Positions 1 to 64,000 of a stretch of 64,000 bases of DNA are shown here, piece after piece; within the stretch, counting starts at the first letter, position 1, and every line of letters starts with the position of its first letter. The position numbers and the translations under genes were made by a program. The stretch is from Dicyema japonicum (taxonomy: Eukaryota > Animalia > Dicyemida): the NCBI GenBank assembly GCA_011109175.1, contig RDEW01000005.1, positions 1,908,238 to 1,972,237 on the forward strand. The letters are read 5' to 3'. Below the pieces are notes generated by a model. The model had not been told where the DNA came from. It saw only the letters and a program-made list of their open reading frames with translations, and did not search any database.

Positions 1-239
1 GTTTTTGTGCCCTGATTTAAAATAGGGTGAAATACTTTAAAAAAGTATTCTTCTCGAATGAAAAAGCGATCAAAGAAAACATTGCGTCCTAAAATGAGTT
101 GAGGTTGCTGTGAGAGATAGCTGGCCAGGAGAAAACATCACTCATAGGAGTCTCCATCGGAATAATGTCACTAGTCGTCTTCTTTAACTGTGGTAATAAT
201 CAAAATTTATAGAATACGGACTTCACATGGAATACCTGT

Positions 240-960
240 ACAAAATTCAATTTAATCCTATTAGATGCGGATAACGCTACATCAATAACAGGGCGACTTT
301 GTCTCTCATTAATGCCTCAGCGACAAAAACAAGAGCAGACTCAGCTGAAAAATCGACTTTTTTAAACGACTTATCTTCATTATCTTTAACCAAACCTAAA
401 TATGAGAGGTCTAAGACTTTCTTTAGTAAATAAGGTATCATGGAGTTGTGGAATTGACTCACTCCTCTGTACAAGAACGATACATTTTTGTTCATCTTCA
501 AGGGAGTTATACTTCCTAGCCTTTTGTATGCGTAAGAGAGATAGTTCTTCTCTCCGAATAAGGAGATCTTATCCCTCCTAGCGATGACAAGAATAGCCGC
601 AATTAAGCTCTCCCTAAAAAAAGAAACTGAGTGATGGACTAAGCGAGGGGGCAGATATGCTGCTAGTACCAATTAGCAGGATTGGGGAAGATCGGATCGA
701 CGGTTTCATGAGGAAATCAAAGATCCAGGACACATACATAAGAATGAGAGAACCGTCTTGAGAAATAAATAAAAGAGGGAGGGTCCAGGTATGGAGTCTA
801 AGCCTTGAGGTAGGAATCAGGTGTAATTTTTTCCATGTTTTTGTATAAAAGTGAATCTTGGAAAAACACAAAAAATAAAGCAGAAAGGTTTTCTTTCATA
901 AAAGTCGTCTGAGGAAACTTACTGGGACGGATTTGGACGGATTCTCTACCAGAACCTCAA
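240..960 (+). mobile_element. Possible highly degenerate RTE-like non-LTR remnant
   Basis: Stop-ridden + frames give 'LSLINASATKTRADSAEKSTFLNDL' (like the APE motif IINVYAPT...EK..FY..L), 'FKGVILPSLLYA*E' and 'FSMFLYKSESW...LLGRIWTD' (like the post-RT LLYGSESW motif). The two minus-strand ORFs here have no recognisable motif. Confidence 0.3.
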
Positions 961-1828
961 ATCCAAGTTAGGAAATAACGGAATCTCATTGGAGACTGTT
1001 CGAACATTCTGTATACCTCAGAATGTTTAGACTCCACTGCAGAAATAGTAATGGTAACCCAAATCAAACGTTCTTGAGCTGATCCAGTATCATTACCATG
1101 GATGCTTCATTAATTCAGTTACTATAGAACGGAAGTGAGGGACATTGTGATACGCTAGTTACCATTATCACTACCATGGGATACCGGTATCGTTACCATT
1201 CAATTACCAGTATCATTACCCTAGATGCTTCGATAATGTCTCCAAGTATCTGGAAGACTTCAGAGAAGTATCTACGTCCATTATTGGAAAAAAGAATTAC
1301 AGCCAAATTAACGTAATAATTATGGGCTTTTGGATTGACTATGAGGAAATCCTTGAGGAAATATGAGTGGAGTCCTGATGGCCTGTTGAATTGACTTAAT
1401 TAGAACATGTATGATAAAATATTAAAAGTAACGTCGAAATATTGGGCAGATCGACCAGATCAACCTTAAAAGACATGAGAGGAATGTCACTATTATTTAG
1501 TAACTTTGGTAATATTACCAGAACAAACAAAAAATCATTTATTGCAGTGCCTTAGTAAAGTTCAAATTAGTAGTAATCGTTCTGTCATGCTGATTAAATG
1601 AGAACCCTAAAAAGTTCTTATTCCCTTAAATACATGTTTACCGTAAAAATGAACCACGATAATTAAAAACGGGGGAATTTCGGTTGAAATCACATTTTAC
1701 TTTGTCCCCCTATATCGCTTTATTTGAAACCTCCCATTTTCATGCTCAGCCAAATAAGGAAACCGATTTTATCAATTTTAGTTATCAGAAACTTTTTATT
1801 TAAATAACGTAAAAATCGTGCAAGGACG

Positions 1829-2122
1829 ATGAATTTTTATGCAAAAGACGACTTTAGAAATAAATTTACAGAAAAAGAAAGTAAAAATAGAAAATTAATT
1901 TCAGTGAGGTTAAGCAGGATTTATGAGTTCCCTCTCAGTCATGGTGAGAATTTTGAAGTTGTGTCAAATTCTCCAGGACTTGCAATGAAGTACGGGGAAG
2001 ACTTGTTTTTCCAGAGACCCGAGACGTCAGAAGGAAATGACTTCAGACTTGATAGCACTCCATTCTACTATAGCGAAGATTCTTATGAAATGAGTCATAA
2101 TGGGAATTCTGACAATCAATAA
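1829..2122 (+). CDS. Unidentified 97-aa ORF
   Basis: ATG-initiated ORF after an AT-rich spacer; no recognisable domain. Confidence 0.2.
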   Translation: MNFYAKDDFRNKFTEKESKNRKLISVRLSRIYEFPLSHGENFEVVSNSPGLAMKYGEDLFFQRPETSEGNDFRLDSTPFYYSEDSYEMSHNGNSDNQ

Positions 2123-2399
2123 AAAATTTTAGAAATACTTTTTTCCAAGAAAATAGTTCGGATCCAATTCATCAGGAATTTATTAATAAAATCGAAGAAA
2201 AAAGAAACAGCAGAAGTTTTAAAAATTATTCTAGACAGAAAGTTGATAAGTTAGAAACTCAGTGGAAAAATGAGATGACACTGTTACAAAAATTATTCCC
2301 TTAAATGATTACATAACTTTCGGTGATATTCTAACAATATTTTTGATTTTTATGATTGCCTAGTCAGTTGAAGCCCGCTGGCGCCTTTTTATTGAATAT

Positions 2400-2651
2400 T
2401 CTAAGGATGGGTGAACAGACACCATGCAATGCCGCCATGGAAGAATTTTTAGGCCATACTGTATCTCCTGCATTCAGAGACGTCCAAGAAGTTGTCTTCC
2501 AAGGACACTTGCTGATGATTATGCAGTGATCGGAAGCCGACTGATGGATGCAGACGATCTGGACGAAATCAGGATACGGGCACGACAGCGAAAAGGACGG
2601 AGAAGACTAACGGAAAGGATTATCGAAAAGCGTGGCACAGCGAAACCATAA
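2400..2651 (+). mobile_element. RTE-type retrotransposon 3' end remnant
   Basis: 'RTLADDY...DADDLDEIRIRARQRKGRRRLTERI' resembles the RTE C-terminal L..LR..A.DR..WR.L motif. Confidence 0.45.
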
Positions 2652-2709
2652 ACAGTGTTTACTGGTAACGCGGATGTGCTTTAACTAACAAACTAGTCAG
2701 TTGTTAATC

Positions 2710-3324
2710 TGTGGTAGGTTGAGGTGGTGACGTGTACCTATTGCATGAAAAGTATATTTTGAAGAATGAAAACCATGTCTTCATTTTGTCTAGTAAACAT
2801 GGAGGAGGTGATGGATCCAGGAAACATCGGCAATCGAAGTTCTGAACAAAGGAAGTGGCGGATCTGAGGTACTATAATCAGTAAAAAATTTAGTTCAGAG
2901 TTACAACTGAAAAATCGAATTCCCTTATTGACAACAACAGTTTTGGTGAGTTTGTCTCAATCAATTTTTTTAACAAATGCTTCAATATTAGAAATGCTTA
3001 CATTCCACCTCATCATGACATCTCTTTCCTTTGACTTGGGCTGTTTTGGTAATATTTTTTGATGGACGACCTGAATGCGAAAAGTCTAATGTGAATCAAA
3101 GGTCAAAAAAGAGTGAATCTGGAAAATACATTCAAGATAAACTGGATTTCATGTACATCCTCAATCTCACAAAAAGTCACGCATACATTCTAGAAACTCT
3201 AGCAAGTCAGGTGACTATCCCGACGTCAGTCTATATTGGCAGATGCACTTGGAAGGAAAAAAATCGATTCCTGGTTTCAGGGAGAGATCAAATAACCTCA
3301 GAAAAAATCAGTCTTATATTTTAG
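2710..3324 (+). mobile_element. LINE APE-endonuclease remnant
   Basis: Degenerate GGGV-like motif (ggtggtgacgt, also seen at about 3560) and 'LMDDLNAKS' (GDLNAK motif), with stops and frameshifts. Confidence 0.5.
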
Positions 3325-3544
3325 TCGAATGTTAAAAAATAATAAACAAAATAGAAAAAAATCAAAATTAATTATGTATTCAAATTACATTGAAAACTCC
3401 ACTTTTCAACTAAAAATAGTTTAGCTACTGAGGTCAATAGCTCGCATGATCCTCTATACTAGTCTCTCCCACCTTCTCCTGTTCAATACTAGGCTCTGCA
3501 GACTAATGAGGTCTTCACTGTCCCCTTAGTGTTCTATTCACTGA

Positions 3545-4530
3545 TCTATTTTGGCTAGGTGGTGACGTTCCTCTATTGCACTCATATCGTATACGCGGTT
3601 GAATGATTCTTCCTGGATCTCTACCCTTACTTTCAACGCCAAGGGCCTCAGCTAGTCAAAGAGGCACTAATATGTCTGGACCTTGAGAATTATCGATGTT
3701 CAGTATGAACATATGGTCAGAGAAGGACTTGACAAACGCTTTGGGAACTACAAATCTCGATTTACCGCCTATAAATCATGGATTATTGGTATTTATGTTT
3801 TTTGATATCTACCAGCCTGTTCTCTCTGGTACCTTGAATGCCGAGGACTCAATCTTATGTATAAAAAACTTCACCTCGCATGAGACCTGGAACGATACAA
3901 GTTATCCATATATTGCCTACTGGACATGAAAATATCAGACAACGGAACATTGAAAATTGGAAATTACTGCCTGATTACCAACACAACAACCTGTCGTCAC
4001 TATGGACTCAGCAATCCATCTCACAATTTAACAATGGGGGATCTTGGAAGATGTGTGGTAGGATACTGAACGTACCACAAGGAATATGTCTTCAATTACT
4101 CAATAAAACACAATCAAATCCAAAAATAGAATTATTCCTGTAGTAAAAACCAACTTCATATTACCAATTTTTCATCTTTATGTTACCTCTAAAATACGTG
4201 AAAAATTCATACACAGCTTTTTCATTTTTTCCTTCACAACACGGATTTCGAAAATTCTACTCCACCGCAACCCATCTATCTGACTCAATTCATCACAGAC
4301 GGATTTAATTGTAAAGCACCTCATGAAAAAACGATTCTTGTCGACGTTGATATTGAGGAAGCTTTTGACTCAAATTAAAAAATTGATATGTAATTTCATC
4401 TATGGAGATTGGTTGAATTTTGTTTGAAAGCCTCACGTTGCAGATACTCTCAAATAAGTCCCACAGGTTTCAGCTCTCTCCTCATTGTTGTTCAATTTAT
4501 GCCTGAGTGACATTCCTAAACCAAAGAGAG
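3545..4530 (+). mobile_element. LINE (Jockey/CR1-like) endonuclease + RT remnant
   Basis: 'VLSGTLNAE' (GDLNA), 'TDGFNCKAPHEKTILVDVDIEEAFDS' (RT AFD motif) and 'VPQVSALSSLLFNLCLSDIP' (GVPQGS motif), disrupted by stops. Confidence 0.75.
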
Positions 4531-5121
4531 TACACCTTGAATTCCAAATCCGAATACGCCACTAAGGCGCATTTGAATTCCAAATCTGATTGATTTTAGT
4601 TCTTATCTAATGCACGTCTCTTAAGAAGCGCTTTATTATAGACTTATTCCTAAATCTAGGTCTCCTTCAAGGTAATTCACTGTTTAGGATGTTATAACTA
4701 TAAAGATGTCGTGAGTTCGATTTCCCCAAGTGACTATTGATCAAGGGTTCTTCATATCTCTTTCACTTTGATCCTGTCCCAGTCTCTGGGCGACATCTAA
4801 AAGATCATTAACTTTCCTCCATTATTAGCCCTCAAGTAACTAATTAATCTTAGTTCCTGCAACCAGAGTGAGACTCATCCTTTCTAAACATAACGTTCAT
4901 CCACATCCATCACTATGTGAATTTCTTCAAAGAATAAAAAGAAAGAGATCTTTTTATTATGCCGACGACTGGGCATCTCCTTGGACAGGAGGGTTAAAAG
5001 ACCCTTCTTACTAATTGATGGACAAAAAACAGGAAGGAATCATTTGACCAGATAAGTAGCGGTGTGGGAATACAAAACCAATAAATCATTTTTATCAAAA
5101 ATAAAGAAATATTAATAAACT

Positions 5122-5606
5122 TTAAAGTAGAGATTTTATGAAATTTTCGGTGTGCTCGGTGAAAATATCGCTTTTAATCTCATCATGCAATGACAATTCA
5201 TAGTTTTTAGCGGCGAATTCAACGTAAACCTTAAAATACAACAAAATACGACATTTTTGTAAAAATTATATAGAGAATCCGTGTGAGACTCCGATACATG
5301 GTCCGTCATTAATATGAATTTTATTCGAGTTGGAGATTCGTAGTAGTGAAGTTTATACCCACGTGTTGTCAATGAACGAAAATTGCCTCCACTAAACATT
5401 AGCCCGAAGCAGACTTTATATTCTGAGACATTTTTTGCATGAATTTATTCACAACGAAAACAAATCCATGAAGAAGTTGTTGATTCTAATAAATATTGTA
5501 ATATATACACTTTTCCTGCATAACTTGAATGTTTTAACTTCCCATATTCGCTGTAAAACAAACATTTCCCTTTGCAGTCAAATATATAGATCCCGTATAT
5601 CAGCAT
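5122..5606 (-). CDS. TRAPPC1: Trafficking protein particle complex subunit 1 (BET5)
   Basis: Splicing three GT-AG introns (25, 23 and 20 or 23 nt) gives MLIYGIYIFDCKGKCLFYSEY...NQQLLHGFV...YKLHYYESPTRIKFILMTD...VYVEFAAKN...FIKSLL*, matching the sybindin/TRAPPC1 family. Confidence 0.92.
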
Positions 5607-6439
5607 TCACAAAAATTTAATTAAATTTAAAATAATTAAATACAAATTTAATTTTTTTATTATTTTAACTTATTTTCACTCTTCAACAACGCGGCAACCC
5701 GGAACAATGGTTCCGGTTTCATTACTCTCTGCGGCTCCAAATCTGATCCCTACTATCAATCAGCGTTAGACGCCGCCAAAACACGTAAATTAGAAAAAAA
5801 CCCACATCTCTCAAATTATTATGAAAGAGGAACTCGTAGATTCAGAAAAGCTTTGGGTACTATGGAGGAAGACAGAAAAACACTTCAATCATGTTGAGAT
5901 CTACCGAGATCACTTAATTAGATGGTTTAATTCCTTCTTTCTTGGAGTTCCCCTTTTGGGGTTAGATAATAATAATCAACACATGATACAACGCTTCCCA
6001 AAGTCCTGAATGGTGCGGAGAAGACCTGAGACCAGTCAACAGAACACTAATGGGCGGAGAAGACCTCATTAGTCTGTAAAGCCTGGTATCGAACAAGAGA
6101 GTGTGGGAGAGACTAGTATCGAGGAATAGAATTATAGCTTATTGGATTCTATGTTCTTGCTCATAATAATAATCTTCACATGATCATGTAATTTAAGGTT
6201 TCTCATCAGTGATCTTACGCTTCACATTTATTTAAGCATTAAAAGTCTTAAAAATAACTTTAAATTGGTTAAACAATGGATAATCTTAATTTTCAGATCA
6301 TGCAAAATTTTAGAGATTTCAATTTCTCACAACAAATTGCACATTTTCAAACCACTAACTGGCGTTTAACTCGTGATGATTTTATGGGTGCTTTGATATT
6401 ATGGCATGGCGTTATGTGGTGCTACGTGGATAGTTGTAT

Positions 6440-6650
6440 TTTCCTTTTTTCTGATGGCGTCACTAAATCCACCTTACTGAGGAGGCGCCCAATGCCTGGC
6501 CGGCATCAAGAGGATCCAACAATTTTTCCCCGGAGACAACGTCGTTACCTGGTGACAATTTCTGGAATGCTGGAACGAGTCAGGAGTTTGGTTACCTTGG
6601 TCTTAGTTAGTTTGGTTACCCTTGGTCTTTGGAAATAATTTTAATTGATT
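6440..6650 (+). mobile_element. LINE 3'-end fragment (family also at about 20030-20250 on - and 61590-61880 on +)
   Basis: Clear nucleotide similarity to 61600-61880, shared terminus ttacccttggtctttg(g)aaataattt, and peptide 'PY*GGAQCL' matching 'PYSGGAQCL' at 20069-20251. Confidence 0.6.
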
Positions 6651-6793
6651 TTAACTCGTGAAAAAATGCCACTAAAAGTAAAAAATTAAAATAAAATATT
6701 ATTTCCCAAATTCATTACTTTTTCAGCAAAAATTAAAAAAATAATTTTATTTAATTAAAAAAATAATCGCCAACATATCAAAATATTATGAAT

Positions 6794-9437
6794 TTAAAAG
6801 TGCTTCATCAGCCTCAATACATTCCTTGAATAAAACATAACAAAAACAGCAATATCATCCTTGTAGAGCTGTTCAGTGATGTTCTCAATCGTGATTCTCT
6901 TAAAGCCATCCGAGACAATCCTCTCTCCCTCAGATTCCTCAAATATGGAATCGATATAGACCGAATGTGGGCCTGGAGTTTTACTTGCACAAATTACTCT
7001 CAAAATTCGTTTCTCTCTAATTTTGCAGAAAATGAAGATGAATGCCTCCATTATGTAGGCTACTGACATGGTGATTATTATCTATGTTTAAGGGACCAAA
7101 CTGACTGTCGCATAAAAGTAAAACAGCATGAAGAATATTCTCGTCCAGTCATTTATGACGATAGCATAGGCTTCCTATCAGTAATAAAGTACCCCTAACC
7201 ATTGTAAGGTACCAATTGTTCACAGCAGAGAGTTCGAACAGAACAACTAAATTTTATCTTAAATTCCAACCAAAACTCGACAAAATAGAGTTGAAATTGT
7301 TTTCATAGTAAAATGAAGAATATTTTAACGACGTGTCGTTAGAATATGTACTTTCAAAAGGCGATCCTCTAAAATGAGCCACATTTTGACTACTTGCAAC
7401 AATTTCTCAAATCATATTCTCCGAAAAGCTGCATCGCGAAAAAGGCCACTGAAAAGTAGATTAAAAATGCCGCCAAAGAGACACTTTGAGTGACAAATCA
7501 GCAAAACCTGAGAATTCTCATAATTATTTTTTCAGTAATTAAGCAGAGATCTCTATAAATTTTAAATAAATTCAGAATCCTACAGAAATTATCAAAAAAC
7601 AACCAAAGACATCTAAAAATGGAGAAACAACGAAAAATTAGTAAGTCTGGATACTTCAGGGAGATAATCGAGACCAATGACAAAATATTGATGGTAATGT
7701 CAATACTACCTCACAAAACACATTATTACAAGTTGGAAAAACTGGAAAAGAAAAAGGAGGGTCCGAGAATACAACCAAAGATGATAGTTTCCACGGCAAA
7801 GACTAAAAGTACGCCTAAAATGAACGTATGGAGAAGAAGATATCCATGGGAGATATCATATTTCTGTATTTACAAGTTGTACTGGTGTTCTCATATACAA
7901 GATAAACCGAGTTGATGGCAATAACAAGGTCTAATCGTGATAGACATGAGTTACAAGTAATATACGTGTAAATTTTGGATTTTCTTAGCCAACTCAACTC
8001 TAAAATAAAAGAAATCCAAACTTTTGACAATTTGAGACAACGATGTGAAGGATCTTAACGTTTGATGCTAAAATTTAAAGTCACGTGTACATTCCACACG
8101 ACATCGACGTATTTATAAAAGTTGTAAAAGTCATTGAGACAAATGTATCCTTTGTTTGAGCTGTCAATCAACGAAAAAAGAGACATGGAGTTTATTATGT
8201 CTAAATTTTAGATATGAGTACTTGTCTCCCCATGATAAGCCATGAACACGTTGAATACCTCCTAGTGATTCCTTGGGGACACTAAATTATAAAACTCGCA
8301 AACTTCTGCCGAAAGCAAGAGTTTGAAGGCTGCCCTGCACGAGCGCCTTTGAGAAAGAATAATTTTCTTTATTTTGGCTTTTTCCTCGAACACATACAAC
8401 TGGTAGGTCACAGCAAGGAGCTGAAACGGAATAAAATACGGGACTTACGACGTTCAAGAGAATAAATGTCGAAATAGTCAAAAATGAGGTGTAGAATATG
8501 AAAGTTAACTTAGTAAAGTGATATTGGGCCATTATTGCATTGGGGGAACTTATGTTGGTAAAAATATTACTTTGAGGTGGTGAAGAGCACAAACATTGTA
8601 TGAAAGCTCCTTGAAAATGAAGAAAAGTGCTTAAATAAGGGAAAATAAATACATAATCGCCAGGAACGTCGCGGAACATTGAAAAACCTTAAATGAGGTA
8701 TTTTGTTACCTACAAGAGAATAAATCAGAATAACAAGCAACGTGAGGATCAAAATTCCTATAAATTTAGGCAAAATCTTGAAAGACTGCCTAATGAATCT
8801 GAAAAATGACAAAAATCATTGAACCTTCTAGAACTGGTCAGATAAGGAGAATCGTAAAGAAAAAGTGGGAGTAATGAATGAATAAATCGATATCTATAAT
8901 TTTTGGAGGCAACAATGTAAATTTTCTGACAAAATATGGCCACGAGGATGATCAACTAAAGTCAGCTTACAAGATTACGTTAAAAATTAGGTATCTCTTC
9001 TTGTAAATGTTCTCAATCCCCATGACCTTTATTTTTAGCAGGTAAATTGCCATCAAAAAACTCAAAGGGAAAAACTGAACGATACCAACAACCTTAAAAT
9101 TAACGAATTTGTACATCGACGTGGTTTACATTGTAGGATTTGTTCTGTAACAGCATCAGAAGTAATATGAACAGAATTGTAAATAATTCGGTCACCGAAA
9201 AACATTTTCCTGTGAGGATTTTGTAGTATTTATATGTTTTAAGGTCGGTAGGATGAGTATACTTGATATTGTGTTCTCCTCCTTGATGTAAATGAGCCCT
9301 TCTGAGATGTTGTAATGCCATATCATTTTCGTAACCGTATTTTCGTCCAATTCAGGGTTATTTATATTTAAGGACTCTAAAAGATTGTTTGATACTGCTC
9401 CAATGTTTAGAGGACCGGAAGGAATAGATCCGATCAT
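6794..9437 (-). CDS. TPCN1: Two-pore channel TPC1 (two apparent 1-nt deletions)
   Basis: Spliced peptide includes WHYNISEGLIYIKE/GEHNIKYTHP, filter 1 'FVLFTTSNSPNAIM', and filter 2 '[26 protein letters not shown]'; about 17 tiny GT-AG introns. Frameshifts are needed at about 9280 and 8260. Confidence 0.9.
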
Positions 9438-10620
9438 GACCACAATATAATTATTATACCGACTCTATGTAATTTTATTTTTTTTGAATGTATTAATTTA
9501 TTTCGAATTTAAAATTGAAATTTATTCAATAAAATAATAAAAATTATTTTATTTAGCAATATCTAATTTGACCTATCTTTCTTGGTGGTCTTGGAATTAA
9601 ATAAATAAATTTTTCTTTGTCTTTTGGAGCTTCTATACAAACAATTTGTTCTACCAAGTATCGAATACACTTGTGCTGCATGAATTGCTCTGTTATCGCT
9701 ATCGCAGAGAGCAAACTGGAATTGTTGCAAAACCCATGTTTCAAAATATTGTTGAGATTGTCGAAAAAGACACCCACTTCGTTTTTTCGGAGAACACTAA
9801 ACGTCCCTCCAATCAAAAAATACGTTACAGAACGTCACCCAGACTTCCCCAAGATGGTAAAGTCTTATGAAAATCCTTTCGGGCGGAAGTCAAACTATAT
9901 CTGGACGCCGCCCAAAATGCGAAAAAAACCTTCCCCTTTATGGAGATTAATTTAGGACATCAAAACTAACCGCAGGAGAACCAAGCAATCATTTATATGG
10001 TTCCTTTATCTACTACCAAGCAATCAGTTATATGGTTTATTGATAAGGTAGTAGGATTGGGCCTGTTTACTACAACAAAAGTAGGCAGTTTCTACCATGA
10101 GCAGGCTACTCGCATGAAAACCTGAGATGTAATCCTTGACAGAGATTTGCTCCGCTACCAAGGTAACGTAAACATACTGGTCGTTATGACCAAAATAATG
10201 TACTATAATGATTTCTACGGTTTAATCGTTAATAAGTGGAGATATCATAATTTATAGACGATTTGTATATTTTTTGTTAGAATTCGTTTTCTAAACAAAA
10301 ATTGCGATTGAAAGACAAATAATCGGCATGTGATCACTAATCGTTGTGAACCACTAAGACATGTGTTAACTGTCAGACCATTTGAATCAATGGCCTTAAT
10401 TCGCCATTAAAGGCATGTCTTCATAATACTCACAAGCCAATTATCAAGGAAATTAGTTCCCGTCGTTTGTGCCACTTCCCAGATTACTTTTCGTTAGACA
10501 TCTTACGTTCTCTTTGAGGTTGGGGGACAGTCCTCTCTAATATACAACCAATGACTATTCAAGCATAGAGTTAGCAAATTTACAAAAAAACATTTAAAAC
10601 TACAAAAAAATTATCAAAAA

Positions 10621-11845
10621 TCAGCTAAATCTCCTTCTGATAGAGAAGGCAAGAGAAATTTGTTCACGTGGTAGATACCGCTCAATTTGTTCATCAGATA
10701 GGTCCATAAGAATAGAAATGACCTCAGACTGGATAATTTACAAAAAAATACTTTATCATTTTCATCAACTGATCTGCCAGCCAAAATAGACTAAAATTAC
10801 ACTTTAAACTACTTTCAAAAAAGAAGTTGAAAAACGGGGGAAATTCCGGGGGTCAAAATTGGGCCTAGACTTCCTTTTCTTGCTAGGTCTGTACCCTTCA
10901 TTAATTGGGCATCTATATGGGATTTCCTGGCCGTAATATTCAGGTTGCACAGAGTTGTCGGAACGGTAGGGAAGGGGATTATAATACTCTCTTGAGTTAC
11001 TGGCGTACTCAGACAAGTCTAAATAAATTAACTATCAGACTTTGAGGAGGAGGGGTGCCAACATAAATAGGCTCATACGACTGCGGATTGTTCGACATTT
11101 GAGCTGAAACGCTATCTTTACAGCCAGGCTTGTGAAAAAACGACTATTAACAACACAAAGTCAAATAATATATTTTTTAATAAACAGTCTTACATGAAGT
11201 GATTTTGTGTCCACTACGCCTAAAACAACCATGGATTGCAGAATGGCGTACGTAAGTGCACTGTTTTGGCACAACATCATTCGGGCCTCGGACGGGTTTG
11301 ATACGGCAAAATACTGCAATCAACAACTGATTACCTTTAAGTTTCTCAAGGTCTCGGAAAGGTTTTCTGGAGACATAGACTGTACAGTCTCGACGATGCA
11401 CTGAGTGACCTTAGAAGGGTCAGTGACGTCGGGGACACAGGGGGCGGGTGTAGTAATCTGGCCAACTTGTTGAGCAACCGCGTTGACCACTTGAGTGTAA
11501 TTTGCAGTTGTTTGATTGTCTGAAGCTAAAAGAAGGGGGATACCAAAGTGCTGTTCTCCAGCAGCAGGACCAACCCTGAGAGGTCTTCCATTGACGTCAC
11601 AGTTTGCCAGATTGCGTAGAGCACTCTGAGCTGTTTCAATGTCAGCATACTCGCAGAAACCATAACCCTTAGGTTTTCCAGTCTCTTTGTCATAGACCAG
11701 CCTAAAACTGGCTATTGGGCCTACTTTTGAAAACATTTCTCTAAGTTTAGCCTCACTAACATCGTAGGGAATATTTCCAACTAATATGAATTACAATTTC
11801 ATTACCAAATACAGATCTTTGTGCCTTATCACTATTCATGGCCAT
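10621..11845 (-). CDS. CSTF2: Cleavage stimulation factor 64-kDa subunit
   Basis: RRM 'RSVFVGNIPY...[15 protein letters not shown]', hinge '[18 protein letters not shown]' and C-terminal '[18 protein letters not shown]'; six GT-AG introns (five of 21-25 nt, one of about 50 nt). Confidence 0.93.
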
Positions 11846-11940
11846 GACACACGTGAAGGATAATTTAAGTAATAAATTATTTATTTAAGCATAAATAAAA
11901 AAAATTTTAATTTATTGTGTTTTATTATAAATAAATTCAT

Positions 11941-13207
11941 ATGTTGGAATTTCTTGTTTTTAGTGTGATGGGTTTTGTCTTTGCCCTCGTTTTTATCGGT
12001 ACTGGGGCGTTTGTTGGGATAATTATGGCGATTAGTTACTTTTCAGTAAGACTCTTCAGTGATTCTCTCCATAAGACTCTATGCTACATCCTCGCCGATA
12101 TATTTTGGTCAAGTATATACCACTTATGAGTTAAGTATTTCCTGTTTTCTGTCTTGGATGGGGAGGATTGGAGTTGTCGGTTTACGGTGATCCAAAAGTT
12201 CTATCAAAATGGAATGCTGGTCACAATATTGTTCTAGAAAACCATAACTACGAAATTGACTTCATTGTTGGTTACTGTGTCCTCTATCTGGCCAATATTA
12301 TTGGAGTCGTCTATACTGATCACTTTTAGAGTTCCAAGTTGGTCGGGAAAAAGATGCTTAGTATTGTTCCTATTCAGGGACCGGTTTGGTTCTTTACAGA
12401 CAGTCTCTTCATTAAACGAGTCTGGAAAGATGACGAGAAGATGATAAAGGATTATGTTCCACGGATTAGTAAATATCCAAAGTATCTTCCAATAACAGTA
12501 AAATTCAAATATAAAAACAGCTGCTATTCCACCCGGAAGGCACTCGCTTTACCGAAAAGAAGCACGTGGCTTGTGTAAATTACTACAAAGAGCTAGGACT
12601 TGAGCCTCTGCAATATTTACTGACTCCAAGGATGTGAGGATTTAAATCAATTGTCAATGCCCTGCGAAATAACTGTTAGTTTCTTATTTTTATTAAAGTT
12701 GACCATTTGGTCGATACGACCTTGTTGATTCGGCCAAAATACGATGGGTACCAAATCTCGGTCAAAAATCTGCTTCTTCGAAAAAAATTTGTAGCCGAGC
12801 TATATGTGAGTGTTTTGGTTTTACAATAGTGTAATGTCTATGATATGAAAGATGTCCCCACAGAAGATCAAGATCTGGGAGCCTTTTTGACAGATTCTTA
12901 CTACTTTAAGGACAAGTTGATGGATTTCTTTCACAAAAATGGAAGTATTGCTCAGAAATATGATCTTCTCGCTTCGTCGTCTTTCCCAAATGATTTACTA
13001 TATCGGTCTGTCTTGATTTTCTTTATATCATTCTGCTATTACAATGTCCTCATTTTATTTATCTCCCACATTACTGGTCTGAGTTGTTTTTCTATCGCGT
13101 GTGGAATATTTGGTGGATGTTTGTGATTTAGTATATATTTTAGTGTACATGCTCGCTTTTTCGGCAATTCAATTTCTAACCGTGACTTAATTTCGTTTAT
13201 TTATTAA
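11941..13207 (+). CDS. 1-acylglycerol-3-phosphate acyltransferase, AGPAT3/4 type (in-frame TGA at 12635-12637)
   Basis: Motifs NHNYEIDF, 'KKMLSIVPIQGPVWFF..FIKRVW', 'PEGTRFTEKKH' and 'LLTPRM*GF'; 19-24 nt introns. The 3' end is either 13126 or 13207. Confidence 0.88.
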
Positions 13208-13929
13208 ATTCTTGGTTTTAATCAAGATTTTTGTTTTTTTCTTCTGTTCCCATTTTGAATAGAGTGGCGTCATGTGTCAACCTGTTTCAGGTGGATACCA
13301 GTACGAGGGAGGCATGTAGAAGGATCATTTTCTCTCCCCCATCCACTGGAGGGGTTCCCAAAACTGCAGGGAATTGATATCTACCTGTTATGCTGATTCT
13401 GGAAGGACTTGTGAAGGACTCTGTTTCTTTGACAGTGGGAACTGGATACACTTTATTAGTTGTTAAATTTTAACCTCTTTCTCGGTGTATCCGGGGTTAA
13501 TAATAAAAGGTGAGGGTTATTGGTACTCAATCATTTTTGAGGATCTCAACAATAGTGCCCTGTTTTAGAACTATTAAGATTTCTCCATTATTTTTATATT
13601 GGAAAATGTTAACGAATTGATCTCATCTTAAAATTTGTACTATGCTTAAGAACCGAGGGCGTGCCCGTGCGACAACGAGTATCCAGTTATACGGCCGATG
13701 AGTGCTCATGTGGGCTCAAGGAAGGAGTATAGGGCCATACTAATGCCTTTGTTAAAGCGTGCTGGGATCACGTGATTAGTTAGTTTGGTGATCCCGAGGT
13801 CTTATAATTTTTAGTTTAATTAATTTCATGCGGAAGAAATTAAAGACTGAGTTAAAATTCATTTTAGTTCACTAAGAATCATGAATCAAAGTCGTCTTCT
13901 TTAACATTTTATTGACTTATGTAGGGTTA

Positions 13930-16330
13930 ATAAAAAATAATAGGACACAACAATTAGATGATTCTCTATAATATCCACCTCGATATTCTTCTCGGGGTTT
14001 CACACACTCTCTGTATGCTCTCGGCACTCCCAGATACTTGTGAGGAATAAACCGTGGGAGCTCTTTCCTAAGAGGTTGGTTCATCAAGAGCTGGAAAACT
14101 TCTACAGACTGTTAGCAGTTGGTGGTTGGATCTTCTTTAGCTTCACTTTAGCATGTTTGTTCTCCACAAGACTCAATTTTAGCTAATAGTTGGTTCGATA
14201 TATTTGATTTATAGAGAACTTAGTTTCGAGATGAATAAAGTCTTGTAGAAGTCCCTTTATTCGAGAGGAAATTGACAGTGACTTCCTATATTTCCACTTT
14301 GTATACGGGATTTGTTTTTCATTAAGAGTTAGAGGTTGTTCAGAGTTGGTTATCCCTCTGTTCATGGCAAATATTTATTCGCATAACTTATTTTGCTATG
14401 GAAAATAAGTTTGTCTCTTATCATTTGCTTAACATGCTGAACAGATTTTACTGATCCAGATTTTTCGGACTCTGAAAGCGAGGATTATTTCCTGTATAAG
14501 CAAATTAATGTATTATCGAATTTTGAGCGGGGAGGTCAAGAGCTGAACAGACCAGGTAACAAGGATGACATTCTGTTACACGTTTTAGATAGAAATTTTG
14601 ATACGGACTTAGTTGTCTATGGTAAGACCCTTCCTATTCTCCGGATGAAAAAAGTTGCAAGTCGTCCGATATCTGAGCCAAAGTTCTGGTAAGTATCTTT
14701 CTAGCATCTGAGTCGAACTCTTATTTACGTAGATCGAACAACTAAGGATTTTGGTGTTTAGGTTTACCCATGGAAATGAACCAGAAGATTTGTCGTAGGC
14801 TCCCCTGAAGCAGTGTTGAAAAAAGGCCATGTTTTCGTGGGAAGGATGTGACTTTCTTCTGATGCATGATGCAGTTCCCTCTTGCACGATTTTTTAAGTA
14901 GAATAGCCATTGAAGTCTTCGAGGTTAAATCCCATTATAATTTTGTCGACAGACTTTCTTCCAGTTGACATTTTTGTAGTTTTGGTTGGGATGTCTTCTT
15001 AGTGAGAACATTCCAGTTATCGAGATAAGGATAGGGTTGTTGCCGCTCGTGAAGTTGTAAAATTATGGAAGTGAGTATAAGGTCTGGTGATGTTGTACTA
15101 ACATTGGATTTTAAAATGTTCTTTTGTTCGTCATGGACTGTTTAAAAGTACTAAGTTTTCCAGATTTGCAAATAGAAAAGTTCTTGTTTTCTGGTTGATT
15201 TTTTAGCCCGACCAGATGTTTCGTGTTCAGATCTCCACATAAAAATAAAATTTGGGAATTTTTGAGGTCAACCAAGGAGAACAAGAAGTCCTTGAGGAGA
15301 CGATGTCCTGAGAATCGAAAAACCTTCACCCAAGCACAGTGATCCAAAGGACGATGTCCTGAGAGCTGAAGTCGATTTTAGAACGCGTCGCAGGGAACGA
15401 AATTGTCGCCTGGTGGAATGAATAGATGAGATGCATATCAAGTGTCACACCCAAGCTCCTTTGACATCTGTTAAAAGGGATGTCGACCTTGTTTAACTTC
15501 AAGATGACTGTCTTCCTTCCCAATCTTCTGTGCCCTTCTGGACGTTCTGATCTCGCAATGGCAAAACAATATCATCCGCATAAAAGTGTAGAACATCATT
15601 ATCAAATTCAAAAGTCGAGAGAAAGGCCAGAAAGAAGTTAAACGGAGCAAGGGATAAAGGAGATCTTGAGGGACTCTTTTGGGGAAGAGACGTGAAATGG
15701 ATTTCAGTCCTCCGAGACATACACGTTCCCTTCGTCCACTTAGGAAGTTAGTGATCCAAAGCTTGAACCGCCCTGGGATCTCCGAATAAAATATTTTCTG
15801 CGTGATAATAGTGTATCCGACTTCCTATGCTTTTTGTGTGAAATTTTTGTGTAGAATTTTATCAAGTTGTTCACATTTTTTTGAACATAATCATCCTCTG
15901 TTGAAATTTCATCGCTTTTTGCCACATTGCGAATAGCTTTCCACACCTTTCCCGTAGTGCGATTTATATTTATCATTGTAAGCACAAGATTCCACTTTAA
16001 CCTCTTGAGCTCTTGGGCCTTTATTTCATTATTCAATGTTCTGATCCGGAGTTTCATATCCAAGGTTATCCGGTTAGATTTTTTAAGGTGATTTCTTTCT
16101 TTAATCAAGGCCGTCTTCCCTCGACCACTCGACGAATTTAAGTAATGTTTGGGTATAGCCTTTGATCTTGCTTCCAAGATTATTTGGGTAAAGCAACTGG
16201 TGGCATTCTCCAGAGAACTGAAGCTATCCAAGTAACAATTCTTCATTTTATCTTCTGAGATTTCGCGATACAATTTCCAGTTAGCACCTTTGTAATTGTA
16301 GCTGCTAGGAATTGTCCTCATTTTAATCAA
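13930..16330 (-). mobile_element. Nested/rearranged LINE fragments
   Basis: Linker 'YKGANWKLY' (15740-16330), RT 'SPLSLAPFNFF...FYADD' (15499-15720), post-RT 'SLGVTLD' and APE 'LCGDLNTKH' (15111-15347), found out of canonical order and broken. Confidence 0.75.
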
Positions 16331-16419
16331 TTATTGAACTCTAATCTTAATAATATGCAAAAATTTATTAAATAAATAATCAATAGCTCTAATTAAGTCA
16401 TTAGATTATCTCCAACCTC

Positions 16420-16830
16420 CTTTGATTGGAGCCACTACTCAGCTCATTCATTACACAATCATCCCCACCGTCGTTTAGCTGGTAACTTGTGGTTCCATGA
16501 GCGAGTCCAGATCTTCCTCTTCTAGGTCAAAAGACTTTCGTTGGATGACTTCACCAGCATCACTCTCTCGAAAATCCAATCCGTGCGATGCTCCACTAGC
16601 ATACTTTCCTCTTGATCGTACCAGATTGAATATATGCCATTGAGAGTACATATAGTCAAAACATCCATATCTTATAGAATTTACGTACAATTCCCTCATA
16701 GGTCAACACAATATGAATAATTCTAACGTCGCAATGTATATTTGAGACAACTCTTTAGCGATGAGGTCGTATTTGTAGAGTTTTTCCACTTTAACTACCT
16801 TCAGCATCTCCTGAGAAGTGATTCCACATT
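16420..16830 (-). mobile_element. R4/NeSL-like (REL endonuclease) non-LTR C-terminal remnant
   Basis: 'EKLYKYDLIAKELSQIY' followed, after a frameshift, by 'VLTYEGIVRKFYK...AYIQS', typical of REL-type element C-termini. Confidence 0.55.
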
Positions 16831-17000
16831 TTTATTTAATTTTCAAAATATTATTATTTAACCGCGAAAAGGGGAATGCCAAGAAAGGAGTTAAACCACC
16901 TTATCAAATGCTTCCGGTAGAATGAAATATATTTTTTAATTATTTTTCAATTTAATTTATTTAATTATTGAAATTATTTTTAGTTAAAAATAAATTAATA

Positions 17001-18405
17001 ATGCTTTTTGTCCTATCGTTACTATGTCTTATTGAAGGCAAAGAACAGAAAGGTTTTATTAACCTCGATAATCAGTAAATCTATTAAATCATACTTTTAT
17101 AAAGAATTCCGGTCTTTAATATTAACTTGGATGAATCTCCGAAGGAAAGATGGAAGGAATTGCTTCTTGCGAAGAGAGAAGAAGTAACAGAAAGATTTGG
17201 CATTTAGATCCTGGCCCTCAAACGTTATTCCGATCATTTGATTTCATCTTTTCCATTTTTCGGGAGAAAAATATTAAAATTAATTCAAAATTCACAGGTA
17301 GTTGAAATACAATATTTGAGCCTCCTTTAGAGAGACTTCCGAATGATTACGGAGAGGAAATTTACTGGGGGAGTAAATATATTGGATCAACTCCAGGTAT
17401 AAATTGATGATAAATGAAGGATATTTATTCTTTCTTAATTCATTAATGGAATTGACGACATTTTGTACTTCACTGGTGGCTGAGGATTCCAACGGAGGTT
17501 ACCGTGAATTACCTTAATTATTAGAACAGTTCTTTGCTAGAAGCCTTGATTTTGGGATTCTAGGGTACTTTTAGTTAATAGTTTAAGATATAATATCAAA
17601 AAGCACTTGTTCCCTATGACTGATCTTATAAGGAACATCACCGTGGTCACACACTTTACAAGAAATGGAAAATATCTATACACGGCAGTTACTCCCGCTG
17701 GTTTTTTCGGGGTGGTCACTGGATTTAAACCAGTCTGACACGGAAATAATTTGTAGGGAAAATTTGCTTTGTCAATTAATCAACGAGTCGAGCCTCTGAA
17801 ACAGTTACCCGGAATTTTGGGTATCAACGTATAGTAGCTTTAGATTTTTACAAGTGGCTAAAACATAAATTCGATCAAAGAAAATTTAGTGTCTTTCTCC
17901 TAAGGGAAGTTTTGGATACTTGTGATACTTTCGACCAAGTTATAGAAATACTCAAAAATACAAAAGTCGTAGCCCCCTGTTACTTTATTGTCGGATCCGT
18001 CAATTCTTCGCAGTTCATTGGTTCACTAACTTTAGGGTGCTGTGGTTACGAAGAAAAGGAATAAGAGTGATGTTTGGATGATGAATGACACGACTAATAT
18101 TGGACGTCCCTGGTTTATTTTGCAGACCAACTACGATCACAATCTATCTCCCTTATTCTTTGACGACAGGAGATACAAAGGGTACGAATACATGCGAAAC
18201 TTGACTCCAAGTGTAATATGTTTGTTATATCAAGAATGTCGGGATTAATAATTTGATGGATTTGATGAGCATGAAACCTTTGAGGAATAAAGTATTCGTT
18301 ATTTCAACTTAGCTTACAATATATTCGTTTATCATGAATATTCGGAGTGGAGATATTCAAGGGAAATTTCAGTATTGCAAGGAGGATGACTGTCCTCTGT
18401 TTTAG
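17001..18405 (+). CDS. ASAH1: Acid ceramidase (Ntn hydrolase); one missing G near the intron at 18013-18035
   Basis: Signal peptide, 'IPVFNINLDESPKERW', catalytic 'FCTSLVAED', 'ARSLDFG', 'VAPCYFIVG' and 'WFILQTNYDH...DDRR'; introns of 21-30 nt. Confidence 0.9.
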
Positions 18406-19319
18406 TCCTTCTCTAGTCTTGATATTTTTGGTTTAATTTATGGTTTTGGGCGTTACTCTGTGGTTTTAGTCATGTGAGAGGTGGGACTGCATGATAAATT
18501 GTTCACTAGGCGTCACACGTGACTGGTGATTTTTAAATATCATTGCCACATGTAAGTTCTGATTCGTTTTTCTTCAGTGATGACTAAATGTGTTGTTGTG
18601 GTGGAAAGCTGCATTGAAGAGAGAAGAAAAAGACATGAACACGAGGAAAGTTGTACCCACATAAGCACTTATTAACTGTTCATTATGAAACTATGTCAAC
18701 ACGTGGAAACTAGGACTGGCTGACCTATTAAGGACGTGGAAACTACTTTCTTCTAGGATGCGTTAAAATCTCAAAGTTTCAGCATGCGTGCTTGATGTTG
18801 TTCCCCTTATCTCGGCCTGTGCAAAAAGACAAAACGAAGCCATTACATTCTTACCTTCTGACCATGAGTCAATCTTTAGCTTAATCTCGAAATTTCGTTC
18901 ATCCAGTCGATTTTTGTCTTCGAAAGGCAAGCTGTCATAATGGCACTGAGAGGTCTGTTCTCATGCATTCGCGGCGAAAAAAATTTACAAATTAATTTTT
19001 GTGAATTAAAAAAAGGTTCTCCTCATTGGGGTCATATACGAATTATGTTCAATAACAGATTAACTGCTGAAATTCAAATTCCTCTCTAAAACGACTAAAT
19101 TAACATTTTGGCAAAATCAATCTTCCCGTCATTCGCATAATGCCTCACAACACTAAGATATTGTTTCAGTATCAAATTCCCGCCCATCATTACACATTTT
19201 ATTAACAAAGGAAAATCACTCATTTTCTTTATTAAAGCGATTCTTTCTTGTCTCCTTCTATACAGTCCGTCTAAACACTCCCTTGACCACGTGTTATTCC
19301 CTCTTGAATTATCCTAATG

Positions 19320-19545
19320 ACCACTTAAAGAAAATATGATATGTTATGTTGTCCAATTTAGTCGTGTCCGACCCTTTGAGATCTCATGAACGAGTTTCCT
19401 CCACTCTCCCCGATCCGTTGCAATTTGGAGTAGCCTTGATATAGGCATTCCCGTGATGTCTTCCACCGTGGATAGCCACCGATTCTTTGGTCGGCCAGGT
19501 CTTCTCTTCCCAGTAATATTGCTCAGCATAATGGTTCTTTCCAGT
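19320..19545 (-). mobile_element. RTE (BovB-like) 3' end
   Basis: 'GKRRPGRPKNRWL...ATDRGEWRKLV...RTRL' followed by a short simple-repeat tail. Confidence 0.75.
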
Positions 19546-20029
19546 GAATTAGAAATTTGAAGGATATTTCGACCACGTGGGCATTATTCATACGACAAAT
19601 CAACCTAGCTAATCTGATTAGTGAGCAAATAACTGAAAAATACATTTTATCACCTGTATACCGCTTGGTTGTATTTAGTGCCATTTTATTGCTGCTTTTG
19701 AAAAAGAATACAACATTGAAGGAATCTTTTCAGGTTTTGATACTTTGGGGATATTGCTTACTCACTTTTCAACATTTTAATGTTTACCCTTGAGTGAGTT
19801 TGAACCACCGTTGAATCCATTCGTCATTGAACTGTTAGGGGATAGGAAAATCTGTAATAAATTTTCTAAGGATATTCTTTACTCCACGAACACGATTAAC
19901 AAGGAATGGTACAGTTTCTCAATTTCTGTGTGCAACTCAATGAAGTATCGAGAAACCACAATTGAAGACGCTGAATCATCCATCTCAGAAACAGAACAAA
20001 CAGTATTAAGATGATTATGAAATTATTCC

Positions 20030-22070
20030 AAAGACCAAGGGTAAACCTGACGCATGACAGTAGAGCCCTCATCCAAGCACAGTAATCCAGAGGATATTGT
20101 CCTGGAAGCTGAATTCGAAGCCAGAACTCGTCGTCAGAAGCGATATAGTCTTCTGATTAAAGAAATGGATCCCTTTGAATGTCTCTAGGCATTGTGCACC
20201 TCCTGAGTATGGTGAATAATCATGGAATTGACTCAAGCTGTTGAACAACATAATGTCGAAACCTTAACATTTGGTTTTTGTTCAGATTTATGTTACTGTC
20301 TATTTTTTGGTTCGCTTCCGAAAAAGTAGGTCAAGTAAAATAAACTAATACACTTTGAAAATTGGATTTCTCGGATTTTTACACTCATTGGAGATCTCCG
20401 TGAGCGCTGCTGATCATTTGAGCGAATCTCGCTCGTAATCCTGGAAAGAAATAACCATGCAGTCAGGTCGGATATTTAATTCGAGATTTTTGAGGTTTTT
20501 ATGTTTTATCGATTTTGATGTCAGGTTAGAGAAATTTCTAGGGTTATTAAATTTATCATTATTATTACCCAAGGATCACTGGGTCAAATAGAAAGAAATA
20601 TAAGTTTTCAACTAAGTGATCCCAGACCGACATGGGAGAAGATGAGTGCGGAGGGGTATAGAAACCTGTACAGCTCTTCTCATTGGACATGGCATCGGCT
20701 CAAACTTTTTACATGTTTGTAGATATTTTGGGTCGGATAAATTGTTCATAAACTGTGGCAAGGCTCCCAGTTTGGTCTCTAAGTGTTTTTGAGAGTACTT
20801 TTAAAATTCTCATTTTCTTCAGAGCAGAAGTTACTTTGTTCTCAACATATTGGATAAAGAAGAGTCCTGATCAAAGGTGACTCTCAAAATCTTTGATGTT
20901 TTGTTAATTGGAATATCTCGTTCTTCATAAGGAATATTGGTTCGACACAGTCTTTTGTAAGTGGTAAACAGCATGACAGAAGACTCTGTTGCTGATATGT
21001 CGAGCCTCCCCTTTGAGAGCCATAGTTCCAGATTGTCAAGCATTTGTTGGGCGGACTGGTCGCTGATTGAATGTTTCTTCCCTTGGAGGCAAGAATGATA
21101 TCGTCGCCATAGGAGAGGATTAGACAGTTTTTTATCACAGGTTTGTGGCATGTCGTTATGTAGATGTTGAAAAGTTGAGATGACAGTGGGGAGCCTTGAG
21201 GGAATCCATTTGGAAAAAAGCGAGATCACGATTTGATAACTTGAAATTGTCTTCCATTTCTGAAGTTTCCAAGCAAAGTTCGAGTGGATTTTCGTTTCAA
21301 ATATTTTTTAAAGGAATTTCATGGGAACTGAGGTGATTGCTTTTGTGATGTCCACGGATGTAAGTAGTGTCCTTTGATGGGGTTTAGGGGAGTTAAATCC
21401 TTCCGCAATGAATTGTGTGAGGGTTGTGAGGTGGGTTGTGGTCGAAAAATTACTCCGGAATCCGTGCTGGGTCGAAGGTATTGAGATTGAATCTTATACC
21501 TTATCCAGAACAAGTCTTTCAAGGATCCTTCATAGATATTGGGCGATAGGAAGATGGTTCATTGATTTGTTCGTTAGTTTTTTGAATAGATTTGATCAGA
21601 GACTTCTTCCATATTTCAGGAATTATATTCGTGTTGATGGATAGGTTGAAGATATAGGTGCTTCAGTTGTCTGGTCCTTTGGCCTCTGAGTTGTAGGCTT
21701 TGGATATGACCCTGCGGGCATCCTGGATAGTAAAGAGGATTCAGTCATCGGATTGTTTCGGTTCTATCTTTTTCAGGAATACTTGGTGTTCTCTTGAAAA
21801 CTCGTTGTAGGAGATAGACGTATAATATTTTATCAGGCTGTCGGGTTTGATGTAGACTCGCCTTTTCTCTCTGTAGAGGATCTTTTGATGTTTTTGGCCC
21901 ACTTTCAAACTCTTCATTGTAGGGTTCCTGCAAGAACCTTCAATAGTCTCCTCCATCTATTTGCATTTTCTACCTTAATGTTCTCGTCGTTCTCTCTGTT
22001 CAGTTCTCATATTTTTCTGATGTTTTCTTCTGTTGGCGATTTCACCATCTTTGGATTATTTCGTTGATGA
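20030..22070 (-). mobile_element. Degenerate LINE RT/endonuclease fragments
   Basis: RT 'LILSYGDDIILA', 'SKILRVTFDQ' and a C-terminus 'NILWITVLG' homologous to 15326-15523; includes a second LINE 3' end at about 20570-20740 that is homologous to 54900-55060. Confidence 0.75.
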
Positions 22071-22904
22071 CGTACTTCTTTTGTACTTCCTGTACTTTCT
22101 TTTTGCAGCGTTTATGGTGGAGTTGAACTATTTCACTTGTTCGACAGAGGGAAAAGTGGGGAAATTTAAGACTCCAATGCAAGAATCGACGTACTACTTG
22201 AATCCTCTCCAGATCGAAAAGCTGTATTTAATTATCGTCGGACACTGTCCTTTCATCCATGACCTCATTTTCACATCCAAAAATATTGGATTGTGGTCAC
22301 TCCATTAAATTTGATACAAACGATTGATCACACAACATAATTTCCTCTCACGATTCCAACGGAAAGAACTGGATGAGTGACTAAATTTAACGGAGATAAT
22401 TGTAGACTAGTTCAACAAAATGTCCCAGGCTCTTGAGGAAAGACAAAGACTTCTTGCTTATTGTTAGAGCAATTCCACAGAATATGAAACGGTATTTTTC
22501 TTATTAGCCTTCTCCACCTTACTGTGACATCTATACTATTACGCACAAAATTAAACAACTATGTAACAGTAAATAATATTCAATGAGTTTACTGTTTAAT
22601 ATTATTTACCAAACTTTATTACCAAACTAGTTAATCAATTTTATTAGAATTAATAAACTTGAAAATTAACCAGTTATATTTTCATCGTCAAACAGCTTAA
22701 TATTAATGGAAAAATAAATTCGATTTTTAACAACTAAAACGGAAATTAGAATTAGAAAATATGGAATTACAGCATTTAAATATAAAAAATAAGTTAAATA
22801 AAAATATTAATTTAATTTAAAAATATAAATAAATAATAAATAATCAATTGTTTGGAGTGGTTGATAACCTAATTATAATAATAATTTATACATCTATTAC
22901 AAAA

Positions 22905-24695
22905 ATGGAGCTTACAAATGGGGAAAATGCGTTTAAAAAATCGACAGAAGCTCAATTGAAGAGGATGAAATCTAAAACTACTTTTAGACCACTTTCTAAA
23001 CCAGTTGTAACAAACGACGAAAAATTCAAAAGGTTAGTCTTTGATTGACGCAAAACAGCCATGATTCTTTGCTTTTCATAAGCCAGATCCATGCGAGTGT
23101 TCAGGAACACAAGTTGAGGAACCTCTTTTCCCCTTATGCTGAGGTATTGGGTCTCCGATTGATCTCGAAGGAAAACAACAGGAAGTTCTGGTCAAAAATT
23201 AACTAATTTGTAGTTTCATGAATGTGAGGGACCAAAAGCAAGCAGAAAAAATCATTTCCACGTTTGATGGGTACTCCTTGAATGGTCAGAACATCCATAT
23301 TTCCTATTCACGTGAGAAGAAGACCGTCCCAGCAGCCAATGTGAACCAGGATGACCTCAACGAACCACAAAGACCATCGAAATTCTACCAAAATGAACAT
23401 GCGCTTTCCCACAAAGTTTCAAAATTTTACGAAAATAATGAAAGTCCATTCTCCCCCAAAGTTTCAAAATTCTACAAAAGTGAAGAAAGTCCACCCTCTC
23501 CCAAAGTTTCAAAATTCTACAAAAGTGAAGAAAGTCCACCCTCTCCCAAAGCTTCAAATTTCTACAAAAGTGAAGAAAGTCCACCCTCTCCCAAAGCTTC
23601 AAAATTCTACAAAAGTGAAGAAAGTCCACCCTCTCCCAAAGCTTCAAAATTCTACAAAGGGGATCCTCCACAACCCGCGTGGATTTCAGAAGCATCGCGA
23701 TTTTACTTAGATGATAGTCGAGTTTCTCCTCCAAATTTGTCAAAATCTCATATTGATGATCCAAATCCTCTGAATTACTTGAAAAAGAAGACGTCCCAAC
23801 TCCTGTTGATCTCGGAGGCGTATCCGTTAATATTGCAAATTCTCAATTTGGGTCTCAGAATAACATGGGTAGCAATTTGTCCAGTGATGTAAATTGTGGA
23901 ACGGGAGTTTTGAATTTCCAAAATTTAGAGAAACCTATATATTACGACATAGATTTTGATAGGAACTATGTTGTTACTCCCTTGAAAGAGGATGAACCAG
24001 TGGTAACGACCCCAGAAACCGAAGAGCCTGAAAATAATGTTTTATATTTCGAAAATATCGAGTACGAGGATAATTCCGTTGATTTCGACATGCACAATAG
24101 AGATTGCGGAAACTTTTCGATTGTGAGTGATGCCAAGAATGAGCTTTTTTATGAAGATTCCACGAAAGTGGTGGATACTCAGGATAAGTTGTTTTATGAA
24201 GATCCAAACAAACTGGAGGATACCCAGAATACACTGTTTTATGGTGATTGTGCGAAAGTGGTGGATACCCAGGATGGAAATTCTGAAAATGCGAGGGATC
24301 CCTGTACAGAATTTTCGGAGACTTGTGGTGTCTTGAATTTTTATAACTGCGAGAGTGAAGAATCATTCAGTAGTAATGGATCTTTCAGGTATCGTCCGGT
24401 CGATTTTGATTTGGAATTTGATGACAATATTTCCCCCACCTATATAGACTCTTTGCATCAGCGAAATAATGTGGAAGACGCTGATTTTGGCTACAATTTC
24501 AGACAAACACCCTATGAGAATGGTTGTGGGCCGTTTCAATATACATTTAACGATGCTGATTTTCTTAACGAAGATGATATTCTAAACTTTGGTGATTTTA
24601 ATTCTCCCAACGACGATGATGCTTCCAACTTTGGTGATTTGAATTTTCTTAACGAAGATGATATCCCAAACCGTGATGATTTGGATTGTGCATGA
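22905..24695 (+). CDS. Lineage-specific RRM protein with basic SP-rich tandem repeats and an acidic repeat tail
   Basis: Two tiny introns join an RRM ('LLFISQIHASVQEHKLRNLF...FCFMNV...FDGYSLNGQNIHISYS'). The two large ORFs overlap and join by a -1 shift at about 23763 (or are two genes). Confidence 0.65.
23375..23660 (+). repeat. 39-nt coding tandem repeat (SKFYKSEESPPSPK[V/A]), about 6-7 units
   Basis: Unit tcaaaattctacaaaagtgaagaaagtccaccctctcccaaag(t/c)t is visible directly in the sequence. Confidence 0.95.
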
Positions 24696-26477
24696 TTGTT
24701 TTTTAAATAATTATTGTTTAATTTTTTTAAATGGATTTAATAAAAGTTTTACATAGTTTAGTGTATATTTTGTCTTTTTGAGTATTAAAAATTAAAAAGG
24801 TTTTAGAAAATAAAAGTTAGGTAGCTTAAATGGCCATGCTGTTTTCTCTGACGATAGCTATCGGGATACGCTCTTGAAGCCATCCAGTCACATGTGGATC
24901 CTTGGTGACCCTTGGATCATTGAGCCGAGCTGACGGAATAGACTGTCAGCTTAAATTCCTGAAATGGAACAAACAAGTGATCCTCTGTAATGCTTCGGTA
25001 CCTCATTCTCTTCTGCATTAAAAATACAGTGAATCCTCGCAAATCGGCCACATTTCGAAAAACTTTCCAAAAAATGATATTCTTGGCCAAGACGATATCA
25101 AGAAAATTAATAAATAATCTTTTACTGAGAAAGACACAATTTTAAAAAATTCTAAAAGATATCAACCGTCTTTTGCCGTTTTTAAAACGTAGACCAAAGT
25201 TTCTGAAGCTTGAAGAGAAGTTGGTGGAATGAATGGAGATAGTAAAATCTAAAGGTATCTTATCGATAAATCAATTTTATTGGTTGACCACTACAAACTT
25301 AGAATATATAAAAATATTGTTTCTTCTTAAAATTTAACAGACGCGTGTGATTTTATATGACAGACTTATTTGAAACTCACAATATTTCGATATACAATTT
25401 TTTGACTTCAGACGATAAGGTCTTTTTGTAAAAATGACTTGGGAAGTCGTATACGACGAGACAATTGTTTCAGAGATTTTGTTTATCAGAATTATTGATT
25501 TTATTTTTTCAAATTTGCAACAAAATTCTAAAAATCCAAAATGACCGATTTGCGAGGATTCATTGTAATAGGTGAAATTGTTAATAACTACCACAAAGGC
25601 CAATTCAGTTTTTTTTATTTGAAAATGACTCTCTCATAAAGTATATGAAAGTTTGGCTAAATTCATTTTGCCTATTAGAGGAGTTAGTGGAAATTATTTG
25701 TTCCTCCCTATTTGGTTTGATTATTGAATGCACAAAAAAGTAAAGAATTTGTTTTGTTTGGGATTAAGAATGTAATATCTTCAAAGGCGTAGTTATTTTC
25801 TTTATAGTAAATCTCTTTGATCTCTTCTAACGTTGGTAGACCATAAACTAAGTAAGCATATATAACTCGACTTTAGAATATTAACGATCAAATTAAGTCG
25901 CGATTAAGATCAGTTAGGCTGGTGTCGTGATTTTCTTACAAAAAATCCATGACTTTGATGTCGGTTATTTCCAGTCCTAGTAGGTTGTTATCAAAGCGAA
26001 TTGTGCTGCTAGTAACTACTTATTCCCCTGTTCCTTCTCATTTCAGACATGTTCCTCCAATTTGAGTCGACGGTATGCATCTGATGTTTCCATATTTCAA
26101 AATTTCAGATTTCCAATGTCTCCTAAGTTTATTATGGAAAACTAGATGTTATACTCACATTGAGTTGATGAAGGCATTAAGTGCACAAGAGCTATCATAC
26201 GTTCTAACGTGAGTGGATTAGATCAGTGTTTCTTCAACCTTTTTTTCGGATCGCCCCTATGAAAAAAATTTCTCCCTGTCAATAATTTATCGCCCCTTAT
26301 AATAACTATAGCTAGTAATGCTATAATTAATTGGTATTTTTTATTAAAAAAAATTGTTAATGTAACCATTGACCTAGGGAAGGTGCTCTATATTGGGATT
26401 CTTTTATTAAAGAGCTACTCTGATGTCCCCTTTTTCGCAGATACTTAAATTATTCCCTTTCTTATCATATGGTTAAG

Positions 26478-27307
26478 TATAGGGTTTTCCTATCAATAAC
26501 GACAATAATCAATCAACAACGGAACTTTGGGAATCAATAATGGCAATAGTCAATCAATAACGACAAAAAATTATTTTTTTTCAACAATACTAGTCAACAC
26601 CTATGGTGGAACAGCATAAAAATTTAAACACAAAAAATTATTCATTCATTGATAATTTCACCATTAACTGCTATCACAATGTATCCTTTCATCCTTCTGA
26701 AGTATCCTCCACAGTCTTCAGGGGGTAATCAATTCGAAAGATGAGATGTTTTAGTTGTAAATCATCAATAGCAGCCCCCTCTTCACAGAATTCTTCTATT
26801 TTGAGAACACATTCTCAATTGGAATAAAGAATGGTGAGTATGGAAGAAGATATAGTATCTTGAGGTTGTGGGATTGGATTACTTCAGATATGAAGAAACA
26901 ATTGTACATACAGTTGTACGAGGAAGACCCATAACTCGGGAGATCTCAGTATTTCTAAGATTATTTTTTTTCAACGCAATATGATGTTGGAAAACATAAC
27001 AATATAGACATTTTCTCATAATTTCAGGAATCGTAATTTTATAACATTAGACGCTCAAAGTGAGAAATTGGTTCGATTTTGAATTGAATTTTGAGTTTTT
27101 TCGTCACTTTTTTAATTCAATCAGTTCTTGTATTTCCTCTTCCACAAAAACTAAAAAAATCATTTTATTTACTAAATTCGTTTTATACTGCTCCAGTATC
27201 GTGTTAAACAATTATTGATATGAATGGGAAGGTAAAATGTATAAATTAAAATTATTTTATTGTCGTTAATGATTGACTATTGTCGTTATCGATAGGAAAA
27301 CCCTATA
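26478..27307 (-). mobile_element. Non-autonomous Tc1/IS630-family element with TIRs
   Basis: Left end tatagggttttcctatcaataacgacaata and right end tattgtcgttatcgataggaaaaccctata, with TA at both ends. Internal 'NTEISRVMGLPRTTVCTIVSSYL' is homologous to 62081-62302. Confidence 0.8.
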
Positions 27308-27519
27308 ATAATAAAGCCTTTTCACGAGAGCCATAGTATTTATAGCTCCGCATAGGCAGGACACACACTTTATTTAAGTAAAGAACAGTTAATTTTTAAC
27401 TAATCGTAGAACCAAGGAATGATCTTTACTTCTTTTTTTTCTCGTGTGTGGGTCCTTTCTAGACAATCCAGTTCCTCAGTGAGTATCCATTGATAACGGC
27501 GTCACTCGTCAAACTTTTC

Positions 27520-27622
27520 TGCATCGTAGATGCGTGGAACCTTCCACCAGGTAAACAGCAGCTAGAATCGAACCCGTAACCTAAACCACTTAGGCCCGAC
27601 ACCTAACCACTATGCCACCAGG
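27520..27622 (-). mobile_element. tRNA-derived SINE-like element
   Basis: The minus strand has an A box (TGGCATAGTGG) and a B box (GGTTCGATTC) but no acceptor stem. The downstream motif gcatcgtagatgcgtggaa recurs at about 54290-54325 in the opposite orientation. Confidence 0.5.
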
Positions 27623-27989
27623 AAAACTCTATATATCATAATTAAAAATCCGCAAAAATCACCCTTTGTTGAGAAACACTGGATTGAATGAAGACTCAAT
27701 TAGGCATTTATAAACAAAGTTTATAATTATATTGCGCGCATTTGGGACTGTGGAATTAGTTTTGAGATTGCATCCGTAGGATTTTGCGATTCTATGGTTT
27801 CTGGGAAAATGATCATTTCCAAAACAGATATTAATTAAATTACTCCTTATCTATTAACATGCCCTCGTTTTTAATAGCAAAGATTTCAGTCAATTCCTTT
27901 GACGAATTACATGTGGTGATCATCAGGAAGAACTCGATGAGGATTCTTCTTTGATTGGAGAATTTTGTGGTTGAGATTCTGAAAATGAA

Positions 27990-29100
27990 CATCGGGAAGA
28001 ACTCGGTGAGGATTCTGCGACCGTTATGGAGATTTTCATTTTGTAAGAATTCGTAAAGATCATTTTCATTTTCCGCCAAAAGCCAAATCTACTTTAAAAT
28101 TACGTCAAAACAGGGTCGATTCCATAGATATAAGATCTTCCACGATAATCACGTTTTAAATTAAGGAATGTAAATTCAGAAAAATTTTTTTAATTTGTGG
28201 GAGAGATCATTAAAAATTAACATAATTATAAACTGATGATCTCTTCCTGACCAACTGGATTCGAAAAAAATGACCGACTTTGAAAAGATATCGTTGTAGA
28301 CATATCCCGAGTAAACTGAAAATATCCCCGTCAGAAGGATTATATAACGACCACTGAAAATAATGGAAAAGATCTAGGATTCTGCAAACCACAAACGTCG
28401 TCTTTATTCTTTATTTTTAAAATGGTTTTCTCATAGAGAATCATCACGGAAGAAACAATAAGTAAAATCAACCCGTGGTCAGCGTTCCCAAACATGAGGG
28501 AGAAGAGAAAGGGGAAGGTGATTATAGTAAAAAGTAACTACTGTAAGTCAAGGTGAGATACTTGGATTGATTTCCATATAGTCTGGGACTCCATAGGCGT
28601 CTATCAAGCTTTGAAAAGCGACTGTGAATTTATTTGATTTATTGCACGTGGGAATGTGACAAAGAAGTGGAATGTCTCTCGAGAAAGGACGGTGTTCTCC
28701 AACCACCAAAATATCTTAGATTTGTGATTAAAACTCACATTTGAATCTTCAAGGATCATTTTGACGTTACGTAAATCTTCGGGGGACACCAGCATTCTCC
28801 AATAAACAACATCTTTGAGGAGTCTGTATTAAACATATTGAGCGTAAAATAGACTGATTTTAATTTTGTAAGCCATGCTTTATTTCAAAAGAAATCGATT
28901 TTTAGGAATGATTTTGACGTTCAGTTTATTCAATCATCTCGAAGTGAGGACATTAAAAATATGTTATCATTGATTTGGTGGGACAACTTGAGGTTTCTCG
29001 GCAGTCGAAGATCTCCTTACATAATCTATACGCTTCGCAGATTTGAGTGATGTTCTAACAAAGGTGATCTCCCCACAAGATTAAAGAAATATATTTTTAC
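27990..29100 (-). pseudogene. ATP6V0A: V-ATPase V0 subunit a, truncated unprocessed pseudogene
   Basis: 'VYFTLNMFN...IGECWCP', '[19 protein letters not shown]', 'FTIITFPFLFSLMFG', '[28 protein letters not shown]' and 'YGIDP|IW'. Several in-frame stops and frameshifts; both ends missing; tiny introns retained. Confidence 0.88.
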
Positions 29101-29160
29101 CGGCTTAATACTTTTTCTGAGTAAAATAAATTGCTTTCTAAGCTCAAATTTTTCATAATC

Positions 29161-29260
29161 ACTAGGGCGATTTTTTGACTTTATAAATCCGAAATTTTGA
29201 CCTAAAATTGACTTTATTGACTTGAAAATTTAAAAATTTTGACCATTTTTGACTTTATGA
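29161..29260 (+). repeat. Left part of an AT-rich dispersed repeat (right part at about 32080-32240; contiguous copy at 54547-54875)
   Basis: actagggcgattttttgact...aattgactttattgactt...accatttt matches 54547-54630. Confidence 0.8.
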
Positions 29261-29261
29261 A

Positions 29262-32045
29262 AAAACGTGCTGTATTGTCGTGTTGTGTTGATTTTTGCCT
29301 ATTGAGATTTTCCTTCTATTCTTGACTTTCACCAATTGTTGATTCAGTGGAATGTTACTCGAAAAGTCATCGTCCAATTGCTCTGCCTGCAACATGAGCA
29401 ATTTGAGAAAGTTCGGAATTTCTTGTTCTGCCTGTGGAGGCTTCTTTCACCTCGGATGTTTGAAGCTCTCTCAGACCTCATCCGCGCCTTGGGATATGGC
29501 ACTGCCGCTCGTGCCTTGGAATTGGCTGGGGTTTCCTAATGGTCACGCGAGTGCATACCTCAGAGAAGACCTTTCCAATTGGATCCAGATTCGTTACTCA
29601 AACTTATCAATGAACGCCGTTCATCGAGGAGTATCCCGGTGAAGATCCCAAAAGCAGCACGCCCCCTAGCTGCCAAAGCCTTAACCAAAGCAGGCGACGA
29701 TGCTCTCCTCCGACTCTATAAACGACTGGGTACGTTGGTTTAATTTTGCTCCTTTCGCACTTGGCTCCCCGAGATCGCAATGGGAAACAGTCTCTCTCGA
29801 TTGAATGAAGAACAACATCCGCGCATTTATGGATGGAACTCACTTTACGGACCTCCCGTCCTTTTCATCCGTTCAACTGAGACTCGGAGTTCAACTCGGG
29901 AAACGGATATTTTTCGCTAAAGAAGGACTGTACGACCGAAGTTGCCTGAAGTAGGAACCCGATCTGCATTGAAGACTCTTTCACTCTCAGGCTGACCACG
30001 CAATCCAACCGCTGATACTTACAAGATTCTATTGGAAACATCCACCTCTCCGAATGACCTACGCCACTGTTCGCCCCCATCAAAAGTGACCCATTTGTCC
30101 ACGTCGCCTGAGGATGTCATTACGGGGTTATGGAACTTTTCACCAAGCAGCAGTGGAGGTCTCAATGACTTAAGGCCCGGCCATCTTAAAGACTTTATTT
30201 TACCGACTATTGGAGACCAAGCATCGTCTCTCCTCACTCACTTCTCTTATGAACAGGATATTATCTGGACATTTGCCTGATTTGATACAACATATCTTGT
30301 TTTCGGCTAGTCTGATTGCAGTCGATAAGAAGGTAGGTGATATCCGATGATCGCGGTCGGATTCACTTCAGAGACTAGCAGCCAAGATTGCTTCCAGATT
30401 TTCTACGTCAATTTTGTCAAAATCTTTACTTCCCAGTCAAGTTAAAGTCGGAGTTCGTCTTGGATGTGAGGCTGCCGTTCACTCCGTAAGGACATTCAGG
30501 AACCGCAGCATTCAAGACTTTAAAATGCATTCTGGAGGCCTGCAAAGAAAGATGTCCATACATATTTGAACTGGTCAATTATTCATACGGAAAGCCTACA
30601 TCTCTATTGCACGGGATTTCATGTTCCATCGTCCTCAGGTGTTCAACAGGGCGACCCCCTCGGACCACTGCTGTTCTCCCTCGGAATTGAGAGGATTACG
30701 AAGCTCTCTCCATCTGGTACCCCGATGACGTTGTCTTAGGAGGTCCCCGGAGATGGTCTTCCAGGAGTTGGAAGTACTCATCCCCGCGTTATCCAAGGTG
30801 GGTCTTGAATTGAATACAACGAAATGTGAAATAACAAACTGTGGTCTTGCTGACGATGACTTCTCTTCAATTGTTCAAAATTTTACTCCTTGTTACCTGG
30901 TGGGATTTCGACCCCTGAAAACGAATTGATTTTTCTTGGATCCCCGATCACTAGGAATGCGATGAAGCATGTCTTCCTTGACAAAAAACAACTCCTATGC
31001 GATCGCTGGAAAGATTACAGCTACTTGACTCACAATCAGCACTATTCCTCATGAAAAGAAGTCTTAACATTCAGAGAATCGCATATTTACTCAGGACAGC
31101 CCCGTACTATTCCAACTGAAGCAGCTTGAGCATTTTGATTTATCTTTTCTCAGCTCGACCGAGCACGTATTTAATGTCAAATTCGACAATGCTACATGGA
31201 AGCAAGCTACACTTCCAGTTAGATTTGGAAGTCTTGGAATCCGTCGTACTTTGGACGTCTCACTTTTTGCACATCTGTCTTCACTTACGGCCTGCGAACC
31301 TTTGGTCAGGTGGATTCTACAATTCTCAATTGACCAAGATAATCCACGCACGAGAAGCCTGGAATGCCATCAACTTCCCCTGCCTCCTTCACAAGACTGC
31401 CAGCGAAACCTGGACAATTTATTGTGCTGGAAATCATTTGGACTCTTACTGGAATCGCCAATAAGCAGCGCTTGTTTTGCTTTCGGGGGCTTCCCCTGAG
31501 GGCGGAACTTGGCTAAACGCCATCCCAAACGGAGCTCTGGGCACTTTTCTGGATAATGAATGCGTTAGAAGTGGTATCTCTATGCGGCTGGGACTGAAAA
31601 TATGTGTACCTCACCCGTTCTGATGTGGCATCCTGATAGACTGCTATGGCCTGCACCCTCTCGCCTTCAAGAGGCAGATCTCCAAGGCACAAGGCTATGA
31701 ATGCTGCTGGATACTCGGCCATTTTGAACCGGTGGGTTATGCAGAAGTACGGGAAACGACCGGACGGGATGACTATATTTGCCTTTGAGGCCGGCTGCAG
31801 CCGTCAAGGCGGAGAAGGCCAGAAAAATACGTCGACCTTCCCGATAATGTCAAATTTGTTCCCCTTGCTATGGAGACTTCCGGATCCTACTCCCTCTCTA
31901 CACTCGAGTTTTTCGGACCTCTTGGAAACCGGATCACCTCATGCACTGGAGATTTCCGTAAACACCGCTGGCTGTTTGAGCGAATTTCGCTCGCAATTCT
32001 GAGAGGGAACAGCCACTGAGTGCTAACTAATGTTTTGTCCTTTTT
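29262..32045 (+). mobile_element. CRE-like non-LTR retrotransposon (PHD finger, RT, REL endonuclease), degenerate
   Basis: 'CSAC...CSACGGFFHLGC' (PHD), 'VGVRLGCEAAVHS', 'GVQQGDPLGPLLFSL', 'GKRPDGMTIF' and 'LRGNSH*'; many frameshifts. Confidence 0.85.
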
Positions 32046-32689
32046 TTGCTTATAAATAAATTTTAAATTGAAAAAAATATAGAATAATGTAATTTAAAAA
32101 CGTTTTCAGGTTAAAAATTTTGATATTTAGATAATAATTTTACGATAATAAAAATCTTTAATGAATAATAATGTGGAATGAGATTTTTCAAATATACATG
32201 GAGAAATATGTTGTTTTCCATTTTTGTAATAGAAAAAAAACTTATTAAAGAAAATCTAAATTCCAGATACTTATTAATTCCGCATAAATTGTTACTGAAA
32301 TAAAATTGTTGAATATGCTAGCTGCGTAAGTTTTTCCACGGTGAAGTAAGTTTTTCCTGTCGTCTCTATCAATTTATAAACCAATATTGAGATAATATAG
32401 TGGATAAATTGCTCAGTAGTTCATTTTAATAGATTACTTCTAAGCATCTTTCTATTAAAATTCCATTTCCATCAAAATTATAGTTATTTTACACTTCAAT
32501 AAAATTTTCAACAATTTCAAGACAATTCCCCTTCTGACTAAAGTTATTTTGGGTAGATTGCCAATAAAAAAAAAAATTTCTATTTTTATGCAAAAAAATT
32601 ATTCGTGTATTCACATATACTGGACCATCGCAAATTAGCCACAATTTTTAGTTTAATTTTTAATACTCAAAAAATCCGTATGGCTGCAT

Positions 32690-33145
32690 CGTTTACTGTT
32701 GTGGACACCATGCTTTCTCTTGTAGAAGAAGTGCAGGACGATTCCCAAGACGATCAACGGAATTGTCGAGCGAGCCCTGGAGTTTGCGGAATACCCAACC
32801 ATACTTGAACTTGTTGGCTAGGACAGAGGAGACGGAAAATGGCCTGACGGAATCACAATTTTCCCATTCGAGGAGTGGAAACATTTGGTCTAGGATGCTA
32901 CTTGTGTCGACCCCCTTTGCCCATCCAACATTGTCGGAAGCGCGGTAGACACACTGCATGCCGCGGAAAAAAACGACGAGGGCAAAAGAAAAGAAATACG
33001 AAGCGCTACGCGACCTATTCGTGTTCTATCCCATTGTGGTCGAGACAACTGGAAGATTAAGTGGGAAATCTCTTCTTTTCATAAAAAAGCTTGTATCCAG
33101 TTTCCACTTCTACAGAAACAGAGTCCATCCGGAATCAGCATAAAA
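32690..33145 (+). mobile_element. CRE-like 3' fragment
   Basis: 'KEKKYEALRDLFVFYPIVVETTG' is the REL C-terminal motif. Confidence 0.7.
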
Positions 33146-33689
33146 GGTAAGACGTCCATTACATGCAGTTGTGAAAACCCCTCAAGTGGAGTGGGGAAGA
33201 GCAAATGATCCTTTTTCATGCCGCCCTGGCACTGGGCGTCACCTAGACAGGTGGATCACATGACGCCACTCTAATAGGACGAGAGAGGAGGAACAGACAA
33301 GCAAACAGAAACTTCAATCAATTAACCACGCAGGACCACATGGCGCCACGCGGATAATTTTTCACCTTTTTAATGCGAGATTTGATTAAATAATTAAAAT
33401 GACTAAAAATAGACGAGATTCTTATTTTAAAGTTATTTTTATTCTTTATGGCAATATTATTAAATAGAATTGAAGTAAAGAATCTGCTAAGCATAATATT
33501 TTAGTTGAGATGCTCAATGAACCTCAACTAAATATGAATCACATCGTCTAAGAAGCATATCAAATTAGCAAGAAGGTTTTTCATTTTATTACTATTTTAC
33601 AGCTGTACTATAATACCCATTGATTTTCTCGTTCCTTCTCCCGACACAATCCTAGTCTGTCGTATCGGGTGAATTATCCAAAGGGTCAT

Positions 33690-34330
33690 TATGGTCGATT
33701 ATACCTCAAAGAAGGAAAATTTGAAAAACACAGATTAGTTGTTTGCATGGATAACGAGTCTGAAATGCGAACTATTGCGGAGTCTATCCATAGAAATAGT
33801 CATTCGGAAATTGCAGCAAGAATGTTTGCACTCTGACTATGTCATAAGAAATAACTAAACATAGATAGAACAACTTTTGAGAATCTCGCTTGAAACGGCC
33901 TTCGGCTGCTGTTCTTCAGATTGACACAACGTTCATCAATCGAAATATGATTTTTCTATTGGAAATGATGTATTTTTAGTGAATAAATTAAGATCGAGTT
34001 TTAAAGGATTATGGCTAAAGTTGAGCAAATTTGAATCTCCATATGAAGAACCAAGTAAAATTACTCAAATTTTGTCAAACAACCGAATAGAGGTTTATTT
34101 TATTACGAATTAAGGCAGGATCAGGAGAATTGAAAATAGTCAACATGAGTCAAGAAAGTATAGACTTAAACAATAAATTTTGAATCTCCATATGAAGAAC
34201 CAAGTAAAATTACTCAAATTTTGTCAAACAACCGAATAGAGGTTTATTTTATTACGAATTAAGCCAGGATCAGGAGAATTGAAAATAGTCAACATGAGTC
34301 AAGAAAGTATAGACTTTAAAAACAATAAAT
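33690..34330 (+). mobile_element. Retroviral-type integrase remnant
   Basis: 'IAESIHRNSH' (H2C2-like) and 'FSIGNDVFL...SKFESPYEEPSKITQILSNNRIEV' (integrase C-terminal-like); stops present. Confidence 0.45.
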
Positions 34331-34510
34331 TTTTTGATTTTTGATTAGAAACCGATTAATGTTGATTTAATGACAGGTGACATGTCGTAAATTCTTTGAT
34401 TAGAAACGATAGGTGGCATACACTCAATCCCATAAATGATGACCCAATTCCCATAAATGATGTCCAAGTTATATATATTATACTAATAAATAATTTAGGA
34501 AAAAAGTATT

Positions 34511-34820
34511 TTATTCAATTAATCTGTTATTAATTCCATTTACCCTTTTCCAAAAACTGTTGTAATATGAGGACAAATTTTCGGATTCGAGACCACTCAT
34601 TACAAATCCGATATTTGTTAGCAATTCTCCTCTTACAGTTGCTCTTGGTCTAATTACATTTAGGCGAGATTTCACACAAGAAAAAAAGTTTTCAATTGGG
34701 TTTAGGTCAGGTGAATAAGGGGGTAAATAAACATTTGTAACACTTTTCCTAATAAAGAAGTCTTTAATTTCATCACAATGATGAAATCTATCATTATCCA
34801 TCACAACAACAGGAGAATTT
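34511..34820 (-). mobile_element. IS630/Tc1 DDE transposase C-terminal fragment
   Basis: 'VVVMDNDRFH...YLPPYSPDLNPIENFFS'. Confidence 0.9.
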
Positions 34821-35222
34821 NTTCTTTGATTAGAAACCAATTAATGTTGATTTAATGACAGGTGACATGTCGTAAATTCTTTGATTAGAAACGATAGGTG
34901 ACATAATACTATTGAAGTAGAGCTTAAAAGGTTCGTATTCGTAAAGATTATGGAGCGAATCCTTTTCTGCATCAATCCTAGTCTGTCGTATCGAGTGAAT
35001 GATCCAAAGGGTCACCAATGATCTACGTGAGACTAGATAGCTTCAAGAACATACCTCGCAAGCTATTGTCAGAGGAAACAGCCTGGCCATTCAAGCGCTT
35101 AATAACACTTATGCCATTCTAATTTTCAATAAATATTTCAAAATAATCAACCCCACAAAAACAGGGCAAATAAAATTAATAAAAATTAAAAATAAATAAT
35201 GACTACCAGTAATTTTAATAAT

Positions 35223-38200
35223 CTAAGAAGCTTTTAAAAGATTGGTGAATAACTCAAAAAATGCCTATTGAATATAAATTAATAAAAACCAGATCATCAT
35301 CCACTTGAAGGCAGTAGTACTTCATTTTGCAGACATCCGTAGCCTGTGGTAAATAAGGAAAATACATAGAAAACGATTCCCTTGGTATTCAAAGTCGGAC
35401 TCGCGGTAATTTTTTCAAAAGGGACATCCCAATAAACCTTAACCCCGTTAAAGGAATTCAGTTTCAACACAAATATACGGCTAAACAGTAAAGATTCAAA
35501 CAAACCTTTTAGTTAAGAAGCAAATCGCTCCTTTTGGAGTACGACATCTTCCAAAATAAACCAGTTCATTACTAGTGGAATAAGTCTATTTGTAAAATAG
35601 CATAAAAACGTTGAATAAATAATTCATTTCAGCATCTGAATGAGAATAGATAAGGATCTGTCCTGAAGAGTTGATGACACGACTGGGACGAACGGGGAAG
35701 ATTGTGGCGTAGGGATAAAGAAGCAGTTTAAACATTTCAAGGATACTTGCAAGTAAGTCAATAGTCCCAACTACTGGACGAACGACAATACCAAATAATC
35801 CAGCCAATATACCTAAGCTAAAGACCGAAAATACCCTTGAAGACTCCTTTGCAATTCTCAAGTCGTCCATATTCAACAGGTTTAATAAAAATACCAAAAA
35901 AACAAGCCAAAAGTCCACCCAAGAATTCCTTTATACCAAAACTAAGCACAGCAAGAGGAGTGGTTGCTCTTTTTCGGTTAATGATTCTTTTCTGGACGTA
36001 ATTATCATCAAATGAAAATGAAGAGAGGAACCTTCCAGAAGAACCAAATATCAACGAAAATGAACCAGCAGTACCCCCTTTAGTAATCACAACATGACAA
36101 ACCGACTAAACTCCCAATGAACTTTTGTACGCCAAACACTAGTCCATGAGCAAAATCCTCAGGACCCTTTACAGCACCTTGAATTGGCTCATAGAATAAG
36201 CTGCTAATTCCACTGGAAACAGTGTGGATAAGTCCATAAGGGTTGCCAAGGACGTCAGCTCCAAGCAAAACAGCGTAGAACTGTCTAACCAACTACAAAT
36301 ATGAAGATAATAGTACATGCACAATAAAGTGGTTGGTTAATTCTCCAAATAGAGCAGAAAATGAAAATACTCTAGATTTCTTTTCGAAATACCCAATGGT
36401 GATGGGAATAGACGTAACCCCAATCAGGGAACTAACGAGCGCTTTAATGACAGAGAATAAGTAATTGAATCCGACTGGGAATTTCTGAACATCAACAACA
36501 CTCAGCGATAGTGAAAATTTAAGTGGTGAAATGTGAATAATATCAAAATAGTAAAGAGTGGCATTGCTTGGGTTTTTGATGATCGCAAAATAAAACAAAG
36601 ATTTCTTGTAGTACTCAATCGTCTCCAGACTCAACTCCCCACTGTATTTCTTCTGATCAATAGGGGAATTAAAGAGTTCCATTATGAACTTTAAATCTAT
36701 GTTGATTAAAAGTTCCTGGACTAACAAACTAGCATATCTGGGCAGTTAAGACTCTAAGATTACCTGACTTGTAGAACTGACTGCATGTCATTATTCGTAC
36801 AAATGAGTACACTTGCCTCAAGAAATGGCTTATAAACACCAGAACTCTTTACTGGAGCCAGAATCACGTTATATTTTGATTTTGGCTGCTGACAGTCCAA
36901 TTGGAGATGGTTGACTTTGATATGTACCCATTGCGCGTTCTCTGACTTTCCATATTTAAACCAAACTCCAAGTCCAGACTTTCTGGTAACATGCTGAGTA
37001 GTTCCTTTCGAATTCCAAACATATGTCTGTGTGCAAATGTCCCTTTTAACAATCTGAAGTAAGCCTTCCTTACGTTTCATCTCCAAATCAGAAGATGTGG
37101 CTGAATTTAATGATTTACCGGTTATGACTAATACCCACATAGATTTAGCGGGGTTTATCGATGCATATAATAATTCTGTCTTTGAGTTATTATCAACATA
37201 TGAGACTCCCAATTCTGAAATTGCCAATTCTAACTTTAGGTCAGGCCTTCCCACTTCACCGCTCTAAAACAATCATAAATATAAAAACATGGAATAGATA
37301 TTTGGCCAACTCTACATCATGAGTGAACAAAAATATTCGTAAAATACCGTTCAGAAACGAAACAAAATATATTTGAAATCCATTAATGTTAATCTCTTTA
37401 AATTTGTCCTAAAGTAAAGACAATTAGTGACCTCTGTAGCAGATACTGGGAAGGAATGTCCATCAGAGACATTAAAAATGACACTAAACTTCCCACTGGG
37501 ATCAGGCCAAATTGTGTATAAGTATGTTCGAGGGTTTACATGCATTTTTGAATGATTAACACCTTCTTGAGTAAATGAGACAGTCTGTGTATTGCTGGTA
37601 TTAATAACACAGAAGGCAGCTCTTTCTAGAGTTGAGTCGTACACATAGATTGTCAGTGATGACTCTGATAAAGCACAGTCCACAAATATTATTGGTCCCT
37701 TAATAAAATCAAAAAAACGACATTCGATCCCAACTGAACAGAGAAAGATCTCGCCTCTGTAATCAGACACTTTTTGGTGGACATTCCCAGGTCAGTTTGA
37801 AGTCCAAACCGAACATAAACAGGTTTTGAAGGATTCATGGGCCAAATCGGAATACATTGGTCTCACATTAATCAAGTTCACTACCGGTATTAACAGGATA
37901 CGGGGGATCAAATTTATTATCAGTAAAGATGTAAAGTGATACGGAGGACCGATTGCAGACAAGGTAATAGGGAGTTATCACTATTATTTTTGTGAAGGAT
38001 AAGTCGGTCAAATGATTATTTATCATAATCTACAAATATTAATACACTCAAAAACAGGATACTGATGTGAAGAGGATTTTATAACTTTAGCGACAGCGCT
38101 AGAGGGAATTGAGAGCGCATATTTATCAGACCATTTACCACCATCACACCTAATTTTCATCTGAAATATAAAATTAGTAAAACTTTGTGTTTATCCCCAT

Positions 38201-41200
38201 TGAGGGGACATACTAACAAATACTCATTTTCAAGGCACTCGTGGGGTATTAATCTACTTTCTCCCTAATGTTGTACAATAATACTCACTCCTTCAATACA
38301 TCCACATTTGTTGTCTCCCGTCAGTAAGTAAAACAGATTCAATCTTGTTTTGTTGACCACCCAATAAGGACAAAATAATTTCCATATTTTTGTTAGCCTA
38401 AAACTATCAATTTGAATCCCCAAAATCTAGGAAATATTCTAACCAAACAAACCAATGAATCATTCGAATCATTAACAAATTCTGCGTATTCATCCTGATC
38501 ATCGTCCTCTTTAGATAAAATTCGAGAGTAAACCCAGTCCTTACCCAAATAATTGACCAACTAGTAAATTACACAACAGCAACCTTCAAATCAACATGAT
38601 ATCTGTAATCAATACTTCTCAAGTTATGGCGTTTTGTGGGCTCTACGACTACATGCTCATTTCTGACGTTAATCTCCACTGAATAGGGCAAATAATTTTC
38701 GAAGGTAAGAATAGGCAAAATGTGAATTATCTTCCAATATGCCTCCACATTAGAGCTCTCAACAAAAGAGTACTCAGTCTCAGTCTAAACATATCAAGCT
38801 AAATATACTTGGAAATATAGTTGATTCCGATCTTGGTAAATAATGAGGCCCTGAGAAGAAAGAATTTTACTCATTGATATAAACTCATATTCAGATTCAT
38901 CAAAATTATCGGATTTAATCATAATTTTGACAAATTTGGTTCTATAGACTGTAGGAACTGGCAATGAACAATTCGAATTGGCATTAACAGTAACATACAG
39001 ACCATCGTCAAATAGACATAGAAAATCCACACTCAGATGGTTATAAATCTAATTTTATGCACTCATTACATGTATGTCTGATGTGAATTTGACTACCACT
39101 CCGGAAGAAGACGGTTCGACAAGCACCAACAAGGAAAACGTGAACCCATTGGAATTACTCGAAAAGGTTAACAACTTGGAAACTTCTGATTTAACTTCAA
39201 GCTGGAGTTGTTGTTTAAACCCGTCAATCTATGAAAAGTTATGCCAATTGCTAACATTGACGTAAAAAATATAAACATTCTGTTGGTTCTGATTGGATAA
39301 AATATCAGAAACATAATTATCTGATTCAATTGGATCTCTAAACCACAGGTTAATGGATTCGTTTGAATTGATAGTGGTCGACGATTCCTTTGACATTGTT
39401 ACTATTTTTTCGTCGAAAAGTACGTTGATTTTGACTCCACTTTCATTTTTTAAAATCAAAGGGGGATTCTCAATGCTGTTTTTAATATTCTGGAGACTAT
39501 GCCGATCCCCAAATTCCTGAAAATGAATCATCTAATATACATTCGAAAATCCAGTGAGCAATTGATTTTGACTCCACTTTCATTTTTTAAAATCAAAGGG
39601 GGATTCTCAATGCTGTTTTTAATATTCTGGAGACTATGCCGATCCCCAAATTCCTGAAAATAAATCATCTAATATACATTCGAAAATCCAGTGAGCAAGT
39701 CGATTGAGTTTTTCGTGAGAGTTATTTCTAGTCGATCAACCGAGAATAACTGAATAGAAGATTGAGAGTCTATAATCAGTAAATAGTCCAACCATCACTT
39801 AAATAAATAAGCGAGACACTCCAAGGAATAGGACCATTAATATTAGTAGTTGGTTCGATTAGAGGCTCCCACAAGAATGTGGTGGTATTATAACAGGTTG
39901 CCATCAAAGTAAAATCACAGTCAATGAGTAACAAAAATCAGTTAAAAAATTACATAATTAACCGAAGAAGTGATTGTGGACTGAAAGGAGGCATTGAGGG
40001 TTAGCAATGGTGGAGTGTTGAACTGATGAAACGACGAAACATTGATTTTGACAGCTTTAATGTTAATCTGAATCTATTATTATATAAACTAAACAAAACA
40101 GTATGTTTCCGTATAAGAGACAAGTTATTTTCCTTTCGTTGAGCTGATTTCGTAAATTTGCCTGCGTGGTACTTAGAAATAATACTGGAGGGAATTGTAA
40201 GAAACGAAAATGAATCATTAGTCACTTGATGAGTTAAATAACTATTAGGAAGGATGGGCTGAGTCGGTCTCCCCTGTTGTTTTTTCTAAAAATGTAAGGT
40301 AGCCAAGTACATCGGAGGAGGAAAAAATGGAGAGTGCAGCCAAAAGACCATTCACTACGACAGGAAACAAGTTGAACGTGACACTTGAAATAAACAGGTA
40401 AGACAAAATTGAATTCTCCATAGAGGTTTGGTTAAATTCAATGGTGACTGGATTGACAACCTAAATTTTTTATGTATTCACTGAAACTCTAATGGTTGAG
40501 TCAAAATCAAATCCTTCCTTGTATATTCCAGCAAATACCACAGCCTTATTCAGAGTCACTTTTATTTGTGATCCTTTTAAATTCCAATGACCATAAAAGT
40601 TGAAAGAACTCTGAAAATTAATTAAAAATCACTCTGAGAAGAAAGCCAGTATTCACAGCATCAGATTCGAGTAAAATAATGTCTGGAAATGTGTTGATTT
40701 CCACAGTCATATCCCGAATACTGTCATTTTGATTGTCCACATTAATTTCTGTATCAGAGGAACTAATGTTATTCCTGGTAGGTGGGGTGACTATAGACAG
40801 AATTGTGGACACATATGGAAGATCAAATGCCATTACAAACGGAATAATCCTCACACTTACTGCAAATTTATAAAAGACAATACTCGCAACAAGATTAGCT
40901 GTAATTTTGTGATGATATTCGATGAAGTTAGCCTCGGAATCTATTTTACGTTTATTAAAAATTGTTCTATTAAACAGTTGAGATTGATTGGGACGGATGT
41001 CTTTCACAATCAAATCACCCAATGAAACAGAAAGTTGTGTCTCAGTGCCAGATTCAACACTCAATTTAAGACTTGTTAAATCAATTACTCCAAAACCGTT
41101 GTTTCGTGAGTGACTCACAAAATCATTAGAACTCTCCTAGGAATGAACTTAATGACTGACCTGTTTTTGATACAAAGTCAGTTCAATAATTCCAACAGTA

Positions 41201-44200
41201 ACGTTGCATCTAAAAGAAACGTCTGTAGCCGGACTCAAATTCAATTTGTCCAGAGAACTGGTCGACAATGTTTCTTCATTTTTAGAGGGACTCGAAATAT
41301 TATTTAAAACGTTCAGAAAAAGAATGTAGTCTAGTCTGCTGGCCTCCATCTGCAATTGGTTATAGAGCTACCTTTAGATTTGGAATGGTCCCAACAAATT
41401 CAGTGGTGCCAATGTCTGAAGGACGGGAAATGTTAAAAACAGCGGAAATTGGTAAAACTAAATCACACAGTAGAGTGTAAATATCCAACTCTCCGTCCAC
41501 CAAGATTGTCCTTGTAATATTATAGTGCATCGAACCTCTGCAAATTAACAGAACGAATTGTAATGGTGATGTACTCCAAGAATGAGATATCCGAACCCTG
41601 AATAGTCTTGAATTCATTGGTTAGACTCAAATGCCCAAAGTCAGCCAAAATGCAGTCAGTTGATCTACAACTCTGTGGTAATATTAACTCTGGGGCGCTC
41701 ACATCCATCTAATTTTAACCGAATTTTTACATTTAATTTTATCTTTGTTTGCTGTTTCAGTACTTTGGCCGATTTGTGGACAACAGTTGTCATCTTTTCC
41801 TTTATTCTAGTAGCCGGAGTGACTGGATCGTCGGTTAGTATTTTTATATGATCAAGAAATGTCCATATTGGTATCAATAGTTCGCTCAGGTAAACAATCT
41901 TGACCTTGCCAATAAAGACCTTGATTTCCATGTATTTATCGCTGTTCCGAGCAATTACAGAACCATGTGCAATCTTTTTGTCCTTTTCGGTGGAAAGAAA
42001 ATGACGAAACAAACAATTATTCAAAAATGAGTCGATAAAGACGCTGCCAATATCAAAATTGATGATTTTTAGATCTTTGGTAAATTCAATAGTCGTCGAT
42101 AAACTGTTGATGTTTCCTTTCACTGTTTCTCCCTGTATAGTTTCCAGAACCAAAAGGATGAAATCAATTTTCACGTTAAAAACAGTCTCCTTTAGATTTT
42201 TATTCATTGAATCGTCCTCCGTTGTCGACGAAGGTGATTTGATCGGCACATTACCATGATTACCAAACGATGAGACAAATTTCAAAACGTCAACAAACAA
42301 ATCCTCTTTGAGAGAAAAACTGAACGTCGTCAGATGAACAAACATATTTTTCTTGATTCCGTCATAATCCTCTAAAAAACGAGGATTATTCACATCAGCC
42401 TACGTAAACATACAAAATACTAGCAAAATCTTCACAGTGATAAGATTATCAGTGTTGCTTCTATTTATTGAGGATATAATCGTTTCAAGGGAATCTGGGA
42501 GTAATTTATGAAATATTTTAACTTTGGGAGATAATTCTATCCATAGACATTGATTCGATGACAAAATTGAAGCTGGTAACCCACGTGTGGATATAAAATT
42601 CAATCTTCATATTGTCGAGCATAAACGACAGGTCCTGAGACCCAATCCTAACTCTGAGTTTTACCTAAAATATCAATGACAGTCGAACATTGCTAATGGT
42701 GAACATAAACTTTAAAAGAAATAGGTTTATGGTCTCAGTTAGATCTGAGTCAATCTAGAGAATTCTCAAAACATCTAATACACGCTGTGATCTACGTTTC
42801 TGCAACATTTTGGCTTCCTGAAATTCATCAATCTCCTCATTCGAATATTGAGGAGTATTAAACTGCAGGTAATACAACAAAATAAACCATTTCCACGTTT
42901 TCCCACGTGGGGATAGCTTGGGAAAAGGTTATGAGTTTAGAAACTCGGTCGTCATTGAGGAAAATTTCAATCCACGGTAGTATGCCGTCAATGACGATTC
43001 TAAGTTAAAGTTTACAGTACTTTGGATATTGTGGATCACTCAAAACACAATTGTCGATTTTAAACGTCAGTGATAACGGAAGAAGCAAGTGAAATGGAGA
43101 GGAAGCCATGTTGAGATATAGACGCCAATCCACTTCTGCAACCATACAAGTAAAGTCAACCTTTGTCCATTAGCAGAATCTGCATATCCTTGAATTTGAC
43201 AGTGTAGTGGTCATATATCAGCTCATTCAAGTTGTCCACGTCAGTCTGAAAACTAATTAATGAAAAAAAACAGTGTTGTCGTATTGACTCGGTTGAGATG
43301 AGAGAACCAATTTTCCGCAATCGACAACAATAAGCGAGGAATAACTAAATTACACAATCCCATCACTTAAAGTAATCTCCAGTATCAGGGATCAAAATCT
43401 TTAGGGATTCCGAGTCCAAAAGAATATCGACAAATTTTTTTGACTTAATCAAAGTTTTCACGCTTACAGAAGATTTATCCACCAAATCCATAAGTCTATC
43501 ATACGTTTTAGTTTGATATCTGAGAATATTAGAATTCAAATACTCTTGAATGACCATTGACTCTGGTAAGGAGAAGAACATGAGCACATCCCTAACAATT
43601 CCCTGCAGTAATCATTATCTGTAACCTTAGTATATGTTATTAATGCGGACTGTGTTTTGATTCGCAGATAGGCTGACGATTTTTTGTTGCACGGATTCAG
43701 CTCAAATTCACAGTTAAACAAATTTTCTTTGTCACGGGTAATTGTATTTTCAAGAAATGTGTACTTATCCCCGTTTTTGTTTGTATGAATCACTTTAAAA
43801 CTGAACAGGGAGAGCTGTAAATGAATTCCATTAGCCGAGGTTTCAAGAAATGTGTACTTATCCCCGTTTTTGTTTGTATGAATCACTTTAAAACTGAACA
43901 GGGAGAGCTGTAAATGAATTCCATTAGCCGAGGGTCGATATGAGGCGATGGCATTGAATTTGTATAAATGGAGGGATATTGGCTTGTACAACCTAAAGTG
44001 AGGGAAGGAAATACTGGCTATTGGGTTTGATTACAAATGAGAAGGATTCTAAGACAAGACTGAGTTGGTAAGCCACATACTACACGTGAGTAAAAATCTT
44101 ACATCTTGGGGATAAAAAAACAGATCAGCCATATCTTCAGTAAACCCGATAGCCTCGTTTAACTTTATTCGTTCTTCCTCAGTGAATTCATCCTTAAATC

Positions 44201-45771
44201 CCTTCTCTATTTCAGTTTCGCTGCTCCAAAACTTGAGTTTTCCAAACCAACTTGATTTACTTTGCTTATTTTTTAAATTCTAAACCATCACGAACAAACT
44301 AATACTTTTTTACGAGCAAGTTTTCTCGCGAGGACAAGGGAAAACAAATCCAATTTATCCTCGCACACCAAAAATAACAGAAACTTCTAACTTTAAGCTT
44401 TTCTTTCGTTTCTTTGGAGACTTTATTATAACCATGAGTCAATATTTTGTCATACAAGTCAATGTAGTCCCTGAGGACACGAAAATGTTGAAGAGTGGCA
44501 TATATGTCTTTATTTTTTAATTTTGGCCTTATCTGTGTCTCCAAAATGCACGTGTACGCATATTTCCATCTGATATTAGCTTGTAATAGTACAAAGTGCG
44601 ATAGTCGGACTTTAGATCTCCAAGAGGTCGATATTTACGGAACTGGGAGGAAATTTTGATGGCATTGAAAGAGTCCAATATTTGAAGAACTCCCACGTAC
44701 TCCTATAAAAGAGACAACTCACCTGGGAACGTTCCAAAATCAATTCAAAGTTTCCGAGTTGAATATGAGCGACGACTTTTGGCCGAGAATAATTCGTATC
44801 CATTGGTTTCATATCAATTTCGAGTTTGACGTCGAGTGAAAGTGGGGACAGCACTAAAATTAGTCAAAACAAACCATAATTCAGCTTCGATTTGTTCGCC
44901 TTTATATTTTTGAGCAAAAAATCCTAAAATCAGCAAAAATGGTAAAACTTGAATTTCGTTGCTGGATTTTCCGATAATCAAGGTTGGGTGGTTGACGACT
45001 ACGTAAAAAGTGAGGGAACGAATCGCAGCCAGCTAAATAAATTAAAGACACATTAACTTTGTTAAAAATGAACGAAGTCTCAGTGATGACTGTTTCCATC
45101 CAGTCTTTGTCGACTGTCTACCAAATTTATAAGAGAATACCCTTATAAAGATTTCCTTCAGAGTTAATCCGATTGCTATTGGCTTTGATGAATTAGTATA
45201 ATCCTCATATCGGATATGAACATTCTTGACAGTCAATTGTAAATTTTTTAGAATTTGAAATAAAATCATTTCGATATATCCGATAGGCTGGTTAACTTCT
45301 TCCTTCGCTTCATTGATGCTCTCGATACTGGCGAGGCGAGACATCTTTCTGTTATAAGCAATCTTGTTGTCTTCCTCTGGATCATACGGCATCACTCTGT
45401 AAGATAAAACCGATACCATTTATTGGCTGACAACAAATCAGAAGATTCTCCATTACCCCAACAACTGGAGCCTTGTAGATGTTAGTCCACGGGACCTTCA
45501 GTTTGAGGGTTCCTGGATTATTAGATTCCTAGAAACCGATCTTCCCGAAGGTCACGGAAATTGGAATATTTTTGTCTTCCTGAAAATATTAAATTAATAA
45601 TACAAAAATAGTCGACTTCAAAATTAGGTCATTAAGGCTAATATCACCTAAAATTTTATATTTTCATTAACCATTCCAAATGTTTGTCTTAAGCTGATCT
45701 TTATCCAAGTTAACTATGTAATCTCCAAGTGCACGATTTATTAGATCTGCGACCAAACTTTCAAACACCAT
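35223..45771 (-). CDS. VPS13: Vacuolar protein sorting 13 (VPS13A/C-type bridge lipid-transfer protein)
   Basis: Chorein N-terminus '[34 protein letters not shown]', '[10 protein letters not shown]', 'WEPLIEP', 'CPYWVVNKT' and APT1/ATG2C '[11 protein letters not shown]'. The frame was followed through more than 40 tiny introns; two need TG acceptors; two internal duplications. Confidence 0.95.
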
Positions 45772-46109
45772 TAAAATTTTGTATTTGAATTTTTAAATAA
45801 AAATTAATTTTATTTTACTAATTAGTTAAATACTTTTTATTTTTTGCAAATAAAAATTTTTAATTTATCGATTTTTAGAAAAGCGATTCTCATTATTTAT
45901 GTGTCATTGATTGTCAATATTTCTGTATTTCTTTGCCACTCGTAAAATTCAGCGGGGGATTAATAAAATCAATTTAATAAGTGGTTTAAATTTTGCAATT
46001 CACCATATTACAAAAATCATCCATGAAATATTGACGAGATCGCTGATTTGGCAGTGTGTTAAAATGTTGAACAGTAATTACATCTGAAGACGCAACAAAG
46101 TGGTTAAAT

Positions 46110-46360
46110 GTGTGCATGTGCATCTTTGCAAAATGCACGGATTCAAAAAAAGCGGGATTCGGTTCAGTCAATATTATCGACAAGTTGAGGTTGAGAAGTG
46201 TCACAGGTTTGACCTTGCAGGGAGCTTTGGTTACTCTACGACTGTCAGCTAAAGAATATCCCGCTGCTCATGATCTGGGATGCAGTGTCAAAATGCTATC
46301 CATCGAAGAAGCTTCAATGACTTTCATTCAATCAGTCGTATTGAAGAAAACTCTTTAAAG
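46110..46360 (+). mobile_element. R4/NeSL-like C-terminal remnant
   Basis: 'KEYPAAHDLG...TFIQSVVLKKTL' resembles KYDLLANELG...AYIQSVVLKKT. Confidence 0.45.
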
Positions 46361-47512
46361 CATGGTGGCTGAACAGAACCAAGGAATTAAGGTCTCTAAT
46401 GAAGACATCGAAAGTGACCAAGACGCCTCTTAGGAATTGAAGAAGGCAAAAAGCATAAAGGAATCCATCGACCAGGTTGGTATTAGGGGGAAACTCACAA
46501 CCAATCGTGACAGCAGTAGCCACTATGCTTCCCCTTATTATCAAACACTCTCAACATGATATGATAATGACAAAACATGTGCAACTTGATAAATTAGTAA
46601 CAAAGTCATCTTCACTTGCCCCTATCATATGCTAGCTCACGTAGTACATTCAGATCATCTCCTCTTAAGCGTCTCGCAATCTTTTGATGGTCCCCATCGA
46701 GGACCATATGCTACCTCTTGGGAATTAAAAAATGAAACAACCACAGAGTTATATTAATTATTAAATTATTTCAAAGACCAAGTGTAAAACAAAACTAACT
46801 GATTCCCTGATCCTGATGTGTTCCAGCAGAACCCTCACCCGAACACAGTGATCCGCTTTGTCAGGAGAACTGAGGTCGATTCCAGATCAGGTAGCCATAT
46901 GTCACCACGCGGCCATTATAATTTTTGGTTCAAATTTAATTAATCAAGCAAATCAAAAAGTTAAAAAACGTGTTAAGTTGAATAAATAGTTAGTTATCAT
47001 CGTGGCGCCATGTGGTGCAACTTGGTTGATTGATTGCAGTTTTCTGTTTGTTTTGTCTGTTTTTCGTCTTTCCCTGCTCATTAGAAGTTGAACTTATCAT
47101 TCCAAAACAAATTGTTACCGGTCTCTTTTCGGAGGAAAAAAGAAATTTTTAATTTTGTCTAAAAACATGTTCGACGTAGTATAGGACAAAAAAATTGAGA
47201 CAAAGACACCAGTCCCCTATTTTCGGAGGACAAACGAAATTTAAAACATGCTCGACGTTGTTCAAAGTGTAAACAAAATTAAATGTTTTAATTAAATTAC
47301 CACGATAGATTTTATTTGGCACCAGTCCCCTATTTTCGGAGGACAAACGAAATTTAAAACATGCTCGACGTTGTTCAAAGTGTAAACAAAATTAAATGTT
47401 TTAATTAAATTACCACGATAGATTTTATTTGGTGCCTCCATACATTCGGTTAATTCACAAGAAAAATTAAATATAATTATGTGTTATTTGCAAAATCAAG
47501 TATATCCCATTG

Positions 47513-47735
47513 GAATGCATTAGGGTGGATTAGAGAATGGATTAGGGTAATTAGGAAATGTATAAGGTTAAATTAGAGAATGCATTAGGCTAATTAGAGA
47601 ATGCATTAGGGTGAATTACAGAATGGATTAGGGTAAATTAGAGAATGGATTAGGGTAATTACAGAATGGATTAAGGTGAATTAGGGAATGGATTAGGGTA
47701 AATAGGGAATGGATTAAGGTGGATTAGGGAATGGA
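47513..47735 (+). repeat. TTAGGG-containing minisatellite (about 21-22 nt unit, about 10 copies)
   Basis: Approximate unit GAATGGATTAGGGT(A/G)AATTAG(A/G), visible directly. Confidence 0.9.
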
Positions 47736-48099
47736 CTGTCAGGTTGCAACAACAAGATTTTAACAACACGTGGATCGTTTTAACGTGAGGTTAGAGGACA
47801 ACCCCCTGTCAATTACCCCGGAGAAATCATCATCACATTATTCACTTCGGACAAAAGATAAAGCAGATAGACAGGAAACCATCCCATCTTGAACTCCATC
47901 TACAAACAGTACGCCGAACCATGCATCTCAAATGCGTGTCCTTCCTGGGAACCGTTTATCTGAATAATTTCATGAAGATCGAAGCTAGCGAGCCAAAATA
48001 AAGTTTCTAAGAAACGATGGACTTTTAGAAAATAAATGCTTGATCTACGTCACGGAAACCGACATCTGAAAGATCTGTCAACAAAGAGTCAATTGACAA

Positions 48100-48410
48100 G
48101 GGTGTTGCTACAATACAGTAGAATCCTCTTGACAATGGTGATGAATGTATTAGCAGTCCCGACCTTGATCAAATATTACAAGTGTTCATCAGTCATTTAT
48201 GTTCTCTGAGAAGATTTTGTTTATTTCATCAAAGAAAACAACTGTTCACACAGATGTAGTACCGACATTGTCATAATCCTCGTTGAAAACTTTCTGAAAT
48301 TTGTAAACCTTTCAGGAAGGTTTAAATAAAATCCAGGTATCCCCATTAATAAGTATTTTGCTCTGATTGTAGAATCAGGCTGCCTTTCTAATAGTTCCAT
48401 TTGCAAGTCT
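48100..48410 (-). mobile_element. hAT (Charlie/SPIN-like) transposase C-terminal remnant
   Basis: 'QMELLERQPDSTIRAKY...FYLNLPERF...LCEQLFSLMK' followed by 'TDEHL'. Confidence 0.8.
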
Positions 48411-49006
48411 TCATCTTATTTGACGACATCAGAGGTGAAAGGTGCCGAGAGTAATGAAAATTGGTATTCAAATGATCAGTATCGTTGTTATGGGAACCTT
48501 CTTATATAATGGCGAGCTAAAGTTTAAGCGAATGAACGTGTTTTGGCCACGTAGAACACCCATAACCCCGGCCTGTCATTTTACGCCATTGAAGAAATCC
48601 ACTGATTTTTTCTGGTGGTCTCATTTTAATGACACCGCTCCAGTGTCGTCGACTTATAACAAACTACAGTATCAAGCTGCTATTATTCAGCTACAAATGT
48701 GCAAAATCTCAGTTCTGAAGCAAGATTGCTTGATGGAATGGATGGCTATCGATACTTCTGGTTTTTTTAAATAAAAATAGCAAAGTCTTGAAGGAAAAAA
48801 TACTAAAGTCAAGCTAAGAAGAAGATCTATAGTCTGGCAAAGTCAAAATTAAACTCAGTGAATTTTTTTAAATCTATAACCAATGGATCTTAACATTTTT
48901 TAAGTCAGCTCCCCCTTTTAATACAATTTTGAAGTTTCAAAATTTCAGCGCCCCCAATTTTGTTTCAATTGCTGATTGAGGTAAAAATTTTACTGAGTGC
49001 CCTTCG

Positions 49007-49540
49007 TTACAAATCAAATTTGCCATATTTTTGGTGAAATGCAACGTTATCCAGAATTTTGCAATTCAATAAACTTTTTGATTGAATCCAATTTATTAAA
49101 TCGATGGTGAATTTTTTGAAACTTTCAGTACTTAAAGAACCAATTATTTGAGAAAATATTCCTCCATTTCTATTCTTAGCACAGCAGATGCTTAAATTAC
49201 TTGCACGAATACCAGGCGCAATAACAACATGATTTTGGATAGATAAACTTTTTCCGTATTTCGTTCTCATACAAACATTGAACCCGACTTTATCCAAAAA
49301 GAATATTTTTCTTTCTATTATATCCGTAAGCATGTCCTGATATGTTTCTTTCTGGTATATCCGTAAGGAGATTCTGAAGGTAGGTTTTGATTTCTGAAGT
49401 CACTTTGGAAAATCTCTGTCCACCTCTACCATCCTGTTCGATGCGGCCTTTGCTCAAGTATGAGCGAATTACATTGCTCACATGTCCGAGGAATTCCCAA
49501 AATATTCCCAATTGTAGTGATAGATTGTCCATCGTCATAA
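49007..49540 (-). mobile_element. IS630/Tc1 transposase remnant
   Basis: HTH-linker 'GRIEQDGRGGQRFSKVT', then 'IFFLDKVGFNVCMR' and 'ILDNVAFH'. Confidence 0.85.
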
Positions 49541-50599
49541 TTCGAGACGATTACACGTCTTGTTTTATTGGAAATCCTATTCACAATCATTCTTACCAAA
49601 TTGATTCGCTAGATTCGGCACTTAAGAGATAACATCACATCCAAAAAACATTGTGACTTATTTGAAGATGACTTTTTTGAAGTGGACAACGACCCAATTG
49701 ATTTAGAATGCGACTCAATTAAAATAGAAACGACTTAATTTATACGGAAAATGACTTAATTGATGTAGAAAGTGACTAATATGAAGTGGAAACCCTGTAT
49801 TTGGCCATTTTTTTAAATTGTAGATCGAAACTGTTTCTTGGTCAACTGACCAAATATTATTATGTTAAAATAAAATAGTTGATTCACAAACAAAACTTTT
49901 TTTTTGTTATATAAAAAAAATTTTAGTGACTGCCTTGTGTTTGATGAGAATTGTCAATCCCTTTATGTCAGCTTTCATAGTTGACAGAGTCTTCTTGAGG
50001 GCAGTAAATATTTTTTTAGAAAAGTACACACAAAAAAAGTAGAATTTATTAGAAAAGCACGTGATATATGATTTATAAAACCTAATGCAAATATTTATAA
50101 TAATTAAAAAAATTAAAATTCCAGTGCCCCCTCCTAATATGTTCCAGCGCCTCCGTTAAGAATCACTGCTATAAATGAACATGTCTCATCGTTGTATAAT
50201 TACATCGGACTAGTTGACATCGAACCAACTGAATATGAACTGATTTACAAAAACATACGCAGAATCCTTGTGCACCATCGGATTCACCTGAAACCAGCGA
50301 ATACAGAAAAAACTTTATATGCCAAGAAACCAACTTGGAAGGGGATTGGAATATATTACACATAAAAGTGAACTGATGCTACTCCAATTTTTATGAGACC
50401 TTGGAAAGTAGTCGAGTTACTGTTCGAGGAAGTTAGGGATTCTATCAAATAAAAGAAAACACATATGGCCACTGTCGAAGAATTTCTATACCGAAAAAAT
50501 AAAGTTCAAGGACCTGATATTCTCAGTCTCGTCCTATTAAAAGAACATCAAAAGAACTGGCTAATTGAAGAAATTCAAAAAAGCAGTTACACGTAGTCC

Positions 50600-51020
50600 T
50601 ATTCCATTGTCTGAGTGATATATATGTTGATGTCGAATCTTCCATTTGGTTATGCAGGGGAACAACTTTTCCAGATTTGATGGAATGCTGTGTCTAACAC
50701 AAGACCGAAATTTATTCTTTGATAATGCTGGGGCCAGTTGCAGTCACTGCAACTCTGCCAAAAAAACTGTTGACCAGTTGCAACAAGATGTGCTCGATTG
50801 CTGAATACTGACTATCTTCGACGTCATAACCAATTTGTTAGATGCTTACATTTGCATCTATGCCAACAATACGGAATAAAAAAATCCAAAAAACTGAAAA
50901 CACATAAAAGCTTTGACTTTTACGGAAGGCATTCGGGGTTTGACAGTGTAAGAGTTCTTCTAGTGTTGGCTATTTTTATTTTTCAATCAGACAAGATGCC
51001 TCCACATAGCAATAGGTTTT
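50600..51020 (+). mobile_element. R4/NeSL-like non-LTR fragment (zinc knuckle region)
   Basis: 'CSHCNSAKKTVDQL' and 'YLRRHNQFVRCLHLHLCQQYG'. Confidence 0.7.
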
Positions 51021-51425
51021 GACAAGTCTGGTAGGCATCCAAAGGGAGCGTAAAATCTTTAGGACAAGATCTGGTAAGGATTATGCATATAATTTAATCG
51101 TGATGTTTCCAGTGTTTTTACGGTACTGAAATTCCAAGGAATTCAACGGGGGATAGGAAATTTAGATAACTATGGGTAAAGATTTTCTCCCACCTGACAG
51201 CCGATCACTCCTGATGGTGGTTGGCCCATCGTAAGAAAAACGTACGAAAAGCGGTCTGGCTGAGGAAACGAATTGGAATTGCAGTTGTCCGCGGAAACGC
51301 TTACTCCGTAATGTCAGCAGCCGCTCTTCCCTGTTATTGGTAATAAATAATATTTTAATTTACTAATAAATGTTAGCAAAAAATTTTATAATAAAAAAAT
51401 ATTTAAATTTAAATAAATCTTGTGT

Positions 51426-54186
51426 ATGATGGCAGATTTACTAGAATTTGAAAAAGAAATGTTCTTGGATTTTTATGATAACAACATTTTGCTCGTCACA
51501 GCTCGGTAACCTTTAAATATTGATTTGCAGTGGATTAGACGTGGACAACATATTGCTTCATTTCCTAATGGCGTACGCTGACCCTGGGATTTTAATATTT
51601 ATTTTGAATTTAAATAAAGATTGTGAAGTAAATTAAATATTATTTCAGAAATATTTGTTAGATAAACTGACTGATGCTCCATGCCTCATAAAATCCATCC
51701 ACAGTCAGTATAGTGCCTCTGAAAGGTAGTCGTAAGGTTTAAGCAGAACAAATTTTTATCTCAACGGAGGCATTTTTTTCATAACTGCGAGAATACTGAT
51801 TGTTGATTTGTTGTGCAGTCGGGTCCCAACTGAGCATATCACTGGGATTGTTGTGCACAAAGCTCACAAGTATAGTTGCAATTCAAATCTTAGAATTACG
51901 TGGAGTATTCAGGAGGCTTTTATCTGCAGGCTCTATAGGGAGACGAATTCGGTTGCTGTGTGTTGAATATTCACAGAAAGGATTCATCAAGGCTTTATCG
52001 TCATCTCCTGATTCTTTCGTACGGCGATTCGGAAACCTAGAAAAATCCGTTAAAAATTTATTTGCCGCCAAAATATCCATCTGGCCGCGTTTTCATTCTC
52101 ATGTTATTTCATGCATGGAAAAGAAAATTGTATTCGACATTCCTTAGTTGAAGCCCAAAATAAAGGAAATCGAGCTACGAATGACCCCCTCAATGCGGCA
52201 GTGTCATTCCGCACTTTTTGATTTAATCAATGCCTGTCTTAAGGAGCTGAAATCCACTTTTCCTAACAAACAGGTGTCATGTTGGTAAATTTTATAGGAC
52301 ACGTTGTTTTCACTCGAAATTGAAGACTTGGCGGTCCCTAGCTTTGAGAACCTCCTCAATTACCTACTAGATTCGCTGTCTCCCAATTTGAGCGAACGAA
52401 CAAGGCTGATTATTTTAAATCTAAGAGATTTTTTGATTCTTCTAAGGTTTGCTGAAATTTAACTTCAGTAAACTTTTAAATTCAGATTCATTGACCTTCT
52501 TGAGGATGACTGAGGATTTGAGGTTTTAGTTTGCTCCCATCATTAATAGGAAGTCCTCCATGGATAGCTCGTTTGGATGGGTTACCTCAGATCCGGCTGA
52601 TTTGCTCTTTAGAGTAATTTTGCATTTTTATTTAACTGTCCGCTAATTCCAGGATCAAGGATGAAGGGCACGTGGAATCAAACAGTCGTTGGGATTTGTT
52701 TTTTTCAATTTTACTGGAAATTATTTCTGAAAATACTGACAAATCATTAAATATTCTGGTAATCACTTCGTCCCGCAATAACAGAGATGCCTTGTCCCAT
52801 GTGACTACTTTGTATGATTTCATAGATCCTGAGTGATGGAGTGGTCTCATATTTGAACAGCCTTAATCTCATATTATTCGGCAAACCGGCTAATTATGAT
52901 TATCCGACATCCGAGGTGGATTCATTTGGCTTTTTGTAGAACTTTGATGAACTGAGGGGATGTTGTAGGGAACCCTGTACAATAAACGACGATGATGAAT
53001 GGACTTCTGTCCTTCAGGCTGTTGAAGAGTGCAAGTTATCCACGCCGAGGGGGAAGATTTACATTCAAAATGTGCAATCTAATACTGGGTATTCACGTGC
53101 TTTACACGACATTCTTAATTCTGTTCAGCCAAGTCATATAATCCTATATGAACCGAAATATCCCGTTGTACGGCAACTGGAAGTTTGTGGGTTCTTTATT
53201 TTTGGTTTATCAATGCCGACTGGAATATCCTCTTTCTGTGTATTTTATGATGTATGTCAACAGTTTCGAAGAACAGATTTACTTGACTGGGCTAGCTAAG
53301 GAAAGAGATGCATTCGAACAGTTGGCCGTGTTGATGTCGTCGACAGTTCCTGTTGAACAGTTTACAATTCGTACTGAGATGGCTGATGATGAAAGAAAAG
53401 GGGGAGTGAGCAACGAGTCTGCTGTTTGTTGATTATATTAAATCAGATTTTTGTCGACATGAGGGAATTTAGATCTGATCTCCCATATAATCTGTACATG
53501 GCTGGATTTCGGATTTTGCCAGTTACTCTGGAGGTTTATTTCACTGTATAGTTAGATTGGGGATTACCTGCTCAGTCCAGAGTTGTGTATTGAACGGAAG
53601 AATGTGGCCGATCTTATTTCGTCCCTCAACTCTGGAAGATTGTACACTCAATGTGTGGGCATGTGTTCGGTTTACTCCCATCCTTTGATTCTCGTTGAGT
53701 TTGATTTGGACCGCTCGTTTACTCTGCAGGTAATAACGGATTAAGTATTTCATAGTCAAAATCACAGTTTACGACAGAGATTGTCCAGCAGGATTTGAGC
53801 TCAAAGTTGGGACTCCTCTCCATTACCTTTCCGCGATTGCGGTTTTTGTGGTGCTCCAATCCACAAGCGGGGGCGTCTTTGTTGGCACAACTAAAAGTAT
53901 GGTTCGGCAATTTTTGTAGAAACACAGAACTGGGTTTAGTGAAGAGGAAATTAGCCGAAACAAGGTGATTCAAGAGTCGGATGATCAGTTTTCAATAATT
54001 CAACGAGAATTGCTTTTGAAAGTGAAGGGGGTGACTCAGGCGAATGCGGATTTACTGACTAATGGGTTCACTTCATTGGCTGACATTTTCTGTTCTTCCT
54101 CTGAAATTCTTGGAAAGGTTTTAACTGATAATAAACTTGGGTGTGATATTTTTGATTTTTGTCATTTTAGTAATAAAACGTGTTAA
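51426..54186 (+). CDS. ERCC4: DNA repair endonuclease XPF
   Basis: 'LLEFEKEM...VTARGL', 'IWPRFH', 'RQLE|VYQ...VYFMMY..SFEEQIYL', and an intact nuclease motif 'FVDMREFRS..P...VTLEIGDY.LSPELCIERKNVADLISSLNSGRL'; about 17 introns of 21-27 nt, one GT-AA and one GT-TG. Confidence 0.95.
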
Positions 54187-54546
54187 TATAACATACTTTT
54201 TATTTTATTAGATTTTTTATGGATAGACAGTGTAATGAGTGCCGAGCAAAAGGCATGACCCCTAGCTAGAATATCGCTGCTGTATAATCCGGCTGAAGAT
54301 TCCACGCATCTACGATGCTTTGGCTTGGTGAATGATTCCGTCATCAGTGAACATTCCACTGCGGAAATGGATCGTATATAAACGAATCATATTAAAAAAG
54401 TGAGGACGTGTAGTGAAAATGGAAAAGGGCAAAAATGCCTTTCCATATCTTTTCTGAATCGGAAGCCTTTGTACTATTGGAGATGGATTTGGTCGGCACA
54501 AGCAGATATTCTCTGTTGGGATTCTTCCTTGGATTAATTAGTTATG

Positions 54547-54875
54547 ACTAGGGCGATTTTTTGACTATAATTTTAACCTAAAAATTGACTTTATTGACTT
54601 TAAATTTAAAAATTTTTACCATTTTAACTTATGACAAATTCATCTATAAAATTTTTTGTAATATGAAAAAAAAATAATTAAAAAATTTATTAATATATAT
54701 TAAAATATAGAATAATGTAATTCAAAACGTTTTCAGGTTAAAAATTTGTCTTTAGATAATAATTTTATCAATAATAAAAATCTTTTCAGAATAGATAAAG
54801 ATGTGGAAGGATATTTTTCAAATAGCCGTATATGCATTAGAAATATTTTGTTTTTCCATTTTTGTAATAGAAACA
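54547..54875 (+). repeat. Uninterrupted copy of the AT-rich dispersed repeat that is split at 29161/32080
   Basis: The left part matches 29161-29255 and the right part (aaaatatagaataatgtaatt...ttttccatttttgtaatagaaa) matches 32080-32235. Confidence 0.8.
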
Positions 54876-54889
54876 AATAACTTTTAACT

Positions 54890-55570
54890 AATTATTATTA
54901 CCTCCAGGATCACTGGGTCAAAGAAAAGAAATAAAAGGCTCTCAACTAACTAAGTGATCCCAGACCGACAAGGGAGAGGACGGGTCCGGTAGGGTAGAGA
55001 ATCCTGAACAGCTCTTCTCATTGAACATGCCATCGGCTCAAAATTTCTGTGTGATTGTAGATATTACGATATTGTATGGAATAGAGAGCAGCTTGGTAAA
55101 CTAGCCTTCTTTAAGAGTTTCCGTTGTAATTCTATTAAGAGATTTTCAATGGGCTGTTTTTTGTGTTCTGGTCCAATTATCTTCATTGCGGTCTCCTCGA
55201 TTGCAGATAGTTTCAATGAGGAGGATCGTGAAATCTGCATTGCCCACAAAGGACTTGCACATGTCCGCTTGTGGGCTAATAATTCCTGATTTTTAACAGC
55301 AAATGGGACAAATAAATGATCCTCAGAAATTTTTTGGTACTTCCTTCTCTAATGATGCTCGGTTTGCTTAGAAAACCTTTTTGAAAAGGGGCATCAGTAT
55401 CTTGTCCTGGCCGGGCGCGTTGTTCCGTGACTTCCTGATAACAGCTAGGACCTCTATTGTCTGGATATCAGCGCTCAAGCCTCATAGAAAGCTGTTCAGT
55501 CTGTCGTTTTCAAAGGTGATAACATCCTGCACGCACAGACAGCCAGAATTATCGAGATTGAACTGAAACC
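54890..55570 (-). mobile_element. LINE post-RT/3' end fragment
   Basis: The 3' end is homologous to 20570-20740 (ggatcactgggtcaa...aagtgatcccagaccgac). Confidence 0.6.
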
Positions 55571-55849
55571 TGATGCGAATATATCCGCAATTTCGACCGG
55601 ATCCGAGGTTTTAGAGCCATCCGAACGACACAAAATACGCTTAGACGTATCCTCCTCTCTATGAATATATCCGCAATTTCGACCGGATCCGAGGTTTTAG
55701 AGCCATCCGAACGACACAAAATACGCTTAGACGTATCCTCCTCTCTATCCTACTAGTTCTGGGTTTTCTTCTTATTTTGCAGATAGTTGTTTCTTTGAAA
55801 CTTTGATTTCCTAGCTTTTTGTGCCATTTTTACTATGTTCCGATCATTA

Positions 55850-56400
55850 GCAAAAGGCAATGTCGTCATCCAGCCGAATCGTTTACCAACTCTCCTGGTG
55901 AGAACAGTTGGCTAAATGCAGTGGTGGCCAACAGAGGAAAGTACGTATTTCAAAGTCACTTTGAGAAGGTCATCAAGTGCGAGATCTCTGATATACGTAG
56001 ACGATGTACCAATTTCTGACGTGTGGAGATACACCATGACATCGGAGAGTAGACTAAATATATATGGAAGAGAAAAGAGATCGGAGCAGTCTCCAAGGAT
56101 TAAAGTTTTGAAAAATCTGATGCAATTGAGTTTTTCGGAAGAAATGAAAAAAGTCGTCAGCAATCTTTTTATGTGGAATCAATACTTTGAAATTCCTGAA
56201 GTATCTCAGAACTGCTTTTGAGAAAACTGGGAGTATGTTAACAGTTTAGGTCAGAAAAATAACGACGTGTTTTTATTTACGAGAAAATTAGAACTCGAAA
56301 CGGAAATGTTTTTATTTTTTTTTAAACTGAGATGATATCCCATCGCTCTTTATGGAGCTGAGGAGTGGTATTACACTCTATACAATGAGCGTGTTATCTC
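55850..56400 (+). mobile_element. RTE-like RT remnant
   Basis: 'SLIYVDD' and, downstream, 'YPIALYGAEEW'. Confidence 0.55.
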
Positions 56401-57609
56401 GCCTCTTGAAAAGTCAAGCAGGGATCAAGATTTCCCTACTCGTCGTCTTGACAAGACTTTAGATGGACGAAGATCGGTTATTAGTAGGGAAAATTTTTGC
56501 CGTTATTTATTTAACATCCCAAGACCACGGTAAAACTAATTTAATTAGATTTTAGAAATGTTAGAGAAGAATCCTTTCTAAAAGTCCCCTTCTGGATACC
56601 ATAGATCTTTATGGAATTCTTTTACAAGATCAATGAACGTTATGAGGCCCATGCTGTTTCGTGCTCTTTTTTGGCTATAGGATCTTGAGCCAACTAGTAA
56701 TCTATTCTGGCTTTGTCTGCAGACCACATAGTATATTTGATTGTATATCTTGGTTAGGGTCCCATGCTTGTTTCTTCTCGTACCTGTCCGTGTAATGATG
56801 CGTCTTGCTGAGTGTCATACATAAAAATAGTTCATGTTCCAAAATTCGACCACGTATTCACCGCAAAGCGCTTCACCCCTTTCTCTTGTTAACACAGTAG
56901 GTCGTGAAGCGCTCTCTTGAGGCAACCGGATTACCGGCTCTGGAAACGGTTGGCCACGTTGAAAGTTAGAAGACCACAAAAGCGTATGAAAGCTCTGAAA
57001 TGGGGGAATACAACAACCGCTTGAACAAAGGGAGTCTTCTGGCCCAAGACGGTCTTTTTCTTAAGAATTTACTGACTGCTGTCGGAGAAAACAGCCACTC
57101 AATTTTTTACGCAGGGAAATTACATGAAAAATTCAAAGACCACGGTAACACCAAACTAACTACTCACGTGATCTCGGCGCGCTCCAAAAGACTTCAACTT
57201 GACATGTTCTTCCCTCAAGCCCATGCAAGTAAGCATCGATCGTATAACTCGATCCTCGCAGTCGCAACGACACGTTCTTCGGATTTCTTATGCATTGGAG
57301 ACTGTGATTTTCCAGAAGTCCATCGTTCCGCAATTTTAAATGCCTTTTTTGGCTAGCGTCGATCTTCATGGAGTTTGTCCAAGATTTTACGGGTCCCAGG
57401 AAGCACACGTATATGAGATGCATAATTCGGCGTACTCTTTAGATAGAGTTCAGAACTAATGGTTTCCCTGCCTTCCATACTCCTGAGATGCTTTTCAGAA
57501 CGTTAGCCTTTTTCTTCCCAGGAAGCACACGTATATGAGATGCATGGTTCGGCGTACTCTTTAGATAGAGTTCAGAACTAATGGTTTCCCTGCCTTCCAT
57601 ACTCCTGAG

Positions 57610-58640
57610 ATGCTTTTCAGAACGTTAGCCTTTTTCTCGAATTCTATAATCACGTTTCCAGCAGAACTTTTAAAACATCACGTCTCCAGACAATATCCCA
57701 GCAGAACTTTTAAAACATGCCCCAGAGGAGCTAGTCAAAATGATCACCAATCTTTTCAATCGGTTTCTTCAGGAAGACAATACGTTGGAACTGAGAAAAG
57801 GGTGGCTAATACCTCTATAAAACCCGGGAAAGCTAAAGGTTCCTTTTTCAATCTTAGACCAATAATTCTACTAACTTCCATACGCAAAACACATGGTATT
57901 GATATGTCCCGTGCATTCGATTCGGTAGACAGAGAAAAACCTATGAAAGTTCTGAAGAGTTTTCTTCATCCTGACGATGTTAAAATAATACGCCTGCTCA
58001 TGCAGAACACTCATCTCTGTCAAAATGTACCTCCGACTTTTTTCCGACTTCACATGGAGATCAACGGAGGACTCTCTATCCCAGGTCCTCTTCAATGTTT
58101 ACCTGAAGCTGCATTAAGAGAGCTCAGGGCCCTGATTGGAAACAACTATGGAGCCTCTTTGGCCACCTGTTACGTCTAAATTAACAGGTCTTTGAAAATG
58201 GTGCAATGAAAAAATACTTCGCAGACACAGAAGCCGGATTCCGTGGAAGGCCAAGAACGACACTTGAATGAAGACCTATCAGCGGTTGGTATGAGACTAA
58301 CTTAGGCGGACAACTTGGACTACATATTAGAACTAGCGCGTAACAGAGGCAAAATTTAGATAGCTTGGAAGTTGAGCATAGACGCCGAGTATTGATGCCT
58401 ATTGAGGGAATGCTTTAAAAATCATTCAGTATNCAAATACTTCGCAGACACAGAAGCCGGATTCCGTGGAAGGCCAAGAACGACACTTGAATGAAGACCT
58501 ATCAGCGGTTGGTATGAGACTAACTTAGGCGGACAACTTGGACTACATATGAGAACTAGCGCGTAACAGAGGCAAAATTTAGATAGCTTGGAAGTTGAGC
58601 ATAGACGCCGAGTATTGATGCCTATTGAGGGAATGCTTTA
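57610..58640 (+). mobile_element. RTE-like RT remnant
   Basis: 'RPIILLTSIRK...GIDMSRAFDSVDREK...IIRLL'. Confidence 0.75.
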
Positions 58641-58659
58641 AAAATCATTCAGTATTGCC

Positions 58660-58965
58660 TCAAGAATTCCACCATCGCAGGCGCAAGGGAACCAAACGTT
58701 TCAACTGCAACTGGAATAAACAAAAAATCCTCGGATAGGACCGCGTACTTTGCCCGTTTCGACGTCTTGGCCTTCTCATATCAGAACAGGCTCCAGAGCC
58801 ACTCTGGTGTAGTTTGTATGGGGTGAATGTGTCAGTCCAGGTGACGTCACAGACAGGAGGTTTCCCGGCTTCAAAGTAGAAGATGGTCATCCCACCTGGT
58901 CGTTTTCCGTCTGCATAGATCGGCTGGTCGAGCACAATTAATTGTCTGATAGACGTTAAATTCAA
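58660..58965 (-). mobile_element. CRE-like REL endonuclease fragment
   Basis: 'DGKRPGGMTIFYFEAGKPPVCDVTWTDTF', homologous to about 31750-31800. Confidence 0.8.
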
Positions 58966-59044
58966 TAAATCGATTGAATGTTAAATAAATTTTGAATCGC
59001 AAGTCAATATTAATTTACGTTTATAGTCGTGATTTGTGCTTTAA

Positions 59045-60679
59045 ATGAAAGGGACACCCAAATTAGTCATTTTACTAATAAGAATGATCGTCCTTGGTTT
59101 TCTATTTGATGAAATTCTCTAGTCAGTTCATATTACACCAATTCTGTCCAAGATATAAAAAACGTCTCACAAAACACTTCAAAATACGGAATTGTCCAAA
59201 ATTTGACTTGCATTGATACCAGCAACGTGGAGGGTCTGTGCCGAGCCCCTTACTTTTGCTATAAGCTGTACGAGGGAGAAACAGTAGTAAGCATGGGATG
59301 CATCAATTCATGGGATTTGCTTGAAAACTTAGCTTACTGCAAGTTTGCAAACACCAAAACCACCGTACTCTGCTGTGACTCCTACGACTTCTGCAACAAA
59401 GGCATTGAACTCACGTTTTCAAAAACAGAGAAGAGTCTACATGATTTTAAGAGTTTAATCGCGATTGTGTCCTGTGCCGTGGTCACTGTCATATTCAGTT
59501 TCATAACAGTAATAATTGTTAATGTGCGTTCAAAGTCGAAAGTAAAAAAAGTATGGGTTGGTTGCATTTTAGGGAATGCTAAAGCTAATTGGTCAAGAGA
59601 ATCAGGCTTCAGGTTGACGATTGGGGGTTATTTAAGCGCATGTTCTGGAACCCCGGACAGTTGCTAACGAAGTGGAGCTGTTCGATAAAATCAGCAGTGG
59701 ACGCTATGGAGCGGTTTATCACGGATTTTGGAGAGGGCAGTCTGTGGCAGCGAAAATCTTCAATGAAGAGGAAAAGAGCTCTTGGCTCACGGAATTGAAA
59801 TTGATGCAAACCCAGTTTTTCGGTCACCCCAACATCCTCACATTATTCATTGCTGACAAACTGAGTATTGGGGTTATATCACCGTAGCTTCAGAAAACGG
59901 GGTACAGTATTGGCTGTTGACAGAATATCACGGAAATGGGTCACTTTATGACTATTTACAAAGGAATGAAGTTTCCAAGAGATCAATGCTGAAGATGGCC
60001 CTTTCAATAGCATTCGGTCTTGAGTTTCTTCATGCACATTTTGTGGGAGTTGATGAGAAACCCTCCATTGCCCACAGAGACATCAAGAGCAAAAACATCT
60101 TGGTCAAGAATGACCACACGTGCTGTATTGGGGATTTCGGTTGTTGGATTTAATTAAATAGGTTTATCACTTTCAAGTAGGGATTATGACGAAGAGAAGG
60201 AAAGATTGGCTAAAAGATCGGTGGGGACGATCCGCTACATGGCCCCTGAAATTTTAAGTAATGACCCTGAGTCGTACCACTTTGAAGTCGTCTTGAGTTC
60301 TGATGTTTACTCCGTTGGATTGGTTTTTTGGGAGCTTCTGTGTCGGACAAGTGTGAATCCATCAGTTCTGGGATCAGCTCTTCCCCACAATGTCCCCTAC
60401 TATGAACATATCGCCAACCCTTCGACCATCCAGCAAGCAAGGGAAGTCATATGTGAGCAAAAAATTAGACCAACATTGCCCCCTGACCATAATGATAGAG
60501 TGAGTGGTTATGATTATTTTAAGGATTTGAAAATTTTTGGAGACCTTATAACAATGTGTTGGACGCACGCTTTTTCCGCGAGGATTAAGTCGATTACTAT
60601 CAAAAAAAATATTACTAAGCTTTGTAGACAAGTTGAATTGACGAGTAGATCATGGAGTCATAATAATTTATTATTATAA
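59045..60679 (+). CDS. TGF-beta superfamily type I receptor Ser/Thr kinase with degenerate GS domain
   Basis: Signal peptide, Cys ectodomain ending 'CCDSYDFCN', TM segment, 'RTVA', 'GRYG..WRG..VAAKIF...SW', [17 protein letters not shown] and 'VICEQKIRP'; six canonical 22-26 nt introns. Confidence 0.92.
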
Positions 60680-60789
60680 TTCAAAATATTTTTTATTTAA
60701 TTTATGATATTTTTTATTAAGTGAAATCAACTCTTTGGACTGCTTGTGTTGACCAACTCCATCTTTTAATACTTCATTACAGGCTTCTG

Positions 60790-61420
60790 AAGAGAGGTGG
60801 GGAAGTAGGTCCGCCCTCTTCCATTTTTGTCTCACGTCCTACTGTCAGAATATTTGCTGCTGATTAAACCAATTGCTGTCGCTTTAGACAAAATTCAAAA
60901 TGATTCTACAACTATTAGTCATGCTTTAGAAATTTGGAGAGAACTTGAACAGACTTATATTGACTATGAATGTACGACTATTTTAGAAAAAGTGAAAACT
61001 CGAGCAGATCAAGCATTAACACCTTTCCACTTACTTGCGAATCTAATGGACCCAACACGTTGTGGGAGATCTCTTTCAACTGCTGAGATTGACCTCGCCT
61101 TGGAGTATTGTGCTGAACATTATGAATATGCTCTCCCGACTCTGATTAATTTCAGAGCAAGAGCTGATCCATTTAAGCAATACATGTTCGCTCCGAATTT
61201 ATGAGTAAAGTATCACCTATAGCTTGGTGGGAGTCGAACTCTTACCAGTTACATTCTGAAGTAATTTCACTCTGCAAAAAAATTCTTGGAGCAGTTGCTT
61301 CCACGGGTGGACTAGAACAAATTTTTTCGACTTGGATTCCTACATTCAAATGTACAAAATAGACTGGGAATTGAAAAAGCTGCCAAACTTGTCTTTGTTT
61401 ACAAGCTTTTAAATAAATAC
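60790..61420 (+). mobile_element. hAT transposase C-terminus with dimerisation domain
   Basis: 'IKPIAVALDKIQ', 'LLANLMDP', 'IAWW' and 'ASTGGLEQIFS...RLGIEKAAKLVFVYKLLN'. Confidence 0.85.
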
Positions 61421-61589
61421 GATTTCCATTGTTTTTATTTTATTTTGTTTCGGAATAAAAATCATTTAATTCAAAAAAATCTGATTTAAATTAAAAAAAT
61501 CAGACTGTTTGTGCTGGGCCTACAATGGTAAACCTGGGGTTAATAATAATAACTCTGGAGATTGAAATATTCTTTTCTACTATTTCCCT

Positions 61590-61880
61590 TCTTTAGTTCC
61601 CAAGATGGCATCATTGGATCCACCTTACTGAAGAGACTCCCAATGCTTGTTCGGCATCAAGAGGATCCACAACTCTTTCCTTGGGGACAATATCGTTACC
61701 TGTAGACAAGTTCTGGAACGCTGGAACGAGTCAGGATCAAGGAGTTAGTAAGCTTGGTCACCCTTGGTCTTTGAAATCGGGGACAATATCGTTACCTGTA
61801 GACAAGTTCTGGAACGCTGGAACGAGTCAGGATCAATGAGTTAGTAAGCTTGGTCACCCTTGGTCTTTGAAATAATTTTA
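61590..61880 (+). mobile_element. LINE 3'-end fragment with a local 96-nt duplication
   Basis: Homologous to 6440-6650. Confidence 0.65.
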
Positions 61881-61989
61881 ATTTTTTTTAAAGACGTTTG
61901 GGATCCACGCGAGGAAGGAGACGTTCTTTCATCCTTGATTCCTGAGAAATCAATATAGCCCAATAAGTTTTAACAAATTTATCCAATAT

Positions 61990-62425
61990 CAAATTTTCAT
62001 TCAAACTCATTTTAGTCGATTTTATTGAAAACAGTAATCTTTTTTGTCTCTGACCTTGTAGAGAGAACTCCAGACACTTATTAACCCTCTTCGTCCTCCT
62101 TGCCACATTTGGTTCCATCCCTCAGATATGAAGAAACAATTGTACATACAATTGTAAGAGAAAGACTCATAATTTGGGAGATCTCAGTATTGCCAAGATT
62201 ATTCTTAGCGTGGTTAATAACGAGTTCTCTGACTTTATTTGAGATTTTATGCCTTTCCTGCAGATTGTTTCTTTCATTTTCTTGGTTTTTTGATGCCGTC
62301 ATTAGAGTTGAAATTTTATTAAAACAAAATACTAAAAAATTCAGGCTATTTACTAAATTTGTTTTTAGACTGCTCCTGTATCGTGTTATTGATTGACAAA
62401 GTGTCGTTATTGATAGGAAAACACT
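61990..62425 (-). mobile_element. Tc1/IS630 5' portion with TIR
   Basis: HTH 'ISNKVRELVINH...NTEISQIMSLSLTIVCTIVSSYL', plus a TIR-like gtgtcgttattgataggaaaacactaca shared with 27280-27307. Confidence 0.75.
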
Positions 62426-62743
62426 ACAATCTTTTGAGCATATCTGTCCAGTTCAGTTTAAAATACGATCACCCACATTTAAGCGTCAATGTTCATTCAA
62501 CCCGCGTCATGTATGGAGACTATATATGGAGAGTTATTATTTTGCTGTCTGATTATGTCCATCACCATCCGAGACCTTCTTTCATGCAGTTCTGTGCAAA
62601 TCTGACCGAACAACCCCCTATAAATGCCACTACACGTGCTATCAATATCCTCTCATAGAGCAATCTTGAAACCACTAGCCTTTGTCCTGGAGACATTTTT
62701 CACACGAGAGGATGAATAACATTTCATAATTTAAAATAGTAAT

Positions 62744-63241
62744 TTAAGTACGCCGAGACTTCTTCGTTCTATCCAAAAATTGCTGATATTGCTTGTACTC
62801 CGTTCTTTTGAGAAACTCGCTCCTCTCCACAAATCCATTCTTTCCTCTGTTGTGGATTTTCAACTCATCCTCGATGCCCTCATTCGTTATAAACTGATTC
62901 CAGTCTTGTTTTGACCTCTCCTAGAAATAAAGTGCCTCAAAGTCAACCAGAATACTAATCTTTCGTTTTTTTCCAGAGTTATCGTTTAAGAGTGCATCAA
63001 AGTTACTTCTTTTCTTAGAAATTTTTGGTGGTTCAGTTTTATGGAGGTTTTCGGCTTCACAACTTTTGCTTGAAGCTTCACTCAGGCTAGAAAACAAAAT
63101 TTTAGCCTTCTCTTTCGGATGCTGAGTTAATCCTTCTGAACCCTTATCGGTAGGTTCTGAAATCTCTGCCATTCCCTCAGAACCAGAACATTCACTGCAT
63201 TCGGAAGGCACATAATCCGAGTCACTTGAAACATCTGACAT
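62744..63241 (-). CDS. CFDP1: Craniofacial development protein 1 / BCNT (Swc5)
   Basis: N-terminal 'DSDYVPS'; one 27-nt intron joins 'KKRKISIL|ERSKQDWNQF..EGIEDELKIHNRGKNGFVERSEFL' (BCNT domain). Confidence 0.92.
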
Positions 63242-63339
63242 TTCACACAACAAACAAATATTATTTTTATACATATTTTATTTTTAATTATTAAAATTAA
63301 ATTAAAATATATTATTTGAGATTATTTAAACTTGGAGGT

Positions 63340-63775
63340 TAAAAAATTCAATTGAAAGTAGAAATTCCAGGGACTGAGCCCTGTCAGTCAGGACAGAAAA
63401 CAATCCATGACTGGATATCCACTAAAGCTATCAGAAGCCTTGGTATCAAAAAGCTTCTGGTACGTATTCCACCTATTGTCGTCGCAAGTGAAGTTTACCT
63501 ATTACGGGAAGTTCGCATCCACTTGGCGCGCCTACATATGGTCATCACTTGAATTTACATTAATATCTGTCAGGATTGGACAATCGTTTTCTCCACTATG
63601 CCTATCGTGCTTTCAGAAGACTCTTCACCTATTTTCTTGTCTGGGTACAGCAACTAGTTCGTTACAGAACCAAATGTACTTGTCGGATCTCTGGGAGCGT
63701 CCGCTCTTGGTTGCAACGTTTTTGTTAGCCATCGGTTTCTTTCACTTGAAGGGACTGGGGGTAAATAAATAAAGT
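63340..63775 (+). mobile_element. LINE C-terminal/3' fragment
   Basis: 'LLREVRIHLARL' and 'SPLCLSC..TLHLFSC...SDLWERPLLVATFL'. Confidence 0.75.
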
Positions 63776-64000
63776 AGAAATGGATTATAGACTAGTAATC
63801 AATAGAAAACTGAATTATATTAATAAATACAAAAAATTAATTAAGTCTTAAGTTTTAATGAGCATTTTTCAATCCCGAAACTAAAAAAACTAAATTATTT
63901 CCCACTCATGCCGATCCAATTGGTCATCGAGTATTCCATTGGAACATTTGTCCCTTATTAATTTCTCATTAATTCGATTATATTGCTTCATATAATAGTT

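Follow-up and report, generated by a model that had tools for sequence, protein, structure and literature searches.

A 22-nt intron-like stretch without a usable AG interrupts the XPF/ERCC4 gene of Dicyema japonicum, and our analysis supports the view that this stretch must leave the message if XPF is to retain its R-x-L-E motif and its reading frame. The stretch (gtttgtgggttctttatttttg, GT..TG) occupies positions 53183-53204 on the forward strand of the window, by which we mean the whole 64,000-nt piece of contig RDEW01000005.1 that was analysed. We assessed it by its sequence, its XPF profile join, its composition and its occurrence in DNA contigs. Of the two ends that define a U2-type intron, the 5' GT is present and the terminal 3' AG is absent. 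It is probably an ordinary micro-intron whose 3' AG reads TG and which would still be removed from XPF pre-mRNA by the major spliceosome. A preliminary description, made from the letters, had noticed the same intron; as far as sequence and homology can tell, its observation is confirmed, and its interpretation, that GT-TG micro-introns are spliced constitutively, appears partly supported.

The XPF gene and its surroundings

The window has a G+C content of about 36%, a high repeat content, introns of 19-28 nt and a haplotype divergence of about 1%. The published genome of Dicyema japonicum has 36.7% G+C, 1.24% heterozygosity and 49% repeats (PMC6736024). The genes in the window are ordinary animal genes interrupted by very short introns; besides XPF, which lies at 51426-54186 on the forward strand, they include VPS13 (about 45771-35588, reverse strand) and a TGF-beta type I receptor (about 59.1-60.7 kb). 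A search of the window against Rfam gave no match.

We collected XPF homologues with the nuclease exon, built a profile HMM from the 33 full-length ones and mapped all stop-free pieces of the region to this profile. The gene model used here has 17 introns and encodes 789 aa. The full model scored 655 bits over profile positions 3-865 of 871, was collinear with XPF over its full length and kept the GDY..ERK..D nuclease motif, which bears out the earlier claim that the gene is otherwise intact. The nuclease exon (53556-53741) encodes GDY..ERKNVAD and matched XPF proteins up to 1e-20 in an exhaustive protein-database search; among the XPF homologues found in that search none was near-identical, the best having 63% identity. 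A word-index search of protein databases with the open reading frame of the exon downstream of the stretch returned zero candidates, and the upstream exon alone had no match in the PDB.

XPF is flanked by very high-copy sequences at 51179-51375 and 54134-55315. Their word depth in run X1 was about 327,000 and up to about 606,000, compared with 371 for XPF, and the first of them stops at about 51331, just 5' of the XPF start codon.

The junction at 53183-53204

When the sequence and the coordinates were rechecked on the letters, both agreed with the preliminary description. The stretch separates the XPF residues ...RQLE and VYQ.... The upstream exon (52940-53182, forward strand, end ...YEPKYPVVRQLE) covers profile positions 508-557 up to its ending ...PSHIILYEPKYPVVRQLE, and the downstream exon (53205-53423, forward strand, start VYQCRLEYPLSVYF...) covers positions 558-617, matching residues 599-652 of human XPF in PDB 6sxa; zero residues are lost or added at the join. 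The RQLE|VYQ junction that had been predicted upon removal was thus reproduced exactly by the 33-homologue profile, and without the 22 nt we obtained a single unbroken local alignment of 83.2 bits. Reading through the stretch gave 22.0 bits and a stop at 53297. The Arg and Glu of the motif R-x-[VIL]-E, invariant in 33 of 33 homologues, were retained only in the model with the 22 nt removed, in which ...CAACTGGAA would be joined to GTTTATCAATG....

The only AG near the stretch, at 53182-53183, spans the donor junction, with one base in the exon and one in the intron. There is no AG from 53184 to 53261; the closest one downstream, at 53262, is 58 nt off and lies within conserved coding sequence, and the claim that no usable AG is available therefore stands. 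GT-AG introns with the donor of the stretch would span 81 nt, which is the wrong frame, or 94 nt, which drops the conserved YF..Y.S.EEQ.YL block and scored 28.3 bits.

GTTT is present at both ends of the 22 nt, giving five registers, from 53183-53204 (GT..TG) to 53187-53208 (GT..TT), with identical mRNA. According to the register, the 3' end of the stretch reads TG, GG, GT or TT, and a 5' GT is found at 53183 and also at 53187. Register ambiguity of 3-5 nt occurs in 9 of 71 canonical introns as well. Since all five registers lead to the same mRNA, even RNA-seq cannot show TG as the intron end. The earlier designation as a GT...TG intron is accordingly right in naming TG as an allowed end and too narrow in naming it alone, TG being one of several ends among equivalent registers.

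DNA sequence and haplotype differences

We found one Logan contig, from runs X1-X3 (word depth 371 in X1), that is collinear with 51310-53975 over about 2.7 kb, with 25 substitutions and 0 gaps. Across 53183-53204 it showed zero differences from the window, and position 53203, a possible error in the eyes of the preliminary description, was T and not A. Its divergence from the window, about 1% of positions, makes the contig a second haplotype, not a copy of the assembly. Because an independent haplotype diverged by about 1% carries the same letters, we exclude both a T-for-A error at 53203 and an indel in a homopolymer. All sequencing runs carrying the locus were DNA, and the contigs of these runs were collinear with the genome, with no joints at any intron.

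Placed on the XPF model, the 25 haplotype differences comprised 13 synonymous, 9 non-synonymous, 2 intronic and 1 upstream. We compared them with a synonymous expectation obtained by placing the same mutation types at random sites. Over the whole gene, 13 of only 22 differences were synonymous where 7.0 were expected (P = 0.006). In the part downstream of the stretch (53205-53975, three exons), where the frame is restored by the removal only, 6 of just 8 differences were synonymous against 2.6 expected (P = 0.015). These small samples serve as supporting evidence that the frame downstream of 53183-53204 is probably in use and under purifying selection. Moreover, TG is common to both haplotypes, and their differences therefore arose with TG in place, which argues that XPF works with TG.

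Likeness to canonical micro-introns

As a canonical reference we used 58 GT-AG introns from VPS13 and XPF in the window. These introns are 19-28 nt long, lengths of 22-24 nt being commonest, and their interior is 47% T and 28% A. They are built of GT followed by A or T, then a T-rich run and YAG at the 3' end, and in 36 of the 58 the A closest upstream of the AG sits at -6 to -8; the donor GTTTGT and the end ATTTTAG are each found three times. The stretch at 53183-53204 fits this build in length, in composition, in its donor GTTTGT and in its 3' heptamer (ATTTTTG vs ATTTTAG), and only base -2 deviates. Its composition was at the 79th percentile of the canonical introns and above the 99th percentile of exonic GT 22-mers, and its position-specific intron score, with the last two bases ignored, exceeded that of 42 of the 58. 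The sole A of its 3' half, at -7 from the end (53198), is followed by T5; this spacing matches that of the canonical local introns and makes the two a candidate branch point and pyrimidine tract. The next XPF intron, at 53424-53446, also begins with GTTTGT.

These features suggest how the intron could be removed. With GU at its 5' end, it would be handled by the major spliceosome, for which the A at -7 would act as branch point and the U5 run as a pyrimidine tract of minimal size. In the second step the cut would come some six bases beyond the branch A, behind the G(-1) that has been kept, and the 22-nt geometry may leave so little choice of site that an A at -2 becomes dispensable.

Alternative explanations

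The cell might instead use a canonical 19-nt GT-AG intron at 53165-53183 (gttgtacggcaactggaag, forward strand), in which case the 22 nt would be coding and the protein would read ...EPKYP-FVGSLFL-VYQ.... This pair, overlooked in the preliminary description, has both GT and AG, restores the frame and was picked by a forced GT-AG-only parse, and the initial GT-AG-only parses, from which the canonical set was drawn, contained two 19-nt introns, though both were redrawn as 25 nt in later parses. Its use is nevertheless quite improbable, and we judged the 19 nt to be exon: removing them gave 65.4 bits against 83.2, a loss of 18 bits, required a 1-residue insertion and deleted the Arg and Glu that are invariant in 33 of 33 homologues. 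The composition and position-specific scores of the pair were below those of all 58 canonical introns (position-specific score -12.9 vs a mean of 2.5, sd 3.5), and it carries A at -3, found in 2 of the 58. Such a splice would join ...AAATATCCC to TTTGTGGGTTC (53164 to 53184) and is incompatible with GTTGTACGGCAACTGGAA in the message. The necessity of removing the 22 nt, asserted earlier with no regard to this pair, thus holds by homology and composition. It is somewhat less improbable, though still unlikely, that the AG was lost and the intron is now un- or poorly spliced, leaving this XPF copy null or decaying or most of its messages destroyed. Loss of the AG normally abolishes use of a 3' site, a further XPF intron (52614) is also without a good canonical solution, many genes have been lost in this lineage (PMC6736024), and other defects are present in the window, namely an AGPAT-like gene with an in-frame TGA and an acid-ceramidase-like gene with a 1-nt-off junction. 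However, the 789-aa reading of XPF is intact apart from this stretch, two haplotypes about 1% apart both have the TG and show downstream differences biased to synonymous, and the same build appears again in VPS13.

Both frames are open across the 22 nt, and a ribosome shifting +1 inside a retained stretch would produce a 7-residue insertion; we consider this highly improbable, as no slippery, stop-stimulated or rare-codon pause site was found, the homologues and the profile have no insertion at this point of XPF, and the VPS13 stretch at 39953-39932 is closed by stops in both frames, which a single shift cannot bridge. Equally remote is an IES-like excision of the 22 nt from the DNA of somatic cells via the GTTT direct repeat. 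A 4-nt direct repeat does flank the stretch, and dicyemids are reported to eliminate DNA and to form circular DNA, but no joined form occurred in the DNA contigs, repeats of 3-5 nt are found at 9 of 71 canonical introns, and the VPS13 case has no repeat. An assembly or consensus error, either T for A at 53203 or an indel, is barely credible: 53203 does follow a T run, and a further junction in the window is off by 1 nt, yet an independently assembled contig from three runs has the same letters with 0 gaps over 2.7 kb, and a 1-nt change would not remove 22 nt.

Further candidates in VPS13 and XPF

The micro-intron ending in TG that we favour for XPF has a counterpart in VPS13. A 22-nt stretch at 39953-39932 on the reverse strand (gtaattttttaactgatttttg, GT..TG) is identical to the XPF stretch in length and in its last seven bases, ATTTTTG. 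It has no register ambiguity, and within it the upstream frame ends in TAA and the downstream frame in TGA. No AG follows for 86 nt, and the sole GT-AG option, of 88 nt, would delete 20 aligned VPS13_M residues and leave a remainder that scores nothing. The Pfam VPS13_M match of the downstream piece begins two residues past the proposed 39932 acceptor, and 11.4 of its 12.8 bits come from a 25-residue stretch (5-29) that contains the 20 deleted residues. At the protein level, removal of 25 nt, ending in TA, or of 28 nt, ending in TC, would also be possible. By frame and homology, VPS13 39953-39932 appears to be a solid second non-AG case in the window.

A 23-nt stretch at 44391-44369 on the reverse strand of VPS13 (gttagaagtttctgttatttttg) is ambiguous as a non-AG intron. 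The Pfam VPS13_N alignment halts exactly at the Lys before the 44391 donor, and the frame after the stretch scores better. However, a canonical 32-nt GT-AG intron with the same donor and an AG 9 nt further, ending at 44360, costs just three residues and 2.4 bits. The 32-aa piece after 44369 had no match in Pfam or the PDB. Two VPS13 introns ending in ATTTTTG had been named in the preliminary description; both exist, and the one at 44391-44369 has a canonical way out.

XPF itself contains another candidate, a 22-nt GT..AA stretch at 52614-52635 on the forward strand. This intron is favoured, by 9 bits and by intron likeness, and is not required, as a canonical 46-nt intron ending at 52659 also gives the frame. 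Within 52614-52659 on the same strand, the best branch-like box, CTAAT, belongs to a 39-nt GT-AG pair whose AG is at 52651-52652 and whose removal gives the wrong frame; the frame needs 22, 40 or 46 nt.

In all three ATTTTTG stretches, one in XPF and two in VPS13, the last A is at -7. By a rough estimate, two independently forced junctions would share a 7-mer end, given the allowed registers, in about 1% of cases by chance. RNA structure around the three stretches was no different from that of shuffles. From these three sequences we infer that the 3' site may be set by length and U-tract, as had been proposed. In a wider form of this idea, Dicyema would constitutively splice a few percent of its micro-introns (3-4 of about 75 in the window) without a 3' AG; most of them would be GT..TG introns of 22-23 nt ending in A-U5-G. 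The terminal G and a spacing of about 6 nt from the branch adenosine, not AG recognition, would determine the second-step site, and published gene models of this genome limited to GT-AG would be systematically broken at such introns. We consider the chances of this general statement about even.

The de novo codon/intron parser was too weak to decide on junctions, having mis-split a conserved XPF exon, and it served only to list candidates and alternatives. When forced to GT-AG introns it always found a path, but via implausible introns of 88, 34 and 19 nt. The non-AG introns that it proposed at 12634, 60836, 16727, 627 and 23820 were rejected on inspection.

Relation to known splicing systems

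Micro-introns of about 20-30 nt have been described in dicyemids and also in myxobolids (PMC2222250, PMC6543705, PMC6736024, PMC13644364). The XPF stretch resembles those of dicyemids in being 22 nt long and T/A-rich, in carrying A or T after its GT and an A shortly before its 3' end, and in lying inside a conserved animal gene. The published dicyemid logos and models, however, are of GT-AG introns, whereas the XPF stretch has no AG. Our full-text literature searches found no report of non-AG introns in dicyemids; as far as that literature shows, the micro-introns are already published and non-AG ones would be new.

Major-spliceosome introns with unusual ends are known elsewhere among animals. 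Appendicularians (Oikopleura, Fritillaria) have abundant non-canonical U2-type introns, and in them, as in Dicyema, a compact animal genome goes together with a major spliceosome that seems tolerant of non-consensus termini at many introns. In appendicularians chiefly the 5' end or both ends are affected (e.g. AG-AC), whereas the XPF stretch keeps its 5' GT and deviates only in the 3' dinucleotide. In humans, TG 3' sites reportedly form a tandem with an AG close by, and the TG form is usually the minor one. The XPF stretch differs in having no tandem AG within 58 nt downstream, and TG would here be the productive, constitutive site. TG is described as an alternative 3' splice site of human U2-type introns in 36 genes (PMC2374985), and the human acceptor and the XPF stretch both have TG in place of AG and keep the terminal G. 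The 3' end need not be AG in U12-type introns either, but the XPF stretch has neither an ATATCC/GTATCC donor box nor a TCCTTAAC branch box, and its 22 nt are far below U12 sizes.

The 3' AG is among the most rigid rules of U2-type splicing. If our reading is true, these introns would offer a natural animal test of how the catalytic spliceosome chooses a 3' site at a branch-to-3' distance of about 6 nt. Software for gene finding or read mapping that accepts only GT-AG, GC-AG and AT-AC would cut short or mis-frame genes like XPF and VPS13 in dicyemids, and such mis-framed genes would inflate the apparent gene loss in a lineage that is studied for genome reduction.

Other features of the window

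Two further genes in the window have defects in their frames. An AGPAT/LCLAT-like gene at about 11941-13190 on the forward strand contains an in-frame TGA at 12635-12637 within the conserved sequence ...LLTPRM*GFKSIVNALRNN..., and the homology runs through it. This TGA could be a nonsense allele, an error or recoding; the 24-nt 'intron' that the parser placed there was wrong. An acid-ceramidase/NAAA-like gene at 17001-18405 on the forward strand has a junction, ...GSVNSSQ|GAVVTKKRNKS at 18013-18035, that maps to acid ceramidase structures. The upstream piece extends to residue 277 of 5u84_A (the same range in 5u81_A) with two residues left, and the downstream piece starts from 280 of 5u81_A, placing the join at 279|280. 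This junction needs 22 nt out (GT..TA or TT..AG). The GT-AG pair with an ACTAAC box spans 23 nt, 1 nt off, and with a canonical 37-nt intron instead VNSSQ would be lost. The mismatch points either to a G dropped from the GGG run at 18035-18037 or to a non-canonical splice. These defects are left unexplained by splicing, and not every frame break in the window need be a non-canonical intron.

VPS13 contains two tandem duplications on the reverse strand, at 39677-39404 and 44030-43539. In one, a 137-nt unit made up of an intron and part of an exon is duplicated and the frame is broken; in the other, about 30 residues occur twice. They could be haplotype-collapse artefacts or real. Just past the 3' end of VPS13, at 34514-34840 on the reverse strand, we found a fragment of a Tc1/mariner-type transposase (DDE region) that contains N; scattered fragments of reverse transcriptase occur at 15-16 kb, 20-22 kb and 55-58 kb.

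Follow-up and report, generated by a model that had tools for sequence, protein, structure and literature searches.

To our knowledge, phosphorylation of the GS loop by a type II receptor kinase is the textbook and supposedly universal activation step of the TGF-beta, BMP and activin type I receptors, and every engineered 'constitutively active' allele that we know of exploits it. In the canonical switch, the GS loop is phosphorylated by the type II kinase, FKBP12 is released and a phosphorylated GS dock for Smads is made; this step is disturbed in FOP. A gene in the 64-kb stretch of Dicyema japonicum DNA analysed here (the window) encodes a natural, selectively maintained receptor in which the catalytic motifs are intact and the phospho-acceptors, along with several inactive-state contacts, have been erased. 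Since motifs and selection have outlasted the acceptors, the receptor offers a ready-made experiment on the mechanism without its switch. Is a type I kinase that lacks the GS switch active by default? How are Smads recognised without a phospho-GS dock, and what role is left to the type II receptor? It is useful, too, for interpreting how small a developmental toolkit can be in an animal of ~30 cells.

The gene has seven exons separated by six introns of 22-26 nt, all GT..AG. Its product, 497 aa long, comprises a signal peptide, an ectodomain with a cysteine box, a single transmembrane (TM) helix and a complete kinase (Table 1). Exons 1 and 2 come into frame once intron 1 is taken out. Introns 2 and 3 are predicted; their size and ends resemble those of the other four, and their removal restores the canonical length of the GS region. 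The acceptor of intron 3 at 59636 is further backed by homology that begins directly after it in HMMER. If intron 2 were retained, the frame would stay open as far as the stop at 59665-59667, and the product would lack the kinase. Database searches were run by exon, while the joined 497-aa model served in local alignments, HMM scores and trees, and in BLAST comparisons with the window and the fetched proteins. The ectodomain contains eight cysteines and scores 19.2 bits against Pfam Activin_recp (E = 0.0025), below the cutoff of 20.9; against PDB sequences it gave chance-level matches only. Only ~6 residues separate the TM helix from the GS region. Neither a paralogue nor a type II gene was found within the window.

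Table 1. The receptor gene, its parts and the flanking open reading frames, in positions of the window.
Feature	Position	Strand	Description
TGF-beta receptor gene	59045..60679	+	7 exons, 6 introns
Exon 1	59045..59096	+	ORF opens at ATG 59045; most of the hydrophobic signal peptide
Intron 1	59097..59122	+	26 nt, GT..AG; in-frame stop inside; its excision gives the required change from frame 1 to frame 3
Exon 2	59123..59550	+	ectodomain, TM helix, basic stop-transfer stretch RSKSKVKK
Cysteine box	59371..59397	+	CCDSYDFCN, in exon 2
TM helix	59455..59520	+	22-residue hydrophobic stretch, then basic RSKSKVKK; read directly from the sequence
Intron 2	59551..59572	+	22 nt, GT..AG, end ATTTTAG; predicted
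Exon 3	59573..59612	+	40-nt mini-exon
alphaGS1-like MLKLI	59576..59590	+	in exon 3
GS-loop equivalent IGQENQAS	59588..59611	+	in exon 3
Intron 3	59613..59636	+	24 nt, GT..AG, end ATTTAAG; two in-frame stops; predicted
Exon 4	59637..59864	+	alphaGS2 remnant, kinase N-lobe
alphaGS2 remnant	59642..59671	+	in exon 4
Asn codon	59666..59668	+	ALK2 R206 column
Glu codon	59669..59671	+	ALK2 Q207 / ALK5 T204 column
VAAK Lys codon	59753..59755	+	in exon 4
alphaC Glu codon	59792..59794	+	in exon 4
Gly codon	59822..59824	+	ALK2 R258 column
Intron 4	59865..59887	+	23 nt, GT..AG; within the L45-loop region
Exon 5	59888..60139	+	hinge, alphaE, HRD, start of DFG
Glu codon	60055..60057	+	ALK2 G328 column
HRD	60073..60081	+	in exon 5
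Intron 5	60140..60161	+	22 nt, GT..AG; splits the Gly codon of DFG
Exon 6	60162..60499	+	activation segment, APE, type I HFE insertion, PYY, CEQKIRP
Ser codon	60218..60220	+	ALK2 R375 'electrostatic lock' column
CEQKIRP	60452..60472	+	in exon 6
Intron 6	60500..60523	+	24 nt, GT..AG
Exon 7	60524..60679	+	kinase end, type I IKK motif, short tail, stop codon
IKK	60599..60607	+	in exon 7
Neighbouring ORF	60887..61204	+	no Pfam family
Neighbouring ORF	58660..58965	-	no Pfam family

In independent DNA contigs, taken from four runs on one sample, the sequence stays colinear with that of the window through exons and introns alike, and no indel falls inside the gene. The differences between these contigs and the window comprise 10 synonymous and 3 non-synonymous changes (pN/pS 0.08; binomial p = 3e-5), with five synonymous and one non-synonymous in the kinase exons; in exon 2, six of the seven SNPs are synonymous or conservative, and intron 4 carries a single SNP, at 59878. 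The 10-to-3 count indicates that the gene is under purifying selection. If the locus were instead an error of assembly or gene modelling, or a pseudogene, the working receptor would be a canonical one with a GS loop elsewhere in the genome. This reading finds some footing in the two predicted juxtamembrane introns, in the 388 GT..AG combinations that keep the frame open there and in artefact-like duplications nearby in the assembly. Set against it are the matching contigs from all four runs, the 497 open codons with their low pN/pS, and the fact that only the model with introns of 22 and 24 nt gives back the canonical GS-region length. A GS loop, moreover, is not encoded in any frame whatever splice sites are used, and such an artefact is very improbable.

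A GS exon that is hidden or used alternatively is likewise ruled out. Between the exon with the TM helix and the first kinase exon there are only ~85 nt, which leaves no room for a further exon, and since an SGSGSG-like run is absent from every reading frame of 59480-59700, the loop cannot arise from any choice of splice sites; all 388 frame-open combinations lack it. An alternatively spliced GS exon, raised by the first-pass annotation as a way in which its reading might fail, is thus not possible at this locus.

What the gene carries instead is a GS region of normal proportions without its acceptors. In HMMER, the juxtamembrane segment aligns ungapped (E ~3e-14) to ALK5, to ALK6 and to ALK2, which in the Q207E crystal form 6eix reads LVQRTVAREITL. 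Measured from KVKK to RT, the segment is precisely as long as the canonical GS region and needs no gap to align with it, and the distance from the alphaGS1 LK motif to RT equals that of 12 canonical receptors. PRTVA likewise pairs, with no gap, with the QRT(I/V)A found in ALK2, ALK5 and ALK6, so that the end of the alphaGS2 helix is kept. Within this frame the GS-loop columns read IGQENQAS, and all five phospho-acceptors are substituted (in ALK5 numbering T185I, T186G, S187Q, S189N and S191A), as is the FKBP12-docking Leu-Pro, L193-P194 having become Ala-His. The by-exon search returned no Pfam match to TGF_beta_GS. Near the loop there is still a Ser, at the column of ALK5 G192, and RT keeps its Thr (ALK5 T200 column). 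The first-pass annotation was therefore right that the SGSGSG acceptors and the FKBP12 site are gone and that Asn occupies the ALK2 R206 column (ALK5 R203) and Glu that of Q207 / ALK5 T204, as the ungapped alignment agrees; its description of the GS box as missing needs amendment, since the region has been rewritten by substitution and not deleted. With the five Ser/Thr acceptors and the FKBP12 Leu-Pro lost, the canonical GS switch cannot operate.

Is the kinase that follows of type I or of type II? The kinase exons match type I receptors with E values of 3e-14 to 2e-25, each time outscoring the best type II match by 21-26 bits: 55.7 against 29.4 bits for exon 4, and, with ALK5 as the type I match, 91.7 against 70.6 bits for exon 5 and 69.3 against 46.2 for exon 6. 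Profile log-odds over the kinase core without the GS remnant come to 300-315 bits for type I and 267 for type II, a margin of 33-48 bits that is reversed in true type II controls; the type II anchor sequences were checked by their best PDB hits. In the tree, the type II clade leaves out the Dicyema japonicum receptor with support of 100/100, and the features confined to type I receptors are present, namely RTVA, the HFE insertion, PYY, CEQKIRP (CEQK(I/L)RP across type I receptors) and IKK. Profile scores, clade and motifs together rule out a type II identity. The phylogeny is less decisive on the exact branch: a basal placement, on the internode between type I and type II, is not rejected by the AU test (p = 0.157). 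The DFG motif, earlier taken for a type II-like trait, does not mark type II, as 19 of the 67 type I relatives carry it. We regard it as highly probable that the protein is a real type I receptor devoid of GS phosphosites.

The kinase itself retains all of its catalytic residues (VAAK Lys, alphaC Glu, HRD, Asn, DFG and APE), which, together with CEQKIRP, bears out the earlier view of its motifs as intact and type I-like. A BAMBI-type pseudoreceptor is ruled out by this complete kinase with every catalytic motif; the BAMBI decoy has no kinase domain at all. A subtler alternative is that the receptor signals weakly or not at all and acts as a ligand sink or scaffold, its kinase having drifted while selection maintained ligand binding or complex formation and not Smad phosphorylation. 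The extreme divergence of the protein speaks for this. It is 44% identical to the type I consensus and the most divergent protein in the set; no type I kinase domain exceeds 40% identity to it, and a search of representative proteins with exon 6 returned 860 relatives, none above 45% identity and none of them a dicyemid orthologue. In addition, the G-loop reads SSGRYG, its first glycine replaced by Ser (GxGxxG to SxGxxG), the L45 loop ADKLTSENG matches none of the Smad-specificity classes ADNKDNGTW, ADIKGTGSW or SDMTSRNSC, and the surface on which phospho-GS would dock Smads is gone. Nevertheless, the presence of every catalytic residue and the five-to-one ratio of synonymous to non-synonymous differences in the kinase exons weigh against a drifted kinase, as does the fact that known decoys of the family lack the kinase wholly, and a sink or scaffold is improbable.

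The residues that keep type I kinases inactive have fared differently from the catalytic ones. In ALK2 numbering, all five lock columns deviate, with N for R206, E for Q207, G for R258, E for G328 and, in the activation loop (A-loop), S for R375. In ALK2, R258, G328 and R375 hold the kinase inactive (PMC3481300, 10.1101/170837). The Ser lies opposite R372 of ALK5 in the exon 6 alignment, at a column that is R or K in 55 of the 67 relatives and Q or E in type II receptors. An Arg adjoins it on the N-terminal side (KRSVGT) and might stand in for the missing lock arginine. Deviation at 5/5 columns recurs in only two relatives (2/67), the unnamed proteins P0133 and P0127. In a post hoc test, however, the pattern reaches only p ~0.015, because 43% of the moderately conserved columns are changed non-conservatively in this receptor.

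Nor is the Glu at the Q207 column, put forward as a natural 'activating' residue, anything special. The column is acidic (D or E) in 17 of the 67 type I relatives, and in many of these the GS loop is intact; P0044 shows the same N-E pair adjoining TSGSGS; an acidic residue here is thus ruled out as a unique activating feature and need not mean constitutive activity. The association of GS loss with an acidic Q207 column has a naive Fisher p of 0.005 and is not significant in phylogenetically independent pairs (median p = 0.625).

Taken together, the best explanation, to which we assign a probability of roughly 0.55, is that the locus is a real and functional gene for a very divergent TGF-beta type I receptor of a dicyemid, with a kinase unlocked by default. 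The scaffold of the GS region is kept: its length is canonical, its first helix resembles LKxLI and its second carries RTVA. With inactive-state residues replaced at five columns and the catalytic residues retained, the kinase would most likely be 'unlocked' from the outset, as in type II receptor kinases. Signalling could then be set by ligand-driven clustering or by the place and time of receptor expression, and Smads might be recognised via the L45 loop alone. On its own, the claim that the kinase is intrinsically unlocked and needs no GS phosphorylation comes close to an even bet, shaded slightly to the negative side. The terms 'constitutively active' and 'type II-independent' may apply to it, as far as we infer from the sequence. 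The fullest version, in which a dicyemid type I receptor has an open kinase with no need for GS phosphorylation and is controlled by clustering or expression, in a genome possibly without type II and FKBP12 gating, is tentative and rather doubtful.

The foremost competitor holds that the receptor still depends on type II by another route, its GS loop having merely been rewired. The type II kinase might phosphorylate the remaining juxtamembrane Ser/Thr residues (in RSKSK, the NQAS Ser or the RTVA Thr) or the activation segment; alternatively, activation might be allosteric, through kinase-domain contacts in a ligand-assembled tetramer. Ser/Thr residues are indeed still present in the segment linking the TM helix to the kinase, and RT has a conserved Thr. 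The cysteine box of the ectodomain is kept and under constraint, which implies that ligand binding still matters. Kinase-domain oligomerisation, reportedly an activation route in a study of ALK2 and BMPR2, counts on the same side. So does the FOP mutant R206H, which, according to PMC5865211, still requires the type II receptor as a scaffold. Ligands, finally, are encoded in the D. japonicum genome. Its two TGF_beta-domain genes, and the lack of any recognisable propeptide domain, at the same time show a reduced pathway, which speaks for the unlocked kinase; receptor, GS and Smad domains are not counted in the supplements to the two dicyemid genome papers. Yet a rewired phosphosite would not require the loss of four to five inactive-state contacts, and the five mapped acceptors have gone along with the FKBP12 dock. 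Rewiring is accordingly the unlikelier course, and a kinase unlocked by default is the preferred one.

Of the known systems, ALK5/TbetaRI and a Pinctada TGF-beta type I receptor (P0061), both of the TGF-beta/activin branch, stand closest to the Dicyema japonicum receptor. They share its architecture from signal peptide to kinase, including the GS-region scaffold, and are its nearest neighbours in the tree by path length; ALK5 also gives the top PDB score on two of the three kinase exons. Unlike them, the dicyemid protein, at no more than 40% identity, has neither the TTSGSGSG acceptors nor the FKBP12 Leu-Pro, replaces the A-loop Arg with Ser and DLG with DFG, and has an L45 loop that matches none of the class sequences compared and a short spacer, the ~6 residues from TM helix to GS region. 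Type II receptors (ActRII, BMPR2, TbetaRII), whose kinases are constitutively active, resemble it in having no phosphorylatable GS loop, a DFG motif and no A-loop lock Arg/Lys, but they lack the RTVA helix and the type I insertions, both of which it possesses.

The activating and FOP alleles ALK2 R206H, Q207E/D, R258S, G328E/R/W and R375P and ALK5 T204D (allele roles, PMC3481300) affect the same five columns; Q207E and G328E are identical residues and the others comparable Arg losses. These alleles are single changes with the GS loop intact, and most still respond to FKBP12 and require type II, whereas the dicyemid receptor is natural and combines its changes without a phospho-loop; the likeness is one of sequence alone. 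In PMC5865211, C. elegans DAF-1 is reported as a natural type I receptor whose signalling proceeds without kinase activity from DAF-4, its type II partner, a behaviour ascribed there to differences in the GS region of DAF-1; the parallel follows that description.

In the searchable literature, no natural type I receptor turned up that is described as lacking GS phosphosites. Predicted type I-like receptors without SGSGSG come from Rotaria magnacalcarata (CAM4805785), Hypsibius exemplaris (OQV23184), Panagrolaimus superbus (A0A914YS73) and Suberites domuncula (BMPR_SD). These four automatic predictions come from other phyla and, at 37-39% identity, are not closely related to the dicyemid protein. 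Their kinases are of type I and their GS loops degenerate or absent, with an acidic SDTDSDTDSD run in place of the loop in OQV23184, and several have D or E at the Q207 column. Unlike the dicyemid receptor, most of them retain the A-loop lock R/K and none deviates at all five lock columns. If a receptor unlocked by default is indeed what the dicyemid locus encodes, then, with the GS-less receptors of rotifers, tardigrades, nematodes and a sponge, the type II-to-GS switch would have been abandoned repeatedly, and this repeated abandonment of an 'obligatory' switch would fall in miniaturised or fast-evolving animals.

Read in three frames, positions 58000-62000 of the window contain plus-strand open segments interrupted by very short GT..AG stretches with stops or frame shifts. 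Removal of six such introns (26, 22, 24, 23, 22 and 24 nt) leaves a single 497-codon open frame, and the splice model and juxtamembrane reading of the first-pass annotation are reproduced exactly. The predicted product begins with a hydrophobic N-terminus (signal peptide), followed by an ectodomain of ~105 residues with 8 cysteines and a CCDSYDFCN box, one transmembrane (TM) helix, a short juxtamembrane region and a full protein kinase domain. Against Pfam Activin_recp, the ectodomain scores slightly below the cutoff (19.2 bits, E = 0.0025). The GC content of the sequence is ~36%; the published D. japonicum genome is at 36.7% GC, and its introns are extremely short (PMC6736024). If intron 2 were retained, the frame of the TM exon would continue to an early stop, and reading of the frames would predict a membrane-anchored, kinase-less (BAMBI-like) product.

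Coordinates of the receptor gene and its flanking features (positions in the window)
Feature	Position	Strand	Remark
Tandem 223-nt unit	58190-58635		two copies, 96% alike
Junction of the 223-nt copies	58413		exactly the region's sole N
Start codon (ATG)	59045	+	
Intron 2 retention frame	59551-59667	+	22-nt intron; 39 further codons, stop at 59665-59667
Stop codon	60677-60679	+	
Onset of very high-copy repeat	60740-60800		begins ~60 nt past the receptor stop codon
Open frame	60887-61204	+	105 codons, immediately downstream of the high-copy repeat
Tandem 95-nt unit	61683-61873		two copies, 99% identical, 96 nt spacing; downstream of the receptor gene

A lesser rival explanation is that the locus is an artefact. 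Contigs from four DNA runs of one sample are colinear with the window across all introns; the gene contains no indels, and in 1.9 kb the contigs depart from the window at 17 single bases. Ten of the 13 coding differences are synonymous and three are not (Q43K, V138I, C480Y), which independently supports the frames of exons 2, 4, 6 and 7. The resulting pN/pS of 0.08 (binomial p = 3e-5) indicates purifying selection on the receptor gene and argues against a pseudogene.

The flanking sequence has features of its own. The upstream 223-nt duplication looks like a product of gap closing during assembly rather than biology. Past the stop codon, contig word depth rises in all four DNA runs, in three of them from ~20 to >4000 and in the other from 315 to ~148,000, and many short DNA contigs terminate there with divergent loose ends. 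The open frame beyond this repeat, for which no Pfam family was found, could be a mobile-element remnant.

Several lines of evidence identify the kinase as type I-like, in agreement with the first-pass annotation. When exons were searched singly by phmmer against the PDB, type I receptors ranked first every time (best type I versus best type II: exon 4, 55.7 versus 29.4 bits; exon 5, 91.7 versus 70.6; exon 6, 69.3 versus 46.2), with ALK5 the top match for exons 5 and 6, the longer ones. Searched exhaustively, exon 6 yielded 860 relatives, all of them at or below 45% identity and no orthologue among them; 67 type I-like kinase domains and 7 of type II were drawn from this set for comparison, the type II anchors being checked by ActRIIA/B best matches and one AMHR2 name. 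Scored against equal-sized profiles after removal of its GS remnant, the window kinase reaches 300-315 bits with type I and 267 bits with type II, whereas true type II sequences show the opposite preference by 24-72 bits. The maximum-likelihood tree recovers a type II clade that excludes the window protein with 100/100 support; the protein itself falls inside type I with weak support, on a very long branch adjoining other long branches. A topology in which a branch sets it apart together with type II is not rejected by an AU test (delta lnL 33.2, p = 0.157), so by the tree alone the protein could also sit on the internode between type I and type II. What settles the assignment to type I, judged by sequence characters, is a set of type I-only features: the RTVA helix, a two-residue A-loop insertion, an HFE insertion, PYY, CEQKIRP and a C-terminal IKK. 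DFG in place of DLG, previously taken as a type II-like trait, is no such mark, as it occurs in 19/67 type I relatives.

The GS region is where the receptor departs from its class. Exon 4, the first kinase exon, aligns ungapped with ALK2, ALK6 and ALK5 (E ~3-6e-14), and in the juxtamembrane segment its partner sequence in the ALK2 Q207E crystal form is LVQRTVAREITL. This bears out the proposed placement of Asn (ALK2 R206 / ALK5 R203) and of Glu (ALK2 Q207 / ALK5 T204). Only ~85 nt separate the TM exon, whose reading ends in KSKVKK, from the kinase exon. An SGSGSG-like run is absent from every frame of 59480-59700, and none of the 388 mechanically possible frame-keeping GT..AG combinations yields a GS loop, so an alternatively spliced GS exon is excluded by the DNA itself. 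The description of a receptor without a GS box holds for the function-bearing residues: all phospho-acceptors are substituted (T185I, T186G, S187Q, S189N, S191A in ALK5 numbering) and the FKBP12-docking Leu-Pro is replaced by Ala-His. The region as such is substituted rather than missing. In local alignment with 12 canonical receptors, its 25 residues align ungapped, at canonical length and with traces of both helices (LKxLI, RTVA). The predicted 40-nt mini-exon is best supported by this length, which only the model with 22- and 24-nt introns restores. Since acceptors and FKBP12 dock are both absent from the predicted protein, the canonical switch cannot operate in it.

The natural 'activating' residue is present and proves less special than claimed. 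Asp or Glu occupies the Q207/T204 column in 17/67 relatives, many with a normal GS loop, and one of them, P0044, carries the same Asn-Glu pair beside an intact TSGSGS. Acidic residues at this column were seen in 7/11 relatives without a GS loop versus 10/53 with one (Fisher p = 0.005); across the 67 type I relatives the trend is not significant with phylogenetically independent pairs. In ALK2, R258 buries the GS loop, and R258, G328 and A-loop R375 keep the kinase inactive, according to work on the ALK2-FKBP12 structure (PMC3481300) and on the 'electrostatic lock' of the A-loop (10.1101/170837). The window protein has Gly, Glu and Ser at these columns, and only 2/67 relatives deviate at all five lock positions. 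As the protein is changed non-conservatively at 43% of similarly conserved columns, five of five corresponds to p ~0.015 in a test chosen post hoc; the pattern is suggestive, not proof.

Taken together, the window kinase is probably competent without GS phosphorylation, as type II kinases are. Contacts stabilizing the inactive state would be weakened and the kinase would be active-competent by default; output would then depend on assembly driven by ligand or on expression, and the L45 loop would select the Smads. According to the main rival, the receptor is still type II-dependent, through remaining Ser/Thr residues or allosteric contacts. The D. japonicum genome has only two TGF_beta-domain genes, with no recognizable propeptide domain, a context that fits a reduced pathway and is silent on the presence of type II receptors. 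A non-signalling scaffold is a lesser rival, set against catalytic machinery that is intact and under purifying selection.

Our literature search found no published description of a natural type I receptor lacking GS phospho-acceptors, and neither of the two papers on dicyemid genomes discusses TGF-beta-family receptors. Type I-like predictions without a GS loop occur in a tardigrade (P0009, Hypsibius exemplaris OQV23184), a bdelloid rotifer (P0007, Rotaria magnacalcarata CAM4805785), nematodes (among them P0048, Panagrolaimus superbus) and a sponge (P0088, Suberites domuncula BMPR_SD), and such loss may have happened several times among small or fast-evolving animals. The tardigrade protein has an acidic SDTDSDTDSD at the GS-loop position, possibly a built-in phosphomimic or CK2-type site. 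Among characterized alleles, ALK2 G328E of FOP has the identical residue that the window receptor carries naturally. In nature, C. elegans DAF-1 comes nearest as a precedent: signalling that does not need the kinase activity of DAF-4 has been reported for it and may be explained by its GS region (PMC5865211).
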